From contig WGOA01000052.1 of assembly GCA_016124275.1 (NCBI GenBank), positions 7,440 through 71,439 on the forward strand: 64,000 nucleotides of DNA, written 5' to 3'. Each line of letters opens with the position of its first letter. The first letter of the stretch is position 1. A program made the translations under genes and the position numbers. The notes below the pieces were generated by a model. The model did not search any database. It was not told where the DNA came from and saw nothing but the letters and a program-made list of their open reading frames with translations. Of the stretch, positions 1 through 64,000 are shown one piece after another. The DNA is from Bacteroidota bacterium (GTDB lineage: Bacteria; Bacteroidota; Bacteroidia; Chitinophagales; BACL12).

Positions 1-1
1 T

Positions 2-463
2 GCTGCAGAGCGGCAAGCTCTTTTCGACCTAAAGCGCTACCTGCCTGATGACCTGCTGGTTAAAGTGGACCGCGCCAGCATGCGATCTTCGCTTGAAGTG
101 CGGGTGCCTTTGCTGGACCATCGCCTGGTTTCATATGCGCTCAATCTGCCTGCGGCATTGCGCAGCCACAACGGTGTCAGCAAGAGACTCCTCAAGCAGA
201 TCCTCTACCAGTATGTTCCCGCGTCGGTTTTTGCCCGTCCCAAATGGGGTTTTGGCATCCCGCTCGGTGATTGGCTCAAGGGTCAATGGAAGGAGCGCAT
301 TCCGCAATACCTGAATAAAGACCTGGTTGAAGAAGCCGGTTTGGTCCATTTCTCCGAAGTGGAGCGGCTGCTGAAGCTTTTCGCACGGGGCCATAGTCAT
401 TTGTATGTTCGAATTTGGCTTTTGCTCTTGCTGCACAAATGGTATGCGGAGAAATTTCGATAA
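2..463 (+). CDS. asnB: Asparagine synthase (glutamine-hydrolysing) family amidotransferase, C-terminal part (runs off the window 5' end)
   Basis: Open from base 2: ...[31 protein letters not shown]...RPKWGFGIP, typical Asn_synthase C-terminal motifs. Confidence 0.9.
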
Positions 464-510
464 GCCTTTGCATACCACAAACCCAAACGCCAAGCCCTAA
501 ATTTGCCCCA

Positions 511-2460
511 ATGTGCGGAATATCCGGAGTATGGGTTTTGTCGGGCGAAGGGCAGCGCGTCCTGGAGCAACTTCCGCAAGCAACCCGGGCCTTAGCGCGC
601 CGTGGCCCCGATGATGAGGGCCACTTCTACCACAACCGCTGCGGGTTGGGCCATCGGCGTCTGAGCATCCTGGACACCAGCAGCGCCGGCCATCAACCCA
701 TGACCGATCCGGAAGGGCGTTTCACCCTGGTGTTCAATGGCGAGATCTTCAACTTTCGCACGTTGCGTTCTGAACTGGAGGCATTCGGCCATACTTTTCA
801 TTCTGGAGGAGATACCGAAGTGCTGCTGCGGGCCTTTCGCCAGTGGGGGCCGCAGGCCTTGCATCGCCTGAACGGTTTTTTCGCCCTGGCGCTGTATGAT
901 CGCGAGAACGAGTCGCTGTTCCTTGCCCGCGACCGCATGGGCATTAAGCCCCTGTTGTACGCCGAGCACAGCGGCGCGCTCGTCTTTGCCTCCGAAATGA
1001 AGGCCTTGTACTCGTTGGGCTTGCCCCGTGAACTGGATACCATTTCGCTCTACCAGTACCTGCAACTCAACTACCTGCCCGACAGCGGCGGCATTTACCG
1101 CGGCCTCAAACGGCTGGAACCGGGCTGCTGTTTGCATGTGCAAGGTCAGGAAGTCCGCTTGGAACGCTGGTGGACCTTGCCGGAGGCGGGCAGCGACGTT
1201 AGTGAACAACCCGGTGATCCTGCTGCGGCGGCGCAACAACTTCCCCCGCAAGACTATGCCGGCCAGCAGAAAAGGCTGCGCGAATTGCTGGAGGACGCTG
1301 TGCAGCTTCGCCTCGTTGCCGATGTGCCACTTGGTGCTTTTTTGAGCGGCGGCATTGACTCATCTGTGATTGTTGCCCTGGCTTCAAAGCACGTCAAGCA
1401 GCTTTCCACGTTTTCCATTGGCTACCGCGATGAGCCTTTTTACGACGAGACCAGTTACGCGGAAAAGGTAGCGGAGAAGTACAAAACGAATCATACGGTT
1501 TTCTCGCTGAGCAATGACGATTTGTTCGCGCACCTGCACGACACGCTGGATCAGTTTGATCAGCCCTTCGCCGATTCTTCGGCGTTGGCCGTGAGCATCC
1601 TAAGCCGTGAAACCAGAAAGAGAGTTACGGTTTCGCTGAGCGGTGATGGTGCTGATGAGTTGTTCGGCGGTTACCACAAGCACATGGGCCACCTGCGGGT
1701 TGAACAAGGAGGAGCCGCCGCCGCGCTCGTGGGCGTCGCAGGACCGCTATTGAACCGCATGCCACAGAGCCGGCAGAGCCCGTTGGGCAATCGGCTGCGC
1801 CAGTTGGCCCGTTTTGCCGAAGGCCGCGCCATGACACCGGCCAACCGTTACTGGCGTTGGTGCGGTTATGCTCCGGAAGCGGAGGCCCTTCGCCTGCTGG
1901 CTCCTGCATGGAAGGAGCAGGTCAGGCAACACCAAACCGACTACCTGGCCCGCAAATTATACCTCACCCGAGCCTTTGACCACGCCACCGGGCTTGCCCC
2001 GGTCTTGACCTCTGACCAGCGCATGGTGCTTCCCGGCGACATGCTGCACAAAGTGGACAGCATGTCCATGGCGCACAGTTTAGAGGTGCGCGTTCCCTTT
2101 CTGGATCACCGCGTGGTGGATTTTGCGGCTCGCCTGCCGGAAAGCAGCAAAATCAGCGGCGGCATCAAAAAGCGCATCGTCCAGGATGCCTTTCGCGACC
2201 TGCTGCCCCCCGAGCTCTACAACCGACCCAAACACGGCTTTGAAGTACCCCTACTCAAATGGTTTCGCGGCGAATTGCGCTCCTGGATCGCTGACGATCT
2301 CTTAAGCGAGGCCTACATCCGCGACCAGGGCATCTTTGATGCTCAAGCCATCCGCCAACTCAAAGAAAAGCTCTTCAGCCCCAGCCCCGGCGATGTCCAC
2401 GCACGCATTTGGGGGTTGATCGTGTTCCAATATTGGTGGCGAAAATGGCACTTGGCCTGA
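511..2460 (+). CDS. asnB: Asparagine synthase (glutamine-hydrolysing) family amidotransferase
   Basis: ATG at 511 gives MCGI (Ntn Cys nucleophile); RRGPD, GHRRLSI, FNGEIFN, RDRMGIKPL, LSGGIDSS, SGDGADELFGGY, SLEVRVPFLD. Confidence 0.95.
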   Translation: MCGISGVWVLSGEGQRVLEQLPQATRALARRGPDDEGHFYHNRCGLGHRRLSILDTSSAGHQPMTDPEGRFTLVFNGEIFNFRTLRSELEAFGHTFHSGGDTEVLLRAFRQWGPQALHRLNGFFALALYDRENESLFLARDRMGIKPLLYAEHSGALVFASEMKALYSLGLPRELDTISLYQYLQLNYLPDSGGIYRGLKRLEPGCCLHVQGQEVRLERWWTLPEAGSDVSEQPGDPAAAAQQLPPQDYAGQQKRLRELLEDAVQLRLVADVPLGAFLSGGIDSSVIVALASKHVKQLSTFSIGYRDEPFYDETSYAEKVAEKYKTNHTVFSLSNDDLFAHLHDTLDQFDQPFADSSALAVSILSRETRKRVTVSLSGDGADELFGGYHKHMGHLRVEQGGAAAALVGVAGPLLNRMPQSRQSPLGNRLRQLARFAEGRAMTPANRYWRWCGYAPEAEALRLLAPAWKEQVRQHQTDYLARKLYLTRAFDHATGLAPVLTSDQRMVLPGDMLHKVDSMSMAHSLEVRVPFLDHRVVDFAARLPESSKISGGIKKRIVQDAFRDLLPPELYNRPKHGFEVPLLKWFRGELRSWIADDLLSEAYIRDQGIFDAQAIRQLKEKLFSPSPGDVHARIWGLIVFQYWWRKWHLA

Positions 2461-2481
2461 GCGGCAGTTTATCTTTACCCC

Positions 2482-3699
2482 ATGCCCCGCGTCCTTCGCA
2501 TCATTAACCGGCTCAACCTCGGTGGCCCCACGTTCAACGCGTCGTACCTGACCCGTTATCTGGCCCCGGAGTACGAAACGTTGCTCGTTTCCGGCATGAA
2601 AGACGATTCCGAAGCCTCCAGTGAGTTCATTCCCCATAGCTTGGGCATAGAGCCGCGTTTTGTGCAGCACATGCAGCGCGAATTGAGCCCGCAAAAGGAT
2701 TATCTGGCTTATCGCGAATTGCGCAGCATCATCCGCGAGTTTAAGCCCGACATCGTGCACACGCACGCGGCCAAGCCAGGAACGGTAGGCCGTCTGGCAG
2801 CCTTTCACGAAGGGGTACCCGTAGTGCTGCATACGTTTCACGGCCATGTTTTTCACTCCTATTTCGGGCCCGGCAAAACGCGGGTGTTCCTTGAAATTGA
2901 GCGTTACCTGGCCCGTAAAAGCAGCGGCATTATCGCCATAAGCCCGAGCCAGAAGCAGGAACTGAGCCGCAATTTTCGCATCACCACCGAAGACCGCATC
3001 CACGTGGTGCCCCTGGGTTTTGACCTGGACCGTTTCCGCAGCGATCGCGACCAAAAGCGCACGGCCTTTCGCGAGCGCTACAAGTTGCAACCTGGCGACG
3101 TCGCAGTGGGCATCGTCGGGCGTTTGGTGCCGGTCAAGCAACACGGGTTGTTCCTCAAGGCTTTTGCTGACGCCGAGGGCCGCTACCGGGCCCAAAACCC
3201 GGCTGGCCGCCTCGTCGCCTTCCTCATCGGCGACGGCGAAAGCCGCGCAGCCGTTGAGACCCAGTGCCGTGAAAACCAGCTCGCTTTTACCGCCGCCCAT
3301 GACGATCAGCCTCCGCTACCCGCCATAGAAACACCTGTGGTTTTCACCAGCTGGATCAAGGACGTGGACCGGGCCTTCGCCGGCCTGGACATCATAGCGC
3401 TGAGTTCGCTCAATGAAGGAACCCCGGTAAGCCTGATCGAAGCGCTCGCCGCAGGAAAGCCGCTGGTCAGCACCGATGTTGGGGGCATCCGCGACATCCT
3501 TCCCCCGGAATTCCTGACTTACCTTATTGAAAAATCGGATCACGCCGGCTTCGCCGATCGTCTGTTGGCACTGGCTTCAGACGCTGAACTGCGCGCCACG
3601 CTTGGCCGTACTGGCGAGCAGGAAGTCTTTGAGCGTTTTGGCTACCAGCGCCTGGTGCGCGATGTGGCTTCGCTTTATGAGCAACTGCTGGCCCGCTAA
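2482..3699 (+). CDS. Glycosyltransferase family 4 (GT-B)
   Basis: NRLNLGGP, PDIVHTHAAK, HTFHGH, VGRLVPVK, SLNEGTPVSLIEA (EX7E), TDVGG. Confidence 0.92.
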   Translation: MPRVLRIINRLNLGGPTFNASYLTRYLAPEYETLLVSGMKDDSEASSEFIPHSLGIEPRFVQHMQRELSPQKDYLAYRELRSIIREFKPDIVHTHAAKPGTVGRLAAFHEGVPVVLHTFHGHVFHSYFGPGKTRVFLEIERYLARKSSGIIAISPSQKQELSRNFRITTEDRIHVVPLGFDLDRFRSDRDQKRTAFRERYKLQPGDVAVGIVGRLVPVKQHGLFLKAFADAEGRYRAQNPAGRLVAFLIGDGESRAAVETQCRENQLAFTAAHDDQPPLPAIETPVVFTSWIKDVDRAFAGLDIIALSSLNEGTPVSLIEALAAGKPLVSTDVGGIRDILPPEFLTYLIEKSDHAGFADRLLALASDAELRATLGRTGEQEVFERFGYQRLVRDVASLYEQLLAR

Positions 3700-3722
3700 T
3701 CCTGATCTCTTACCTTTATCCC

Positions 3723-4118
3723 ATGACCTGGCTTGCTGTAGCATTTGGCGGCGCAATTGGCTCTATGTTGCGCTACGGCGTTAGCCTCGCGGCGCTGCAG
3801 GGTTACCTCGGCAACCCCAATGCCGCCTTTCCGCTGGGCACTTTCCTGATCAATGTGCTTGGCTCCTTCCTCATGGGCTTGCTCTGGGGCTGGCAGAGCG
3901 CGCAACCGGACGCGTGGTCACCGGTGCAACGCGGGGCAGTCTTTAGCGGCCTGCTCGGCGGCTTCACCACCTTCTCGGCCTTCTCATTGGAAGGGCTCCA
4001 GTTGTTCCGCGCGGGCCATCAGAACATGGCGCTGGCATATCTAGGTGGAAGTGTCCTCTTGGGCACTGCAGCTGCAGCACTCGGATTCTGGCTGGGGCAG
4101 CGTTGGGCGGCGGGGTAA
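3723..4118 (+). CDS. crcB: Fluoride efflux channel CrcB/FluC
   Basis: GGAIGSMLRY, FPLGTFLINVLGSF, GLLGGFTTFSAF signature; 4 hydrophobic helices. Confidence 0.95.
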   Translation: MTWLAVAFGGAIGSMLRYGVSLAALQGYLGNPNAAFPLGTFLINVLGSFLMGLLWGWQSAQPDAWSPVQRGAVFSGLLGGFTTFSAFSLEGLQLFRAGHQNMALAYLGGSVLLGTAAAALGFWLGQRWAAG

Positions 4119-4130
4119 GACGAGTGGCAT

Positions 4131-4949
4131 TCAAGGCAACGAGTTCTTAAAATCCTCATACCGATCCACAAACGTTCCGCCTTCGCCGCACCCGAGCTCT
4201 TCCCAAAAACCGAGGATGTCCTCAACGCGGTTATCCGGGTCTGGGTGGCTGGATAAAAACTGCGGTGGGGTAGGCGTACCCGCCGCCACCAACTTTTCAA
4301 AGAAGCGGGCAGCGCCCCGTGCATCGTATTCCGTGCCGCAGAGGTAGCGCACCGAGTACTCATCGCTTTGCTCTTCGTGGTTGCGGCTAAACTTGAGCAC
4401 CACCAGCGATGCGGCAATGTCCGTCAGGCTGCTGCTGCTGTTGCCCAGCACAATGCCGAGCAGCAACTGAATGCCGTAGAGCTGGGTCAACTGATCAGTG
4501 CTGTGGCGGAGGGCGGCATGGGCAATTTCGTGGCCCATCACACCGGCCAACTGATCTTCGGAATCCAAATACTTGACCAAACCGGTATAGACGTAGATGT
4601 AACCGCCGGGTGTGCAAAAAGCGTTCAACACCTCATCGTCTTCAATCAACTTCACCTCCCAGGCAAAGGCGGCCTCGTTGTCCACCTCGGCATTGTCCAG
4701 AATTTCATCGCGGATGCGGCGCAGATGCCCATAGGCCTCCGGATACAGCCCTTCCGACAAAATTGGGTAAGTAGCCGGATCCGCTTCAATTTCATCGCTG
4801 ACCTGCATGCCCAGATCGATGTCGTCCTGTACCGAAAACAGGTTGATGCCGCCGCCGTCTTTCTTGCAGGAAGAAGACACAGCAGCAATCAAAAGCAGGG
4901 ACAGCAATGCGCTGCTCCATTTTGGGCGAAGGGTATTGGTGGTTATCAC
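4131..4949 (-). CDS. M48 family zinc metalloprotease, probable lipoprotein
   Basis: Lipobox-like VSSSC; NAFCTPGG, GHEIAH (HEXXH), FSRNHEEQSD, FLSSHP; start uncertain (GTG 4949 or TTG 4997). Confidence 0.88.
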   Translation of the reverse strand: MITTNTLRPKWSSALLSLLLIAAVSSSCKKDGGGINLFSVQDDIDLGMQVSDEIEADPATYPILSEGLYPEAYGHLRRIRDEILDNAEVDNEAAFAWEVKLIEDDEVLNAFCTPGGYIYVYTGLVKYLDSEDQLAGVMGHEIAHAALRHSTDQLTQLYGIQLLLGIVLGNSSSSLTDIAASLVVLKFSRNHEEQSDEYSVRYLCGTEYDARGAARFFEKLVAAGTPTPPQFLSSHPDPDNRVEDILGFWEELGCGEGGTFVDRYEDFKNSLP

Positions 4950-5030
4950 AGCGTTAAAACTACTCCGATAAAGTCTATGCTTGGGAAAGGCTAACAAACG
5001 TCGGCCAGTTGGCTACACAAATGCCACGGC

Positions 5031-6173
5031 TTAATCCGGCCTGACCCAATCTGCATAATTGCCTGGATGGATCAGCCGGAATTCAGCTTCCGGATAGGTC
5101 TGCGCCCAGGCAACGGGAGTTTTGGGCTTTTTTTCGGCGTTCCATTTGAATTCGTAGGCGAAAAGTTGGCCTTCGCGTTCTTCTACCCAATCAATTTCCT
5201 GTTGATCATAGGTTCTCCAGAAATAATTACTGGAAAATACATTGTGGTAATTTTGAAACTTAATGCGTTCGCTGATCATGTAGTTTTCCCACAGAACACC
5301 TTGGTCATTTCGGGCAGAAAGCGGATTGAAGTTGGCGATCAACGTGTTTCGTAAACCGTTATCGTGGAAATACCAGCGGCTATTTTTGGATACTTCCTTG
5401 CGCAGGTTTTTGCTGAACCCGCCAATGCGGTAGATCACAAATAATTTCGCCAATAGGTCAAGGTACTTTTCGACCGTATTTTTACTCATGTTTAATTGAC
5501 GACCCAGTTCCTGGTGCGAAACTTCCTGACCAACCTGAAAAGCGATAAGCTTTAATAACGCGAGCATTTTGTCCGAAGCCCTGATCCCGTCGATGGCCAA
5601 TATGTCTTTGAGCAGGTAGTCGTTAACCAGTTCGCGCAGGTATGCCGCTTTGCCGGTGTTGCTCATTATGCTGAGCAATTCCGGGTAGTTGCCATAAACC
5701 AGGCGGTCGTGCAACTTGTCCTTTCTTTCCAAAATGTTTTCTATGGAGTCGTACTCTTGCTCCGCCAAGGCAAAGAGATTTAACGTGATTTTACGGCCAG
5801 TTAAGGGCTCGCCTGTATGTTGCTGGAGATCAAATGATGACGAGCCTGACACCAGAATTTTCAGCCCTTCGACGTGATCTACTATCAGTTTCAGTTTGGC
5901 ACCGATGTCAGGTATTTTTTGGGCTTCATCAATCACCAACAGGCTGATGCTGCTAAAGGTGCTCTTGTAGTGAGCAATGGTCCGGCGCTCCAACAGCTCC
6001 TGAGCGGCCAGGTCCTCGCCATTCAACAGAAGGTGCGGCTCCTTGCTTTTTTTGATGATTTGCTCCAGCAACACGGTTTTGCCTACCCTCCTCGGACCGA
6101 GGAGCATAACCACTTTGTCTGTTTGGAGACCCGTAAGCACCTGGGCTTCCACAATCCTTGGTAGTAAAGGCAT
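5031..6173 (-). CDS. AAA_14 ATPase with winged-HTH and DUF4143 / PD-(D/E)xK-like C-terminus
   Basis: Walker A GPRRVGKT, Walker B LLVIDEAQ, SGSSS, LTGR; HTH-like SHQELGRQLNMSKNTVEKYLDLL; YFHDNGLRN, G.LWEN, YFWRT...EIDW...AYEFK; visibly AT-richer than flanks. Confidence 0.9.
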   Translation of the reverse strand: MPLLPRIVEAQVLTGLQTDKVVMLLGPRRVGKTVLLEQIIKKSKEPHLLLNGEDLAAQELLERRTIAHYKSTFSSISLLVIDEAQKIPDIGAKLKLIVDHVEGLKILVSGSSSFDLQQHTGEPLTGRKITLNLFALAEQEYDSIENILERKDKLHDRLVYGNYPELLSIMSNTGKAAYLRELVNDYLLKDILAIDGIRASDKMLALLKLIAFQVGQEVSHQELGRQLNMSKNTVEKYLDLLAKLFVIYRIGGFSKNLRKEVSKNSRWYFHDNGLRNTLIANFNPLSARNDQGVLWENYMISERIKFQNYHNVFSSNYFWRTYDQQEIDWVEEREGQLFAYEFKWNAEKKPKTPVAWAQTYPEAEFRLIHPGNYADWVRPD

Positions 6174-6197
6174 CTGGCTATTTTTTGGAGAAGCCCT

Positions 6198-6287
6198 CGA
6201 CGCAATTTAGCTAAATTAAGTCAATAAACTGACACTATTTAGCTAAATTTAGTCAACGTACTGACGCTATTTAGCTAAATAGCGTCA
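6198..6287. repeat. Three 26-bp palindromic units with 32-bp period (core ATTTAGCTAAAT) upstream of the DUF4143 ATPase
   Basis: CGACGCAATTTAGCTAAATTAAGTCA (6198-6223), TGACACTATTTAGCTAAATTTAGTCA (6230-6255), TGACGCTATTTAGCTAAATAGCGTCA (6262-6287, perfect palindrome); 6-bp spacers. Confidence 0.95.
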
Positions 6288-6307
6288 ATTAAAGCACCTG
6301 CGACCCC

Positions 6308-7153
6308 TCACCTCCGCCCCAGGTAAGCCGCGGTCTTTTTGACCACCAGTGCCAGGTCATCGGGCAGTTCAGCACCGGGCCAGGGGTTGGTTCCGCCAAA
6401 GCCGTGGTCGGCGCCGATGATGGTTTCCAGTTCGGAATTGGGGCTGTTTTCGTAGAGGTGCAGTGCGGCAGAATAGGGCACCACCGGGTCGGCTGTGCCG
6501 TGCACCACGAGGTAGGGCTGGTTCAGCCCGCGCAGTGCACCGTCCAGGTCCAGGCGGTCGGTGTGCGCCACAAAGTCTTCGTAGAGCTGGAAATACAGCG
6601 GCATTTGCTGCTTGGTGCGGCTGTTTTCCACGTACACCACGCCTTTTTCGCGCCAGCGGTCCACGTCATCTGCCCGAATGTAGTTGTCCAGGCTGCCCAC
6701 TCCGGCCCAACTGACCACGCGCTTAACCCGCTCGTCCTCATGGGCTTTGAGCAGGGCGGTGGCGCCACCCCGGCTGTGGCCGATCAGATTGACTTGCGCC
6801 GGGTCAATGCTAAAGGTGTGCAACTGCTCACCGGATAGCGCCCCGTCCAGCACGGTGCCCAGATCGTCGAGTTCCCGGCTGAAATTGTTGTTTCCAAAGG
6901 CTTCCAGGTCATCGAAAGCCAAGGGATTTTGTAGCGTGGTCCCGTTGTGCGAAAAATTGAATTTGATGAAAGCAAATCCGGCCTCCACAAATTCGCGGGC
7001 CACCAACTCCCAGCAGCCGTAGTCTTTGTAGCCTTTGAAACCGTGCACGAAGACCACCAAGGGGTGGTGCGGCCCTGCGTCCGGGGCGTAAACGTCTAGC
7101 AAAAACGGGCGGCCTGCGCTGCCCGATAACTGGATATTTTTTTGAACGTTCAT
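6308..7153 (-). CDS. Alpha/beta hydrolase (S9/esterase-like)
   Basis: HGFKG oxyanion motif, GHSRGG nucleophile elbow, HGTADPVVP, GADHGF. Confidence 0.88.
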   Translation of the reverse strand: MNVQKNIQLSGSAGRPFLLDVYAPDAGPHHPLVVFVHGFKGYKDYGCWELVAREFVEAGFAFIKFNFSHNGTTLQNPLAFDDLEAFGNNNFSRELDDLGTVLDGALSGEQLHTFSIDPAQVNLIGHSRGGATALLKAHEDERVKRVVSWAGVGSLDNYIRADDVDRWREKGVVYVENSRTKQQMPLYFQLYEDFVAHTDRLDLDGALRGLNQPYLVVHGTADPVVPYSAALHLYENSPNSELETIIGADHGFGGTNPWPGAELPDDLALVVKKTAAYLGRR

Positions 7154-7344
7154 AACTTTTGGCAAAAGGAAACTCCAAAATCTTGGGCCGGGCGGTGAAA
7201 CTTGCGCACAGCGCCGCGAAGGCTCTCGACTCGCGCCGCAAAGCTCGCAGGGTTGGCCCGGCTCAGCCCTGCTTCAGCCTCCAAGTTCGGCAGGGAAATC
7301 GACTTATTGAGCGCAGCGGGCTTAGCTTTGCCCAAAATTCCGGC

Positions 7345-8319
7345 ATGTCCAATGAGCTGGCCCAAATCCAGCATCCCATCCGGGAGGAGCTCGACACTTT
7401 CGAGCGCAAGTTTCGCGAGAGCGTAAAAAGCAACGTGGCCCTGCTGGACCGGGTCATGTACTACATTGTCAAACGCAAGGGCAAGCAGGTTCGCCCCATG
7501 TTTGTGATGCTTTCTGCGCAATTATGCGGAAAAATTGGGGAGCCAACCTACGTGGCCGCTTCGCTTATTGAGTTGCTGCACACAGCCACGCTGGTGCACG
7601 ACGACGTGGTGGATGACGCCTACATGCGCCGCGGTTTTTTCAGCATTAACCACCTGTGGAAGAACAAAATTGCCGTGTTGGTCGGCGATTACCTGTTGTC
7701 CAAGGGCCTGCTGCTCAGCTTAGAATCCGGCCAAACGCAAATTCTGCAAATCACCTCTACAGCCGTGCTCGAAATGGCTGAAGGCGAGCTGCTGCAGATG
7801 GAAAAGGCCCGGAAACTGGACATTCAGGAGTCCATTTACTTTGACATCATCAGGCGAAAAACGGCATCGCTCATCGCGGCCAGTTGCGCGGCGGGTGCCG
7901 CTTCCACCATCACCGATGCGGAAACCATCGAACGGCTGCGTCAATTCGGTGAGCTGATCGGCATCGCGTTTCAAATCAAAGACGACCTGTTCGACTACGG
8001 TCCCGACGACGTCGGCAAGCCCACCGGCATCGACATCAAGGAGCGCAAAATGACCTTGCCGCTGATCTACGCCTTGAGCAAGGCCAACCGCAGCGATAAG
8101 CGACGGATCATTTCGCTCGTCAAAGGGGGAGGGGACGACCGCGAAAAAGTGAACGAAGTGATCGGTTTTGTGCAGGCCAGCGGCGGCATGGATTACGCGC
8201 GGCAGGCCATGTACCAATACCAGGAACGCGCCTTTGTGTTGTTGCGCGAATTTGACCCTTCGCCCACCCGCGATTCGCTGGAGCAATTGGTGCGTTACGT
8301 GACGGAGCGGGAAAAGTAA
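7345..8319 (+). CDS. Polyprenyl (octaprenyl-type) diphosphate synthase
   Basis: GKQVRP, ELLHTATLVHDDVVD..RRG, VLVGDYL, KTASL, FQIKDDLFD, GKPTGIDIKE; ATG at 7345. Confidence 0.93.
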   Translation: MSNELAQIQHPIREELDTFERKFRESVKSNVALLDRVMYYIVKRKGKQVRPMFVMLSAQLCGKIGEPTYVAASLIELLHTATLVHDDVVDDAYMRRGFFSINHLWKNKIAVLVGDYLLSKGLLLSLESGQTQILQITSTAVLEMAEGELLQMEKARKLDIQESIYFDIIRRKTASLIAASCAAGAASTITDAETIERLRQFGELIGIAFQIKDDLFDYGPDDVGKPTGIDIKERKMTLPLIYALSKANRSDKRRIISLVKGGGDDREKVNEVIGFVQASGGMDYARQAMYQYQERAFVLLREFDPSPTRDSLEQLVRYVTEREK

Positions 8320-8386
8320 ACGCGCAAAGTAAACGCGCAAAGACGGCGGCCTAACAATCGGCCTACCCACGAGCGCAAGGCTAGCC

Positions 8387-9688
8387 TCAGCCCTTCACCA
8401 ATTTGGGCAGCGTAAAACAGAAGGTCGTCCCTTCGCCGGGGCTGCTTTCGGCCCAGATGCGGCCGCCATGGCGCTCCACAATTTTCTTGCACACCGCCAG
8501 ACCGATGCCCGCGCCTTCGTATTCGTCGCGGTTGTGCAGGCGGCGGAAGATGCCAAAGATCTTGTCCATGCCGTCTTCGGGAATGCCGATGCCGTTGTCG
8601 CGCACGCTGAATTTCCAATGGTCGCCGCCCGAAGCCGGATCCACTTCGCCCTCAATGCGAATCATGGGCTGGGCGCTGGTGTTGAATTTTATGCCGTTGC
8701 TGACCAGGTTCTGGAAAAGTTGGCCCAGTTGCACCGCGTTGCCGCGCACCACAGGCAGTTCGCCGAAGATCACTTCAACCTGCCGCTCCTGAATCTGGTT
8801 GGCCAGGTTGCGCAGCACGCCTTCCAGAATTTCGTGCACCGACACTGTTTCCAGGTCCTTCTGCCCGCGACTGTCCAGGCTGCTGTAATCCAGCAGGCCC
8901 GTGATCAGCGCTTCCATGCGCCGCGAGCCCTGCACGATGTATTCCATGAACTCCTGGCCTTCCTCATCAATGGAAGGGCCGTGGCGGCGCTGCAACAGTT
9001 GCGCAAAACTGATGATGGTTCGAATGGGCTCCTTGAGGTCATGTGCAGCGATGTACGCGAATTGCTCCAGTTCCAGGTTGGTGGAAATGTAGCGGTTCAG
9101 CTCCGCATTGGTGCGGGCCATATCAGCGGCGCGGCGTTCCGCACTGGCGCGCTGCAACTTCAGCGCACTGATGTCGCGGGTTACCTGCAAGCCACCGGTA
9201 ACATCGCCTTCGGTATCCCGGATCGGAACCAGGTCAACCTGGTAAAAGCGGCCCTGGTCTTCAACTTCCTTGCTAAAGGTCTGACCCCGGAGCGTGCCCC
9301 GAAAATGCGCTTCCCATTGCCGCCAGCCCCGGCCATCGGGCAGGAGATCGAGCACACTGCGGCCAACAATGTCTGATGAATGGTAGCCAAGGGTATCCAA
9401 CAGCGGTCCTTCGGCCATTTGAAAGCGCAGTTGCCGGTCAAAGGCCACCACAAAGGTGTCCGGGAGAAGGGCAGGCAGCGCCTGGTAGAAGGGTAGTGTT
9501 TTTTCCAACTGTCTGAATTCCAACGCCATAAGCGCTTTTTGGGCTTCCAGTTCTGCAATACGGCACTGGAGCCTGCTGATCTCAGCAGCCAGAAGTGTGG
9601 CATGGTCTGGCTCGGATTCGCTGGCGTCCTGGTGGTGGTTGGGCAGCGCTCCGGTCAAAATGCCTGGGTTTGGGCGCGAAAAGGGCAT
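8387..9688 (-). CDS. Soluble PAS-domain sensor histidine kinase
   Basis: PAS/PAC (VTRDIS), H-box FAYIAAHDLKEP, N-box QLFQNLVSNGIKF, VRDNGIGI, GAGIGLAVCKKIVERHGG. Confidence 0.92.
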   Translation of the reverse strand: MPFSRPNPGILTGALPNHHQDASESEPDHATLLAAEISRLQCRIAELEAQKALMALEFRQLEKTLPFYQALPALLPDTFVVAFDRQLRFQMAEGPLLDTLGYHSSDIVGRSVLDLLPDGRGWRQWEAHFRGTLRGQTFSKEVEDQGRFYQVDLVPIRDTEGDVTGGLQVTRDISALKLQRASAERRAADMARTNAELNRYISTNLELEQFAYIAAHDLKEPIRTIISFAQLLQRRHGPSIDEEGQEFMEYIVQGSRRMEALITGLLDYSSLDSRGQKDLETVSVHEILEGVLRNLANQIQERQVEVIFGELPVVRGNAVQLGQLFQNLVSNGIKFNTSAQPMIRIEGEVDPASGGDHWKFSVRDNGIGIPEDGMDKIFGIFRRLHNRDEYEGAGIGLAVCKKIVERHGGRIWAESSPGEGTTFCFTLPKLVKG

Positions 9689-9744
9689 GGCGTAGTTCGT
9701 TATACCCGGGTTCCGGGCATAAGGTTACGTTTGGTGCAACTTTT

Positions 9745-11310
9745 TTACCCTGGCGTTGGAGCCCCGCGACCGTCAGCCAAAATCTCCTCCAAATACTCCC
9801 GCGTATTGCTCAACCGGGGCACTTTGTGCTGCCCGCCCAGCTTGCCCTTGCGTTTGAGCCAATCGTAAAAGGTGTTATGGGGCACAGCGTGCAGAATGGG
9901 CATGCCCAGGGCCATGTCTTTGTGGCGCTTGGCGGCGTAGTCGCTGTTGATTTCCTTCAGCGTGCGGTCCAGGGCTTCAGTAAAAGCTTGCAGCGACTCC
10001 GGCGGCGTATCGAACTCCACCAGCCACTCGTGACCGCCCTTTTCGCCCGCTTCAAAATAAATGGGGGCTGCCGTGTACTCGCGCACCAGCGCGCCGGTAG
10101 CCGCAGAGGCCTGCTCAATAGCGCGGTCGGCATTTTCTACAATCACTTCTTCGCCGAACGCGTTGATGAAATGGCGTATGCGGCCGGCTACCTGTACGCG
10201 GAACGGATTGAGGCTGGTGATGCGCACCGTATCGCCGATGCGGTAGCGCCACAAACCGGCGTTGGTGCTGATGACCAGCGCGTACACTTTGCCCAGTTCC
10301 AGCCCCTCCAACCCCACGGTCCGCGGCTCAGACTTGTCAAATTCTGACACGGGGATGAACTCGTAGTAGATGCCGTAGTCCAGCATGAGCAGCAGATCGT
10401 GGCTGTCCAGCTGGTCCTGAATGGCAAAGAAACCCTCAGAGGCATTATAGGTTTCTAAATACGTCATGTCGGGCGAAGGGATCAGTTCCCTGAACCGCTT
10501 TCGGTAGGGAGCAAAGCTGACGCCTCCGTGGATGTAAAGTTCCAGGTTGGGCCAGATGTCCAGGAGGTTGCTCTTGCCGGTTTTTTTGAACAAATGTTCA
10601 ATCAATACGATGGTCCAGGTGGGCACGCCCGCAATGTGGGTGACGTTTTGCTTCAGGGTGGTTTCGACCATGCGCTCAATCTTTTCCTCCCAGTCGTCCA
10701 GCAGGGCAATGGACAAGTCCGGCGTTCGAATAAAGCGCGCTGCCATGGGCATGTTTTGCATCATCACCGCGGAGACATCGCCGAAGTAGGTGCCCTCGTT
10801 GAGCTTGTTTACCTGGTGGCTGCCTCCCATGACCAGCCCCCGACCACTGAAAACTTTGGTGTCGGGCACCTGGTCGCAGTAGAGCGACATCAAATCCTTT
10901 CCCCCGGCAAAATGGCATTCTTCCAGGGCTTCTTTGCTGACCGGAATGAACTTGCTGCGCCCGGCGGTGGTGCCGGATGACTTGGCGAACCACTTGATTT
11001 CGGACGGCCACAAAAGCCCCTGCTCGCCGTTCATGACGCGCTCAATGGTGGGTTGCATTGCTTCGTAGTCCTGCACCGGCACGCGCTTCCGGAATTCTTC
11101 GGGCGTGCGAATGTCTGCGTAGCCGTGGTCGCGACCCCAGGTGCATTTGGCCCCGTCGTTCATGAGCCTGCGGAATACTTCTTCCTGCACTTGATGCGGA
11201 TGTTGCATGAAGTGTTCAATCTGGCCGATGCGCTGCTTGAGCATCCACGAGAACACAGCGTTGAACACGCCGCGGGGCACTTCAGAAGGTTTCTTAGGCA
11301 GAAAGGCCAA
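9745..11310 (-). CDS. GH3 auxin-responsive promoter family (acyl-adenylate-forming) protein
   Basis: FAKSSGTT...SKFIP, ETYNASEGF, GLWRYRIGD, LGGQHKVPRLSN; start uncertain. Confidence 0.9.
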   Translation of the reverse strand: MAFLPKKPSEVPRGVFNAVFSWMLKQRIGQIEHFMQHPHQVQEEVFRRLMNDGAKCTWGRDHGYADIRTPEEFRKRVPVQDYEAMQPTIERVMNGEQGLLWPSEIKWFAKSSGTTAGRSKFIPVSKEALEECHFAGGKDLMSLYCDQVPDTKVFSGRGLVMGGSHQVNKLNEGTYFGDVSAVMMQNMPMAARFIRTPDLSIALLDDWEEKIERMVETTLKQNVTHIAGVPTWTIVLIEHLFKKTGKSNLLDIWPNLELYIHGGVSFAPYRKRFRELIPSPDMTYLETYNASEGFFAIQDQLDSHDLLLMLDYGIYYEFIPVSEFDKSEPRTVGLEGLELGKVYALVISTNAGLWRYRIGDTVRITSLNPFRVQVAGRIRHFINAFGEEVIVENADRAIEQASAATGALVREYTAAPIYFEAGEKGGHEWLVEFDTPPESLQAFTEALDRTLKEINSDYAAKRHKDMALGMPILHAVPHNTFYDWLKRKGKLGGQHKVPRLSNTREYLEEILADGRGAPTPG

Positions 11311-11366
11311 GGCGGTCAGTTTTCCGAAATTTACAGAACGCTGGGCGAAAAATCCTCACCCGGCTT

Positions 11367-12128
11367 CTAAAGGGCTCCGGATGGGCTGGCACCCGATGGA
11401 CGTTTGCGGCGCAGCTCAAAATTTTGACCCAGGTACACGCGCCTGACCTGTTCATCGGCGGCCAGCTCTTCGGCAGAGCCGGAGCGAAGAATTTTACCTT
11501 CGAACAACAGGTACGCGCGATCCGTGATGGACAGCGTTTCCTGCACGTTGTGGTCGGTGATGAGCACGCCGATGTTGCGGTCGCGAAGGCCGCTGACGAT
11601 GCCCTGAATGTCTTCAACGGCAATGGGATCGATGCCCGCGAAGGGTTCGTCCAGCAAGATAAACTTGGGATCTACGGCCAGGGCTCGCGCGATTTCCGTG
11701 CGGCGGCGTTCTCCGCCGGACAGTACATCGCCATTGCTTTTGCGCACGTTTTCCAGCCCGAATTCGCCGATCAACTGCTCGAGTTTGGCGTGTTGGTCGG
11801 CCTTGCTCAGCCCGGTCATTTCCAGCACGGCTGCGATGTTGTCTTCTACGCTCAACTTTCTGAACACCGAGGCTTCCTGCGGCAGGTAGCCGATGCCCAT
11901 TTTGGCCCGGCGAAACATGGGAAGCCGTGTGATGTCCTTTCCATCCAATTGGATGATGCCTTCTGCGGGTTTAACCAACCCCACAATCATATAAAAACTT
12001 GTGGTCTTGCCCGCGCCGTTGGGCCCAAGCAACCCGACAATTTCGCCCTGCCCCACCTGGAGGCTCACGTCATTGACAACGGCCCGCCCTTTGTAGCGCT
12101 TGATCAGATGGTCGGCTTTGAGGATCAT
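11367..12128 (-). CDS. lptB: LPS export ABC transporter ATP-binding protein
   Basis: [68 protein letters not shown]. Confidence 0.96.
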
Positions 12129-12135
12129 GGTGGAG

Positions 12136-13116
12136 TCAGGGGATGGAATTGCTTTCCTGGCTTTTCTGGTAGCGGTAGAGCAGGGTCAATTCAAAGTTGC
12201 TGCGGTCGGCGGCAAATTGGTTGAGCACGTAAGTATACGTCCCGCGGAGCGAAAAGCGGTCTTCAAAGCCCACCTCAGCACTTAACAAAATTTGCCGGAA
12301 GCGCTCTTGCACCACCGGAAAACTCGGGTTTGGGGGCACTTGCCGGCGCAGGTCAATCCGGTAGCCAACACCCACCCCAAATTGGTCATCAAAGCGGGCA
12401 TCGGCGGTGAAATCGCTCAGGAAGTTGCCGGAATTGGCGTAGCGCCCCAGGAAGGCAGGGGTGATGATCAGGCCATCCAGATCAATGCCGTAGCTGGCGT
12501 TGAGGTAATAAACGTCGTCGATGGTTGCAGTAATGGCGGATGTGTATTCCACCGTAGGCCGACTCAGGTGTGTGGCCCCGGCTCCCAGCGAAAGATTTTG
12601 GTAGGTGTACCAGATGCCTGCGTCAAAATCGGGGAAGAAGCGGTTTCGCCGGTCCAGCGCAGTGGGTACACCCGCTTGTTGAAAGCCGACAATCTCGCGA
12701 CTGCCCAGGCCCAAACTTCCCCCGACCAACAGCCGATGCCCGGCCTCGTCAAGGACCGGATAAGCAAAACCGATATCCGCGATGACGTAGCGCGCGCTGA
12801 ACGGCACAAAGATGTAGGTCAGGTTGGCGCTAATGGCCCCGTCAAAACTGCCCACGGCCTGGCGAACACCGAGCGTAAAGGACGAACTGACCAGGGTGTC
12901 CAGCACGGCGGCCAGGCTTTGGCCGCTGGCAAAAACAGCCCCATCACCAAAAACGCCGGCGTAGCCGGGATTCAGGCTGCTGAAGGTGTGGTACCCGTGG
13001 GCACTGACCGGGTCGGAGGTCAGGGCAGTACCTGATAAAAACTGCGCGCGCAGGCTGGTGGCCGTCAACAGGCACAGCCCTGCAACCACCATACCATAGA
13101 GTATGTTATGCTTCAA
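12136..13116 (-). CDS. PorP/SprF-family type IX secretion outer-membrane beta-barrel protein
   Basis: Signal peptide, [31 protein letters not shown], terminal ELTLLYRY. Confidence 0.75.
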
Positions 13117-14815
13117 TTTCTTCGCTCCGTTTAATGGATTTGATGTGCAGTTGCAGCGAAACCTGTCCGTTCCAGCGGTTTTCTTCTACGTGGTAGGCCA
13201 GGGCGAGCGGCTTTCCGCTGCTGCACAAACCGAGCGAACCGACCTGGCCAAAGGCAATGCCATCAAAACGAACATCCCCACTGCGCACCTGCACTTTGAG
13301 GTGCTCGTCTTTGAGCACGCGCGGTGCGCCCTGGGTTTGCAGGGCTCTGCTGGCAAAGACTGGCGCCAGATTGCCCGGTCCAAAGGGTTCAAACTGCTTG
13401 AGGATGGCAAAGAACTTGTCTTTGACATCCGGCAGGGTTAGTTCAGCGTCAATGCGGAGGCGGGGGGTCAACAGGTCGAAGGGAATGCGCTCGCGCACCG
13501 CTGCTTCAAACCGCTCGCGAAAGATGGGCACGTTGGCCAGCGGCATGCTCAGACCCGCTGCAAAGGCATGCCCACCGAAGCGGTCCAACAGATCGCTGCA
13601 GGCGGAGATGGCGTCGTGGATGTCAAGCCCCGCCACCGATCGCGCAGAGCCTACCGCCTGTCCGTTGGACGCAGTCAGCACGATGGTGGGCCGGTAGTGT
13701 TTCTCAATCAATCGGCTGGCCACAATGCCGATGACACCCTTGTGCCAGTGTTCGGCAAAAACCACCGTACTGAAGCGCTCTTCCCGGTCGGCCCAGGCCA
13801 TCAGGATGGCCAGCGCCTCGCGGGTGGTGTCCTGGTCTTCCTGTTTGCGGTGGTCGTTGCGGCTTTGCAGCTCGTCCGCGCCATCGCGGGCGGGGTCTTC
13901 GGTTTCGGCCAACAGCATGGCTACCGCATCGCGGGCGTGGCCCATGCGCCCGGCGGCATTGATCCGCGGCGCCAGCCCAAAGACCAGGTCGCGGATGGTT
14001 GGGGGCCCGACTACTTTGGCTTGCCGAAGCAATGCCCGCAGCCCCGGCCGGGGTGCTTTGGCCAACAACTGCAAGCCGTGGTGCAAGAGCACGCGATTTT
14101 CGCCGGTAACCGGAACGATATCTGCGGCGATGCTCACCGCCACCAGATCCAGGCCTTCGTACAGTTCTGCAGTCGGCAACCCGTGCCGCTCAACAAATCC
14201 TTGCAGGAGTTTAAACCCTACCCCGCAACCGCACAGCTCCTTGAAAGGATACCCGCAGTCGGCTTGCTTGGGGTCCAGAATGGCCACGGCGTCCGGCAAT
14301 TCAGCGCCGGGCAGGTGGTGGTCGGCCACGATGACGTCCATGCCCAGGGCGCGCGCTTCTGCGATGCGATCAACAGCCTTGATGCCGCAGTCCAGCGTCA
14401 GGATGAGCCCGACACCGGTTGCGGCGGCATAGCGCACCCCGGCTTCTGACAAACCATAGCCTTCGCTATCCCGGTCGGGAATGTAGTACTCTACGGCTTC
14501 GTGGCGGCGGCGCAAAAAGCGATAGACCAGCGCCACCGCGGTGGTGCCGTCCACGTCATAGTCGCCGTAAACCAAAATGCGCTCGCCACGGCTCAGGGCA
14601 AGGTCCAGCCGATCCAGCGCCTCCGCCATGCCTTTCATGGCCAACGGAGGATGCAAATGCGTCAGCTCTGGCCGGAAAAACCGGCGCGCGCTCTCAAAAT
14701 CGGGAACGCCCCGTTGCACCAACAGCCGGCAAAAAACCGGGTGAATGCCCAATTCGCGTTGCAAGGCCACAACCCGGTTTTCATCAACCGGCTCCCATTC
14801 CCAGCGGTAGTCCAC
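13106..14815 (-). CDS. recJ: Single-stranded-DNA-specific exonuclease RecJ
   Basis: YGDYDVDG, EGYGLS, TLDCGI, DHH, ADIVP, PRINAAGR, GSARS, GGHAFAAG, EPFGPGN. Confidence 0.96.
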   Translation of the reverse strand: MDYRWEWEPVDENRVVALQRELGIHPVFCRLLVQRGVPDFESARRFFRPELTHLHPPLAMKGMAEALDRLDLALSRGERILVYGDYDVDGTTAVALVYRFLRRRHEAVEYYIPDRDSEGYGLSEAGVRYAAATGVGLILTLDCGIKAVDRIAEARALGMDVIVADHHLPGAELPDAVAILDPKQADCGYPFKELCGCGVGFKLLQGFVERHGLPTAELYEGLDLVAVSIAADIVPVTGENRVLLHHGLQLLAKAPRPGLRALLRQAKVVGPPTIRDLVFGLAPRINAAGRMGHARDAVAMLLAETEDPARDGADELQSRNDHRKQEDQDTTREALAILMAWADREERFSTVVFAEHWHKGVIGIVASRLIEKHYRPTIVLTASNGQAVGSARSVAGLDIHDAISACSDLLDRFGGHAFAAGLSMPLANVPIFRERFEAAVRERIPFDLLTPRLRIDAELTLPDVKDKFFAILKQFEPFGPGNLAPVFASRALQTQGAPRVLKDEHLKVQVRSGDVRFDGIAFGQVGSLGLCSSGKPLALAYHVEENRWNGQVSLQLHIKSIKRSEEIEA

Positions 14816-14969
14816 AGGGCGGTAAGTTAGAGCATTCCCGGGGCAGGGAAAGGCCGCAACGGCCTAAATCCAGCCCGTGTTAGTAACTTCTGGAAAGCAG
14901 CGCGGGAGCAGCGTTTTCAGGGCGAAAGGCGCAGTTGCGCAGCGCGGCAACTTGTCGCACCTTGCGGCA

Positions 14970-16703
14970 TCAGGGCAGCAGCACCACCGGCATGGCCGCA
15001 GCGGGGCTCTCGAAGAAATACAAGCCTGCGGGCAAATCCTGCAGGGATACAGCCAGCACCGAGCCAGCCGCCCAAAGCCCGGAGCGGAGGGGCCTGCCGA
15101 GCGCATCCCGCAGGCACCAGGGCTGGGGTTCAGCACCGGCGCTAGCTGCGGGTGCTAACAGCCCTTCGACATACAGCGTACCTTGTGCGGCCAAGGGATT
15201 GGGGTACAGGTTCAGCGCGCTGCTGCCTGCGAGCGGCTGCTCCACACCACCCACGCGGCAGTAGCCATCCAAGAGCGCTAACATAGCCTGGTGTATGTTC
15301 AGGCGGCCGCCGGAAACACTGCGAACGAGCAGGTCGTCAACGGGCGTGACGCCCTCCAACAAGTACTGCCGAACCAACAGCGCCATGCCCGCCGGATCAA
15401 AACGGTAGTCTTCCAGAAAGCGCGGGCAGGCGGCGGCGTATAGCAGTGCAATGGTTCCGGCCACATGCGGCGTGGCCATGGATGTTCCAGAATTAAACGT
15501 ATAGGTATTTCCTGGTGCCGTGGAATAGACGCCTGTTCCCGGAGCCCCTAAATCGATGTTTTCGGGGCCATACCCTGCACCGCTGAGCTCGTCATCGTTG
15601 TCCGTGTTGGTCACGGCGATCATGTAAGGGCTGGAGCAGGTGGTGGGCACGTCGCCGATGACGTCCACGTTCTGGAAGGCGTTGATGGTGGCGGCCGGAC
15701 TAAGGATGCCCAGGGCACCGAGGCTGTCGTACATGGCGCACCAAATGGGAAAGTCTTCCGGTTGGGCAAAATCCAGCCCAAAGCTGGAATTGGTCACCAC
15801 CACAAAGGCGCCTTCCGCACCGTCCGTGGCGTCGTAGTGCTTGCGCATGGCGTGGATGTAGCCGTAGGCAGCCACCACATCGTCTTCTTCCAATTCGGCA
15901 AAAACGGGCAGAATGGGGGTGCCCCAATTCACGCCGGTAACGCCCAGGCCGTTGTTGCCCAGCGCGGCAGCGATGCCGCAAACGTGCGTTCCGTGCAGTT
16001 CCACCGGCAACGCAGCATTGTTGTCCGTGGCGTTCCAGCCGAAGTAGTCGTCCACGTAACCGTTGCCGTCGTTGTCCAGGCTGTCTCCTTCAATTTCGCC
16101 GCGGTTGATCCAAAACCACAAGTCTTCGTGGTTGCGGTCAAAACCGTCGTCAACTACCGCGATGACGATGGTATCGCCAAGCGCCGTAACGCCGCCGGTG
16201 CTGATGTCCCAGGCTTCCGGGGCGTTAATGTCCGCCCCTTCCAGCCCCGGTCCGCCCATGTTGTTCATGCCCCATTGCAGGGGGAAACTGGGGTCGGAGG
16301 GAATAAGCCGCTTTTGCAGCGTGTGGTTGAACTGTGCAGCTTGCAACGCGGGCATGCCCTGCAGGCGCGCCAGCCACAGTTGGGGGTCGCGGTCAGGGTC
16401 AGTGTTCGGGCCACTGTCGGGGCCACTGTTGGGGTCTTTATCTGGGCCAGCGTTCGGATCAAGGTCCAGCCGGTAAAGGCCCAGCGCAGGGGCAAGGGGC
16501 ACGAGCGCAGCGGGTTGGTCGGGATAGAGGGTCTGCAGGTGGGTGAGCAGGGCCGTCGGTTGTTGGCCGGGGCGAAATTGCAGCAGGTATTGTCCCGGAA
16601 TGGCCGCGTTAACCGAAGCGGATTGTGCGCTGCTCATCTTTGGGGATAAGAGCAGGCCACCAAGACAAAACAAGGCTATCGCGTACTGGTGGAGGGACAC
16701 CAT
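14970..16703 (-). CDS. S8 (subtilisin-like) serine peptidase with T9SS C-terminal domain
   Basis: Catalytic triad motifs IAVVDDG, HGTHVCG, SGTSMATPHVAG; DNDGNGYVDD; C-terminal LYPNP...LPAGLYF; Asp/Pro/Gly linker in prodomain. Confidence 0.9.
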   Translation of the reverse strand: MVSLHQYAIALFCLGGLLLSPKMSSAQSASVNAAIPGQYLLQFRPGQQPTALLTHLQTLYPDQPAALVPLAPALGLYRLDLDPNAGPDKDPNSGPDSGPNTDPDRDPQLWLARLQGMPALQAAQFNHTLQKRLIPSDPSFPLQWGMNNMGGPGLEGADINAPEAWDISTGGVTALGDTIVIAVVDDGFDRNHEDLWFWINRGEIEGDSLDNDGNGYVDDYFGWNATDNNAALPVELHGTHVCGIAAALGNNGLGVTGVNWGTPILPVFAELEEDDVVAAYGYIHAMRKHYDATDGAEGAFVVVTNSSFGLDFAQPEDFPIWCAMYDSLGALGILSPAATINAFQNVDVIGDVPTTCSSPYMIAVTNTDNDDELSGAGYGPENIDLGAPGTGVYSTAPGNTYTFNSGTSMATPHVAGTIALLYAAACPRFLEDYRFDPAGMALLVRQYLLEGVTPVDDLLVRSVSGGRLNIHQAMLALLDGYCRVGGVEQPLAGSSALNLYPNPLAAQGTLYVEGLLAPAASAGAEPQPWCLRDALGRPLRSGLWAAGSVLAVSLQDLPAGLYFFESPAAAMPVVLLP

Positions 16704-16859
16704 GCTGGGGCGGGAAGGGGTTGGGGCAAGCGCTTTCAGCTGGGTTTTCGGAGCCAGTTGCAAGCAGAATTGCCGCCCTTCGACCTATAAATATAGCGAA
16801 TTGCCGCAAAAACAAACGCGGGCCTTGCGGGGTAAGCCCAGTTCGTCCTGATTAATGCC

Positions 16860-17519
16860 TTAGCGCCGGATCAACTGCGTGCGGCAGCTTTCCGTGATGG
16901 CGCCGTTGTTCACCGACCATTGGAGGTAAAGCGTATCGCCGCTGGGCACGGCCATGCCAGTGCCGGACCAGTCCAGGGTGGCGGTGCTGCGGTCAACGAG
17001 CAGTTCATGGCCATAATCGCCTTCCAGAAACAAGTTGACGTAACTGCCGGGGCCGAAATTGCCCAAATTGAACAGCAACACCCTGTTTTCGGGGCAGGTG
17101 CAGTCCTGGATGCCCGCCTGGTAGCTGAATATGCCCGATGTGCAGGTGTCTATCGCGCTGTAATTCACCGCGTAATAGCTCTCTTTTTCCATGCCAACGC
17201 GTACGTCAAAGCCCACGCTGCTTTCATTTCCGGCGTCATCGCTGACCCTGAAATCCACCCGATAGTCGCCGTAGCGTTTGGTATCCACACTGCCTTCCTG
17301 CACCAAAGCGGGGGTGAGGTCGCAGTCGCGGTTGTCCACCACTTCCAGCACGGCCTCCGGGAGTGAATCGCCCAGCAACACGAATTCCGGGAGCGCACGC
17401 CGAACGCTGATCTGGGGGGCATCCTGATCAGCCGGTTTGCAGGCGGGCAGCAACGCGCTCAGAGCGGCCGTGGCGGCTAATGCAAGGAGAACTCGGGGGA
17501 AGGGCTTTTTGGGCAGCAT
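16860..17519 (-). CDS. Lipoprotein with DUF5011/Ig-like domain (paralog 3)
   Basis: Lipobox LPAC; D..D.DLT...GSVDT...GDY.V.F.VSDDAGN; C-terminal domain resembles the two neighbours. Confidence 0.75.
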   Translation of the reverse strand: MLPKKPFPRVLLALAATAALSALLPACKPADQDAPQISVRRALPEFVLLGDSLPEAVLEVVDNRDCDLTPALVQEGSVDTKRYGDYRVDFRVSDDAGNESSVGFDVRVGMEKESYYAVNYSAIDTCTSGIFSYQAGIQDCTCPENRVLLFNLGNFGPGSYVNLFLEGDYGHELLVDRSTATLDWSGTGMAVPSGDTLYLQWSVNNGAITESCRTQLIRR

Positions 17520-17586
17520 GCGAGGTTGGTGGCGGGAGAGCTGTCAGGGTCTTGATGCTCAGGAATTTTCGGCTACGTTTTACAGG

Positions 17587-18237
17587 TCAGGGTTTTCGGA
17601 ACTGGCTGACACAAGATTGAAAGGACACGGAATCGATTTCGTCAAACGGCAAGTCAAATGCGAACCGGGTGGTTGTTCCGTATGTTAAAACCGAATTACC
17701 AACATACGTAAAATCTGAAAGTGAGTCGTTTAGGGTGATGCTGTTTCCAAGCCGTCCAAGGATCTGCAAGTGCATTTGGTAGCTGCTGCCGCGGTTCCGC
17801 CAATTGGAAACCGCAACACGCGTGCTGTCCAGCGGATCCAAAACAGCGACAGCGGTGTAATTGATCAGGATGGAATCGCAGCTATCGCGCACCGCCCAGT
17901 TGCCGGTATAATCCTGTGTGCGGGCGTAAACGGCCACGAACCTGGTGGCGGAATCTTCATTGCCCGCAGCATCGGCCACGTAGTAATAAACGGGGTATTC
18001 GCCTACGGAGTCGGTTCTGACGCGGCTGGCATCGGCGGTAACGGCAGCGGTGTCCAACACCCCGTCTTCTTTGTCCGTGCCCAGGGCTCCCCGTTCCTGG
18101 TAGGCCTGGCCCAGCGGGACCCGGTATTCCGGCTCCAAAACCACCACAACCGGCGGCGTTTTATCGGTTTTTTGGCAGGCTACCACCAGAATGGTTAGGA
18201 GCAAGCCCAGGAAAATGGGACGGTTTTTTAAAGCCAT
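17587..18237 (-). CDS. Lipoprotein with DUF5011/Ig-like domain (paralog 2)
   Basis: Lipobox VVAC; DKTPPV, Y.E.GA.GTDKEDG, VGEYPVYYYVADAAGN...TRFV. Confidence 0.8.
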   Translation of the reverse strand: MALKNRPIFLGLLLTILVVACQKTDKTPPVVVVLEPEYRVPLGQAYQERGALGTDKEDGVLDTAAVTADASRVRTDSVGEYPVYYYVADAAGNEDSATRFVAVYARTQDYTGNWAVRDSCDSILINYTAVAVLDPLDSTRVAVSNWRNRGSSYQMHLQILGRLGNSITLNDSLSDFTYVGNSVLTYGTTTRFAFDLPFDEIDSVSFQSCVSQFRKP

Positions 18238-18251
18238 GAGGCGCAAAGTTA

Positions 18252-18281
18252 AGAAAGCCGCCCCGGTGAGGGCGGCTTTCT
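18252..18281 (-). terminator. Intrinsic terminator-like hairpin after the first DUF5011 gene
   Basis: AGAAAGCCGCCC / GGGCGGCTTTCT inverted repeat, T-rich tail on the minus strand. Confidence 0.7.
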
Positions 18282-18389
18282 ATGGTTTGTTCTGTTCGTT
18301 GGGGTTAACCGTTGAAGCGCCGTGCGAACTTCGATTAAGGGCTCTTTCCGAAGAAAAACACCTAAACGTTCAACGGGAACGGAAGCGAA

Positions 18390-19043
18390 TTATTGCTTGG
18401 TGAACACTGCGTCGCAGGTCAGCACACTGGCGCCGTCATCGGCGGAGTAGTCCAGGGTGAAGACCATGGCCGTGGTGGTGCCGGTGGTCAGAACGCCTGA
18501 TCCCACAAAGGTGGCACCGCCGATAGCGTCGTCCACGCCAACATTGCTGTTGGTGTCGCCGGTCAGGTTGAGGTCAACCAGAACCGACAAACCGTAGTTG
18601 CCGAAATTGCTGACAATAACCGTGTTGGGGTCCGCACCAGCCGTGATGGTTACGTCGTAGGTGTAGGTATTTCCGTCGCTGCAGTCTTCCACCACTTCGT
18701 AAACACCGGCAAAGTCGCTGCCTTGGGCAAAGACGTGCACGGTGCGAACTTCTGATCCGGTGTTGCCGGCATCGTCAGTGGCGCTGTAGAGGATGTCGTA
18801 GCTGCCTACTTCGTTGGTGTTCAGCGCGCTGTCGTCCACGTTGATGGTGGCAATGACGCCATCTTCGGTATCCGTGGCTTCTGCACCGGCTTCGGTGTAG
18901 GTTCCGCCCAGTTCAACGAACTCGGGGCTGTCGCCCAAAAGGGTGATGATGGGGCTGTTCAAATCATCTTCGGTACACTGGGTGAACAGAAGAACGGCCA
19001 GGGAGAGGGCCAGAAACTTAATGCTTTTGCTGAAATTGGTCAT
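18390..19043 (-). CDS. Lipoprotein with DUF5011/Ig-like domain (paralog 1)
   Basis: Lipobox FTQC; PIITLLGD...YTEAGAEATDTEDG...VGSYDILYSATDDAGN...RTVHV. Confidence 0.85.
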   Translation of the reverse strand: MTNFSKSIKFLALSLAVLLFTQCTEDDLNSPIITLLGDSPEFVELGGTYTEAGAEATDTEDGVIATINVDDSALNTNEVGSYDILYSATDDAGNTGSEVRTVHVFAQGSDFAGVYEVVEDCSDGNTYTYDVTITAGADPNTVIVSNFGNYGLSVLVDLNLTGDTNSNVGVDDAIGGATFVGSGVLTTGTTTAMVFTLDYSADDGASVLTCDAVFTKQ

Positions 19044-19194
19044 GGTCTTGGATTTAGGTTTGATACCAGGTGGCTTGCTAATGATAGCTGTGCTAATTTT
19101 GCGCAAAAATAGGTCTACCGCCGCGATTAATACAACCGGGGTTCAATTGGCCTCAAAATTGATTCTTTCGAATCGTACCCAAACCAGCAAATCC

Positions 19195-19578
19195 ATGAAA
19201 ATTCAAATTCTCGCCCTCGCTTTGGGCACAACGTTGGCCTTCAGCAGCTGCAACAGCGGCGCAGACCAAATTGCCACCCTTGAAACCCAGCTAACCGAGC
19301 AAAAACAAGCCTTGGTGGACACCGTGGCCTATTTCACCACCGCCATGTCCGACATGCAATTCCAAATGGACAGCATCAATGCTGAGCTTGCCAAATTCAC
19401 TGCTGTCGTGGCCAGCCCTGGCACTTCAACCAAAAAACCTGCAGCTCCTGCTAAGCCAACCGGTGAAATTGACGTGACTAAGAAAGGCGGTGGAGACGCC
19501 CCAAAGATTGACGTAACCAAGAAAGGCGGCGGTGATGCTCCCAAGATTGACGTAACCAAGAAAGGTGGCGGAAACTGA
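19195..19578 (+). CDS. Small lipoprotein: coiled coil, Pro/Lys linker and three C-terminal IDVTKKGGG repeats
   Basis: ATG 19195; lipobox AFSSC; 39-bp repeats with synonymous variation; strong terminator follows. Confidence 0.8.
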   Translation: MKIQILALALGTTLAFSSCNSGADQIATLETQLTEQKQALVDTVAYFTTAMSDMQFQMDSINAELAKFTAVVASPGTSTKKPAAPAKPTGEIDVTKKGGGDAPKIDVTKKGGGDAPKIDVTKKGGGN

Positions 19579-19613
19579 TCGTTAGTTTCTGATTGTCATC
19601 TGTTAACAGACAC

Positions 19614-19643
19614 AAAAAAACCGCCTTTCGGGGCGGTTTTTTT
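19614..19643. terminator. Bidirectional intrinsic terminator
   Basis: AAAAAAACCGCC-TTTCG-GGGCGGTTTTTTT-type hairpin between convergent genes. Confidence 0.88.
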
Positions 19644-19711
19644 ATGCCTGGAATAGCCACAAACTGCCCCTAACGGGCGGTTTTTGGGTCCTTCCAGGGC
19701 CATTTTTACGC

Positions 19712-21067
19712 TCAATGCCGCGCGGAAGGCTCCCGCGCTAACAAGAGCGCTTCAATGCGCTCCCAATATTCGTCCTGCCATTTTGATTCAAAATCAGGCC
19801 AGGTGAACATCCGGTCAAAAAGGGCTTGTTGCCGGTCCATTTCCGCTAAAGCGGTGGCGTAAGGCGTATCGCTGAAGGTCACCAATGAATAAACCGGTGT
19901 AAAGTGTGCCGGGTGGCGCTCCGCCACCTGAGCGGCAATTTTCTTTTGCAGCAAAAACCGGGGATCGGCCACTTTGTCGCGCATTTCCAAAAAATTTCGC
20001 TTGGCCAGCTCGGCGATGGCATCCCCATTGGGTTTGCGTTCCTGCTCAAACGCGCGGAAGATCTGGCTCCAATCTTTGCCAGGTTGATCAATCAGCTGCG
20101 CAAGGGCACGGCAGTCTTCGAACCCGGCATTCATGCCCTGGCCGTAAAACGGCACAATGGCATGGGCGGCGTCGCCGAGCAGTAGGGTGTTTTTGTACGC
20201 CCAGGGATAGCAGCGCACGGTGACCAACGCGGAGGTCGGGTTATCAAAAAAATCCTGCATCAAGGTGGGCATCAGGGCTTTTGCGTCGGCGAAGTAGCGG
20301 TCAAAATAGGCTTCTGCAAGCGCGGGCGTCTGGAGTGCATCAAAGCCTTCAGGTCCGTCATACGGGGCAAAGAGGGTGCAGGTAAAACTGCCGTCCAGGT
20401 TGGGCAGCGCGATGAGCATAAAGCTTTGCCGGGGCCAGATGTGCAGCGCTTCCGGGTCAATGAGCCAGCCGCCATCTGCAGCCGGTGGAATCGTCAATTC
20501 TTTGTAGCCGTGGGGCAGGTAGTCTTGCTGGTAGTCAAAGCGGGGCCGGCGTTGCAGGCTGGAGCGCAGCGCGGAAAATGCGCCATCGGTGCCAAAAATT
20601 AATTCCGGGCGAAGGGTGTAGTTGCTGCCTGCAGCTTCGTCGCGCATGTGCAGGTCACCGTTTTCGAGGTTAAATTCCAGGCAGCTGTGCTCGAATTGAA
20701 AGGCTACGTTGGGATGCGCATCAGCGGCCTGCATCATGAGCAGGTTGAGTTCCCCGCGGCTTACCGAGTTAATGTATTGGCCGCTCTTACCATAAGGTTG
20801 AAAATGTTGTGTTCCGTCCAGGTCGTGAATCATGCGGCCGTGCATGGGCAGGCACAGGGGAAGAACGGCGTCTTTAAGACCGGCGCCTTCCAGGGCCAAC
20901 AGCCCGCGGTCGGAGAGCGCCAGGTTGATGGATCGCCCGCCTCCGGCGCCGCGCGTGCGGAAGTCGGGGCGACGGTCAAACACGGTAATGCGGTGGCCGC
21001 GCTCGCCTAAATAAACAGACAACAGCGATCCCACCAGACCCGCTCCAATAACTGAAAATTGACTCAT
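19712..21067 (-). CDS. kmo: Kynurenine 3-monooxygenase
   Basis: GAGLVG, GRSINLALSDRG, GTDGAFS, ALHIWPR..FMLIALPNLDGSFTCTLF, GDAAHAIVPFYGQGMNAGFED. Confidence 0.95.
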   Translation of the reverse strand: MSQFSVIGAGLVGSLLSVYLGERGHRITVFDRRPDFRTRGAGGGRSINLALSDRGLLALEGAGLKDAVLPLCLPMHGRMIHDLDGTQHFQPYGKSGQYINSVSRGELNLLMMQAADAHPNVAFQFEHSCLEFNLENGDLHMRDEAAGSNYTLRPELIFGTDGAFSALRSSLQRRPRFDYQQDYLPHGYKELTIPPAADGGWLIDPEALHIWPRQSFMLIALPNLDGSFTCTLFAPYDGPEGFDALQTPALAEAYFDRYFADAKALMPTLMQDFFDNPTSALVTVRCYPWAYKNTLLLGDAAHAIVPFYGQGMNAGFEDCRALAQLIDQPGKDWSQIFRAFEQERKPNGDAIAELAKRNFLEMRDKVADPRFLLQKKIAAQVAERHPAHFTPVYSLVTFSDTPYATALAEMDRQQALFDRMFTWPDFESKWQDEYWERIEALLLAREPSARH

Positions 21068-21095
21068 GATGTCTTGTAAAGTTAGCGACCGGGCT

Positions 21096-22484
21096 CTAAG
21101 GTGTTACCAGGAGCCGCACCCCATAACCCTGCAGGATTAACAATGAGAACAAGGTATCGGTTTGGTTGTCGAGCGCATTTTGCCAAATGCTGCCCTGCCA
21201 TTCCACCGGAACGGAAAAAGTTTGGGGCGTATCGCGGAGGTTGACCAGCACCACGGCACTTTCTGAACCCGCGTCTTTGCGGAAGGCCACCACGTTTTCA
21301 TCCGAGCCATCCGAGAGCGCGTCAGCCTTGAGCGCAGGGCTTTGCGCATAGGTATTCAGCAACTTGCGGTAGCGCGCCAACAGGTCGGGGTTTTGGTTCC
21401 AGTTGATGGGCGAGTTCCAGAAAAAGGGAAGGGGAGTGGCCCGGCCCACTTCCTGGCTGCCGTAGATCAGGGGCACGCCGCCCATGGTGGTGGCTAAGAC
21501 GGAGGCGGCGAAGGCGCCGTCAATGCCTCCGAACAGCTCCACTGGCGTGGCATCCCACGCGCTTTCGTCGTGGTTGGTGGTGAAGCGCAATTTCTGTTTG
21601 GTAGCGGGAACGCCGCTCAATTCCGATTGACTGTTGCTCATCAGCGTCAGGGCACTTCCCCCGTTAAAGGCATCTTTGACCCGCCCGTAAAAATTCCAGG
21701 AGTAGTTCATCTGAAAGCCTGCAGTGAAATGGTCGTTGCGCTGCCCTTCAGCGAGCAAAATCACGTTGCGACCAGGCATGTTGCTCAGGGTATCCAAGGC
21801 TCGTTTCCAAAAGCTGTAGGGCACATAATCGGCGGCATCGCAGCGGTAGCCATCTACGTTGGCCGCTAAAATCCAGTATTTGAGTGCGCTGATCATGGCG
21901 GTCTGCATATCCTGGTTGCTGAAATTGAGGTCCGCCACGTCCAGCCAGCCGGTGCCCGGCGGATGCACGACCTCGCCGTTGACCTGCGTGTACCATTCGG
22001 GCCTGCTCATCCAGGGGTTGTCCCATGCGGTGTGGTTGGCCACCCAGTCCAGGATCACGGCGATGCCGCGGTCATGCGCTGCCTGAACCAGCGAACGCAG
22101 ATCATCCAGCGTTCCGTATTCGTTGCTCACTGCTTTGTAGTCGGCTACGGAGTAAGGAGAATTCACGGAATTGATGCTGCCGATGGGGTGAATGGGCATG
22201 AGCCAGATGACATTGATGCCCAGCGATTGAATGGAATCCATTCTGGCTTCCACGCCCGCCAGATCACCACCAGGGCTGAAGGCCCGCAGGTTCACCTCGT
22301 ACATGATCACGTCTTCGGTGGCCGGTACTCCGCTGAAGGGGGTTCCGTATGCCGGCGGGTCCGGTTCGGGCACGTACACGCTGTCAATGGGCGGGTCAAT
22401 AGGAGGATCTATGGTTGGCAGATCTTCCTTGCAGGAAAACAACAATATGGGCAGGAAGCAAATCAACAGGCAGCGGACGAACAT
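21096..22484 (-). CDS. GH13 alpha-amylase family lipoprotein
   Basis: Lipobox LFSC; YEVNLRAF, WLMPIHP, DWVANH, DGYRCDAA, LAEG, TTNHD. Confidence 0.9.
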   Translation of the reverse strand: MFVRCLLICFLPILLFSCKEDLPTIDPPIDPPIDSVYVPEPDPPAYGTPFSGVPATEDVIMYEVNLRAFSPGGDLAGVEARMDSIQSLGINVIWLMPIHPIGSINSVNSPYSVADYKAVSNEYGTLDDLRSLVQAAHDRGIAVILDWVANHTAWDNPWMSRPEWYTQVNGEVVHPPGTGWLDVADLNFSNQDMQTAMISALKYWILAANVDGYRCDAADYVPYSFWKRALDTLSNMPGRNVILLAEGQRNDHFTAGFQMNYSWNFYGRVKDAFNGGSALTLMSNSQSELSGVPATKQKLRFTTNHDESAWDATPVELFGGIDGAFAASVLATTMGGVPLIYGSQEVGRATPLPFFWNSPINWNQNPDLLARYRKLLNTYAQSPALKADALSDGSDENVVAFRKDAGSESAVVLVNLRDTPQTFSVPVEWQGSIWQNALDNQTDTLFSLLILQGYGVRLLVTP

Positions 22485-22492
22485 AAGTTTAT

Positions 22493-23791
22493 CTATTTTT
22501 TCGAGGGGAGTTCGGCGCTTGCCTGTTCCAGGACTTCCTGAAGCACCCGGGCAAAATGGTACACATCTTCGTAGCGGTTATACAGCGGAACGGGAGCGAC
22601 GCGGATCACATCGGGCTCGCGCCAGTCTGCAATGATGCCCGCTTGCTTAAGGGCTTCAAATACCTCTTTGCCGTGTTGCTTGAACTGGATGGACAGTTGG
22701 CAGCCGCGCTGCGCGGGATCCGACGGGGTGATGATGCGAAAATCCGACGATTGGATTTGGTTCAACAGGTATTCCAGATACCCGGTTAACTGTTCGCTTT
22801 TGGTGCGCAGGGGCTCCATTCCGGCTTCGGCAAAAAGATCAAGGCTGGCGCGGTGAACCGCCATGGGCAGGACCGGCGCATTGCTCATTTGCCATCCGGC
22901 AGCGCCGGGTTGCGGGTGAAAACCGGGCTCCATGAGAAAGCGCGTTTCTTCGGAGTTTCCCCACCAACCGGCAAAGCGCGGCAAGTCAGATCGATTGGCA
23001 TGCTTGTGGTGCACAAAAACGCCGCTGACGCCACCCGGTCCGGAATTGAGGTATTTGTAACTGCACCAGACGGCAAAGTCAACCTCCCAGTCGTGCAGGC
23101 GAAGGGGTACATTTCCCACTGCGTGTGCCAGGTCATAGCCCACCACGGCTCCGGCTGCGCGCCCTGCTGCGGCAAGGGCAGGCAGGTCAAAAAACTGGCC
23201 GCTGTAGTAATTGACTCCGCCGATCAGGATCAGGGCCAATTCCTGGCCGTGTTCCTGGATAAACGCCAAAATGTCTTCGGTGCGGTGGGTTTGTTCGCCC
23301 GGCCGGAGCGGAAGCTCCAGGACTGCTTGTTCGGGGTCATAGCCGTGAAAGCGGGCCTGCATTTCGGCAGCGTATTGGTCTGAGGGAAAAGCTTTGGCCT
23401 CGAGCAAAATTTTGTAGCGGCTCGGCGTAGGCCGGTAAAAACTGACCATCATCAGGTTCAGGTTCACCGACAGCGCGTTCATAACCACCACTTCGCCTGG
23501 CGAAGAAGCGCCTACCAATGCTGCCGTCTGGTGTTCAACCGTATGGTGGTAGTATAGCCAGGGGTTGCGGCTGTGCACGTGCCCTTCCACGCCCAGACGG
23601 GCCCAGTCTTCCAGTTCTGTGCGCACGTAATCCGCTGCGCTTTTGGGCTGAAGACCCAGGCTGTTGCCACAGAGGTAAACGGCGGGTTTGCCCTTCCATT
23701 CCGGATGGTGAAAGCGGTCCCGGAAATGTTTAAGCGGGTCTTTTTCGTCCAGTTGCCGGGCAAAGACCTGGCTGTTTTCAAACAATAACAT
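22493..23791 (-). CDS. kynU: Kynureninase
   Basis: YLCGNSLGLQP, FPSDQYA, DLAHAVGN, DFAVWCSYKYLNSGPG, GWWG, IRVAPVPLYN. Confidence 0.96.
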   Translation of the reverse strand: MLLFENSQVFARQLDEKDPLKHFRDRFHHPEWKGKPAVYLCGNSLGLQPKSAADYVRTELEDWARLGVEGHVHSRNPWLYYHHTVEHQTAALVGASSPGEVVVMNALSVNLNLMMVSFYRPTPSRYKILLEAKAFPSDQYAAEMQARFHGYDPEQAVLELPLRPGEQTHRTEDILAFIQEHGQELALILIGGVNYYSGQFFDLPALAAAGRAAGAVVGYDLAHAVGNVPLRLHDWEVDFAVWCSYKYLNSGPGGVSGVFVHHKHANRSDLPRFAGWWGNSEETRFLMEPGFHPQPGAAGWQMSNAPVLPMAVHRASLDLFAEAGMEPLRTKSEQLTGYLEYLLNQIQSSDFRIITPSDPAQRGCQLSIQFKQHGKEVFEALKQAGIIADWREPDVIRVAPVPLYNRYEDVYHFARVLQEVLEQASAELPSKK

Positions 23792-23835
23792 ATAATATTA
23801 AATGGATAACATAAGTTATGATAACATAAATTATG

Positions 23836-24366
23836 TTATGGAGAAGGTGGTTTTGGTGGTTCCATAACAGCTCCGCACGATTGGCAGGTGCGGTGCTCCT
23901 GGTTTTGGTAAAAGCGGGCCATGACCGGCGGTAGTTGCTTTACGATGTCGGTCATTTCAAAGTACTCCTCGTAGAGTTTGTTGCCGCAACTTTCACAAAA
24001 CCAAAGCAGGCCGTCCTGTTCTCCCGGACTGCGGTGAAGTTCCATGACCAGGCCTACGCTGCCGGCAGGTCGTTGGGGAGAATGCGGCACCTTGGGCGGC
24101 AGCAGAAAAATTTCGCCCTGTTTAATGGGGATGGAAACCGGTTTGCCTTCATCGATGACGCGCAGCACCATGTCGCCTTCTATCATGTAGTAAAACTCTT
24201 CAGTTTCGTTGTAGTGGTAGTCTTTGCGGCCGTTCGGGCCGCCAACCACCATAACAATAAAGTCTTCGTTGTCATCGTACACCACCTGGTTGCCAACGGG
24301 TGGTTTGAGGCGGTCCCGGTGGTCGTTGATCCACTGCTGGAAATTGATCGCTTTGCGCAAGGCCAT
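23836..24366 (-). CDS. nbaC: 3-hydroxyanthranilate 3,4-dioxygenase
   Basis: LKPPVGN, VGGPNGRKDYH, EEFYY, PHSPQR, rubredoxin-like CESC...CQSC. Confidence 0.95.
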   Translation of the reverse strand: MALRKAINFQQWINDHRDRLKPPVGNQVVYDDNEDFIVMVVGGPNGRKDYHYNETEEFYYMIEGDMVLRVIDEGKPVSIPIKQGEIFLLPPKVPHSPQRPAGSVGLVMELHRSPGEQDGLLWFCESCGNKLYEEYFEMTDIVKQLPPVMARFYQNQEHRTCQSCGAVMEPPKPPSP

Positions 24367-24531
24367 GACGGGGAGTTTTGGCTGTTTATGCCCGGCGCAA
24401 AGCCAGGCTCTCATCGTAAAGGTAAGGCTTTCGGCGGGGTCAGCGCAGCCTTGTTGTCCATAGAACAGGTTGCAAGCGTACCTCCTAAACCAAAAAATGA
24501 TTAGATTAGATTACCCTAAAAGCAAACCATA

Positions 24532-24756
24532 ATGGCAATACTGACCGTAGAGCTTATAGATCCCCAGGTGAGGGCAATATTGGAACAACTTGCCAAGATG
24601 AATTTAATCAAGATTAAAGAAGATAAGGTGCCCTCAGAGCAGTTTGCAAACCTCTTAAACAAACTCAGAGCAAACGAAAAGGATGTTCCAGACCCGGGCG
24701 AAATATCAGCGGAAGTAGAGGCTGCCAGGGCCCTCAGAAAACAAAAGAATGGTTAA
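24532..24756 (+). CDS. Putative antitoxin
   Basis: 74 aa, overlaps downstream PIN gene; LEQLAKMNLI and EISAEVEAAR helices; AT-rich. Confidence 0.7.
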   Translation: MAILTVELIDPQVRAILEQLAKMNLIKIKEDKVPSEQFANLLNKLRANEKDVPDPGEISAEVEAARALRKQKNG

Positions 24757-25165
24757 GGTGCCATTACGCGTTATACTTGACACCAATATTTGGATTAGCT
24801 ATCTTATTTCGAGCAAATTAGCAAACATTGATTTGTTGCTTGAGAATGGGGTTATTCGATTGATATTCAGTGAAGAATCCTTGGAAGAGTTTATAGATGT
24901 AGCTAACCAACCCAAGTTCAGGAAATTTTTTACTCCTGAAGATATTGCAGTGTTGTTGGGGTTATTCACCTACTTCGCCGAAATGGTGGAGGTTAAGTCG
25001 GAAGTGGTTCAATGTCGAGATTTTAAAGATAATTTTTTGCTCGCCCTGGCAAAAGACAGTCATGCGGATTACCTCATAACAGGGGATAAGGACTTATTGG
25101 AAATTGGAAGTTTTGAAAGTACACGTATCCTTACATGGTCAGAGTTTGAAAAGGTAGTGGGTTAA
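24749..25165 (+). CDS. PIN-domain toxin (PIN_3 type)
   Basis: VILDTNIWIS, CRDFKDNFLLALA, ADYLITGDKDLL. Confidence 0.9.
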   Translation: MVKVPLRVILDTNIWISYLISSKLANIDLLLENGVIRLIFSEESLEEFIDVANQPKFRKFFTPEDIAVLLGLFTYFAEMVEVKSEVVQCRDFKDNFLLALAKDSHADYLITGDKDLLEIGSFESTRILTWSEFEKVVG

Positions 25166-25247
25166 GAGGCATCGCTTAAAACCCCATAGACTAGGCTTGC
25201 TGAGCGTTTAAAGCTGAAGTTTAGTTCCGTAAAAGAGGATGGTAGCG

Positions 25248-26552
25248 TCAAGCGGAGCGCAGCACCAGATAATACACACTAAACCCGGTCAGGTAGAGCA
25301 TGCCCAGCCAGCTCAGCGCGCGCAAAGCGCGGCCTGGACGAGCGGCTTCGGGGGTGTGTTTGCCGGTGACCAGGGCATAATTGGCCAGGGCAAAAAACGG
25401 GGCAGTAAGAAACGACAAGAGCGTGGCAAGGTCCACAAGGCTGCGCAGATCGGCGGCGAATGAGCGGATGAGCAACAGGCCACCGGCCGCAACTGCGAGC
25501 AAGAGCGCAGGGTAGAGCCAGGCATGTCGGCCCTGATCGCTGCGATCGGGTTGTGGGGCGGACGGTAGCCCTTCGCCCAAAAGCAACAGCGACTGGCGGA
25601 GCACCCGCGGCATAGCATCCAATACGGTGAGCGTGGTGCTGAACATGGTGGCCACCGCGGCCACAGCGATGGCAGCCCCAGCCAGAGGGCCCAGCGCAGA
25701 GCGGTACAGATCAATCAACAAGGCTGAAAAATCGGCGGGGGCAGACGGAAAATCGGGCGTGCTGCCGTACAGCATCCGGGCGCCGAGCAGGACAAAAATG
25801 ACGGCAAGGATGGCCGTGCCGATGTACCCGACTCTGAAGTCAAACAGCGCGTCGCGGAGCGAAAAATCCGGTTGGTTCTTGCGTTTTTCCAGCGCCCATA
25901 CCGAGTGCCAGACCGATAAATCAATGGGAGCGGGCATCCATCCCATGAGTCCGATAAGGAAAATGACGGCCAGCGGATCGGCGAAATGGAACGTTTTGAA
26001 GGGTCCGGCTGCAGGAGGCGCGGGCTGGCTAAAAGCCGCTGCGGCAGCGACCAGCGTAGCAATACTGAGCAGGACAACGATGATTTTCATGCTGCTGTCC
26101 AACAGGCGATAGCGCCCAGCCAGAAGAAGCCCTGCGCTGACCAACAAGACCAGGGCACTCATGTGCCAGGGAATCAGGGCCGTGCCCAGAACGTGTTGAA
26201 CCAAGGCCGCGGTGACCCCGGTAACGGCGGCCTGAACGGTGAAGACCGTAGCCAGGGTCAGCAGCAGGTACAAGGCCAGCACCGCGTAGCCCAGGCGTTT
26301 GTAACCGGCCAACAGGCTCTCGCCGGTAGCCAGAGCATAGCGGGGGCCGAACTCAAAAAAAGGGTACTTCAAGGCGTTGGCCGCTACTACAGCAAAGAGC
26401 AAACCTAACCCGTATTCCGCACCGGCCCGGGTGCTTTGGTAAATGTGCGAAACGCCAACTGCGCTTCCCGCAAACAAGAGGCCCGGACCCAGGCGATGCC
26501 ACCAGCGGAGGAGCGTTTGCGGCGCAGGAAGCGGAGAGGTGGTGTCGCGCAT
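25248..26552 (-). CDS. NRAMP-like divalent cation transporter family protein
   Basis: GPGLLFAGSAVGVSHIYQSTRAGA, KYPFFEFG, GWMPAPID, TMFSTT; ~11 TM segments. Confidence 0.82.
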   Translation of the reverse strand: MRDTTSPLPAPQTLLRWWHRLGPGLLFAGSAVGVSHIYQSTRAGAEYGLGLLFAVVAANALKYPFFEFGPRYALATGESLLAGYKRLGYAVLALYLLLTLATVFTVQAAVTGVTAALVQHVLGTALIPWHMSALVLLVSAGLLLAGRYRLLDSSMKIIVVLLSIATLVAAAAAFSQPAPPAAGPFKTFHFADPLAVIFLIGLMGWMPAPIDLSVWHSVWALEKRKNQPDFSLRDALFDFRVGYIGTAILAVIFVLLGARMLYGSTPDFPSAPADFSALLIDLYRSALGPLAGAAIAVAAVATMFSTTLTVLDAMPRVLRQSLLLLGEGLPSAPQPDRSDQGRHAWLYPALLLAVAAGGLLLIRSFAADLRSLVDLATLLSFLTAPFFALANYALVTGKHTPEAARPGRALRALSWLGMLYLTGFSVYYLVLRSA

Positions 26553-26565
26553 GGCCTGCCCCGGC

Positions 26566-28107
26566 TTAACTCTCCGGAACAGCGGCGCTGTTCAGGGCAC
26601 GCAGCAAGTCAGCAACTTTGCCCGACGAAGGGCGCGGAGCCTGAACGTCTGAGATGGTGCCGTCAGGGGCGATGAGCATGAAGCGGGGGATGCCGTCAAT
26701 GAGGTAGCGTTTGATGACGTCCGATTGCCAGGCACCTTCGGTAAAAATTTGCAGGCCACCCAGTTCTTTTTCCGCCACCATGGTCTCCCAGGCACCTTTG
26801 TTGTCGTCAACGGAGATGGACATCAGCACAACGGATTCGTCGCCGGCAAACGCTTCCTGTAGGGTTTCCAGGTGGGGAATTTCCGCGCGGCAAGGGCCGC
26901 ACCAGGTGGCCCAGACATCCACGTACACGGCTTTTCCTTTGAGGTCGCTGAGCGCCACGCGGGAGCCATCGGGACGGACGCCGGCAAAGTCCGGTGCGGG
27001 TTTGCCGCTTGCCAATGCCTGCCAGTTGCGGTACAGTTTTTCCAATGCCTCGTGTTCCGGACCGGGTTTGGCACTGGCCGAGTAGCGCTCATAGAGGGGT
27101 GCAGCACCTTCCGGGCCTTCGTAACTCAGGTATTCCCGCAAAACGGAACCGGTTAACTTGGCCTGAATGGCTTCGTTTTGGAAGGTTTGCTTGACCAGAT
27201 CCATTTGCTGCAGCGACAGGGCAACCGGGTTTTCGGTGGCCGGGGGCACAGAAGCATCCTGCGCGCTTTCATCCGCAGCAGCGTTCATGGCCAGCGCACT
27301 CAAATAGCTGGACGCAAACGATTCAAAAACGTTTGACGACACGTTCCAATCGTTGTTCAGGTCCAATTGCTCGACAAAATCCCAATAACCACTGCTGGGT
27401 TCAAAAGTGGGGTTGCTGGCGTAATAGCGGTGGTATTCCGGGTAATTGGCCATTTCGCCCGCCCAGGTAAACTGCAGCTCAAGTTTTTCGCGCTCGGTGA
27501 AAAACTCATCCAGTTCAGCCGCATCCAAATCTGCCCTGAGTTTGTCGTAGCGTTCGCGCGCTTGCTGCACAAAAGCGGCTTCATCCAGTTCATAGGGGTT
27601 GTTTTCGCTTCGCAAAGCAGCGTTGCGAACCATTTTTGCCGCCAAGTAATTGTTGATGGCCGACCCGGTTCCCGAATAGGTCAAGGTCAGGTCGAATTGG
27701 GTGGCGTCCAGGCGCAAGTCCAGGGAGTCACCCGGACGGAAGTACGCGATCGTGAACTCCGGGCCAATGCGAATCCGGGCGTATTCGCCCTGTTCCAGGT
27801 CAAAGACCAGGGTAAAACGGCCTTCTGCATCCAGTTCGGTGTTGTACACCGAATCGGCGATGTTGATGGAGGCATTGGTCCCCGCCGGATTGGTGATGGT
27901 ACCTGCCAACACCGTGCGCAAGGGCCCTTGGTTTGTTTCTTCCTCCCCGCCTGCGGCGCAGCCCGGCAATAGGGCCACAGCGCTGAGGAACAACAGGCAA
28001 GCAGCCAGGGTAGGCAGCCGCCGGGCGAACGTTGCGCAGAGCGGCGAAAGGTTGGTCAGCCCGGGGGCTGACTCTGGCACTGGGTTGGAAGGATAGGGCA
28101 TCATCAT
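26566..28107 (-). CDS. TlpA/ResA-like disulfide reductase lipoprotein
   Basis: APDF, LSDLKGKAVYVDVWATWCGPC, ISVD, IPRFMLI, APRPS; lipobox LPGC; start uncertain. Confidence 0.88.
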   Translation of the reverse strand: MMMPYPSNPVPESAPGLTNLSPLCATFARRLPTLAACLLFLSAVALLPGCAAGGEEETNQGPLRTVLAGTITNPAGTNASINIADSVYNTELDAEGRFTLVFDLEQGEYARIRIGPEFTIAYFRPGDSLDLRLDATQFDLTLTYSGTGSAINNYLAAKMVRNAALRSENNPYELDEAAFVQQARERYDKLRADLDAAELDEFFTEREKLELQFTWAGEMANYPEYHRYYASNPTFEPSSGYWDFVEQLDLNNDWNVSSNVFESFASSYLSALAMNAAADESAQDASVPPATENPVALSLQQMDLVKQTFQNEAIQAKLTGSVLREYLSYEGPEGAAPLYERYSASAKPGPEHEALEKLYRNWQALASGKPAPDFAGVRPDGSRVALSDLKGKAVYVDVWATWCGPCRAEIPHLETLQEAFAGDESVVLMSISVDDNKGAWETMVAEKELGGLQIFTEGAWQSDVIKRYLIDGIPRFMLIAPDGTISDVQAPRPSSGKVADLLRALNSAAVPES

Positions 28108-28213
28108 AGCGATGAAAATAGTTATAATTCAGCGAAAATGGGGGGTATTTGTGGGCCCGTTTAAGGGGTTTGCCCGGCAGTTGTTCCTAGCTTAGCCGTC
28201 TATTCAACCGATC

Positions 28214-29005
28214 ATGAGCAAGGATTTAATCGGGTTGCACGCCCTGGTTTGCGGGGCCAGCCGCGGAATTGGAAAAGCGTGTGCCCATGCTTTGGCCCAA
28301 GCGGGCGCTTCGGTCACCTGTGCTGCCCGCAGCGAGGATGGGTTAAAGGCCGTGGTGCAGGAATTGGACCGGAGCCAGGGCCAGCAGCACGGCTGGCTGG
28401 CGGCTGATTTCAGCAAGCCTTCTTTGCTGGGCGAAGCGCTGCAGGCGCATTTGGCAGCGGTTTCGGTGCCCTACCACATTTTGCTGAACAACACCGGAGG
28501 CCCTCCGGCGGGTCCGGCAGCAGAAGCCGACGAAGAGGATTTTCGCCGGGCGTTCAACCAGCACCTGGTCAGCAACCACGTCTTGGTCAAGGCGTTGCTG
28601 CCCGGCATGAAGCAGCATGGTTTCGGGCGAATTGTGAACATGATCTCCACGTCCGTTAAGCAACCTTTGCCGGGGCTGGGGGTGAGCAACACCGTGCGGG
28701 GTGCGGTAGCCAATTGGGCTAAAACGCTCGCCAACGAGTTGGCGATTCACGGCATTACCGTCAACAATGTACTGCCCGGTGCCACGCGCACCGAGCGGCT
28801 GGCAGAGATTATCCGCGATCAGGCAGCGCGGACCGGGTGCAGCGAAACTGAGGTAGCGGCAGCCATGCAAAGCCATGTGCCGATGAACCGTTTTGCAGAA
28901 CCCGCCGAAATTGCTGCCGCTGTTGTTTTTCTGGCCTCTCCTGGGGCCAGCTACATTACCGGAATCAACCTGCCCGTTGACGGGGGCCGCACGTCAAGCC
29001 TCTGA
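28214..29005 (+). CDS. SDR family oxidoreductase (atypical active site)
   Basis: CGASRGIG, NNTGGPP, NNVLPG, YITG..LPVDGG; SNTVR in place of YxxxK. Confidence 0.9.
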   Translation: MSKDLIGLHALVCGASRGIGKACAHALAQAGASVTCAARSEDGLKAVVQELDRSQGQQHGWLAADFSKPSLLGEALQAHLAAVSVPYHILLNNTGGPPAGPAAEADEEDFRRAFNQHLVSNHVLVKALLPGMKQHGFGRIVNMISTSVKQPLPGLGVSNTVRGAVANWAKTLANELAIHGITVNNVLPGATRTERLAEIIRDQAARTGCSETEVAAAMQSHVPMNRFAEPAEIAAAVVFLASPGASYITGINLPVDGGRTSSL

Positions 29006-29025
29006 GCAAGCCCTAACTTTGCCGC

Positions 29026-30477
29026 ATGAATGCTTTGCTCAACATCCTCAATTTCATTGATGGGGAGTTTGTTCCCGCGGTAGGCGAATCCTGGCTGGAC
29101 AATGTTGAACCCGCAACCGGGGTGATTTATTCGCTGCTGGCCGATTCGGATGACCGGGATGTGGCACTTGCGGTGCAGGCGGCGGAAAAGGCCTTTCCCT
29201 CGTGGAGCAACATGCCTGCCACCGAGCGATCGCGCATCTTGTTGCGCATTGCCGAAGGCATTGATACGCACATGGAAGAGCTGGCGCACGCGGAAAGCAA
29301 AGACAGCGGCAAGCCGGTGGAATTGGCGCGCACCGTGGACATCCCGCGGGCGCGGGACAACTTTCATTTCTTTGGCACGGCGGTGATGCATTTCGCGTCA
29401 GAAAGCCATGCGATGCCCGGCCAGGCGATTAACTACACGCTGCGCCAGCCGCTGGGCACCGTGGCCTGCATTTCGCCGTGGAACCTTCCACTGTACCTGT
29501 TCACCTGGAAGATTGCGCCGGCGCTGGCTGCGGGCAATTGTGTGGTGGCTAAGCCTTCGGAAATTACCCCGGCCACGGCCTGGATGCTGGCCGACATAGC
29601 GCGCGCTGCGGGATTGCCTGCCGGTGTGCTCAACATCGTGCACGGTCTGGGACCCAAAGTAGGGGCGGCCTTGGTGGACCATCCTGGCATTAAGGCCATC
29701 AGTTTTACCGGAGGCACCAAAACCGGCGAAGCCATCGCGCGCAGCGCGGCGCCCCGCTTTAAGAAGTTGAGTTTGGAATTGGGCGGCAAAAATCCCAACC
29801 TGATTTTCGCGGATTGCGATTACGAGCAGGCGCTGCAAACGTCGGTACGGTCCAGTCTCTCCAACCAGGGCCAGATCTGCCTTTGCGGCAGCCGCATTTA
29901 TGTGGAAAGGGCCTTGTACGATCGCTTCCGCAGTGATTTTGTAGCGCGGGTTGCAGCGCTGATCCAGGGCGACCCCCTGCAGACGCAGACCCAACAGGGC
30001 GCCGTGGTTTCGCAGGCCCATTTTGACAAAGTCATGGCGTGCATTGCCTTGGCGCGCGAGGAAGGCGGGGTGGTGTTGACGGGCGGCAAGCCTGTTAAAC
30101 TCAAAGGCCGCTGCTCCAAGGGATGGTTCATTGAGCCCACGGTTATTGAAGGGTTGGCGCCGGGCTGCCGCACCAACCGGGAGGAGATTTTCGGGCCTGT
30201 GGTTACGCTCCAACCGTTTGACCGCGAGGATGAAGCGTTGGCGCTGGCCAATGATGGCACCTATGGGTTGGCCGCTACGGTTTGGACGCAGAACCTGGAC
30301 CGGGCACACCGGCTTGCCGAGCAGCTTCAGGCTGGCGTGGTCTGGGTTAATTGCTGGTTGCTGCGCGACTTGCGCACCCCCTTTGGCGGCATGCGCGATT
30401 CCGGCGTTGGCCGCGAAGGGGGCTGGGAAGCCATGCGCTTTTTTACGGAGCCAAAAAACGTCTGCATAAAGTATTAA
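29026..30477 (+). CDS. Aldehyde dehydrogenase, probable 2-aminomuconate 6-semialdehyde dehydrogenase
   Basis: ISPWNLPLYLFTWKIAPA, FTGGT, LELGGKN, NQGQICLCGSR, EEIFGPV, WVNCWLLRDLRTPFGG; kynurenine context. Confidence 0.88.
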   Translation: MNALLNILNFIDGEFVPAVGESWLDNVEPATGVIYSLLADSDDRDVALAVQAAEKAFPSWSNMPATERSRILLRIAEGIDTHMEELAHAESKDSGKPVELARTVDIPRARDNFHFFGTAVMHFASESHAMPGQAINYTLRQPLGTVACISPWNLPLYLFTWKIAPALAAGNCVVAKPSEITPATAWMLADIARAAGLPAGVLNIVHGLGPKVGAALVDHPGIKAISFTGGTKTGEAIARSAAPRFKKLSLELGGKNPNLIFADCDYEQALQTSVRSSLSNQGQICLCGSRIYVERALYDRFRSDFVARVAALIQGDPLQTQTQQGAVVSQAHFDKVMACIALAREEGGVVLTGGKPVKLKGRCSKGWFIEPTVIEGLAPGCRTNREEIFGPVVTLQPFDREDEALALANDGTYGLAATVWTQNLDRAHRLAEQLQAGVVWVNCWLLRDLRTPFGGMRDSGVGREGGWEAMRFFTEPKNVCIKY

Positions 30478-30530
30478 ATGTTATGCATAACATTTAAAAT
30501 GTTATTGCAACAATTGCAAAATCTATTGTT

Positions 30531-30953
30531 ATGACTTCCTACAATGCCGATAACGCTCCCGCCCCGGTTGGGCTCTATCCACACGCCCGCCGTGTGGGTG
30601 ATTTGTTGTTTTTGTCCGGTATCGGGCCGCGCAGCGCAGATGGAAAGTCCATTCCGGGATTGGAGCTGGATGCCAGTGGCAATTTTGTCACCTTTGACTT
30701 TGAAGCGCAGTGCCATTCGGTGTTCCGCAACGTGAAGGCGGTGCTTAAGGCGTCGGATGCGCTTTGGGAAGATCTGGTGGACGTAACGGTTTTCCTCACC
30801 AACATGAAGCGCGATTTCCAAACGTACAACCGGGTGTACGCCGAATACTTCAAGGACCATCAGCCCTGCCGCACCACGGTAGAAATCAGCAGCCTGCCTA
30901 CCCCGATAGCCATCGAGGTCAAGTGCATTGCCTTTGTGGGATCGCGGGTTTAG
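30531..30953 (+). CDS. RidA-family protein, probable 2-aminomuconate deaminase
   Basis: APAPVGLYPHARRVG.LLFLSG, LVDVTVFL, PCRTTVEI..LPTPIAIE. Confidence 0.88.
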   Translation: MTSYNADNAPAPVGLYPHARRVGDLLFLSGIGPRSADGKSIPGLELDASGNFVTFDFEAQCHSVFRNVKAVLKASDALWEDLVDVTVFLTNMKRDFQTYNRVYAEYFKDHQPCRTTVEISSLPTPIAIEVKCIAFVGSRV

Positions 30954-31011
30954 GCGCGCAAGGGGTGATGGCCTACAAGTTGAGGGCGCGCAATAGCCGA
31001 TGGTGCGCAAC

Positions 31012-31944
31012 TCAGGTGCCCCATTCGCGGATCTGGCGTTCGGTCCAGAGCTCGGGGAAAAAGACCAGTTGCTGTTGGTTGGGGGGCAGGTACTTTTGCC
31101 AGTTGGTGCCGCCGGTGGCAGCGATAACGTCCGGGTCGCGGTTCAGGTAACGCGCCGCTGATTTCAGGTGCACCAGTGGCCACGCCACATTGGCCAGGTG
31201 GTCGTAGTCGCGCAGCATGTTGGTCAGTTCCTCGTCGCGCTCTTGTTCCGGCAGCTGTTTGTAGCGCGCCAACAGATGATGGCCCCGGTAGCGATCCATC
31301 AATTCCAGAAAGGTCTTGCTGTATTTGGCCAGGAATTGCCGGAGGGTCAGCGTTTTTCGCCCTGAAGCCAATTCGCGACCGCCGCGTTGCCAGTAGAGGT
31401 TGTCCAACAGCACCTGGTAGTCGTTTTCGCTGCGGAACCCTTCGCGCTGGGACCAGGCCACGAGGTTGTGTGCATCGGTGCTGGTCATCTCGATCATGCG
31501 GTATTGGGCGGACTGAAAACCCGAGGCGGGCAAGAGGGCCATTCGAAATTGCAGAAACTGCTCTTTCTCCATGCCGTCAATCATGATGCTGAACGAGTCG
31601 GTCAAATGGCGGAAGTAATTGTTGATGCGCTTCATGCGCAGTTTGAACACGGCTCCATGGAGCTCATCGGTAAAGGCCAGCTGTTCAATTTCGTTGAGAA
31701 TGAGCTTGAAATACAGCTCTGTAATCTGGTGGTAAAGGATAAAAATTTTCTCATCCGGAAAAATCGTGCGCGGATTTTGCAGGCTCAGCAGCACGTCAAG
31801 GTGTGTGTAATCCCAGTAGGTCAGGTAATCGGAGTGGATGAGCCCGTCCAGATACGAGCGCATGTCCTGGCCCATGGCCGCGTATTTTTCCTCCAGGGTG
31901 TGAATGCGCTGGATGATGTCGTCCGGAAGGGTTTTTTCTTGCAT
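31012..31944 (-). CDS. kynA: Tryptophan 2,3-dioxygenase
   Basis: YWDY..LD.LLSLQ, DEKIFILYHQITELYFKL, PASGFQSAQYR, TGGT. Confidence 0.92.
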   Translation of the reverse strand: MQEKTLPDDIIQRIHTLEEKYAAMGQDMRSYLDGLIHSDYLTYWDYTHLDVLLSLQNPRTIFPDEKIFILYHQITELYFKLILNEIEQLAFTDELHGAVFKLRMKRINNYFRHLTDSFSIMIDGMEKEQFLQFRMALLPASGFQSAQYRMIEMTSTDAHNLVAWSQREGFRSENDYQVLLDNLYWQRGGRELASGRKTLTLRQFLAKYSKTFLELMDRYRGHHLLARYKQLPEQERDEELTNMLRDYDHLANVAWPLVHLKSAARYLNRDPDVIAATGGTNWQKYLPPNQQQLVFFPELWTERQIREWGT

Positions 31945-31965
31945 GGGTAGGCGTTTAGCGGTGCC

Positions 31966-34080
31966 TCAGCGAAGTTCGCTTGTGAAGGCGAGGAACTCCT
32001 CTTCGGTCATAACCTGAATGCTGCCGATTTCTTGCGCTTTTTTGAGTTTAGAGCCGGCTTTTTCGCCCACCACCAGAATGTCGAGATTGGCCGATACGGC
32101 ACTCAGGTTGCGGCCGCCGTGGCGCTCCACCACTTCTTTAGCCTGCTCGCGGCCGAGGCGCTGCAACGTGCCGGTGAACAGCACGGTTTTGCCGCTCAGC
32201 ACGCCCTGGCCGGGTTTTTCTTCGGCCAGGGTGCGGGTGTTGAGGCCCAGTGCTTCCAGTTCGGCCAACAGTTCCTGATTCCTGGGGTTGGCAAAGAATT
32301 CCGAAATGCTGCGCGCCACCACCGGACCGATGTCTTCAATCTGCATTAATGCCTCCTGGTCTAACCCGATGAGGTCATTCAGTCCGTTCACGTGGCGTGT
32401 CAGGGCTTTGGCGGTGGTGATGCCGACGTGCCGGATGCCCAGCGCGTTGATGAGCCGGAACAGCGGACGTGACTTGGAGCGTTCCACGCCCTGTTGCAGG
32501 TTGGTCACGGCTTTTTTCCCCCATCCTTTCATTTGCTCAATCAGCGTGTAGTCCAGCTTGTAGATGTCGGGAATGCTACGGAGCAGGCCTTCCTGGTAAA
32601 AGCGGCCGACGATGTCTTTGCCCAGCCCGTCAATGTCCATGGCGTTTTTGGACACGAAATGGATGAGGCGTTCTTCGGCTTGGGCGGGGCATTCGGCGTT
32701 GGTGCAGCGCACGGCTACTTCGCCTTCCGCGCGGCTGAGCGGGCCCTCGCAACTGGGGCAGGTCAGGGGAAAAACAATGGGCGCTTCGCTGCCTGTTCGC
32801 GCTTCAACCACAACTCCGGCTATGTAGGGGATCACGTCACCGGCCCGCTCTACTTTGACCAGGTCGCCGATGCGGATGTCTTTTTCGTTGATCTGGTCCT
32901 GGTTGTGCAGCGAAATGGAACTTATGGTGACGCCGGCCAGCGATACCGGTTCCACTTTGGCCACCGGGGTGATGGCGCCGGTGCGGCCCACCTGGTACTC
33001 CACGCGGAGCAGGCGGCTGCTGGCCTGTTTGGCTTTGAATTTGAACGCGATAGCCCAGCGCGGGTGGTGCGCTGTGGCCCCGCAACGGCGCTGCATGGCC
33101 AGGCTGTTGACTTTGACCACCATGCCGTCAATCTCGTAGCGGTAGTCATCGCGGCGCAGTTCCCACTGCTGGATAAACGCAATCACCGGGGCAATGCCTT
33201 GGCACAAGCCCATGGCCTCACCCGGCACGCGAAATCCGAGGTTGAGCAAATGGTCCAGGTTGCCACTGTGCGTTTGGAAGGGGCTGTTGGTTGCGCCCAG
33301 CAGGTCTTCGCCTGCGGCATTAACGGCATAGCCCAAATGAAAGACAAAACTTTCCAGACCGCGTTGGGCCACTTCGGCGGGATCTTTCATGCGCAGGCCC
33401 CCGGCTGCGGTGTTGCGCGGGTTCTGAAACCGCGGCAGCCCTACGGCTTCGCGGGATTGGTTCATCCGGGCGAAGACAGCTTTGTCAATCACAACCTCGC
33501 CGCGCACTTCAACCAGCGCAGCTCCGAGCTGGTCAAAAGCGGCCGTTTTGGGGATGCCGCCAATGACGGGCACATTGGCCGAAATGTCTTCGCCTGCAAC
33601 GCCATCGCCGCGGGTAGCCCCGCGGTCCAACAACCCGTTGCGGTATTGCAGCGAAATGCTGGAACCGTCGAATTTGGGCTCCACGCAATACTCCACTTCG
33701 TCCACGCCGCAGAGCCCGCGCACGCGGCGGTCCCATTCCAGCAAGTCTTCGGCGTTGTAGGAGTTCTCCAGCGACAGCATGGGCACCGCATGGGCGACGG
33801 TAGCCGACGCGTCAGCCAGGCCCCGGGCAACGCGCTGCGTCGGCGAGTCGGGGACCAGCAGTTCCGGGTGTTCGTTTTCCAGTTGCCGGAGCTCGGCAAA
33901 AAGTCGGTCGTAGTCGGGGTCAGGAATTACCTGCTCGGCTTCGAGGTAGTATTGCCGGTCCAGGAATTCCAACACGGTGCGAAGGGCCGCCGCGCGATCA
34001 GCAGGTTCTTCGGGCCCTTCGCCGGTCAGCAGTTCGCGCAGGCTTTGCCGCAGTGCATCGTTTTCGTCGCGTTCCGTCAT
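31966..34080 (-). CDS. ligA: NAD-dependent DNA ligase
   Basis: DSPTQRV, PMLSL, EPKFDG, TRGDG, EVRGE, NPRN, DGMVVK, VGRTG, Zn finger CPSC, BRCT VGEKAGSKLKKA; ATG 34080. Confidence 0.97.
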   Translation of the reverse strand: MTERDENDALRQSLRELLTGEGPEEPADRAAALRTVLEFLDRQYYLEAEQVIPDPDYDRLFAELRQLENEHPELLVPDSPTQRVARGLADASATVAHAVPMLSLENSYNAEDLLEWDRRVRGLCGVDEVEYCVEPKFDGSSISLQYRNGLLDRGATRGDGVAGEDISANVPVIGGIPKTAAFDQLGAALVEVRGEVVIDKAVFARMNQSREAVGLPRFQNPRNTAAGGLRMKDPAEVAQRGLESFVFHLGYAVNAAGEDLLGATNSPFQTHSGNLDHLLNLGFRVPGEAMGLCQGIAPVIAFIQQWELRRDDYRYEIDGMVVKVNSLAMQRRCGATAHHPRWAIAFKFKAKQASSRLLRVEYQVGRTGAITPVAKVEPVSLAGVTISSISLHNQDQINEKDIRIGDLVKVERAGDVIPYIAGVVVEARTGSEAPIVFPLTCPSCEGPLSRAEGEVAVRCTNAECPAQAEERLIHFVSKNAMDIDGLGKDIVGRFYQEGLLRSIPDIYKLDYTLIEQMKGWGKKAVTNLQQGVERSKSRPLFRLINALGIRHVGITTAKALTRHVNGLNDLIGLDQEALMQIEDIGPVVARSISEFFANPRNQELLAELEALGLNTRTLAEEKPGQGVLSGKTVLFTGTLQRLGREQAKEVVERHGGRNLSAVSANLDILVVGEKAGSKLKKAQEIGSIQVMTEEEFLAFTSELR

Positions 34081-34083
34081 GGT

Positions 34084-34138
34084 TTGGGCAAACTTGGGGA
34101 AACTCTTGAGCAAACTTGGGCAAACTTGAGCGAACTTG
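34084..34138. repeat. Five degenerate 10-bp tandem repeats (TTGRGCAAAC-like) filling the spacer upstream of ligA
   Basis: TTGGGCAAAC, TTGGGGAAAC, (TC), TTGAGCAAAC, TTGGGCAAAC, TTGAGCGAAC. Confidence 0.85.
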
Positions 34139-34381
34139 TCAAACGGTGGAAGGCAAGAGCGCGTCAATGGCGGCAGCGAGTTTGTGGTCTTTTTCGGTGA
34201 CCACATCGCCGGCGTCGTGCGTGTTCAGGTAAATGTCCACCTTGTTGTAAACGTTGGTCCAGTAGGGGTGGTGGTTGTGCTGCTCGGCCAACAGGGCCAC
34301 CCTGGTCATGAAGGCAAATGCCTGGCTAAAATCGTTGAACTGGAAACTGCGATGCAGTTGGTTATTCTTTTCGGTCCACAT
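34139..34381 (-). CDS. phhB: Pterin-4-alpha-carbinolamine dehydratase
   Basis: [35 protein letters not shown]. Confidence 0.93.
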
Positions 34382-34399
34382 GCCCTAAAGGTAAGGCCT

Positions 34400-35446
34400 C
34401 TAAAAGTTCCAGTCGCCGGTGTCGAGGGTCTCCACGCAATGGCGCAGCAGATCGATGGACGCGCGGATGTCGGCTTTGTGGCACATTTCAATGACGGAGT
34501 GAATGTGCCGCGTGGGAATGGACACGGCTCCGGAAATGGCGCCGCGCGTGGCCATGCGCTGGATGCCGGCCGTGTCGGTGCCGCCCTTGGGCAGCACTTC
34601 GGGTTGCCAGGAAATGCCGTGGTCCGTGGCTACTTTTTTCATGAAGCGGACCATGCGGTAATCGCAGATGACCGAAGCGTCCATGATTTTGATGGCCGTG
34701 CCTTTGCCCAGTTTGGTCACCATTTCTTCGGGACGGGCGCCGGGCGTGTCGAACGCGATGGTGGTGTCCAGGCCGAATCCGAAGTCGGGGTTGATGCCGT
34801 GGGCGCTGACGTTGGCGCCGCGGATGCCCACTTCTTCCTGCACGGTGAAGACGGCGTAAAAGTCGAAGGGCGACTTTTTCATTTCGCGCAACACTTCGAT
34901 CAGAATGTACACCGAAACGCGGTTGTCCAGCGATTTGACGTTGACGCATTCGCCCATTTCAATGAGCTTGCGCTCGCGGCTCACCGGGTCGCCGATGTTG
35001 ACCAGTTTGTTGACTTCATCGGCGGGCAGACCCAGATCAATGAAGTAATCTTCCAGGTGCAAGGGTTTGTTGCGCTCCTCCGGGGTCATCAGGTGAATGG
35101 GTTTGGAGCCCATCACGCCGACCAGGTCTTCGCGACCGTGCACAATAACCCGCTGTGCGGTCAGGGTTTTGGGGTCAAAGCCACCGAGGGGGACAAAATG
35201 CAGGAATCCATTTTCGTCAATGTGCGAGACCATGAACCCGATTTCGTCCATGTGGGCGGCCGCCATGACTTTTTTGCCGCCTGGTTTTCCTTTTTTCAGC
35301 GCGATAACATTTCCCATGTTATCGATGTCCACCGAGTCAACCAGCGGGCGGACTTCGCGGAGCACAATTTCGCGGATGCGCTGCTCAAAGCCAGGAACAC
35401 CGGCTACTTCACAGATTTCTGCAAGCAAGGAAACGTTGATGGACAT
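34400..35446 (-). CDS. M42 family metallo-aminopeptidase
   Basis: GVPGFE, AAHMDEIG, LDNR, VQEEVGIRGA, GGTD, PTRHIHS. Confidence 0.93.
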   Translation of the reverse strand: MSINVSLLAEICEVAGVPGFEQRIREIVLREVRPLVDSVDIDNMGNVIALKKGKPGGKKVMAAAHMDEIGFMVSHIDENGFLHFVPLGGFDPKTLTAQRVIVHGREDLVGVMGSKPIHLMTPEERNKPLHLEDYFIDLGLPADEVNKLVNIGDPVSRERKLIEMGECVNVKSLDNRVSVYILIEVLREMKKSPFDFYAVFTVQEEVGIRGANVSAHGINPDFGFGLDTTIAFDTPGARPEEMVTKLGKGTAIKIMDASVICDYRMVRFMKKVATDHGISWQPEVLPKGGTDTAGIQRMATRGAISGAVSIPTRHIHSVIEMCHKADIRASIDLLRHCVETLDTGDWNF

Positions 35447-35536
35447 GGATGGAGGAGGTTGGAAGGGTTTGGGATCGGTACAAGACAGAGCGCCGGACTA
35501 GTTGCAGGGCTTTGTTGCTGCAAGCTGTTAATGCTC

Positions 35537-36967
35537 TTAGCGCACGACGCCGATTTTGAGCATGTTGGTTTTGCTGCGCGAGCCCAGGGGCATGGACCCG
35601 GTGTTCAGGACAATGTCGCCGCGGATGATCAGTCCTTTTTCCTTCAGGATTTCCTGGACTTCGGCGATGGTTTTGTCGGTGCTTTCAAAGCGGTTGTAGT
35701 AAAAGGCGCGAACGCCCCAGACCAGGCTCAGCGTTTTGATGAGTTGCTGGCTGTCGGTGAAGATGTGAATGGAAGCGCCCGGACGCTGGCTGGCCAGCAT
35801 AAAAGCGGTGTAGCCGGAGCGGGTCATTCCCAAAATAGCCCGCGCGTTAACGTGCATGGCAATGTTGGCAGCGTTGTAACAGATGGCATCGCTTAGGTAG
35901 GAGGGGGAATCCTTGTCTGGTTTGACTTCGCGGTTGTAGATGGAAGGGTCTTTTTCCACTTCCGCGATGATGTCGCGCATGGCTTCCACCACCTTGACCG
36001 GGAATTGCCCCACGGAAGTTTCTGCAGAAAGCATTACCGCGTCGGCTCCGTCAAATACGGCGTTGGCCACATCTGTAGCTTCGGCGCGTGTCGGGCGGAA
36101 GTGGCTGATCATGCTTTCCATCATCTGCGTGGCAATGATCACTGGCTTGTAGGCGGCCATGGATTTGCGCGTGATGTGCTTCTGGATCATGGGGATGCGC
36201 TCCATTGGCAATTCCACGCCAAGGTCACCGCGGGCCACCATGATGCCATCGCTGGCTTCAATGATGGAATCAATTTCTTCCAGTGCTTCAGGTCGCTCAA
36301 TCTTGGCGATGATGCGGACGTCTTTGTTGTGGTAGTTGATGATGCCGCGCAATTCGCGCATATCATCGGCTTTTCGAACAAAGCTCAGGGCGATCCACTG
36401 GATGTCGCAGTCCAAAACCCAGCGTAGGTTTTGCTTGTCGCTTTCCGTCAGGCTGGGTTCGGAAATGCGGGTATGGGGCATGTTCACCCCTTTTTTGCTG
36501 GACAAAAGCCCACCGTAAATGACTTTGGCCCGGACGCGGGTATCGTCAATTTTTTCCATGACCCGCAGTTCCAGCTTGCCGTCATCAATGAGCACATGAT
36601 CGCCTTCGGCTACGTCCCGGGCAAACTGCTCGTAGGAGATGGACACCAGGTCGGCGGTGCATTCTACGTTGTCCGTAGTCAGGATAAGTTCGTGGCCTTC
36701 GGGAAGCAATACCGTGCCACCGGGCACTTTGCCGGTCCGGATTTTTGGACCTTGCAAGTCGGCCAACAGGCCGACCGTGGTGCCCAATTCATCGTTGACA
36801 GATTGCACCAGCTCGATAACGGCTTTGTGCTTTTGCTCATCGCCGTGGCTCAGGTTGAGGCGGAAAATGTTTACGCCAGCGCGAATCAGGGCAGCGATCA
36901 TCTCGCGGCTTTCAATGGCCGGGCCGACAGTTGCGATAATTTTGGTCCGGTTTGGGGTCAGGTTCAT
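35537..36967 (-). CDS. pyk: Pyruvate kinase
   Basis: TKIIATVGPA, RLNLSHG, DLQGPKIR, IIAKIE, MVARGDLG, ATQMMESM, PTRAE.TDVANA..DG. Confidence 0.97.
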   Translation of the reverse strand: MNLTPNRTKIIATVGPAIESREMIAALIRAGVNIFRLNLSHGDEQKHKAVIELVQSVNDELGTTVGLLADLQGPKIRTGKVPGGTVLLPEGHELILTTDNVECTADLVSISYEQFARDVAEGDHVLIDDGKLELRVMEKIDDTRVRAKVIYGGLLSSKKGVNMPHTRISEPSLTESDKQNLRWVLDCDIQWIALSFVRKADDMRELRGIINYHNKDVRIIAKIERPEALEEIDSIIEASDGIMVARGDLGVELPMERIPMIQKHITRKSMAAYKPVIIATQMMESMISHFRPTRAEATDVANAVFDGADAVMLSAETSVGQFPVKVVEAMRDIIAEVEKDPSIYNREVKPDKDSPSYLSDAICYNAANIAMHVNARAILGMTRSGYTAFMLASQRPGASIHIFTDSQQLIKTLSLVWGVRAFYYNRFESTDKTIAEVQEILKEKGLIIRGDIVLNTGSMPLGSRSKTNMLKIGVVR

Positions 36968-37398
36968 TCAAAAAGTAAATTTAGCCTACGGCTAACCGTT
37001 TGAGGCTCAATGGGAAAAACAGTCTGGATGTTGGGGAGGGGTCGAATAGAAGCGAGGAGGTCAGGAAACTTATCGGCATACCAGGAACCGTATACGAGGA
37101 GAAGGTAATCGGCGTTGCGCTGCCCGGGTAGGAGCAGCTTGCCGCTAAAGCGGTTCGAAATTAGGTAAATCGTGGCTTTGTCCATCTCTTCTATGGCCCT
37201 GAACCGGGAAAAGCCGCCATTTTCCGGCAAATGTCCGGGCGAAAGTTCCACGTCTTCGATCCGCTCCAGGTCTATGCCTAAATAGCGGTTCAGCGACCAG
37301 GCCATGCGGTAATCGCGCAGCGGAGTGGCTATGCCGCCCAGCAAAAAGTCGGTTTCCAGCCCGACGTGCAAGGTGTTTTTCCTGATTTTCTCCCCCAC
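36964..37398 (-). CDS. IPExxxVDY-family conserved Bacteroidota protein
   Basis: LGGI...DYRMAWSLN, LISN, DYLL, NLLF end; typical position upstream of pyk; start uncertain. Confidence 0.7.
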   Translation of the reverse strand: MGEKIRKNTLHVGLETDFLLGGIATPLRDYRMAWSLNRYLGIDLERIEDVELSPGHLPENGGFSRFRAIEEMDKATIYLISNRFSGKLLLPGQRNADYLLLVYGSWYADKFPDLLASIRPLPNIQTVFPIEPQTVSRRLNLLFE

Positions 37399-37598
37399 AG
37401 GGCCCAAATTACGAACAACAAGGATGGTAAATGGCCATCGTGTTGAGAGAACAGAAAGGGTGTTTCTTTTACAACTCTTTGACTATCAATTTGGTAGATT
37501 TTCACGTGTGGACAATTTTCTCAAGGCTTATTCGCTTATCCTTTGGAATTGCTTTTCTTTGCGCCACTAATTTTTTTCAGTCCTTTAAATCATTCGCT

Positions 37599-37835
37599 AT
37601 GTCCGACATCGCGGAACGCGTAAAAAAGATCATCATTGACAAGCTGGGTGTTGACGAATCCGAAGTCAACCCTGAAGCCAGTTTCACCAACGACCTGGGG
37701 GCCGACTCCCTGGATACTGTGGAGCTCATCATGGAATTTGAGAAGGAATTCAACATCTCTATTCCCGATGAACAGGCGGAAAACATCACCAATGTTGGCG
37801 AGGCTATTTCCTACCTGGAAGAGCACGTCAAGTAA
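37599..37835 (+). CDS. acpP: Acyl carrier protein
   Basis: [20 protein letters not shown]; ATG 37599. Confidence 0.97.
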
Positions 37836-37862
37836 TTTTCGCCCAACCGCCCAACGACGGTT

Positions 37863-39122
37863 ATGGAGCTAAAACGAGTGGTCGTTACCGGCATCGGAGC
37901 ATTAACTCCGGTCGGGAATACAAGCCTTGCTTTCTGGGAGTCCCTGCTCGCCGGCAGGAGCGGTGCTGCGCCGATCACTCATTTTGATCCGCAGAATTTC
38001 CGCACCCGCTTTGCGTGTGAAGTCAAAAACTTCGACGTTGCGGATCACCTGGATCGCAAGGAGGCGCGGCGCATGGATCCTTTCGTGCACTTTGCCATGG
38101 TTGCCGCTCATGAAGCTGTGCTGGACTCCGGCCTTCTGGATGACGCCGCCCTGGACAAAGACCGGGTTGGCGTCATCTGGGGTGCTGGTATTGGCGGTTT
38201 GTTGACGTTTGAAGAAGAGATCGGCGGTTTTGCCCGCCGCGAAGACGGGGTGCCTAAATTCAACCCGTTTTTTATTCCCAAGATGATCATTGACATCTCT
38301 TCGGGCCATATCTCCATGCGCTACGGGTTCCGGGGCCTGAATTTCTCCACAGTTTCTGCCTGCGCGTCTTCTACCAATGCCATCATCGATTCGCTCAACT
38401 ATATCCGGTTGGGCAAAGCGGTGGCCATTGTTACGGGCGGGTCCGAGGCGGCTGTAACGGCATCCGGCATCGGTGGGTTTAACGCGATGAAGGCGCTCAG
38501 CGAGCGGAACGATTCCCCCGAAACGGCTTCGCGTCCCTTTGACCTGGACCGCGACGGTTTTGTTTTAGGCGAGGGCGCTGGTGCGCTCATTCTCGAAGAG
38601 CGGGATCACGCCATACGGCGCGGAGCTCGTATTTATGCCGAAGTGGTCGGCGGCGGCATGTCTGCTGATGCACACCACATGACGGCCCCACACCCGGAAG
38701 GGTTGGGTGCTCGCAACGTCATGATGGAAGCGCTGCGGGACGCGGGCATGCAAACTTCGGACATTGACTACATCAACGTCCACGGTACGTCAACACCCCT
38801 TGGCGATATTGCTGAAACAAAGGCCATTACCGAAGTTTTTGGCGAAGCAGCGTACGACCTGAATATTTCGTCCACCAAGTCCATGACCGGACATTTGCTG
38901 GGGGCTGCTGGAGCCATCGAAGCGCTGGCCTGCATTATGGCCGTGCACGATGATGTCATCCCACCCACCATCAACCATTTCACCGACGACCCTGCGTTTA
39001 ATACCCGCCTGAACTTTACGTTTGGCCAACCCGTTCGCCGGAAGGTGCGGGCTGCCCTGAGCAATACGTTTGGATTTGGCGGCCACAACGCTTCGATTAT
39101 TGTCAAAAAGCACGACGCTTGA
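37863..39122 (+). CDS. fabF: Beta-ketoacyl-ACP synthase II
   Basis: RVVVTGIG, SACASS, DGFVLGEGAG, HGTSTPLGD, KSMTGHLLGAAG, SNTFGFGGHN. Confidence 0.97.
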   Translation: MELKRVVVTGIGALTPVGNTSLAFWESLLAGRSGAAPITHFDPQNFRTRFACEVKNFDVADHLDRKEARRMDPFVHFAMVAAHEAVLDSGLLDDAALDKDRVGVIWGAGIGGLLTFEEEIGGFARREDGVPKFNPFFIPKMIIDISSGHISMRYGFRGLNFSTVSACASSTNAIIDSLNYIRLGKAVAIVTGGSEAAVTASGIGGFNAMKALSERNDSPETASRPFDLDRDGFVLGEGAGALILEERDHAIRRGARIYAEVVGGGMSADAHHMTAPHPEGLGARNVMMEALRDAGMQTSDIDYINVHGTSTPLGDIAETKAITEVFGEAAYDLNISSTKSMTGHLLGAAGAIEALACIMAVHDDVIPPTINHFTDDPAFNTRLNFTFGQPVRRKVRAALSNTFGFGGHNASIIVKKHDA

Positions 39123-39850
39123 TGCTTCGGCTTTTTCGTCAGCAATACAATTACTTTTTCTCTCCCGATAAGGACTTAGTTCGCCGCCTGCACCGGGTAA
39201 CCGGAGTTATTCCGCAAAGCGTTGCCCTCTATGCTTTGGCGATGCAGCACAGTTCCGCCTCGAGCAAGCTTACCGAAAACAACGAGCGTTTGGAATTGCT
39301 CGGGGATTCTGTGATTGATTTGGCCGTGGCTGATCATTTGTTTAAGCATTTCCCTTACAAGCCGGAAGGGTTTTTGACCGAAATGCGCGCTAAACTGGTG
39401 AGCCGGGGCATGCTCAATGACATTGCCATCCGCATGGGCCTCAAAGAGCTGATTGTTCGCAAGGCCAGCGAAGCAGATTTTCACAAGAGTTCCATTGCCG
39501 GAAACGCACTCGAAGCGTTAGTCGGCGCTATTTACCTTGATTTGGGTTACCGCGAGGCGCACCGTTTTGTGTTGGACCGCATGATCCAGCCCTACATAGA
39601 TTTAGATGAATTGGTGCGCACCACCGTCAATTTCAAAAGCAAGCTGTTGGAATGGTGCCAAAAACGCCAGAAGAAACTGCAGTTTAAGCTCATCAGCGAA
39701 CACCGCGATAAGAACAAATGGGTCTATACCATAGCTGCCATGGTGGACGACGAGAAAGTAGGCCGGGGCAGTGAATCCAGCAAGAAGCGCGCGGAACAAC
39801 TGGCTGCAGAAGCCGCCGTATTGCACCTGAAAATAGACCAGGAGGAGTAA
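39122..39850 (+). CDS. rnc: Ribonuclease III
   Basis: NERLELLGDSV, EG.LT.MR, NALEALVGAIYLD, dsRBD NFKSKLLEW...SKKRAEQ.AA. Confidence 0.95.
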   Translation: MLRLFRQQYNYFFSPDKDLVRRLHRVTGVIPQSVALYALAMQHSSASSKLTENNERLELLGDSVIDLAVADHLFKHFPYKPEGFLTEMRAKLVSRGMLNDIAIRMGLKELIVRKASEADFHKSSIAGNALEALVGAIYLDLGYREAHRFVLDRMIQPYIDLDELVRTTVNFKSKLLEWCQKRQKKLQFKLISEHRDKNKWVYTIAAMVDDEKVGRGSESSKKRAEQLAAEAAVLHLKIDQEE

Positions 39851-39882
39851 ACGCTGTGCAGCGCTGCCACTGGGCTAAGGCC

Positions 39883-41214
39883 CTACTTCTTCTTTTTCTT
39901 GCCGCCTGCTTTCTCCAGTTTAACCGCAAGACTGTCCTGCAATTCGCGCGATACGGCGCCGTAGGGGCCGATGATCACTTCTTCCGCTTCTGACAAACCG
40001 CTTAAAATCTGGATGTAATCATCATCCTGAATGCCGGATTTGACTTCTTTTTGAATGGCCAGATTGTCTTTGAAGACGAAGACCACTTCGCGGATTTGCT
40101 CGCCTTTGGCGGCCAGGGTGTCTTCGCGTGTGGTCACCGACTGTATGGGCACAGAGAGCGCTTTGTTGACTACACGGGTTTTGATTTCAGCTGTTCCTGA
40201 CATGCCCGGGTAGAGCGCATACGATGCGGTTTTCTGCCCTTCCTTTTTCTCCAGCAAGTCAGCATAACTTGACCTATCCAGAACAATTTCTACCTTGTAG
40301 TTCGTGGCCTGCTCGGCGGCAGAAAACTGGCCAGAAGTGGCCGCTGTAGCCACCTGCGTCACAATGCCGCTGAAGCGCCGGTCGAGGTAAGCGTCCACTT
40401 CAACAAACGCAGTATCGCCGGGCCGAATGCGAAGCACGTCGCTCTCGCTGACGTCCACATGCACTTCCATCAAATTCAGGTCAACAATTTTCATCAGCGG
40501 GGTGCCGGACATCATGCTGGTGCCCAAAACCGTTTCGCCAACTTTTACGCTTAGCCCGCTCACGATGCCGGATACTGGTGCGCGCAGTTTGGTCCTGGAC
40601 AATTGCTCCTGCATTTGGCGAAGGGTTTGCTCGTTGCTCTGCACCGTATAGCCTGCGCTCTTGACGCTTTCTTGCGCAATGGCAATATCAGACTTAGCCG
40701 TTTCGTAACGGGCTTGCGCTACTTCAAAATTGGCCTGTGACTCCACACCTTCTTCGCGCAGCATTTTTATACGATCGTAATTGGCCGAAGCGTTTTTCAG
40801 GTTGGCCTCTGCAGCCAGCAATGCCGCTTTGGCGCTCGCCAATGCTGCTTTGGTTCCACTGAGCGCAGCTTGCGTGCGCTGCACGTCGCTTGCAAAGATT
40901 TCCGGATCAATTTCCACCAACAACTGGCCTGCAATGACCGAATCGCCATCTTCAACCCAGAGCTGAACGATTTCACCGGAGATCTCCGGCGTAATGGTCA
41001 CCTCTGTTTTAGCGAATAGTTTTCCACTGGCCGTTACTGTTTCGGTAATGTCGCGGAGTTTGACGTTTTCGGTGCGGACTTCCAGCGCGTTGCGGTTGCC
41101 GAAGGAGAATGAAAACCCTCCGCCATCTTTGGCGCCTTGGGTCAGGGTATACACGCCAAAGGAAATGGCGAGCACCACCAGCGTAAGACCCAGGTAAAGC
41201 AGTACTTTTTTCAC
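39883..41214 (-). CDS. Efflux periplasmic adaptor subunit (MacA/HlyD-like)
   Basis: N-terminal TM; ISGEIV.L.V.DGD.V..GQLL, APVSG, VDVSESD, PGMSG, VPIQSV. Confidence 0.9.
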   Translation of the reverse strand: MKKVLLYLGLTLVVLAISFGVYTLTQGAKDGGGFSFSFGNRNALEVRTENVKLRDITETVTASGKLFAKTEVTITPEISGEIVQLWVEDGDSVIAGQLLVEIDPEIFASDVQRTQAALSGTKAALASAKAALLAAEANLKNASANYDRIKMLREEGVESQANFEVAQARYETAKSDIAIAQESVKSAGYTVQSNEQTLRQMQEQLSRTKLRAPVSGIVSGLSVKVGETVLGTSMMSGTPLMKIVDLNLMEVHVDVSESDVLRIRPGDTAFVEVDAYLDRRFSGIVTQVATAATSGQFSAAEQATNYKVEIVLDRSSYADLLEKKEGQKTASYALYPGMSGTAEIKTRVVNKALSVPIQSVTTREDTLAAKGEQIREVVFVFKDNLAIQKEVKSGIQDDDYIQILSGLSEAEEVIIGPYGAVSRELQDSLAVKLEKAGGKKKKK

Positions 41215-41274
41215 AAGCGCAAAGTTAGCGAATCTCCAAAGGGCTTCGGGATGACGCGTGCAGCACGCAGCCGG

Positions 41275-42615
41275 TTACAAATTCAAGGGACGGCCCTGGT
41301 AAAATTCAAGAACCTTGCTGGCCAGCAGGTAGTTGTACTTAGCCGTTAACAAGTCCGCTTCTGCGGCAATCAGCAAATTGCGGGCATTGTTCAGCTCAAA
41401 ACTGGGGGCCTGACCGGCCTCAAAGCGCTTTTGGGCAAATTCAAGGGAGAGTTTGCGGGCTTCCACTACTTTTTTGGCAGCCTGGTAACTGCTGGCAGCG
41501 GCTTTGGCATCGGCCACAGACTGCTCAATGGTTTGGCGCAAGGTATTCAAATCGCGTTCTGAGCTGATTTTCTGTTGGTCCAACAAAAGCTCCGCATTCC
41601 GGATATTGGCGCGAACCAGTCCGTTGGTAAAAATGGGCACATTGAGCCCTAAGCCGACAAACTGACCAAAGTTGTTGTCCAGCTGGTCACCGTAAGAAGG
41701 CAGAAAATCGGCCACCGCTTTTTCGGTGAACCAGGAGGTGCTGGCACCCCCTGTTAATCCGAGGGAAGGGTACAGGTCGCTGCGGGCAAGGTCAATGTTG
41801 TCTTTGGCCAGTTGTTCCGCCATCAGGTTTCGGGTCACGGCAGGCAGTGTTCCGGCTGCATAGCGGTAAATGGCTGCAGCATCCCAGTCTTCCACAGCCA
41901 AGAGGGCATCCATGGAGGCGGGATCCGGCACCTGCACCTCAAAATCTACCGCTTCGTCTGCCTGCATCACCAGCCTGAGTTGCAGGTAGGCTAAAGCAAT
42001 GTTGTTGGCCGCCTGAATGACCCCCAATTCGTCCGTGGCTACTTGCGCCTCCAGTTCGCGCAAATTGCCTTCGGGAATAACCCCCGCTTGGGCCAGGCGC
42101 GCGGAATTGCTCAGGTTATCCCGGCTCACTTCAATTTGCACTTCGCGCCGGCGCTCATCTTCCAAGGCCAAAAGCACCTGCAGGTAAGCCTGCAGCACAT
42201 TGATGCGCACCTGATCTTCCGCTGCTTTTTGGTCTGTTTCGGCCAATCCGCGCTGATCTTCCGCCGCGCGGATGCTTCTCATCAGCCCAAAACCCTGAAA
42301 AATAGGTAGGTTGCCATTGACGCTAAAGGAATTGCTTTGCGAGCGCGAAGCATCAATAGTCAGGTTGTCCGGGTTGGTAAAGCGGCCAAAGGCGAGTCCA
42401 TAATAGGCAGAACCGGTCACGCTTGGCAGACGATTCAGCCGGCGTTGCTGCAAAGCAACGTCCGCTTGTTCCACGCCAACACCAGCCAGACGAACGTCCA
42501 GGTTGTTTTCTGTGGCGTAGTTCAGGCATTGCTCCAACGTCCAAACACTTTGAGAAAATCCCAAAATGGGAAACGCAAGGCTAAGGAGCAGGAAACAAAA
42601 GGCATAGCGAAACAT
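41275..42615 (-). CDS. TolC-family outer membrane efflux protein
   Basis: Signal peptide; WTLEQC..YA..NN, LPIFQGF, LYPSL, VPIF.N, RFEAG, AKYNY. Confidence 0.9.
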   Translation of the reverse strand: MFRYAFCFLLLSLAFPILGFSQSVWTLEQCLNYATENNLDVRLAGVGVEQADVALQQRRLNRLPSVTGSAYYGLAFGRFTNPDNLTIDASRSQSNSFSVNGNLPIFQGFGLMRSIRAAEDQRGLAETDQKAAEDQVRINVLQAYLQVLLALEDERRREVQIEVSRDNLSNSARLAQAGVIPEGNLRELEAQVATDELGVIQAANNIALAYLQLRLVMQADEAVDFEVQVPDPASMDALLAVEDWDAAAIYRYAAGTLPAVTRNLMAEQLAKDNIDLARSDLYPSLGLTGGASTSWFTEKAVADFLPSYGDQLDNNFGQFVGLGLNVPIFTNGLVRANIRNAELLLDQQKISSERDLNTLRQTIEQSVADAKAAASSYQAAKKVVEARKLSLEFAQKRFEAGQAPSFELNNARNLLIAAEADLLTAKYNYLLASKVLEFYQGRPLNL

Positions 42616-42905
42616 GGGCAGTCTTTTTAGCGGGCACGATTCCGGGCGGATAAACACAACACCTTACAGCGCAACGAGGCCGCTGCGGGTCATTCCGGGT
42701 TGAAATTAGCCATAGGCATTTTAACCCCTGTGCCGCAGCGGTGCCATTAAGTAAAAATTAACATTTTGAAAAGCGCCGGGCTGTTGGATTGTTCGGCAAA
42801 GCTTACCCTTAAGGCGTGCAAAACGGGGGAAAGGGTACCGTTCCCGCGCAGGATTTGTCCATTTTTACCAACTGTTGCTCTTTGCACTTATCCCCTTCGC
42901 CCGAC

Positions 42906-43349
42906 ATGCTTGAAAACCCGGACACCCTCTTTATGAAAGCCGCTCTGCTGGAGGCAGAAAAGGCATTTGCGGAAGATGAAGTACCCGTTGGAGCCGTGGT
43001 CGTAAGCCGCAATCGCATCATCGCGCGAGCCCACAACCAGACGGAGCGTTTGCGCGATGCCACCGCTCATGCAGAAATGTTGGCCCTCACAGCCGCCGAA
43101 GAAACCCTTGGCAGCAAAATCCTGGAAACCTGCACCCTTTATGTTACGCTGGAGCCTTGTGTCATGTGTGCCGGGGCTTGTTTTTGGACACGCATTGGCA
43201 GGGTCGTGGTGGCCGCAGCAGATGCTAAGGTAGGCTTTCTGCGCTTTGGCACCGGGTTGCTCCACCCGCGCACGGAGTATTACCAGGGCGTTGAAGCCGA
43301 AGCCGCCGCCGACTTGTTGCGCACGTATTTTCAGGCCAAGCGCAACTGA
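42906..43349 (+). CDS. tadA: tRNA adenosine deaminase-like nucleoside deaminase
   Basis: EVPVGAV, DATAHAEM, LYVTLEPCVMCAGA. Confidence 0.88.
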   Translation: MLENPDTLFMKAALLEAEKAFAEDEVPVGAVVVSRNRIIARAHNQTERLRDATAHAEMLALTAAEETLGSKILETCTLYVTLEPCVMCAGACFWTRIGRVVVAAADAKVGFLRFGTGLLHPRTEYYQGVEAEAAADLLRTYFQAKRN

Positions 43350-43538
43350 ACAAACCGGGGCAGGAGCAGTTTTTCTGGCTAATTTTTTAGGAAGTGCCGG
43401 CCCCGGAGAGAGGGTTGGCTAAGGGCCATGCGCCGGCCTTAATGCGCTTAGTCCTATCTTTGCCGGGTTAAACAGCTGGTCTGATCGGAGCTTCTTTTCA
43501 GGCAGCGTTATTTTTGAAAATCGATTAATTCTATTGTT

Positions 43539-44147
43539 ATGGCATTCGAATTGCCCGCCTTACCCTACGCTTTTGATGCCCTGGAACCGCACATTGATGC
43601 GCGCACCATGGAGATTCACCACGGTAAACACCACGCAGCTTACACCACAAACCTGAACAACGCCATTGCAGGTACCCCCCTTGAAGGCAAAAGCATCCTG
43701 GATTTGATGGCTAAGGCCGGAGAATACGGTGCAGCAGTGCGCAACAACGGGGGTGGTTTTTACAACCACAACCTTTTTTGGACCATTCTTGCGCCGAACG
43801 CAGGCGGTGCACCCCAGGGTGAACTGGCCGCTGCCATTGACCGCGACTTTGGTTCCTTCGACGCACTGAAGGAGCAATTCAACAAAGCGGGAGCTACCCG
43901 CTTTGGTTCCGGTTGGGCGTGGTTGGTTGCCCAAGATGGCAAGTTGGTGGTTTCTTCTACCCCCAATCAGGACAACCCGCTGATGGATGTGGCAGAAGTT
44001 AAAGGCTCGCCCATTTTAGGGCTGGATGTTTGGGAGCACGCCTATTACCTGAATTACCAAAACCGCAGGCCCGATTACATCGTGGCATTCTGGAACCTGG
44101 TCAATTGGAAGCAGGTCTCCGACAACCTGAGCAAAGCCGGTAAATAA
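43539..44147 (+). CDS. sodA: Fe/Mn superoxide dismutase
   Basis: [46 protein letters not shown]. Confidence 0.93.
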
Positions 44148-44194
44148 GGAGGGGCTGGAAACTACCCCCACCGGCAGGTCCTTTAGCCACTGGG

Positions 44195-46033
44195 CTACTC
44201 GACCGTCACGGACTTGGCCAGGTTGCGCGGTTGGTCCACATTGCAACCGCGCATAACGGCGATGTGATAGGCCAGCAATTGAAGCGGCACAACAGAAAGC
44301 AGAGGGGTCAATGACTCCTCTGTTTTTGGTATAACGACGGTGAAATCCGCCAATTGGCGAATCACTTTGTCGTCTTCTGCAACGATGGCAATGATCCTGC
44401 CTTTGCGCGCTTTGACTTCCTGAATGTTGCTCACAATTTTGTCGTAAGCACTGGGGTTGGTGGCCAACACCACCACCGGCATATGCTCGTCAATCAGCGC
44501 AATCGGGCCGTGTTTCATCTCGGCTGCGGGGTAGCCTTCGGCGTGGATGTACGAGATTTCTTTCAGTTTGAGCGCGCCTTCCAGTGCCACCGGGAAATTG
44601 TATCCGCGGCCCAGGTACAGGAAGTTGCGCACATCCACGAATTCTTCAGCGATGTCCCGGATGAGCGAATCGCTTTGCAGCAGCATTTCAATTTGCGCCG
44701 GAATCCGCTGCAGTTCATCCAGAATAAAGTGGTAACGCGATTCCGATATCGTGCCTTTGGCCCGGGCGATGGCCAGGGCCATCAGGGTAACAATGGTAAT
44801 TTGCGCCGTGAAGGCTTTGGTGGAAGCAACCCCGATCTCCGGGCCTGCGTGGGTGTATGACCCGGCGTCTGTGGCGCGGGAAATGGAAGAGCCCACCACG
44901 TTGCAGATGCCGTAGATCGTAGCCCCTCTGGATTTAGCCAATTCAATTGCGGCCAGCGTATCGGCCGTTTCGCCCGACTGAGAGATGGCGATGACAATGT
45001 CGTGCTCATCCAGGATGGGGTTGCGGTAGCGAAACTCGGAGGCGTATTCCACTTCGACAGGAATGCGCGCATAGTCTTCAAACAAATACTCCGCTACCAA
45101 TCCGGCGTGCCAGGAAGTACCGCAAGCCACCACGATGATGCGCCGCGCAGCCACGAATTTTGCTTCGAACTCCTGAATGCCGCGCAAGTGAATGCTCTGA
45201 TCGCCAAGTCCGATGCGGCCGCGGAGCGAATCGGTGATGGAGCGAGGTTGTTCGTATATTTCTTTGAGCATGAAATGCTCGTAGCCGCCCTTCTCAATCG
45301 TCTCCAGTTTCATTTGGAGCTCCTGGACGTAGGGCGTAATCCGCTTGTTGTCAATGGTTCGAATGCTCATTTCGCCATTGCGGTTAACGACCGCTACTTC
45401 CTCATCGTTGAGGTACACCACGTTGCGGGTGTACTCGATGATGGGGGTGGCGTCAGAGGCCAGAAAGAACTCGCCTTTGCCCAGCCCGATAACCAGGGGG
45501 CTGGATTTGCGCGCCGCGTAGAGCCGGTTGGGCTCATCTTGGCTGATGATGACAATAGCGTAGGCACCAATGACTTGTGAGAGCGCAATGGGCAAAGCCT
45601 TTTCAAGATCTAACCCCTCCTTTTGCTGAATGTCCTCGATCAGGTTGATCAGCACTTCGGTATCGGTATCCGAGATAAAGCGGTGACCGCGCCCTTCAAG
45701 CTCAGCGCGAAGGGCAGCGTAATTTTCAATGATGCCATTGTGGATAATGGCCAAATTGGTGCTGGACGAAACGTGCGGGTGAGCGTTGGTATCGTTTGGC
45801 AGGCCGTGCGTGGCCCATCGCGTGTGGCCCATGCCCATAGTGCCGTGCAGGTTACGGCCGGCTAGTTCTGTTTCAAGTTCGGCTACTTTGCCCGCCTTTT
45901 TGCAGACTTGCAACGCTCCGTTCAGCACGGCCACCCCGGCGCTGTCGTAACCGCGGTATTCCAGGCGTTTCAGGCCCTTAATGATAACCGGAATGGCTTC
46001 CCGGTAACCCACATAACCGACGATCCCGCACAT
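44195..46033 (-). CDS. glmS: Glutamine-fructose-6-phosphate transaminase
   Basis: MCGIVGY, LEYRGYDSAG, GHTRWATHG, SQSGETADT, EGALKLKE, PRNLAKSVTVE. Confidence 0.98.
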   Translation of the reverse strand: MCGIVGYVGYREAIPVIIKGLKRLEYRGYDSAGVAVLNGALQVCKKAGKVAELETELAGRNLHGTMGMGHTRWATHGLPNDTNAHPHVSSSTNLAIIHNGIIENYAALRAELEGRGHRFISDTDTEVLINLIEDIQQKEGLDLEKALPIALSQVIGAYAIVIISQDEPNRLYAARKSSPLVIGLGKGEFFLASDATPIIEYTRNVVYLNDEEVAVVNRNGEMSIRTIDNKRITPYVQELQMKLETIEKGGYEHFMLKEIYEQPRSITDSLRGRIGLGDQSIHLRGIQEFEAKFVAARRIIVVACGTSWHAGLVAEYLFEDYARIPVEVEYASEFRYRNPILDEHDIVIAISQSGETADTLAAIELAKSRGATIYGICNVVGSSISRATDAGSYTHAGPEIGVASTKAFTAQITIVTLMALAIARAKGTISESRYHFILDELQRIPAQIEMLLQSDSLIRDIAEEFVDVRNFLYLGRGYNFPVALEGALKLKEISYIHAEGYPAAEMKHGPIALIDEHMPVVVLATNPSAYDKIVSNIQEVKARKGRIIAIVAEDDKVIRQLADFTVVIPKTEESLTPLLSVVPLQLLAYHIAVMRGCNVDQPRNLAKSVTVE

Positions 46034-46036
46034 AGG

Positions 46037-47413
46037 CTATTCGATTTCGGTGTAAAGAATTTCCAGCGACATCCGAATCCGCTCATCGGGGTGGTTGATT
46101 CCGCCGATTATGGCCCGGTTGGCATTCCGAAAATAGGGGAATGGTACTAAAACAAAACCTTTGTTATCCACTTCGCCGTTCAGGATTCGCTGAACATGGC
46201 GCGTCAAATTCAGTTCATAACCAGTAATTCGCTGACCAGGACCCACCACGATGCTCTCTTTGGCCCCGCCGTAATGCGATGCGGGTTCAAACTGGTCGTA
46301 CACGGACCAATAGGTTTCGCTGCTGCGGCTGATGAAAATAAATTCGTTGCCGCAGATGCTGTCGGTGGCCAATACGTAGCATTGAGAAGGTGCCGGAAAC
46401 ACAGAATCTGCAGCGGTGCCGCCTGTCAAAGCAAAGCGCAAAATGGCGCGGTTAATGGCCACCGTTCCCAGGTCCTCCAGATTGGGTATCTCAATGCGCA
46501 TGCTGTGTCCGGCCAGTCCGGAAAGGTACATCAGGCTGTCTGATGACGCGCCGCCACAAGCCTGCGGAATTGCCTGGCCAGTGGTGTACTGATGCGTATA
46601 ATGCGCTACGGTAATGGATGAAGTGCCAATGGGGAAGACCACCACGCTCGTGTCGGTATTCAAGGGGGAAATGGCCCGGTAGTACAGGTTCAACCGCGAG
46701 ACCACATTGCGGGGGTTGACCCGGAAAAAACCGCGCGAGAATCCACTCATGGTGTCCGGTACGATGTACAAGCCAGGCAGCCAGTTTTGGAACGAAGTGT
46801 CGTTTGACAGTTCAGGCTGACCGGCCAGGTTGAAGAGTTGCTGCCCAAAAGCAATGTCAAGGGGAATGCGCACTTGTGGCGGTTGGAGCACACCACCAAC
46901 GGTAACGCTATCCCCCACAGCCGGCAGAAAACCAAGCCGCTGGCCAACGCGAACCGGATCAACGGTAAAATCGCGATCGGCGTTGTACACGGTGCCTGTC
47001 TCCATTTCCTCCGTCATCCGGTAAATGGAAATGTTCTGCGGCACGCTTTCGTCGCCGTAAAATCCTGTGAGCGAAAGGCTAAGCACCAGGGAGTCAAACA
47101 CGTAAACGGTTGAACCGGTGTCCGGGGTAAAATCCAGGTTGTTGGTGGGCAGAATAAACTGGGTATAAAGCCCGGCCGTGGATCGGCCAAAGACCAAATC
47201 ATCGTCACTGCCAATCAGGTTATCCAACAGATTCGTGGCGTAAACGGAGTCGCTGCGAATGGTGTAGGTATGGATGGTGAAGGTGTCCGTCAGGGCTGTC
47301 AGCAAGTCACCATCGCCTAACAAATCCCTACCGATGCCCGTGGGCTCGTTGCAGGATGCCATGGCCAGCAGGAAGGCGACAAAGGCCGCATACAATAGGC
47401 GGGAAGCGGGCAT
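46037..47413 (-). CDS. DUF4270-family lipoprotein
   Basis: Lipobox MASC, G.D.VFG.S.A, DSLVLSL, INRAIL; conserved position between glmS and glycogen synthase-like gene. Confidence 0.75.
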   Translation of the reverse strand: MPASRLLYAAFVAFLLAMASCNEPTGIGRDLLGDGDLLTALTDTFTIHTYTIRSDSVYATNLLDNLIGSDDDLVFGRSTAGLYTQFILPTNNLDFTPDTGSTVYVFDSLVLSLSLTGFYGDESVPQNISIYRMTEEMETGTVYNADRDFTVDPVRVGQRLGFLPAVGDSVTVGGVLQPPQVRIPLDIAFGQQLFNLAGQPELSNDTSFQNWLPGLYIVPDTMSGFSRGFFRVNPRNVVSRLNLYYRAISPLNTDTSVVVFPIGTSSITVAHYTHQYTTGQAIPQACGGASSDSLMYLSGLAGHSMRIEIPNLEDLGTVAINRAILRFALTGGTAADSVFPAPSQCYVLATDSICGNEFIFISRSSETYWSVYDQFEPASHYGGAKESIVVGPGQRITGYELNLTRHVQRILNGEVDNKGFVLVPFPYFRNANRAIIGGINHPDERIRMSLEILYTEIE

Positions 47414-47466
47414 TGATTCCAGGGGAATTTAACAGCGGGTAGGGTGCGGAAGAGCGGGAATCGGGA

Positions 47467-48279
47467 TCATTTACCGCCCAGCTCTTCGTAAAAATTCTGG
47501 TAAGCGCTCAGGTAATCTTCGCCATTCAGGAAAGGCAAAATTGGCTTGCCCAGTTTTTTCAGGGAGCCGTTCATTTCGGCGTCCATTCCTGCATTGCCCA
47601 GAATAACCCCATCGGCATAGGTCATACCACCCATGGTCATGGCCGCATTGTCCAGCTTCTCAAAAACCTTGAGTTCCTTGCCGCCAATGGCGTCATTGAT
47701 GAGTGCCTTAACCATGAATTCCTCCGATAACGTTTCTGTAAAGGAATTCTTGTACACCGAGTAAACTACTTTGGTGGTGCGAAACACCGGATCTCCTTTG
47801 TAGGCTGTTTTCAGGTACAGCGGCACCAGGCTGGTCATCCAGCCATGACAATGAATGATGTCCGGCGGCCAGTCCATGCGGCGAATGGTTTCCAGGGCAC
47901 CCTTGCAGAAAAAGATCATCCGATCGGCATTGTCATCGTAAAAGGCCTCTTTGGGATCCCGAAACACCGTTTTTCGCTTGAAAAAATCGTCGTTGTCCAG
48001 GAAATAGACCTGCATGCGTGCGCCGGGCACCGATGCCACTTTGATAATCAGCGGGTAGTCATCGTTGTCCACAATGATGTTCATACCGGACAAACGAACC
48101 ACCTCGTGCAGGCGATGCCGCCGCTCGTTGATGCTTCCGAAACGCGGCATCAATACCCGGATTTCCATTCCGTTGTCCTGAATGTACTGGGGAAGCTGGC
48201 GGGTGATCTCCGCAATTTCCGTAGCCACCAGATACGGCTTCATTTCCTGGGTCAGGATGAGCACTCGTTTCTTATCCAT
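47467..48279 (-). CDS. Glycogen/starch synthase N-terminal-domain protein (Glyco_transf_5)
   Basis: RVLMPRFG.INERRH.LHEV.RLSG, VYFLDN, PDIIHCHGW; 270 aa, lacks the second GT-B domain. Confidence 0.88.
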   Translation of the reverse strand: MDKKRVLILTQEMKPYLVATEIAEITRQLPQYIQDNGMEIRVLMPRFGSINERRHRLHEVVRLSGMNIIVDNDDYPLIIKVASVPGARMQVYFLDNDDFFKRKTVFRDPKEAFYDDNADRMIFFCKGALETIRRMDWPPDIIHCHGWMTSLVPLYLKTAYKGDPVFRTTKVVYSVYKNSFTETLSEEFMVKALINDAIGGKELKVFEKLDNAAMTMGGMTYADGVILGNAGMDAEMNGSLKKLGKPILPFLNGEDYLSAYQNFYEELGGK

Positions 48280-48376
48280 GTATGCGATTGACTAACTTGC
48301 AGCCTTTAAAGAAAGGCGCCGTCTGACGGGCAAAAATACAAAAAAGAACGCATTGGTCCACCACGGCAAGGCGGCA

Positions 48377-49240
48377 ATGGTCTGTCTGACACAAAAGGCG
48401 GCCCTTGCAGAATTCGTTGAACGACAACGAAAAAGGGGAGCCAGCATAGGTTTCGTGCCCACAATGGGAGCCTTGCACCAAGGCCATTTATCGCTGGTTG
48501 ATCGCAGCGCGCTGGAGTGCGATTGCACGATAGTGTCCATTTTTGTGAACCCTACTCAGTTCAATCAGGTTGAAGATCTGGTGCTCTACCCCCGTCCGCT
48601 GGAGGCGGATATGGCCCTTTTAAGCGCCTCTGCCTGCGATGCACTGTTTCTGCCCGCGGTGCCGGAAATCTATCCCGGAGGAGCCGTTGTGCGGCCACAA
48701 TGGGACTTTGGCGGCCTTGATAAGGGCCTCGAAGGGCAGTTTCGCCCCGGCCACTTCGACGGCGTCGCCCAGGTGGTTAAAATCCTGTTGGAATGCGTGC
48801 AGCCGGACGTGCTGTACCTGGGCCAGAAGGACTTTCAGCAATATGCTGTCGTTCGAAAAATGGTTGAACTCGAGCAACTCCCGGTGGATGTTCGGGTTTG
48901 TCCCATCATTCGGGAGCCCGATGGTCTGGCCATGAGTTCCCGCAACGTCCGTTTGGGCGCAGAAGCACGCGAAAAGGCAAAAGCCTTGTCCCAAACGCTG
49001 TTTGCCTTGCGCGAGCAGATTAAACGGGGCAGCTCCCCGCTGCAAGACCTTCTGGATCCCGCGCGTGCCGCTCTGGAAGCAAGTCCGGGAATAGCGCTGG
49101 AATACCTGGAGGCTGTGGACGCGGAAACGCTTGAGCCGGTGCAGGAATGGAACCAAACGTTGACCATTTTACTCTGCGTTGCTGCCTGGTTAGGCGGAGT
49201 GCGTTTGATTGATAACGTCCTGGTGAGCACCACGGCCTGA
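48377..49240 (+). CDS. panC: Pantoate-beta-alanine ligase
   Basis: GFVPTMGALHQGH, SIFVNPTQF, RPGHFDGV, GQKDFQQ, REPDGLAMSSRN, RLIDN. Confidence 0.97.
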   Translation: MVCLTQKAALAEFVERQRKRGASIGFVPTMGALHQGHLSLVDRSALECDCTIVSIFVNPTQFNQVEDLVLYPRPLEADMALLSASACDALFLPAVPEIYPGGAVVRPQWDFGGLDKGLEGQFRPGHFDGVAQVVKILLECVQPDVLYLGQKDFQQYAVVRKMVELEQLPVDVRVCPIIREPDGLAMSSRNVRLGAEAREKAKALSQTLFALREQIKRGSSPLQDLLDPARAALEASPGIALEYLEAVDAETLEPVQEWNQTLTILLCVAAWLGGVRLIDNVLVSTTA

Positions 49241-49396
49241 ACCGCTACTTATCCACCGAGGCCAAAGTTTCTTCTGCTGAAACCGCCAGCCATGCGAGGA
49301 ATGCTATTTTTGCCGCGCCGGAACAGGCTTTTGCATTGCGCATTTGTGCTGTGTCGCGGTCAACCTTTTTCATTTGCCATCCGTATCCCCTAACTC

Positions 49397-50404
49397 TTGA
49401 AAGCAATAGCCAAAAAGATGTTCAAACCCGCCATATTCCTGGCGCTGGGCATTTTCATTCTGTGGAAGTTGGTGGACGGTATGAGCGAGGAAGTGCGCAC
49501 ACAAACCGTCGAAGCCCTGCGCCAGGCCAAATACGGCTGGGTGGTTCTTTCCATCGGTTGTGGAATCCTAAGCCACATGAGCAGAACCCAGCGATGGCGC
49601 ATGCTCATAGAACCGCTTGGCCACTATCCGCGCTACGGCGTTACCTTTTTGTGCGTCATGATCAGCTATGTAGCCAATTTGGCGGTTCCGCGCCTGGGTG
49701 AAGTGCTCAAATGCACCTTTCTGAGCCGCTATGAGCGTATCCCGGCCGATAAAGTCATCGGCACCATGATTGCCGAGCGCTCCGTGGACGCCATCACCTT
49801 GGTTCTGGTTACGTTGGTCACTTTGGCTTTGCAGTACGCCAAGCTCCGCGAATTCTTCCACGAAAGCGTTACTGCGCCCATGCAGGCTACCTTAGCCAGC
49901 AACCCACTGCTAGGTCCGGGCCTGTTAATCGGCTTGGCTGTTGCGTTGTTCCTGGGTTGGCTGGGCTGGCGCAAGGTCCGCGATTCTGAACGCCTGGAGC
50001 GTTTTCGCGATGTATTGCGCAATGTGAAAGAAGGGCTGACCAGTTTGCGCCGCGTCAAAAACCTTCCCCTGTTCATTTTTCATTCCCTGTTCATCTGGGC
50101 CATGTATTACGCGATGGTGGCTATCGCTTTCCCTGCGCTTGTTGAAACGGCTGGCCTCGGATTCTCCGCCGGAATGGCTATTTTGGTGTTCGGCTCTGTG
50201 GGCATTATTGCTACCCCCGGGGGCATAGGAGCTTACCAGTTAATCGTCAGCGAAACGCTGGTTAAATTGTACGGCGTGGCCGAAGGAGGAGCCTTCGCTT
50301 TTGCCAACATTGTCTGGGGTGCACAAACCGCCATGATTATCGTTTTCGGTCTCGCTTCTTTGGCTATTTTGCCCCTCTTCCGCGTTCGGCATCAACCTGC
50401 ATGA
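49397..50404 (+). CDS. Lysylphosphatidylglycerol synthase TM / flippase-like membrane protein
   Basis: R..RW, Y.AN..PR.GE, GT...ER..D, TPGGIGAY; multiple TM segments. Confidence 0.85.
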   Translation: MKAIAKKMFKPAIFLALGIFILWKLVDGMSEEVRTQTVEALRQAKYGWVVLSIGCGILSHMSRTQRWRMLIEPLGHYPRYGVTFLCVMISYVANLAVPRLGEVLKCTFLSRYERIPADKVIGTMIAERSVDAITLVLVTLVTLALQYAKLREFFHESVTAPMQATLASNPLLGPGLLIGLAVALFLGWLGWRKVRDSERLERFRDVLRNVKEGLTSLRRVKNLPLFIFHSLFIWAMYYAMVAIAFPALVETAGLGFSAGMAILVFGSVGIIATPGGIGAYQLIVSETLVKLYGVAEGGAFAFANIVWGAQTAMIIVFGLASLAILPLFRVRHQPA

Positions 50405-50411
50405 CCTCTTT

Positions 50412-50903
50412 ATGAGCAACCTCCAATACCTGCAACAAAAAATTATGACGCCGGACCAAGCGGCGCATACGGTGCTCGGCTGGAAGCTCAAGAGTGCCCG
50501 AATCGGCTTTACCAACGGCTGTTTCGATCTATTGCACGCAGGGCATTTGCACACGTTGATCCATACCGCCAATCACAGCGATAAACTTGTGGTAGGCTTA
50601 AACAGCGACGTATCGGTCAGCAGGCTTAAAGGAGCTGGCAGGCCCCTTGTAGGGCAGGAGCAGCGCGCCTTGTTGCTGGCCGCGTTTCTCTTTGTCGATG
50701 CCGTGGTCATCTTTGACCAGGATACCCCGCTGGAGCTCATTGGCCTGTTGCTTCCCGATCTGTTGGTCAAGGGCGGAGATTGGGCTGAAAAGGACATTGT
50801 CGGAGCTGATCTGGTCAGGCAACACGGCGGGGATGTTCAGGTGGTGCCTTACTTAACAGGTTGGTCCACCACCAATCTCGCGCGCAAACTGGAGCAGTTG
50901 TAA
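50412..50903 (+). CDS. rfaE2: RfaE domain II-like adenylyltransferase (heptose-1-P adenylyltransferase type)
   Basis: FTNGCFDLLHAGH, VVGLNSD.SV..LKG..RP, LVKGGD, STT. Confidence 0.88.
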   Translation: MSNLQYLQQKIMTPDQAAHTVLGWKLKSARIGFTNGCFDLLHAGHLHTLIHTANHSDKLVVGLNSDVSVSRLKGAGRPLVGQEQRALLLAAFLFVDAVVIFDQDTPLELIGLLLPDLLVKGGDWAEKDIVGADLVRQHGGDVQVVPYLTGWSTTNLARKLEQL

Positions 50904-51001
50904 CACCAAACAAGCACCCTTCCCCGGTTGTTTTGGATTGGGATGTCCTTGCTAACTTTGGCCCGCCCTCCTTATCCTGATTTTTCCTCAATTCATTTTG
51001 C

Positions 51002-52141
51002 ATGTATTTCGACCTTTCTGAAGAGCATCGGATGATCCAGAAAGCTGCCCGCGACTTTGCGCAGCAGGAGCTTAAACCCGGGGTTATTCACCGCGATTCC
51101 ACCATGACTTACCCTGCTGAGCAGGTAAAGCGAATGGGGGAATTGGGTTTTCTCGGCATGATGGTCGACCCTAAGTACGGCGGAGGGGGAATGGACACGC
51201 TCAGCTATGTGCTGGTCATGGAAGAATTGTCCAAGGTGGACAACTCCTGCTCGGTCGTGGTTTCCGTTAACAACTCCCTGGTAACATGGGGATTGGAGCA
51301 ATACGGCAACGAAGACCAAAAGGAACGCTATTTGCGGCAACTGGCCAGTGGCCAAACCATTGGTGCCTTTTGCCTTTCAGAGCCTGAAGCGGGGTCTGAT
51401 GCCACCAGCCAGCGAACAACGGCTGAAGATATGGGCGACTACTACCTGCTCAACGGCACCAAAAACTGGATCACCAACGGTGGAACCGCCGGGGTGTACC
51501 TGGTCATGGCACAAACCCGGGCAGATGCCGGTCCCAGAGGCATTAATTGCCTGATTGTTGAACGCGGAATGCCCGGTTTTGATATTGGTGCAAAAGAAGA
51601 CAAGCTGGGGATTCGGGCGTCCGACACCCATACGCTGTTGTTTTCTGATGTCAAGGTGCCCAAGGCCAACCGGATAGGCGACGATGGCTTCGGTTTCAAG
51701 TTTGCCATGAAGACCCTTGGCGGCGGGCGCATCGGAATTGCCGCCCAAGCGCTGGGTATCGCTGCCGGAGCGTTTGAATTGGCAACGGAGTATGCGAAAC
51801 AACGCCGCGCCTTTGGCACAGAGATCGCCAACCACCAGGCCATTCAGTTTAAACTGGCTGACATGGCCACACAGATTGAAGCGGCTCGTCTCCTGGTGTA
51901 CAAAGCGGCCTGGTTAAAGGACAACGGCCTTGACTACACCAGCGCTTCGTCCATGGCCAAGTTGTTCGCTTCTGAAGTGGCCATGCGCACCACGGTAGAA
52001 GCGGTTCAGGTTCACGGCGGGTACGGCTACGTCAAGGAGTACCATGTAGAGCGCCTTATGCGCGATGCCAAAATCACCCAGATTTACGAGGGAACGTCTG
52101 AAGTTCAGCGGATGGTGATCAGTCGCGGGGCATTAGCCTAA
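51002..52141 (+). CDS. Short-chain acyl-CoA dehydrogenase
   Basis: FCLSEPEAGSDA, NGTKNWITNG, KLGIRAS, GRIGIAAQ, QVHGGYGY, RDAKITQIYEGTSE. Confidence 0.94.
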   Translation: MYFDLSEEHRMIQKAARDFAQQELKPGVIHRDSTMTYPAEQVKRMGELGFLGMMVDPKYGGGGMDTLSYVLVMEELSKVDNSCSVVVSVNNSLVTWGLEQYGNEDQKERYLRQLASGQTIGAFCLSEPEAGSDATSQRTTAEDMGDYYLLNGTKNWITNGGTAGVYLVMAQTRADAGPRGINCLIVERGMPGFDIGAKEDKLGIRASDTHTLLFSDVKVPKANRIGDDGFGFKFAMKTLGGGRIGIAAQALGIAAGAFELATEYAKQRRAFGTEIANHQAIQFKLADMATQIEAARLLVYKAAWLKDNGLDYTSASSMAKLFASEVAMRTTVEAVQVHGGYGYVKEYHVERLMRDAKITQIYEGTSEVQRMVISRGALA

Positions 52142-52170
52142 AATCTTACTTAAAATCCTAAAGGCACCCG

Positions 52171-52527
52171 TTAAGCCGAAAAGGATGTACCGCATCCACA
52201 GGTCTCGCTTGCGTTGGGGTTGTTGAAGGTGAATCCCCGGTTGTCCAAGCCTTCTGAATAGTGAATCTCCATGCCTTCCAGATAGAGGGCATGGGCGGGG
52301 TCCATCAGGACGCGAACGCCCTCGTAATCAAATTCCTGGTCGTTTGGACCAGCCCAGTCAAAGTCAAGCAAATAGGAGAGGCCAGAGCAACCGCCTCCTT
52401 TGACCCCAATACGCAGGGCCTTGCCCGTTTCTACACCGCTGCGGCTGATCAAGGATCGAATTTCTGTCAACGCCCCTTCCGTAAATCGGACCGGGCAGGC
52501 AGCCGAAAGGGTTTTTAATGTGCTCAT
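52171..52527 (-). CDS. Iron-sulfur cluster assembly accessory protein (IscA/HesB)
   Basis: LRIGVKGGGCSG, NPNA..TCGCGTSF. Confidence 0.93.
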   Translation of the reverse strand: MSTLKTLSAACPVRFTEGALTEIRSLISRSGVETGKALRIGVKGGGCSGLSYLLDFDWAGPNDQEFDYEGVRVLMDPAHALYLEGMEIHYSEGLDNRGFTFNNPNASETCGCGTSFSA

Positions 52528-52729
52528 GCTACAAATTTACGGCTAAACAAGTGCCCTTGGCAATGTCCGGCCAAGGTTCAGGGCGCCAAGTTTGAGGATT
52601 CCCGGTTGAAAGGGTGATTCGCGCCTCGGCCCTTCGCCCGAAATGGGCATTTTCAACATTGGATGGGTAACCCCAGCAGTTTGACTGCGTTAAAAAAGGC
52701 GTTCTTTAGCCTCAGAATTCCCCGTTCCT

Positions 52730-53260
52730 ATGGAGACCAACCCTTTCTTGCAACTCTTGCTGTACACCATTCCCGCCTTGGTGGTTTTTTTGGTGACCTA
52801 CTTGTCGCTGCGCCTCTATCTGCAAAAGGAATACCGCCTGAAACAGATTGAGCTGAAAATGGCGGGGATTCGGGAGGCCAGGCCCGTCCGATTTCAGGCT
52901 TATGAGCGGGTTGCGCTTTTGCTGGAGCGGATTGCGCTGAACAACATCCTGCACCGTGTGCGGAAGACCGACATGACGGTCAGGGATTTTCAGCTGGCAA
53001 TTTTGTCAAACATCCGTTCGGAGTTTGACCACAATGTTACCCAGCAGGTTTATGTGTCTATAGAACTCTGGACGGCGGTCAAGGCAGCCAAAGAAGAAGT
53101 GGTCAGCATTGTCAACCGCGTAGCCTCCGAGCTGCCCCCTCAGGCACCGGGCATCGAACTGAGCAAACGCATCTTTGCGCACATGATTGACACCGAAGAC
53201 AAGACGCCTACGCAACGCGCATTGGACGTTTTAAAGCGCGAAGTGATGGAATTGTATTGA
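52730..53260 (+). CDS. Conserved Bacteroidota membrane-anchored hypothetical protein
   Basis: N-terminal TM; QAYER..L.LERI, IR.EF.HN..QQ.YVS..LW. Confidence 0.75.
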   Translation: METNPFLQLLLYTIPALVVFLVTYLSLRLYLQKEYRLKQIELKMAGIREARPVRFQAYERVALLLERIALNNILHRVRKTDMTVRDFQLAILSNIRSEFDHNVTQQVYVSIELWTAVKAAKEEVVSIVNRVASELPPQAPGIELSKRIFAHMIDTEDKTPTQRALDVLKREVMELY

Positions 53261-53809
53261 GCAAGTTTTTTGGCAACTTTTTGGTGGAAAACGGGTGGGA
53301 AAATTTTTACTAAATTTTATTTTTCTACTATCAAAACAGCGCGGATTCCTCCAGCACTGCCATTTTGGTGCATTAATTGTTGAAAGCCATTTAGTAATGC
53401 ACACCAGCAATCCACGCACCAGAAACATCTGTTCAACTTCGTCCATTTTTCTCCACGTTCTGCCCCGCGCAATGTGGAATTTCTTCCTAGTTTAGTCCAC
53501 CGTTTGGCGTTGCCGCGGGCGTTCGGTTAACAAGTTGGCTTTTAGAGAAGTGATGGACCGTATCTTATCCACATCCCGCTCCTTTCGCTGCCAACACGTT
53601 GATCACTTTCTTAGTTTTTAAGCAGCAGACCCTCTCTCACAGGATGGTCTGGTTGTCAGTAGAAAGCTTCCTTTTTCACGGTTAGCTTCCGCTTGCGACC
53701 AGGTCGTTCAGGGTTTCGCATGCCGTACATGGAGGAAAGCGCGCTCGATACAAGGCCAAATGGCATGTTCTATTGCTATTGGATCACCTGATTAACCTGA
53801 ACGAGCCGG
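53261..53809. promoter_or_regulatory. dnaA upstream region / oriC candidate with DnaA box
   Basis: 549-bp AT-richer spacer; perfect TTATCCACA at 53565-53573; several degenerate TCCAC/GTGGA cores. Confidence 0.6.
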
Positions 53810-55243
53810 ATGAGTAAATCACATGACAACGTATGGACCAATTGCCTCAAAATCATCAAGGACAATGTCAGCCAACAAAGCTTTCGCACCTGGTTTGAGC
53901 CGATCAAGCCGGTTGCCCTCCACGAAAACATCCTGACTATCCAGGTTCCCAGCCAATTCTTCTACGAATGGTTAGAAGAGCACTATGTCAGTTTGCTGCG
54001 CAAGACCATCAAGCGGGAAATGGGCAAAGAAGCTAAATTGGAGTACCAGATTATTGTTGAAGGAGGCTCAGCCACTGGCCGGCCTTACACGGTTAACTAC
54101 CCCAACTACAATTCAGGCGACTCTCAGAACCTTGAGCTGGACCCGCCCATGGTTGTGGGCAATTCCATCAAGAATCCCTTTGTTATTCCGGGGCTCAAGA
54201 AAATCAACATTGATTCTCAGCTCAACCCCAATGCAAACTTTGAGTCGTTTGTTGAAGGAGATTGCAACCGCCTCGCCCGCTCAGCCGGATATGCTGTAGC
54301 GGACAAGCCGGGAACTACTGCGTTCAACCCACTGGTCATTTACGGCGGTGTAGGCTTGGGCAAGACTCACCTGGCGCAGGCCATCGGCAACATGGTCAAG
54401 CAGAAGTACAAGAACAAAACGGTTCTGTACGTCAGCAGCGAGAAATTCACCAACCAGTTCATTGATTCGCTCAAGAACAACTCGGTTAACGACTTTATCC
54501 ACTTCTACCAACTTATTGATGTCCTGATCATTGACGACATTCAGTTCTTTGCCAACAAGCAAAAGACGCAGGACATGTTCTTTCACATTTTCAACCACCT
54601 GCACCAAGAGAAGAAACAATTGATCCTGACGTCTGACCGCGCACCGCGCGATCTGGAAGGTGTCGAAGAGCGTTTGCTTTCCCGCTTCAAGTGGGGCCTG
54701 GCTGCTGACCTGACGGTCCCCGACTTTGAGACCCGACTGGCCATTCTGGAAAAGAAGATGTACGCCGATGGCATTGAGCTTCCCCGCGAAGTGGTGGAAT
54801 TTGTGGCCTACAACATTAACTCCAATGTTCGCGAGTTAGAAGGTGCGCTGATTTCTCTGTTGGCCCAGGCTTCGTTGAACAAAAAGGAAATAGACCTGGA
54901 TCTGGCCAAAAAGATCATCAAGAACTTTGTCAAGAGCATCAGCCGTGAAGTCTCAATTGACTTTATCCAGAAAACGGTTTGCGAATACTTTGATGTTCCG
55001 GTCGAAAAGCTTCGTGAGAAAACGCGAAAGCGTCAGGTCGTCCAGGCCCGTCAGCTTTCCATGTTTTTGGCCAAGCACTTTACCAAGAACTCGCTCAAAG
55101 TCATTGGCAAACATTTTGGCGGTCGGGACCACAGCACGGTTATTCACTCCTGCCAGGCTGTTCAGAACCTGATGGACACCGATGGGAAGTTCAAAGACAG
55201 TGTATCTGACATTCAAAAGAAGATTCAGATGAGCATTAGCTGA
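53810..55243 (+). CDS. dnaA: Chromosomal replication initiator DnaA
   Basis: FNPLVIYGGVGLGKTHL, LIIDDIQF, RLLSRFKWGL, NVRELEG, ARQLSM, IGKHFGGRDHSTVIH. Confidence 0.98.
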   Translation: MSKSHDNVWTNCLKIIKDNVSQQSFRTWFEPIKPVALHENILTIQVPSQFFYEWLEEHYVSLLRKTIKREMGKEAKLEYQIIVEGGSATGRPYTVNYPNYNSGDSQNLELDPPMVVGNSIKNPFVIPGLKKINIDSQLNPNANFESFVEGDCNRLARSAGYAVADKPGTTAFNPLVIYGGVGLGKTHLAQAIGNMVKQKYKNKTVLYVSSEKFTNQFIDSLKNNSVNDFIHFYQLIDVLIIDDIQFFANKQKTQDMFFHIFNHLHQEKKQLILTSDRAPRDLEGVEERLLSRFKWGLAADLTVPDFETRLAILEKKMYADGIELPREVVEFVAYNINSNVRELEGALISLLAQASLNKKEIDLDLAKKIIKNFVKSISREVSIDFIQKTVCEYFDVPVEKLREKTRKRQVVQARQLSMFLAKHFTKNSLKVIGKHFGGRDHSTVIHSCQAVQNLMDTDGKFKDSVSDIQKKIQMSIS

Positions 55244-55309
55244 AGGCAGTAAGGCCATGCTGGCTTTTCGCCTGGTCAATCCAAGGCTTGGTCTGTTAAG
55301 GACAGGCAG

Positions 55310-55343
55310 AAACCACTCCGTTTAGGGGTGGTTTTTGTTTTTT
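55310..55343 (+). terminator. Intrinsic terminator of dnaA
   Basis: AAACCACTC...GGGGTGGTTT hairpin followed by a T-run. Confidence 0.75.
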
Positions 55344-55344
55344 T

Positions 55345-55692
55345 AAAAAGGAAGTCGATGTTGTGCTTGTTTTTCATCGCTAAGCGATCCAATTCGTTCA
55401 GCATCATTTTTCCATAGCCTTTCTTTTGTTCTTTGGGAAGAACCGAAAAGTCAATGACGCCCAATACGCGGATAAGTTCTCCGTTGAGATTCATGCCCCG
55501 GTAATCCAGACCAAGTTGTCCAATGACCATTTCATTTTTACACATGACCAGACGGTAGTGGCAGCATTGTTTATAGAACAACCGGCCTTGGTGGTCATAA
55601 TCAGGAAAACAAACCCTGAGCAGTGCATTAATTTATGGCCGAAACTTTTCCGGTAAAGCGTATTCAGGATACAAGTTAATTTGCAACGACAT
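55345..55692 (-). pseudogene. GNAT acetyltransferase pseudogene (internal stop, 3' truncation)
   Basis: ATG 55692 reads MSLQINLYPEYALPEKFRP*(TAA 55635-55633)INALLRVCFP...VLGVIDFSVLPKEQKKGYGKMML...NIDFLF, then runs into the dnaA terminator. Confidence 0.75.
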
Positions 55693-55794
55693 TTTACCGT
55701 ATGTTTTTATATTGTTATAATATTTAATAGTTACGGAAAGTAAATTTAATCAAAGTTTGGTGTTTTTTTTGTAGTTTAGCCCTATCCCTATTTT

Positions 55795-55894
55795 TTCAGA
55801 TGCAAGGCCTATCTCTAAGTCACTCGGCTTTGAGGTAAACTTTTCTATTTTTTAAAGGTTCCCGACTTCGCCGAAGGAGTGCTGTGCATCTGAG
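55795..55894 (+). ncRNA. Structured 5' leader, riboswitch/cis-regulatory RNA candidate
   Basis: TCAGATGCA(55796)/TGCATCTGA(55893) closing stem with nested CACTC/GAGTG, CGGC/GCCG, GAGGT/ACTTC, AACTTTT/AAAGGTT pairings; ends 15 nt before the TTG start. Confidence 0.55.
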
Positions 55895-55908
55895 TCAAAA
55901 CTATTTTT

Positions 55909-57354
55909 TTGGTTAGCATACTTGACATAACTATTTTTATAGCATATATTTTATTAATGCTAAGTGTTGGGTATCATTTTTACCGACGCAATGAATCTGA
56001 AGAAGATTATTTCATTGGCGGGCGGAGCATGGGACCATGGCACATAGGGCTTTCAGTGGTAGCAACCGATGTTGGGGGTGGCTTCTCCATAGGCCTTGGA
56101 GGCTTGGGTTTCACCATGGGCATTGCAGGTTCCTGGATGTTGTTTACCGGATTATTGGGTGCGTGGCTAGCGGCATGTTTGCTCATTCCAAGGGTTTACC
56201 GGCTTCCAGAGTTTTCCAAACTCAGCACATTCCCCCAAATTTTTCACAACCTGTTTGGCAAATGGCCTGCATTTATGGCGGCGGTAATTTCGCTTATTGG
56301 CTATTTGGGCTTTACCAGTTCTCAGCTTTTGGCTGGGGCTAAACTGGCATCCGGTACTTTTCCAGGCTTTAGCCTGATGCAGGCCTTGCTTTTAATGGGT
56401 GTCATCGCTGTGGTCTATACCGTGATGGGTGGAATCAAGGCGGTTATTTATACCGATACCATACAATGGATAATCCTCCTGGCGGGGCTCATTTTTATAG
56501 GATTGCCCATGGGTTTTTTAGCGGTAGGCGGGAGCGAAGGGATACGTCAGGCACTTCCACCGGATATGCTTAGTCTGGGCAATATTGGTGCAGTTCAGGT
56601 AATCAATTGGGCTATTACCATCATTCCTATTTGGTTCATTGGCATGACGCTTTATCAGCGCATCTTCGCAAGCCGCGACGAAAAGTCTGCAAAAAAGGCC
56701 TGGTACATCGCCGGTCTTTTTGAATGGCCAGCGATGGCCTTTCTCGGAGTCAGCTTAGGCCTTTTAGCGCGCGTAGCCGCTGAGCAGGGCATGTTTGCGC
56801 CATTGGGCTATGGGGCGGGTGCCCTGCCTGATCCTGAGATTGGTTTGCCCATGTTATTGAGCACCATCCTACCAAGTGGTCTGCTTGGCTTGATGATGGC
56901 CGCTTACTTTTCAGCCATTCTCTCCACCGCCGACAGTTGTTTGATGGCCGCATCGGGCAATCTGACCACTGACCTTATGCCCTTTCTCCGCAAAGGAAAA
57001 GCAGGAAACACCCTGGCTTACTCCCAATGGGCAACGCTGATTTTAGGGGTCCTTGCACTGGGCATCGCCCTGTATCTGGAGAGTGTATTGGAACTCATGC
57101 TGCTCTCGTATGCGTTTATGGTATCTGGGTTGTTTGTTCCCCTCGTAGCCGGACTTTTCTTTAGAAAGACCAATGCAGCTGCATCCATTGGGGCTATGGC
57201 AGCAGGAGGAACCACGACCATCGCGCTGACACTCGCCAAGGTGGCCCTGCCGTATAGCTTTGATCCCATTCTGTTTGGCCTGGCAGCATCGGTTAGTGTT
57301 TACATTGTCCTTTACACCATCAATCAGCAAAATATCAACCATGCAAATTCATAG
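55909..57354 (+). CDS. Sodium:solute symporter family protein (PutP-like)
   Basis: DYFIGGRSM, YTVMGGIKAVIYTDTIQW, YQRIFA, SAILSTADS; ~13 TM segments; TTG start. Confidence 0.92.
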   Translation: MVSILDITIFIAYILLMLSVGYHFYRRNESEEDYFIGGRSMGPWHIGLSVVATDVGGGFSIGLGGLGFTMGIAGSWMLFTGLLGAWLAACLLIPRVYRLPEFSKLSTFPQIFHNLFGKWPAFMAAVISLIGYLGFTSSQLLAGAKLASGTFPGFSLMQALLLMGVIAVVYTVMGGIKAVIYTDTIQWIILLAGLIFIGLPMGFLAVGGSEGIRQALPPDMLSLGNIGAVQVINWAITIIPIWFIGMTLYQRIFASRDEKSAKKAWYIAGLFEWPAMAFLGVSLGLLARVAAEQGMFAPLGYGAGALPDPEIGLPMLLSTILPSGLLGLMMAAYFSAILSTADSCLMAASGNLTTDLMPFLRKGKAGNTLAYSQWATLILGVLALGIALYLESVLELMLLSYAFMVSGLFVPLVAGLFFRKTNAAASIGAMAAGGTTTIALTLAKVALPYSFDPILFGLAASVSVYIVLYTINQQNINHANS

Positions 57355-57766
57355 ATACACCGCATTGGCGCAGCTCGATGATTCGCTTGAGGACATTGTC
57401 GATTTCCTGTTCAGCAGACTGGAGCATTATGGCGATTCCAAGCCAGACATCCGTAAATGCCTGGAGTATGCCTTCAACAAAGGTGGATCCCTTACAATTG
57501 GACGCTTGAACAGTCAAATGGCTGGAATTGTCGTGGTCAATGAAACGGGGATGAGCGGCTTTATCCCGGAGAACATTCTCGTTTACATCGCCGTGGAACA
57601 ATCCTTGCGGGGCATGGGCATAGGAAGACAGTTGATGCAACACGTTATTGACCACACCAAGGGCAACATTGCGCTGCATGTTGAGCCTGACAATCCAGCG
57701 CGAAGGCTTTACGAAAAGTTGGGATTTACCAACAAGTACCTTGAAATGCGATTGCTCAAGCCATGA
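57341..57766 (+). CDS. GNAT N-acetyltransferase
   Basis: ILVYIAV...RGMGIGRQLM, LHVEPDNPA..LYEKLGF. Confidence 0.9.
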   Translation: MQIHRYTALAQLDDSLEDIVDFLFSRLEHYGDSKPDIRKCLEYAFNKGGSLTIGRLNSQMAGIVVVNETGMSGFIPENILVYIAVEQSLRGMGIGRQLMQHVIDHTKGNIALHVEPDNPARRLYEKLGFTNKYLEMRLLKP

Positions 57767-58995
57767 TCAACCCAGCAACGGTCCGTCTTTTAACAGCATT
57801 GCGGCATAAGCTGCATCAACAGGCAGAATTGTCCGGTGCTGAGATTCAGACGCAGAAACTTATCCGCAAGTTTCTGGAACAACACTGTCCTTCGGCTTCC
57901 ATCACCCCAATAGCGGAAACAGGATTGCTGGTTGCGTTTCCGAACCTGAACGAATCGTCTATCCAGCATCCAGCCCCGCACAAGAACCCTGTACAAGCCC
58001 TGGACGCAGCGCCTCATGGCAGTGCCAAATCTGGTCCAGCACTTTTGTTCCGGGCCGATATTGATGCGCTGCCCATTCAGGATCGCATCGCTTCCGCCTA
58101 CCAATCCCTCAACAACGGGGTAGGGCACAAGTGCGGGCATGATGGGCACACGGTCATTCTATGTGGCCTGGCCATGCATCTGCAAGCACATCCGCCTGAA
58201 GCGGCGCGGGTGTTTCTCTTGTTTCAACCCGCAGAAGAAACGGGCGAAGGGGCAAAGCGGGTTTGGGCAACGTTGTCCCAAGACCAACAGCACTTCGACT
58301 ATGTTTTTGCCTTGCACAATATACCTGGGGTGGCATTGGGCCATATTCTTTGCAAAGCCGGTCCCATCACCTCTGCCGTGATTTCGATGATCGTTAAATT
58401 GGAAGGTCGGCGTGCCCACGCTGCGGAGCCCTGGCATGCCATCAATCCATCCTCTGCCATCGGCCCGATGCTGGCGGCCGCGCGTTCCTTAGAGGAGCAC
58501 AACGGCAAGCGAGATGATTTTGCAGTCATAACTCCCATCCACCTTTGGGTGGGAAGTCCGGATTACGGCATATCACCGGCGGACGCTGAACTGCATTTTA
58601 CCCTTCGCTGCAGAACCAGTCAGGTCTTAGCGCAAAAGGTTCAAGCCTTCTGTTCTCAGATTGATCAGATTGCCAACCAAGAAAAACTGCGGGTACACTA
58701 CCACCAATTGCAAGCTTTTGAATCGTGTGTTAACGAGGAGTCGGCCGTAGCGTTGGTGTGCGAAGCGGCACGTTCCCTTGCGCTGCCCTATACGGAAATG
58801 GAGCATTCGTTTAGTTGGGGCGAAGATTTTGGCTTGTATACACAGCATTATAAAGCAGCATTGTTCGGTATTGGTGCCGGTGAATCGCTGCCACAACTCC
58901 ATGAGGATACGTATGATTTCCCCGACGCGTTGATCGCTCCTGCAGTTGAAATGTTCCAAGCACTCCTGAAACACACCGCTGCAAGCCATGTTTGA
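57763..58995 (+). CDS. M20D amidohydrolase
   Basis: LH..AELSG.E, FRADIDALPI, HKCGHDGH, FQPAEETGEGA, ALHN, GEDF, LH...YDF. Confidence 0.9.
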   Translation: MINPATVRLLTALRHKLHQQAELSGAEIQTQKLIRKFLEQHCPSASITPIAETGLLVAFPNLNESSIQHPAPHKNPVQALDAAPHGSAKSGPALLFRADIDALPIQDRIASAYQSLNNGVGHKCGHDGHTVILCGLAMHLQAHPPEAARVFLLFQPAEETGEGAKRVWATLSQDQQHFDYVFALHNIPGVALGHILCKAGPITSAVISMIVKLEGRRAHAAEPWHAINPSSAIGPMLAAARSLEEHNGKRDDFAVITPIHLWVGSPDYGISPADAELHFTLRCRTSQVLAQKVQAFCSQIDQIANQEKLRVHYHQLQAFESCVNEESAVALVCEAARSLALPYTEMEHSFSWGEDFGLYTQHYKAALFGIGAGESLPQLHEDTYDFPDALIAPAVEMFQALLKHTAASHV

Positions 58996-60160
58996 TCCAT
59001 CTTATATCGAGCTTGATTTTGATCACCTGAAATCCAACAGGGAATTCCTGGCATCGCTCTGTAAAAAGCCATGTGAACTCAGCATGGTGGTGAAGGGCAA
59101 TGCCTATGGGCACGGTGTACGGGAGATGGTGGCCATGGCCGCTCAATGCGGGGTTCGTCATTTTTCGGTGTACAGCGCTGATGAAGCCGTAGAAGTTTTC
59201 GAGGCTGCGGATAGCCGGCCGGAAATCATGATCATGGGCAGCATTGACAACGACGCGATTGGCTGGGCAATTCACAATAATATAAGTATTTATATTTTTG
59301 ATCACGAACGATTGGAGCGTGCCATCAACATTGCCAAGGGACTCAAGACCAAAGTTCGCGTCCATCTGGAGTTAGAAACCGGAATGAACCGCACCGGAAT
59401 GGACCAAAAGGGCTTGAACAAGGCACTGGAAAGGGTCAAGGCCAATGCGGAGTATGTTCAACTTGTTGGCACATGCACCCATCTGGCGGGTGCAGAGAAT
59501 CGGCAAAATTTTGAGCGAATTCGCAACCAGATCAAGACGTTTAATGCATTGCGTCAACAATTTGTGCAGCATCAGGTTGACCCTGGAACTATCCACACCA
59601 GTTGCTCGGCTGGTTTGCTCAATTTTCCGGAGTACAACTTTGATCGGGTGCGCTCCGGTATTCTCCACTATGGCTTTTGGCCCAATGACCAAACCAGGGA
59701 GGCATTTCTTCAGCGAACAGGGCTGGAGCAGAGCCCACTGAAGCGAGTCATTTCCTGGAAAAGCCACATCATGGCTATCCAAGACGTGCAGCAGAATGAA
59801 TGGATCGGTTACGGGGAAACTTACCGGGCTCCCCGAAATCTTCGCATAGCCGTGGTGCCTGTCGGTTACTCACACGGATTTGATCGATCGCTGAGCAACA
59901 GAGGAAGTGTTTTGGTTCGCGGTCATTCCGCTCCGGTGGCCGGTATCGTCAACATGAATTGCATCTCCGTTGATGTGACGGATTGCCGCGGTGCTGCGCC
60001 TGGCGATGAAGTGGTGCTTATCGGCAAGCAAGGCGAATCAGAAATAACGGTGAGTTCTTTTAGCGAATCGCTCCATGTGCTCAACTACGAACTCTTGACC
60101 CGTTTGCCCCGCAGCATTCCCAGAAAAATTGTCAACAATGGCTTACCTCACTCTTCATAA
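58988..60160 (+). CDS. alr: Alanine racemase
   Basis: VVKGNAYGHG (PLP Lys), HLELETGMNRTG, VRSGI..YG, IGYG..Y, VPVGYSHG, NYELL. Confidence 0.88.
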   Translation: MFDPSYIELDFDHLKSNREFLASLCKKPCELSMVVKGNAYGHGVREMVAMAAQCGVRHFSVYSADEAVEVFEAADSRPEIMIMGSIDNDAIGWAIHNNISIYIFDHERLERAINIAKGLKTKVRVHLELETGMNRTGMDQKGLNKALERVKANAEYVQLVGTCTHLAGAENRQNFERIRNQIKTFNALRQQFVQHQVDPGTIHTSCSAGLLNFPEYNFDRVRSGILHYGFWPNDQTREAFLQRTGLEQSPLKRVISWKSHIMAIQDVQQNEWIGYGETYRAPRNLRIAVVPVGYSHGFDRSLSNRGSVLVRGHSAPVAGIVNMNCISVDVTDCRGAAPGDEVVLIGKQGESEITVSSFSESLHVLNYELLTRLPRSIPRKIVNNGLPHSS

Positions 60161-61208
60161 GGAGAACCTTGCCCGGAACTATGCTTTTTTGGAAGAGCAA
60201 TTCCAGCGCAGAGGCATTGCCTGGGCGGTGGTGACCAAACTGTTGTGTGGCAACAAGGAGTACTTGCGGCTGGTCTCCGAACTCGGTGCCACCGAAGTTT
60301 GCGATTCCCGTGTAAGCAACTTGCGCCTGATCAAGGAAATCAATCCGAAGATCCAAACGGTTTACATCAAACCCCCTGCCAAGCGAAGCATCGCCAGTGT
60401 TGTCCGCTATGCGGATGCCAGTTTCAATACGGAGATTCAAACCATAAAGTGGTTATCCAAAGAAGCCGTGCTGCAAAACAAATTGCACAAGGTGATCATC
60501 ATGATCGAGTTGGGCGATTTGCGCGAAGGCGTTATGGGCGAAGAACTGGTGGACTTTTATGAATCCGTTTTTCAACTGCCCAACATCCGGGTTACAGCCA
60601 TTGGATCCAACCTCAATTGCCTGCATGGGGTCATGCCATCCGAAGACAAACTGATTCAGCTCAGCCTCTACAAGCAACTCATCGAAGCCCGCTTTGATCG
60701 GGAGATTTCCTGGGTTACGGGCGGCACGTCCGTGGTATTGCCCATGATGCTGCGCGGTCAGTTGCCCAAAGGCATCAATCATTTTCGAATTGGCGAGTCG
60801 TTGTTTTTTGGCAAGAATATCGTTGACAATGATGTCTTGCCGGGTATGACCGATGATGTATTCAAACTGTACGCAGAGATCATTGAATTGCATGTCAAAC
60901 CAGTCATTCCCATTGGTGTGCTCGAAGCAAATCCAAGTGGCGTCGTCTACGAACTTAACGAGGAAAACTACGGAAAGACCGCAACGCGGGCCATCCTTGA
61001 CATTGGGCTGCTGGATGTATCGCCAGATTTTTTAATCCCCGACGATGTGCACATCACCGTGTTAGGAGCCAGTTCCGACATGCTGGTCATTGATTTGGGA
61101 GAACAAGAGCAAGACTACAAGGTCGGCGATTTAGTGGCCTTCAGCCTCCGTTACATGGGGGCATTGGGCGTCATGAATTCCAGGTACATCGAAAAGCGCA
61201 TCGTCTGA
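60138..61208 (+). CDS. Alanine/ornithine racemase-family PLP-dependent enzyme (fold III)
   Basis: VVTKLLCG (PLP Lys), DSRVSNL, MIELGDLREG, GSNLNC, GGTS, HFRIGE, GASSDML. Confidence 0.88.
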   Translation: MAYLTLHKENLARNYAFLEEQFQRRGIAWAVVTKLLCGNKEYLRLVSELGATEVCDSRVSNLRLIKEINPKIQTVYIKPPAKRSIASVVRYADASFNTEIQTIKWLSKEAVLQNKLHKVIIMIELGDLREGVMGEELVDFYESVFQLPNIRVTAIGSNLNCLHGVMPSEDKLIQLSLYKQLIEARFDREISWVTGGTSVVLPMMLRGQLPKGINHFRIGESLFFGKNIVDNDVLPGMTDDVFKLYAEIIELHVKPVIPIGVLEANPSGVVYELNEENYGKTATRAILDIGLLDVSPDFLIPDDVHITVLGASSDMLVIDLGEQEQDYKVGDLVAFSLRYMGALGVMNSRYIEKRIV

Positions 61209-61250
61209 GCTGGATTGCAGCGCACAAGTTGCCCTATGGCCATAGCGAAC

Positions 61251-61290
61251 AAAAGCCAAAAGCCACCCGGTTGAGTGGCTTTTGGCTTTT
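61251..61290. terminator. Bidirectional intrinsic terminator
   Basis: AAAAGCCAAAAGCCAC / GTGGCTTTTGGCTTTT 16-bp stem between convergent genes. Confidence 0.88.
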
Positions 61291-61373
61291 AATCCGTTAG
61301 CAGGATAGCGGCTGACTTTCTTGAACACGCCTATGCAGGGGGCAAGCAGGGCAACCCTTCCCGACTATGGTGG

Positions 61374-63527
61374 TTAGTGCTGCACCACCACCATTTGTGG
61401 GGTTTCAAAGCTGCCACCGTGAAGCAAGTACATACCATTAGGAATGTTCTGTACATCAAAGGACATGGTGTTGGCACCTTCCACTACCTGTGTGTTCCAG
61501 GTAGCCAGGGTACGGCCACTCAGGTCGGTCAGTTGAATGGGCAGTTCGGCAGTTACCGTGCTGGTCCAGACCAGATTCAAGGTGTTGGAAATTGGGTTAA
61601 TGACCTGCATCGAAGCAGTACGCAGTGCGGGTACGCTGAAAAACGCAACCGAAGAGTAGGGCGTCAAGCCGGCAGGGGTCAGGTCGCAGCCACAAGCCAC
61701 GCGCCAGTTGTAGGTAGCGCCGGCCTCAAGTCGGGCCGCGGGGATAAGCAGCGAGCTCACGCCGGAACCGGCAACACGTAATTTAGAAGTTGGGGAGCCT
61801 ACTTTGCCACCTTGTACCAAACATCCAATGGATTGAGCAACAGGGCTCCAGCTCAGGGTAACCCCTGCGCCGCCAACACTGGAAGAAAGGCCGGTAGGGG
61901 CCGTAGCGTTGTCGCAACCTGCCGGGGGCAGACCGAAGTAGATGTCATCCCACAAGTAAATCTTCTCACCAGCGGTGGTGCCGTCAACTCCGAAGTTGAA
62001 GAACACAGAAGCTTTGGTGAAGTCGTAGGAGGGGTTCAACACAGCCGTTCCGGGCACTTCGTTGTTGAAGTCAAACACCAGGGTCTCCCAGCCATTCGCT
62101 ACCGTATTGATCACATCGGTCTCTACGCTGCGGGTTGGATCGGTGGCATCTTCAATTTTCAAGCGAACCACGATACCGGCATCGGGTGAATAAACCCGTA
62201 TGCTCATGGTGCTCTCGGTAAACGTAACCGGGATCGGGTTGGCGAAGCCAGCCGTGGTGGACATGGTGGTACCGGCAAAGAACTGGGCACCAGGGCCTTT
62301 GGTGGTGCGGGCAACGGTGTTGCCGGCATCTTGAGGATCTGCTGCGAGTACAGTGCTGTTTCCCTCGAAATCAGTCAGCGTATAATCTACGCCGGGTTCG
62401 TCAAACGTGATGGGCAGGTCAATCAGGACAATGCCTGTGCCGCCGCCGCCAATGAACTCAACATTGTCCCAGAGGTAGGTTTTTTCGCCAGCTGTAGCAC
62501 CATCGGTGCCAAAGTTGAAGAAAATGGAGGCCTTGTTGAACGTATAGCTGATGTTCAGGGCAGCTGTACCGGGGGCCTCGTTGGCAAAATCAAAAATCAA
62601 GATCTCCCAAGCATTGGCAACCGTGGTCACGGCTTCCGTTTCTACGCTGCGCGTCGGGTCAGCGGCATCTTCAATTTTCAGGCGAACCGGAATGCCGGCA
62701 TCGGGCGAAAGGACCCGTACGCTCATGCGGGTGTCGCTGTTGCTAATGGCGATAGGGCTTGCCAAACCGGCAGGCGTCGACATGGTGGTACCTGCCCAAA
62801 GAGGCGCGGAAAGAGGCTTCGTCGTGCTCATGACGTTGTTGCCAGCGTCGAAGGGGTCAGTGGTTAAGGCCGAGATGTTGTCGCCAAAGTCGGTTACCGT
62901 GTAATCCACGGCGGGGTTGTCCCAGGTAATCGGCAGGTTAATGGGTGCCAGGACCAACGCAAAGTCGGTAATAATGTCATCGTAGTAAGAGGTCACGTCA
63001 ACGCCGGTGCCCGGAGCGCCAAAGTCAAAAAACAGCACCACCTGGGCGTAGTTGAAGCCACTGGCAGGAGTGAAGGGGCCTTCAAATGAACCGATCGTCG
63101 TGTTGAAAGTTACCTCAACCCACTGGTTGATGGCCGTAACCGGTTGCGTTTGAATCCAGTTTGCGCCGCCGTTGGTGGAGTTCTCCAATTTCAGGGAGAC
63201 CGATCCAACGTGGTCCATCCAGACTTTCATCCGTACCAGGTTGTCGGTAGCCAGATTCACTGAAGTAGCCGGAGGGGGATTGCCAAAGCAACCGGCAAAC
63301 GTTGCTCCGCAGCCCGACTTGGTAAAGGAGCCTACATTGGCGCTTGTGTTCAAACCAGAAGCATCTGGATTAGCCAGCAAGCCTGTATTGGTCCCTTCCA
63401 GGGTACAGTTGCCGAAATAGGTGAACGGGTTGGTTGTTCCTGGGGTCTCGTGGTCAAGAATGACCGTTTGCCCCCATGTTGTCCAGGGTAGAAGCCCCAA
63501 AACAATCAGATAGCATAATTTTCTCAT
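61374..63527 (-). CDS. Secreted T9SS-cargo protein with three repeated beta-sandwich (carbohydrate-binding-like) domains, an FN3-like domain and CTD
   Basis: Signal peptide; repeats LPIT.D...VDYT.TDF...VRLKIEDA.DPTRSVET...WE.L.FDF...KAS.FFNFG.DG...YLWD; C-terminal INP...DLSGR...PNGMYLL. Confidence 0.82.
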   Translation of the reverse strand: MRKLCYLIVLGLLPWTTWGQTVILDHETPGTTNPFTYFGNCTLEGTNTGLLANPDASGLNTSANVGSFTKSGCGATFAGCFGNPPPATSVNLATDNLVRMKVWMDHVGSVSLKLENSTNGGANWIQTQPVTAINQWVEVTFNTTIGSFEGPFTPASGFNYAQVVLFFDFGAPGTGVDVTSYYDDIITDFALVLAPINLPITWDNPAVDYTVTDFGDNISALTTDPFDAGNNVMSTTKPLSAPLWAGTTMSTPAGLASPIAISNSDTRMSVRVLSPDAGIPVRLKIEDAADPTRSVETEAVTTVANAWEILIFDFANEAPGTAALNISYTFNKASIFFNFGTDGATAGEKTYLWDNVEFIGGGGTGIVLIDLPITFDEPGVDYTLTDFEGNSTVLAADPQDAGNTVARTTKGPGAQFFAGTTMSTTAGFANPIPVTFTESTMSIRVYSPDAGIVVRLKIEDATDPTRSVETDVINTVANGWETLVFDFNNEVPGTAVLNPSYDFTKASVFFNFGVDGTTAGEKIYLWDDIYFGLPPAGCDNATAPTGLSSSVGGAGVTLSWSPVAQSIGCLVQGGKVGSPTSKLRVAGSGVSSLLIPAARLEAGATYNWRVACGCDLTPAGLTPYSSVAFFSVPALRTASMQVINPISNTLNLVWTSTVTAELPIQLTDLSGRTLATWNTQVVEGANTMSFDVQNIPNGMYLLHGGSFETPQMVVVQH

Positions 63528-63595
63528 GTTGGTAAATCTTTTTAAAACGTTTGTCCCAATGTCTTGAGAATCAAGGGACTTCTTGTCATAACGTC

Positions 63596-63666
63596 CTACA
63601 TCATGGCTACATCAGTTGATCTTTTTTTGCTGTAATCCCACAAAGCGCTACACCATCACTACATCA
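63596..63666. promoter_or_regulatory. Four CTACA(T/C)CA direct repeats, putative transcription-factor sites
   Basis: Starts at 63596, 63607, 63648, 63659: two pairs with 11-bp spacing. Confidence 0.65.
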
Positions 63667-63711
63667 TTGCCAAAAAAGCACGGCATTGTGCTTCAAAATT
63701 TGCAAAAAGCG

Positions 63712-63735
63712 AAGGGCCACCCGAGGGTGGCCCTT
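63712..63735 (-). terminator. Intrinsic terminator
   Basis: AAGGGCCACC-CGAG-GGTGGCCCTT; T-run nearby on the minus strand. Confidence 0.75.
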
Positions 63736-63760
63736 GCAAAAGTGCTTTTGGCGGGTCTGG

Positions 63761-64000
63761 CTATTGCTTAACCAGTTTTTCCATCCTGACCGTATCGCCC
63801 AACCGGATCTCCACCAGGTACAAACCCTCTGGCTGTCCGGACAGGTCCATGTTCAGCGTTGTCGCTGTTCCTTCAGCCACGACCTGAGCCTTCAGTGCGA
63901 CCTGGCCCAGATTGTTGAACACGGTAACCTGTCCGGACAAACCGGCAGAATTTTCCAGCAAGAGCTGGGTGGGTCCGGAAGTCGGGTTCGGGCGAAGGGC
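63761..64000 (-). CDS. C-terminal T9SS sorting domain of a protein extending beyond the window
   Basis: LRPNPTSG...VFNNLGQ...DLSGQPEGLYLVEI...KLVKQ. Confidence 0.85.
   Translation of the reverse strand, partial: ALRPNPTSGPTQLLLENSAGLSGQVTVFNNLGQVALKAQVVAEGTATTLNMDLSGQPEGLYLVEIRLGDTVRMEKLVKQ

Follow-up and report, generated by a model that had tools for sequence, protein, structure and literature searches.

A predicted structured 5′ leader, restricted to one genus, heads a symporter-racemase operon in a Bacteroidota bacterium

Does the AT-rich DNA ahead of a symporter/racemase operon in this Bacteroidota genome encode a regulatory RNA, and if so, does that RNA sense anything? An earlier note on the window (the whole 64,000-nucleotide stretch of DNA analysed here) had placed an undescribed cis-regulatory RNA there, with an amino-acid derivative, Na+ or the osmotic state as possible signals. 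The structured leader is borne out as stable, strand-specific and marked by compensatory changes in one sister species (G001), whereas the sensing step is unsupported: loops and junctions are unconserved, one helix is optional, and neither a terminator nor a conserved alternative pairing was seen. The question matters because the leader heads a symporter/acetyltransferase/amidohydrolase/two-racemase cluster that is found phylum-wide with no substrate assigned, and any regulator would offer a handle on its function. The operon comprises:

55909..57354, + strand: sodium:solute symporter (SSS) gene with a UUG start, first in the operon (Pfam SSF, E = 1.3e-46)
57260-57766, + strand: GNAT, downstream operon gene
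57763-58995, + strand: M20 amidohydrolase, downstream operon gene
58988-60160, + strand: alanine racemase (Alr), downstream operon gene
60129-61208, + strand: Orr-like racemase, downstream operon gene

The SSS-GNAT-M20-Alr-Orr-like gene order recurs in many Bacteroidota loci, and no paper turned up in a literature search for the operon that combined ornithine racemase, solute symporter and N-acetyltransferase with Bacteroidetes. The symporter gene keeps its TTG start in G001; upstream of the start, the reading frame is stopped by a TGA at 55891-55893.

The leader fold spans 55795-55894 on the + strand, with a conserved -7 box of Bacteroidota type on its 5′ side and the UUG start on its 3′ side. 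GC content in this region is 0.39-0.42, against roughly 0.50-0.62 in most 2-kb windows of the 64-kb stretch, in keeping with the AT-rich setting first described. The features of the leader and its promoter are as follows:

55756..55759, + strand: TTTG, possible -33 element read from the sequence (weak; function putative)
55772..55779, + strand: TAGTTTAG, -7 box, matching the Bacteroidota sigma-A consensus TAnnTTTG at 7/8 positions
55795..55808, + strand: 5′ strands of P1 (55795-55804) and P1b (55806-55808), from the MFE and centroid structures
55810..55837, + strand: P2 hairpin with loop ACUC (pair probabilities 0.65-0.98)
55838..55860, + strand: P3 hairpin, a 7-bp stem capped by a 9-nt U-rich loop, CUAUUUUUU (MFE and pair probabilities)
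55865..55880, + strand: P4 hairpin, ACUUC/GGAGU, with loop GCCGAA (pair probabilities 0.87-0.92), this genome only
55881..55894, + strand: 3′ strands of P1b (55881-55883) and P1 (55885-55894), from the fold and pair probabilities
55895..55908, + strand: A/U-rich tail UCAAAACUAUUUUU, unpaired in the MFE structure and directly 5′ of the start codon

Both promoter elements named in the earlier note are present at these positions, with the TTTG only 12 nt from the -7 box. The usual spacing of such an element to the -7 box is ~19 nt, and the TTTG is weak as a -33 element because of this short distance. The G001 locus has a TTG 13 nt upstream of its own -7 box, and GTAGTTTAGC, covering the -7 box region, is identical in the two species. 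A flavobacterial transcriptome study (PMC9723704) places the box at -12 to -5, and the conserved box predicts a transcription start site near 55784, 11 nt before P1. The leader would thus take up ~100 nt of a predicted 5′ UTR of roughly 125 nt, and the A/U-rich tail (55895-55908) is presumed to be the ribosome landing zone.

The favoured fold, by MFE prediction, is a four-way junction closed by P1 and carrying the local hairpins P2, P3 and P4. Pair probabilities are around 0.9 for the helices overall and range lower in P2 and at the outermost P1 pair; those of P1/P1b are 0.88-1.0, with only 0.55 for the outermost U.G. P2 consists of an outer stem (55810-55815/55832-55837) and an inner stem (55817-55821/55826-55830). 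The outer stem of the fold, TCAGATGCAAGGC (55796-55808) paired with GCTGTGCATCTGA (55881-55893), was described correctly from the start, including its one A/G mismatch, its one G-U pair and the 15 nt between its end and the TTG at 55909, and the AACTTTT/AAAGGTT pairing also recurs, as a hairpin. The rod formed by the remaining inner pairings of the earlier note (CACTC/GAGTG, CGGC/GCCG and GAGGT/ACTTC) reaches only -25.4 kcal/mol, its pair probabilities do not exceed 0.01, and it was rejected on energy; the segment CTATCTCTAAGT, read there as unpaired, is the 5′ strand of P2.

Thermodynamic stability and strand bias mark the leader as a genuine + strand RNA secondary structure, more than chance would give. 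The segment 55794-55895 has an MFE of -34.1 kcal/mol (z of -3.4 to -3.6) and is matched by 0/200 and 0/300 dinucleotide shuffles, in a 64-kb stretch whose many 100-nt segments should yield a lone z near -3.5 occasionally. The G001 leader folds at z -3.3, with 1/300 shuffles as good. Both are strand-asymmetric: the + strand reaches -34.1 kcal/mol versus -25.7 for the - strand in the source genome, and -24.9 versus -14.7 kcal/mol in G001. P1 of G001 contains three G.U pairs that would be C/A mismatches on the opposite strand.

G001, one species of the same genus, is the sole relative found, and it keeps P1, P2 and P3 and lacks P4, whose columns are gaps; the comparison thus has n=2 independent sequences, and its covariation figures are counts, not statistics. 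Nine base pairs of P1 are kept, two of them changed on both sides. The inner stem of P2 is kept with a U.G to G-C replacement, and P2 retains this AAG.C/G.CUU stem together with UCUAAG while the neighbouring sequence has drifted; its outer stem is re-registered in G001 and is not strictly homologous. We note that the conserved P2 sequence (UCUAAG...CUU) could mark a specific binding site. The P3 site of G001 is occupied by a 5-bp stem whose sequence differs and which again bears a 9-nt U-rich loop, and 4/7 pairs of P3 are changed on both sides in the model-fitted alignment. Over that whole alignment (n=2), which was built to the structure and so leans towards it, 10/36 pairs are double-changed yet still paired, and 60/64 cells (93.8%) pair; slid controls give 28-44% paired with 0-2 double-changed pairs, and 0/500 shuffles reach the observed values. 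The sequence-only MAFFT alignment has a consensus fold of -14.1 kcal/mol, compared with -3.4 +/- 2.1 for column shuffles, which do not preserve dinucleotides and of which 0/500 reach the observed value. The corresponding z of -5.0 is reached by 0/110 random syntenic 100-column tiles from the same two genomes (minimum -3.6; 2/110 at z <= -3), tiles that are more alike (73-85 identical columns/100) than the two leaders are.

The interior of the leader is identical at 35/72 aligned columns, against 92/213 four-fold sites of the adjacent SSS gene, and appears to have drifted about as far as neutral sites. Conservation is concentrated in the flanks, from the -7 box through the P1 5′ strand (GTAGTTTAGC and UUCAGAUG) and in the A/U-rich tail plus UUG start, where CAAAAC.AUUUUUUUG is near-identical in G001; the P1-to-start spacing is equal in both species. 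Junction nucleotides differ (A..C and CCCG in the source genome; UC, UU and U in G001), as do the P2 loops (ACUC and AAUACA), and the P3 loops are alike in U-richness only. From these two sequences, it is the pairing, rather than the sequence of the interior, that appears to be under selection. The evidence points to a genuine, genus-restricted structured 5′ leader, with n=2 as the sample.

Searches at several depths returned the same two loci. Rfam 15 gave no match at gathering thresholds over the whole 64-kb stretch. At E up to 10 on 55600-56000, Rfam returned four chance-level matches (13.8-16.3 bits, against gathering scores of 44-71), of which only mir-423 (55837-55860) lies inside the fold; none was a riboswitch model and none a glycine model, which leaves the supposed glycine-aptamer resemblance unsupported. 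No further leader copies were detected in the genome's own 3.42-Mb assembly (93% complete) by BLAST (E below 0.06) or by the single-sequence model R1. Model R1 recovered the source locus only among 86 sources and nothing further among 28 genomes of the family; it is too specific, scoring the true G001 leader at just 9.8 bits with filters off. Across all loci collected, an nhmmer profile built from both leaders found the source and G001 copies only, and the two-sequence model R3 found nothing beyond these in 166 sources and was positive in 2/151 genomes of the order, the source and G001, with the 149 others lacking the leader. The pattern TTCAGATG N60-90 TCTGRKYCAAAAC located the true leader in 2 of 401 genomes, plus two extra matches that are due to chance, lying inside long ORFs with no P1 formed. 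No copy was found ahead of some 160 further SSS homologues, and in many other lineages of Bacteroidota the same operon has unrelated, often short upstream regions. A metagenome scan gave only the G001 sequence again (L116 identical to L029), and among papers on riboswitch candidates with symporters in Bacteroidetes, judged by title and opening of the abstract, none was about the leader element. On the databases and genomes covered, the leader appears to be restricted to one genus and to match no Rfam family.

Features expected of a regulatory switch were looked for in and around the fold. A scan of 55200-56100 found no intrinsic terminator, and the U run begins 11 nt after P1, not immediately behind the hairpin. 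No conserved alternative pairing that sequesters the start codon was found in folds of both species; the MFE structure leaves the start region unpaired, and alifold gives only a weak CAAAA/UUUUG hairpin there, invariant in both sequences. P1 ends at -15 from the UUG and could still affect initiation. A leader-peptide ORF was rejected, as the AUG at 55800 opens 12 codons here and 5 in G001, encoding unrelated peptides.

We favour, at a probability of about 0.5, a cis-acting constitutive fold that is not a ligand sensor, a role argued from the absent switch features and not from a positive result. P1 would close a junction carrying P2, P3 and, in the source genome only, P4, and so might fold the long leader up compactly, with the base of the domain near -15 relative to a weak UUG start. 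The conserved A/U-rich tail would be left single-stranded by this fold, which could set how stable the mRNA is, how fast translation initiates, or both. Bacteroidota do without Shine-Dalgarno sequences, and leader structure and A/U-rich tails set translation. In Flavobacterium johnsoniae, according to PMC6847099, structure is avoided between -20 and +20 of start codons, a zone that tunes initiation. We regard the element as a candidate regulatory leader, not a demonstrated riboswitch.

A narrowly distributed new riboswitch or ion sensor would give the same architecture a different meaning, with the P1-closed junction as an aptamer that binds one of the operon's substrates or products (amino acid, N-acetyl amino acid or Na+) and ligand-dependent P1 stability modulating translation from the UUG 15 nt downstream. 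A multi-helix junction in the 5′ UTR of an operon that begins with a transporter gene, stems that covary (n=2), the lack of a match to known families and the shared P1-to-start spacing are all in its favour. However, junction and loop nucleotides are unconserved although both species belong to the same genus, only one of the two has P4, the terminator scan was negative, the folds showed no conserved alternative pairing with the start region, and the leader was not found at the other SSS homologues or in 149 (R3) or 399 (pattern, chance matches set aside) other genomes of the order; we consider this reading quite improbable. The narrower version, a one-genus aptamer for an ion, an osmolyte or a new ligand that couples amino-acid-derivative uptake and processing to P1 opening or closing near the UUG, is decidedly improbable. 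The pocket of such an aptamer would lie in structure that only a larger set of sequences than these two could bring out. Binding by a trans-acting protein or small RNA, at P2 or the U-rich P3 loop, is doubtful but possible. It would account for the UCUAAG and inner stem that P2 keeps despite the surrounding drift and for the P3 loops, which in both species are U-rich with a length of 9 nt and resemble the U-rich tail before the start codon, and bS1 has been proposed to contact upstream leader nucleotides in Bacteroidota (PMC6847099). Against it, the neighbours of the leader are dnaA and a GNAT fragment, with no candidate regulator gene adjacent, and the P2 sequence conservation rests on n=2. 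An origin of replication at the leader was also considered and rejected: the leader has no DnaA-box cluster, the closest boxes being found upstream of dnaA and within that gene.

The fold could also have no function, being a chance structure of an AT-rich promoter-proximal spacer whose likeness in G001 reflects residual homology and the ease with which hairpins form. Having only two sequences, the isolated z near -3.5 to be expected now and then in 64 kb, the control tiles at z <= -3 and the re-registered P2 outer stem would all fit; set against these, both leaders beat their shuffles despite neutral-level interior identity, the consensus fold lies beyond all 110 control tiles and the fold is strand-asymmetric, and we hold this explanation to be unlikely. 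A DNA-level feature, either operator half-sites in inverted repeat or what is left of a miniature transposable element flanked by terminal inverted repeats, is suggested by TTCAGATGCA and TGCATCTGAG, a perfect 10-bp inverted repeat 80 bp apart. It is highly improbable, given that the element is single-copy in its own genome (BLAST and model R1), that the G001 repeat is imperfect as DNA and pairs as RNA through three G.U pairs, that two further G001 positions are changed together on both arms and that the - strand folds much less well. A MITE or repetitive palindromic element was rejected on the single locus; like MITEs and REP-like palindromes, the leader measures ~100 bp, lies in AT-rich intergenic DNA and has a 10-bp inverted repeat at its ends, and unlike them it is single-copy, holds an orthologous position in G001 and pairs in a strand-specific, G.U-compatible manner.

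The constitutive leader that we prefer has partial likenesses among known RNAs. It shares with P1-closed multi-helix riboswitch aptamers (for example, glycine, RF00504) a 5′-UTR site before a transporter-led metabolic operon, a P1 enclosing several hairpins and stems that tolerate compensatory change; it differs in having no Rfam match, no conserved junction or loop nucleotides and no expression platform found, in its one optional helix and in being known from two species only. The 5′-proximal stabilizing stem-loops of bacterial mRNAs, such as that of the ompA leader, place stable structure near the 5′ end, and the present leader is alike in this and in the unpaired ribosome landing zone downstream; the ompA type is a simple hairpin, whereas this leader is a junction of three or four helices, known here from predicted folds. 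The general importance is modest because the case rests on two sequences and one genus; if functional, the leader adds one more unclassified structured element to the poorly charted Bacteroidota 5′ UTRs. The flavobacterial transcriptome of PMC9723704 has a median UTR of 24 nt and commonly includes long structured 5′ regions (64 listed, in Flavobacterium psychrophilum, mostly without known function). These regions and the Flavo-1 motif resemble the present leader as long folded leaders behind TAnnTTTG; the host here belongs to a different order, and the leader has no sequence or model match to Flavo-1.

The leader is a structured RNA of about 100 nt within the 327-nt intergenic region that separates a minus-strand GNAT-like ORF from the TTG start codon of a sodium:solute symporter (SSS) gene; after the symporter come four further operon genes that overlap or abut each other.

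Features around the leader, in window coordinates
53810-55243, dnaA, upstream of the GNAT-like ORF (TIGR00362, 529 bits)
55276-55581 (-), GNAT-like ORF, 101 aa, partial Acetyltransf_9 match (profile positions 44-112 of 127)
55795-55804 with 55885-55894 (+), helix P1, 10 bp
55806-55808 with 55881-55883 (+), helix P1b, 3 bp
55810-55837 (+), P2, two-part stem, loop ACUC
55838-55860 (+), P3, 7 bp, U-rich 9-nt loop
55865-55880 (+), P4, 5 bp, loop GCCGAA
55909 (+), TTG start of the sodium:solute symporter, first gene after the leader
57260-57766, GNAT acetyltransferase, downstream of the symporter
57763-58995, M20 amidohydrolase, downstream of the symporter
58988-60160, alanine racemase (Alr), downstream of the symporter
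60129-61208, ornithine-racemase-like (Orr-like) PLP enzyme, downstream of the symporter

Minimum free energy (MFE) prediction folds 55794-55895 as a four-way junction closed by P1. The MFE and centroid structures coincide (-34.1 kcal/mol), pair probabilities are roughly 0.9 in every helix, and no dinucleotide shuffle folded as well (0/200 and 0/300; z -3.4 to -3.6). Among 122 unique upstream regions, the last 120 nt before the window symporter had the fourth lowest z, and the three lower regions resemble terminator hairpins of the preceding gene. The earlier note's observation is thus partly confirmed: its outer stem corresponds to P1/P1b and its AACTTTT/AAAGGTT hairpin is part of the favoured fold, while its inner pairings CACTC/GAGTG, CGGC/GCCG and GAGGT/ACTTC reach just -25.4 kcal/mol with probabilities of <=0.01, and the segment it described as unpaired forms the 5' strand of P2. 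Its failure to find a known riboswitch class agrees with Rfam, in which no family scored above its gathering threshold at any point of the window. With a permissive cut-off, 55600-56000 gave four matches, all chance-level and none to a riboswitch model, so the proposed likeness to the glycine aptamer is unsupported. The element is single-copy in its own 3.42-Mb assembly (93% complete), which rules out a repeat family.

Symporter homologues number in the hundreds across Bacteroidota at ~60% identity, and sampling retained 80 genome loci, 80 metagenome loci and five family loci besides those of the window and G001. Only one close independent relative was found, the same-genus species G001, whose symporter is 87% identical (L010, L029, L110 and L116 are the same G001 DNA). 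The leader and operon come immediately after dnaA in G001, with no GNAT fragment in between; the GNAT-like ORF of the window was probably inserted or is what remains of a truncated gene. The G001 leader (L010 1424-1498) has the same layout without P4, comprising a 9-bp P1, a two-part P2 and a 5-bp P3 with a U-rich 9-nt loop (MFE -24.9 kcal/mol; z -3.3 for L010 1422-1500, 1/300 shuffles as good). G001 also has an ATG inside P3, in frame with the conserved TTG and 33 nt ahead of it (ATG to TTG, L010 1481-1516). An ORF caller would begin the symporter at that ATG; since a TGA (55891-55893) stands in this frame in the window, TTG is the shared start.

By sequence comparison, the leader interior is about as diverged as neutral sites: 35/72 columns are identical in a structure-guided alignment, as are 92/213 four-fold degenerate sites and 263/482 third codon positions of the adjacent symporter gene. 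Pairing is retained across this drift, with double changes. From window to G001, P1 changes C-G to U-A and A-U to C-G and three more pairs to G.U, the inner stem of P2 changes U.G to G-C, and the P3 stems differ wholly in sequence; P2 keeps UCUAAG in both. Consensus folding of a sequence-only MAFFT alignment of these two sequences gave -14.1 kcal/mol, against -3.4 +/- 2.1 for column shuffles, which do not preserve dinucleotides (0/500 reach it; z -5.0). Applied to 110 random 100-column syntenic tiles, which are more alike between the genomes than the leaders are, this test returned z values averaging -0.44, with -3.6 as the lowest and none at -5. In a model-fitted alignment, itself biased towards the structure, 60/64 cells pair and 10/36 pairs carry changes in both partners; sliding the 3' partners by 1-3 columns leaves 28-44% of cells paired with 0-2 double changes, and 0/500 shuffles reach the observed values. 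The + strand folds much more stably than the - strand in both the window (-34.1 versus -25.7 kcal/mol) and G001 (-24.9 versus -14.7 kcal/mol), which is consistent with an RNA on the coding strand and speaks against a DNA palindrome. These four controls, all on only two sequences, support a shared structure beyond residual homology, and the leader structure looks selected.

The leader flanks are conserved well beyond the neutral level, upstream as GTAGTTTAGC, then TATC.C.ATTTT and TTCAGATG, and downstream as CAAAAC.ATTTTTTTG, including the start codon. TAGTTTAG fits 7/8 positions of the Bacteroidota sigma-A -7 box TAnnTTTG, which is reported at -12 to -5 in Flavobacterium psychrophilum (PMC9723704); by that spacing, the TSS is therefore predicted near 55784, with a predicted 5' UTR of ~125 nt. 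The median 5' UTR reported for that species is 24 nt (PMC9723704). Overall nucleotide identity between window and G001 is about 83-85% in the flanking DNA and 77-78% in the operon. The operon (55915-61208 against L197) is thus more diverged than the DNA on both sides, with the break in the BLAST alignment falling exactly within the spacer between dnaA and the symporter; faster evolution or operon replacement by recombination could account for this.

Bacteroidota initiate translation without Shine-Dalgarno pairing. We propose that the leader is a cis-acting, probably constitutive fold, in which P1 would compact ~100 nt into a domain with its base at -15 to -24 from the weak UUG start, leaving the conserved A/U-rich tail single-stranded (A at -6 and -9 to -12). 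The -20 to +20 zone is reported to be normally unstructured in Bacteroidota, its structure and upstream adenines tuning initiation (PMC6847099). The leader could act on initiation in this way and, as a stable domain close to the 5' end, might protect the mRNA as well. The riboswitch or sensor proposed in the earlier note is not supported by present evidence and is less likely: junctions and loops are unconserved between the two congeners (two sequences being too few to define a ligand pocket), P4 is optional, no terminator-like site was found in 55200-56100, no conserved alternative pairing was seen in the folds, the sole start-codon contact being a weak invariant CAAAA/UUUUG hairpin, and other lineages run the same operon without the element. 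A plausible alternative to a constitutive fold is that a protein or small RNA binds and regulates the leader, with P2, which keeps its UCUAAG, or the U-rich P3 loop as possible targets. Closeness to dnaA is insufficient to make the leader part of an origin, as no DnaA-box cluster was seen at it. A perfect DnaA box (TTATCCACA, 53565-53573) lies in the 550-nt intergenic region 53261-53809 upstream of dnaA, inside a long BLAST block common to G001 (~85% identity); this region could serve in the promotion and autoregulation of dnaA or belong to oriC.

The element is an unclassified, genus-restricted structured leader. Neither an nhmmer search of all fetched loci with a two-leader profile nor the two-sequence covariance model R3 run on 166 sources found anything beyond the window and G001 copies, save E > 1 noise for R3. 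R3 matched 2/151 genomes of the order, with no new occurrence. An end-anchored sequence pattern matched 4/401 genomes; the two extra matches fall within long ORFs and show no P1. Symporter upstream regions group by lineage, with window and G001 as their own cluster; in the largest cluster (40 loci) the leader behind the promoter appears short, and a GNAT gene lies directly upstream of the symporter in 22/157 loci.

The symporter-GNAT-racemase cluster itself is widespread. Of 167 fetched symporter loci, which include four window/G001 copies and many that end at contig ends, at least 131 have GNAT adjoining the symporter and at least 103 have the Orr-like gene; M20 and Alr also occur often. The cluster (window 55909-61208; L029-L195) keeps a few fixed gene orders across many Bacteroidota lineages, and a narrow term search found no paper on it. 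Convergent to the operon end, 61374-63527 (-) encodes a 717-aa protein with a C-terminal T9SS sorting domain and internal DNA repeats that cross-match within G001 too. Two Flavobacteriales/Cryomorphaceae-type loci (L031, L040) have in common a segment, about 100 nt ahead of the symporter, in which a hairpin of the form GCUYGCC...AAGGGCA immediately precedes the start codon, and L054 has a similar hairpin by eye (last 120 nt z -2.9); the operon may thus have a second leader, distinct from this one and specific to that lineage.
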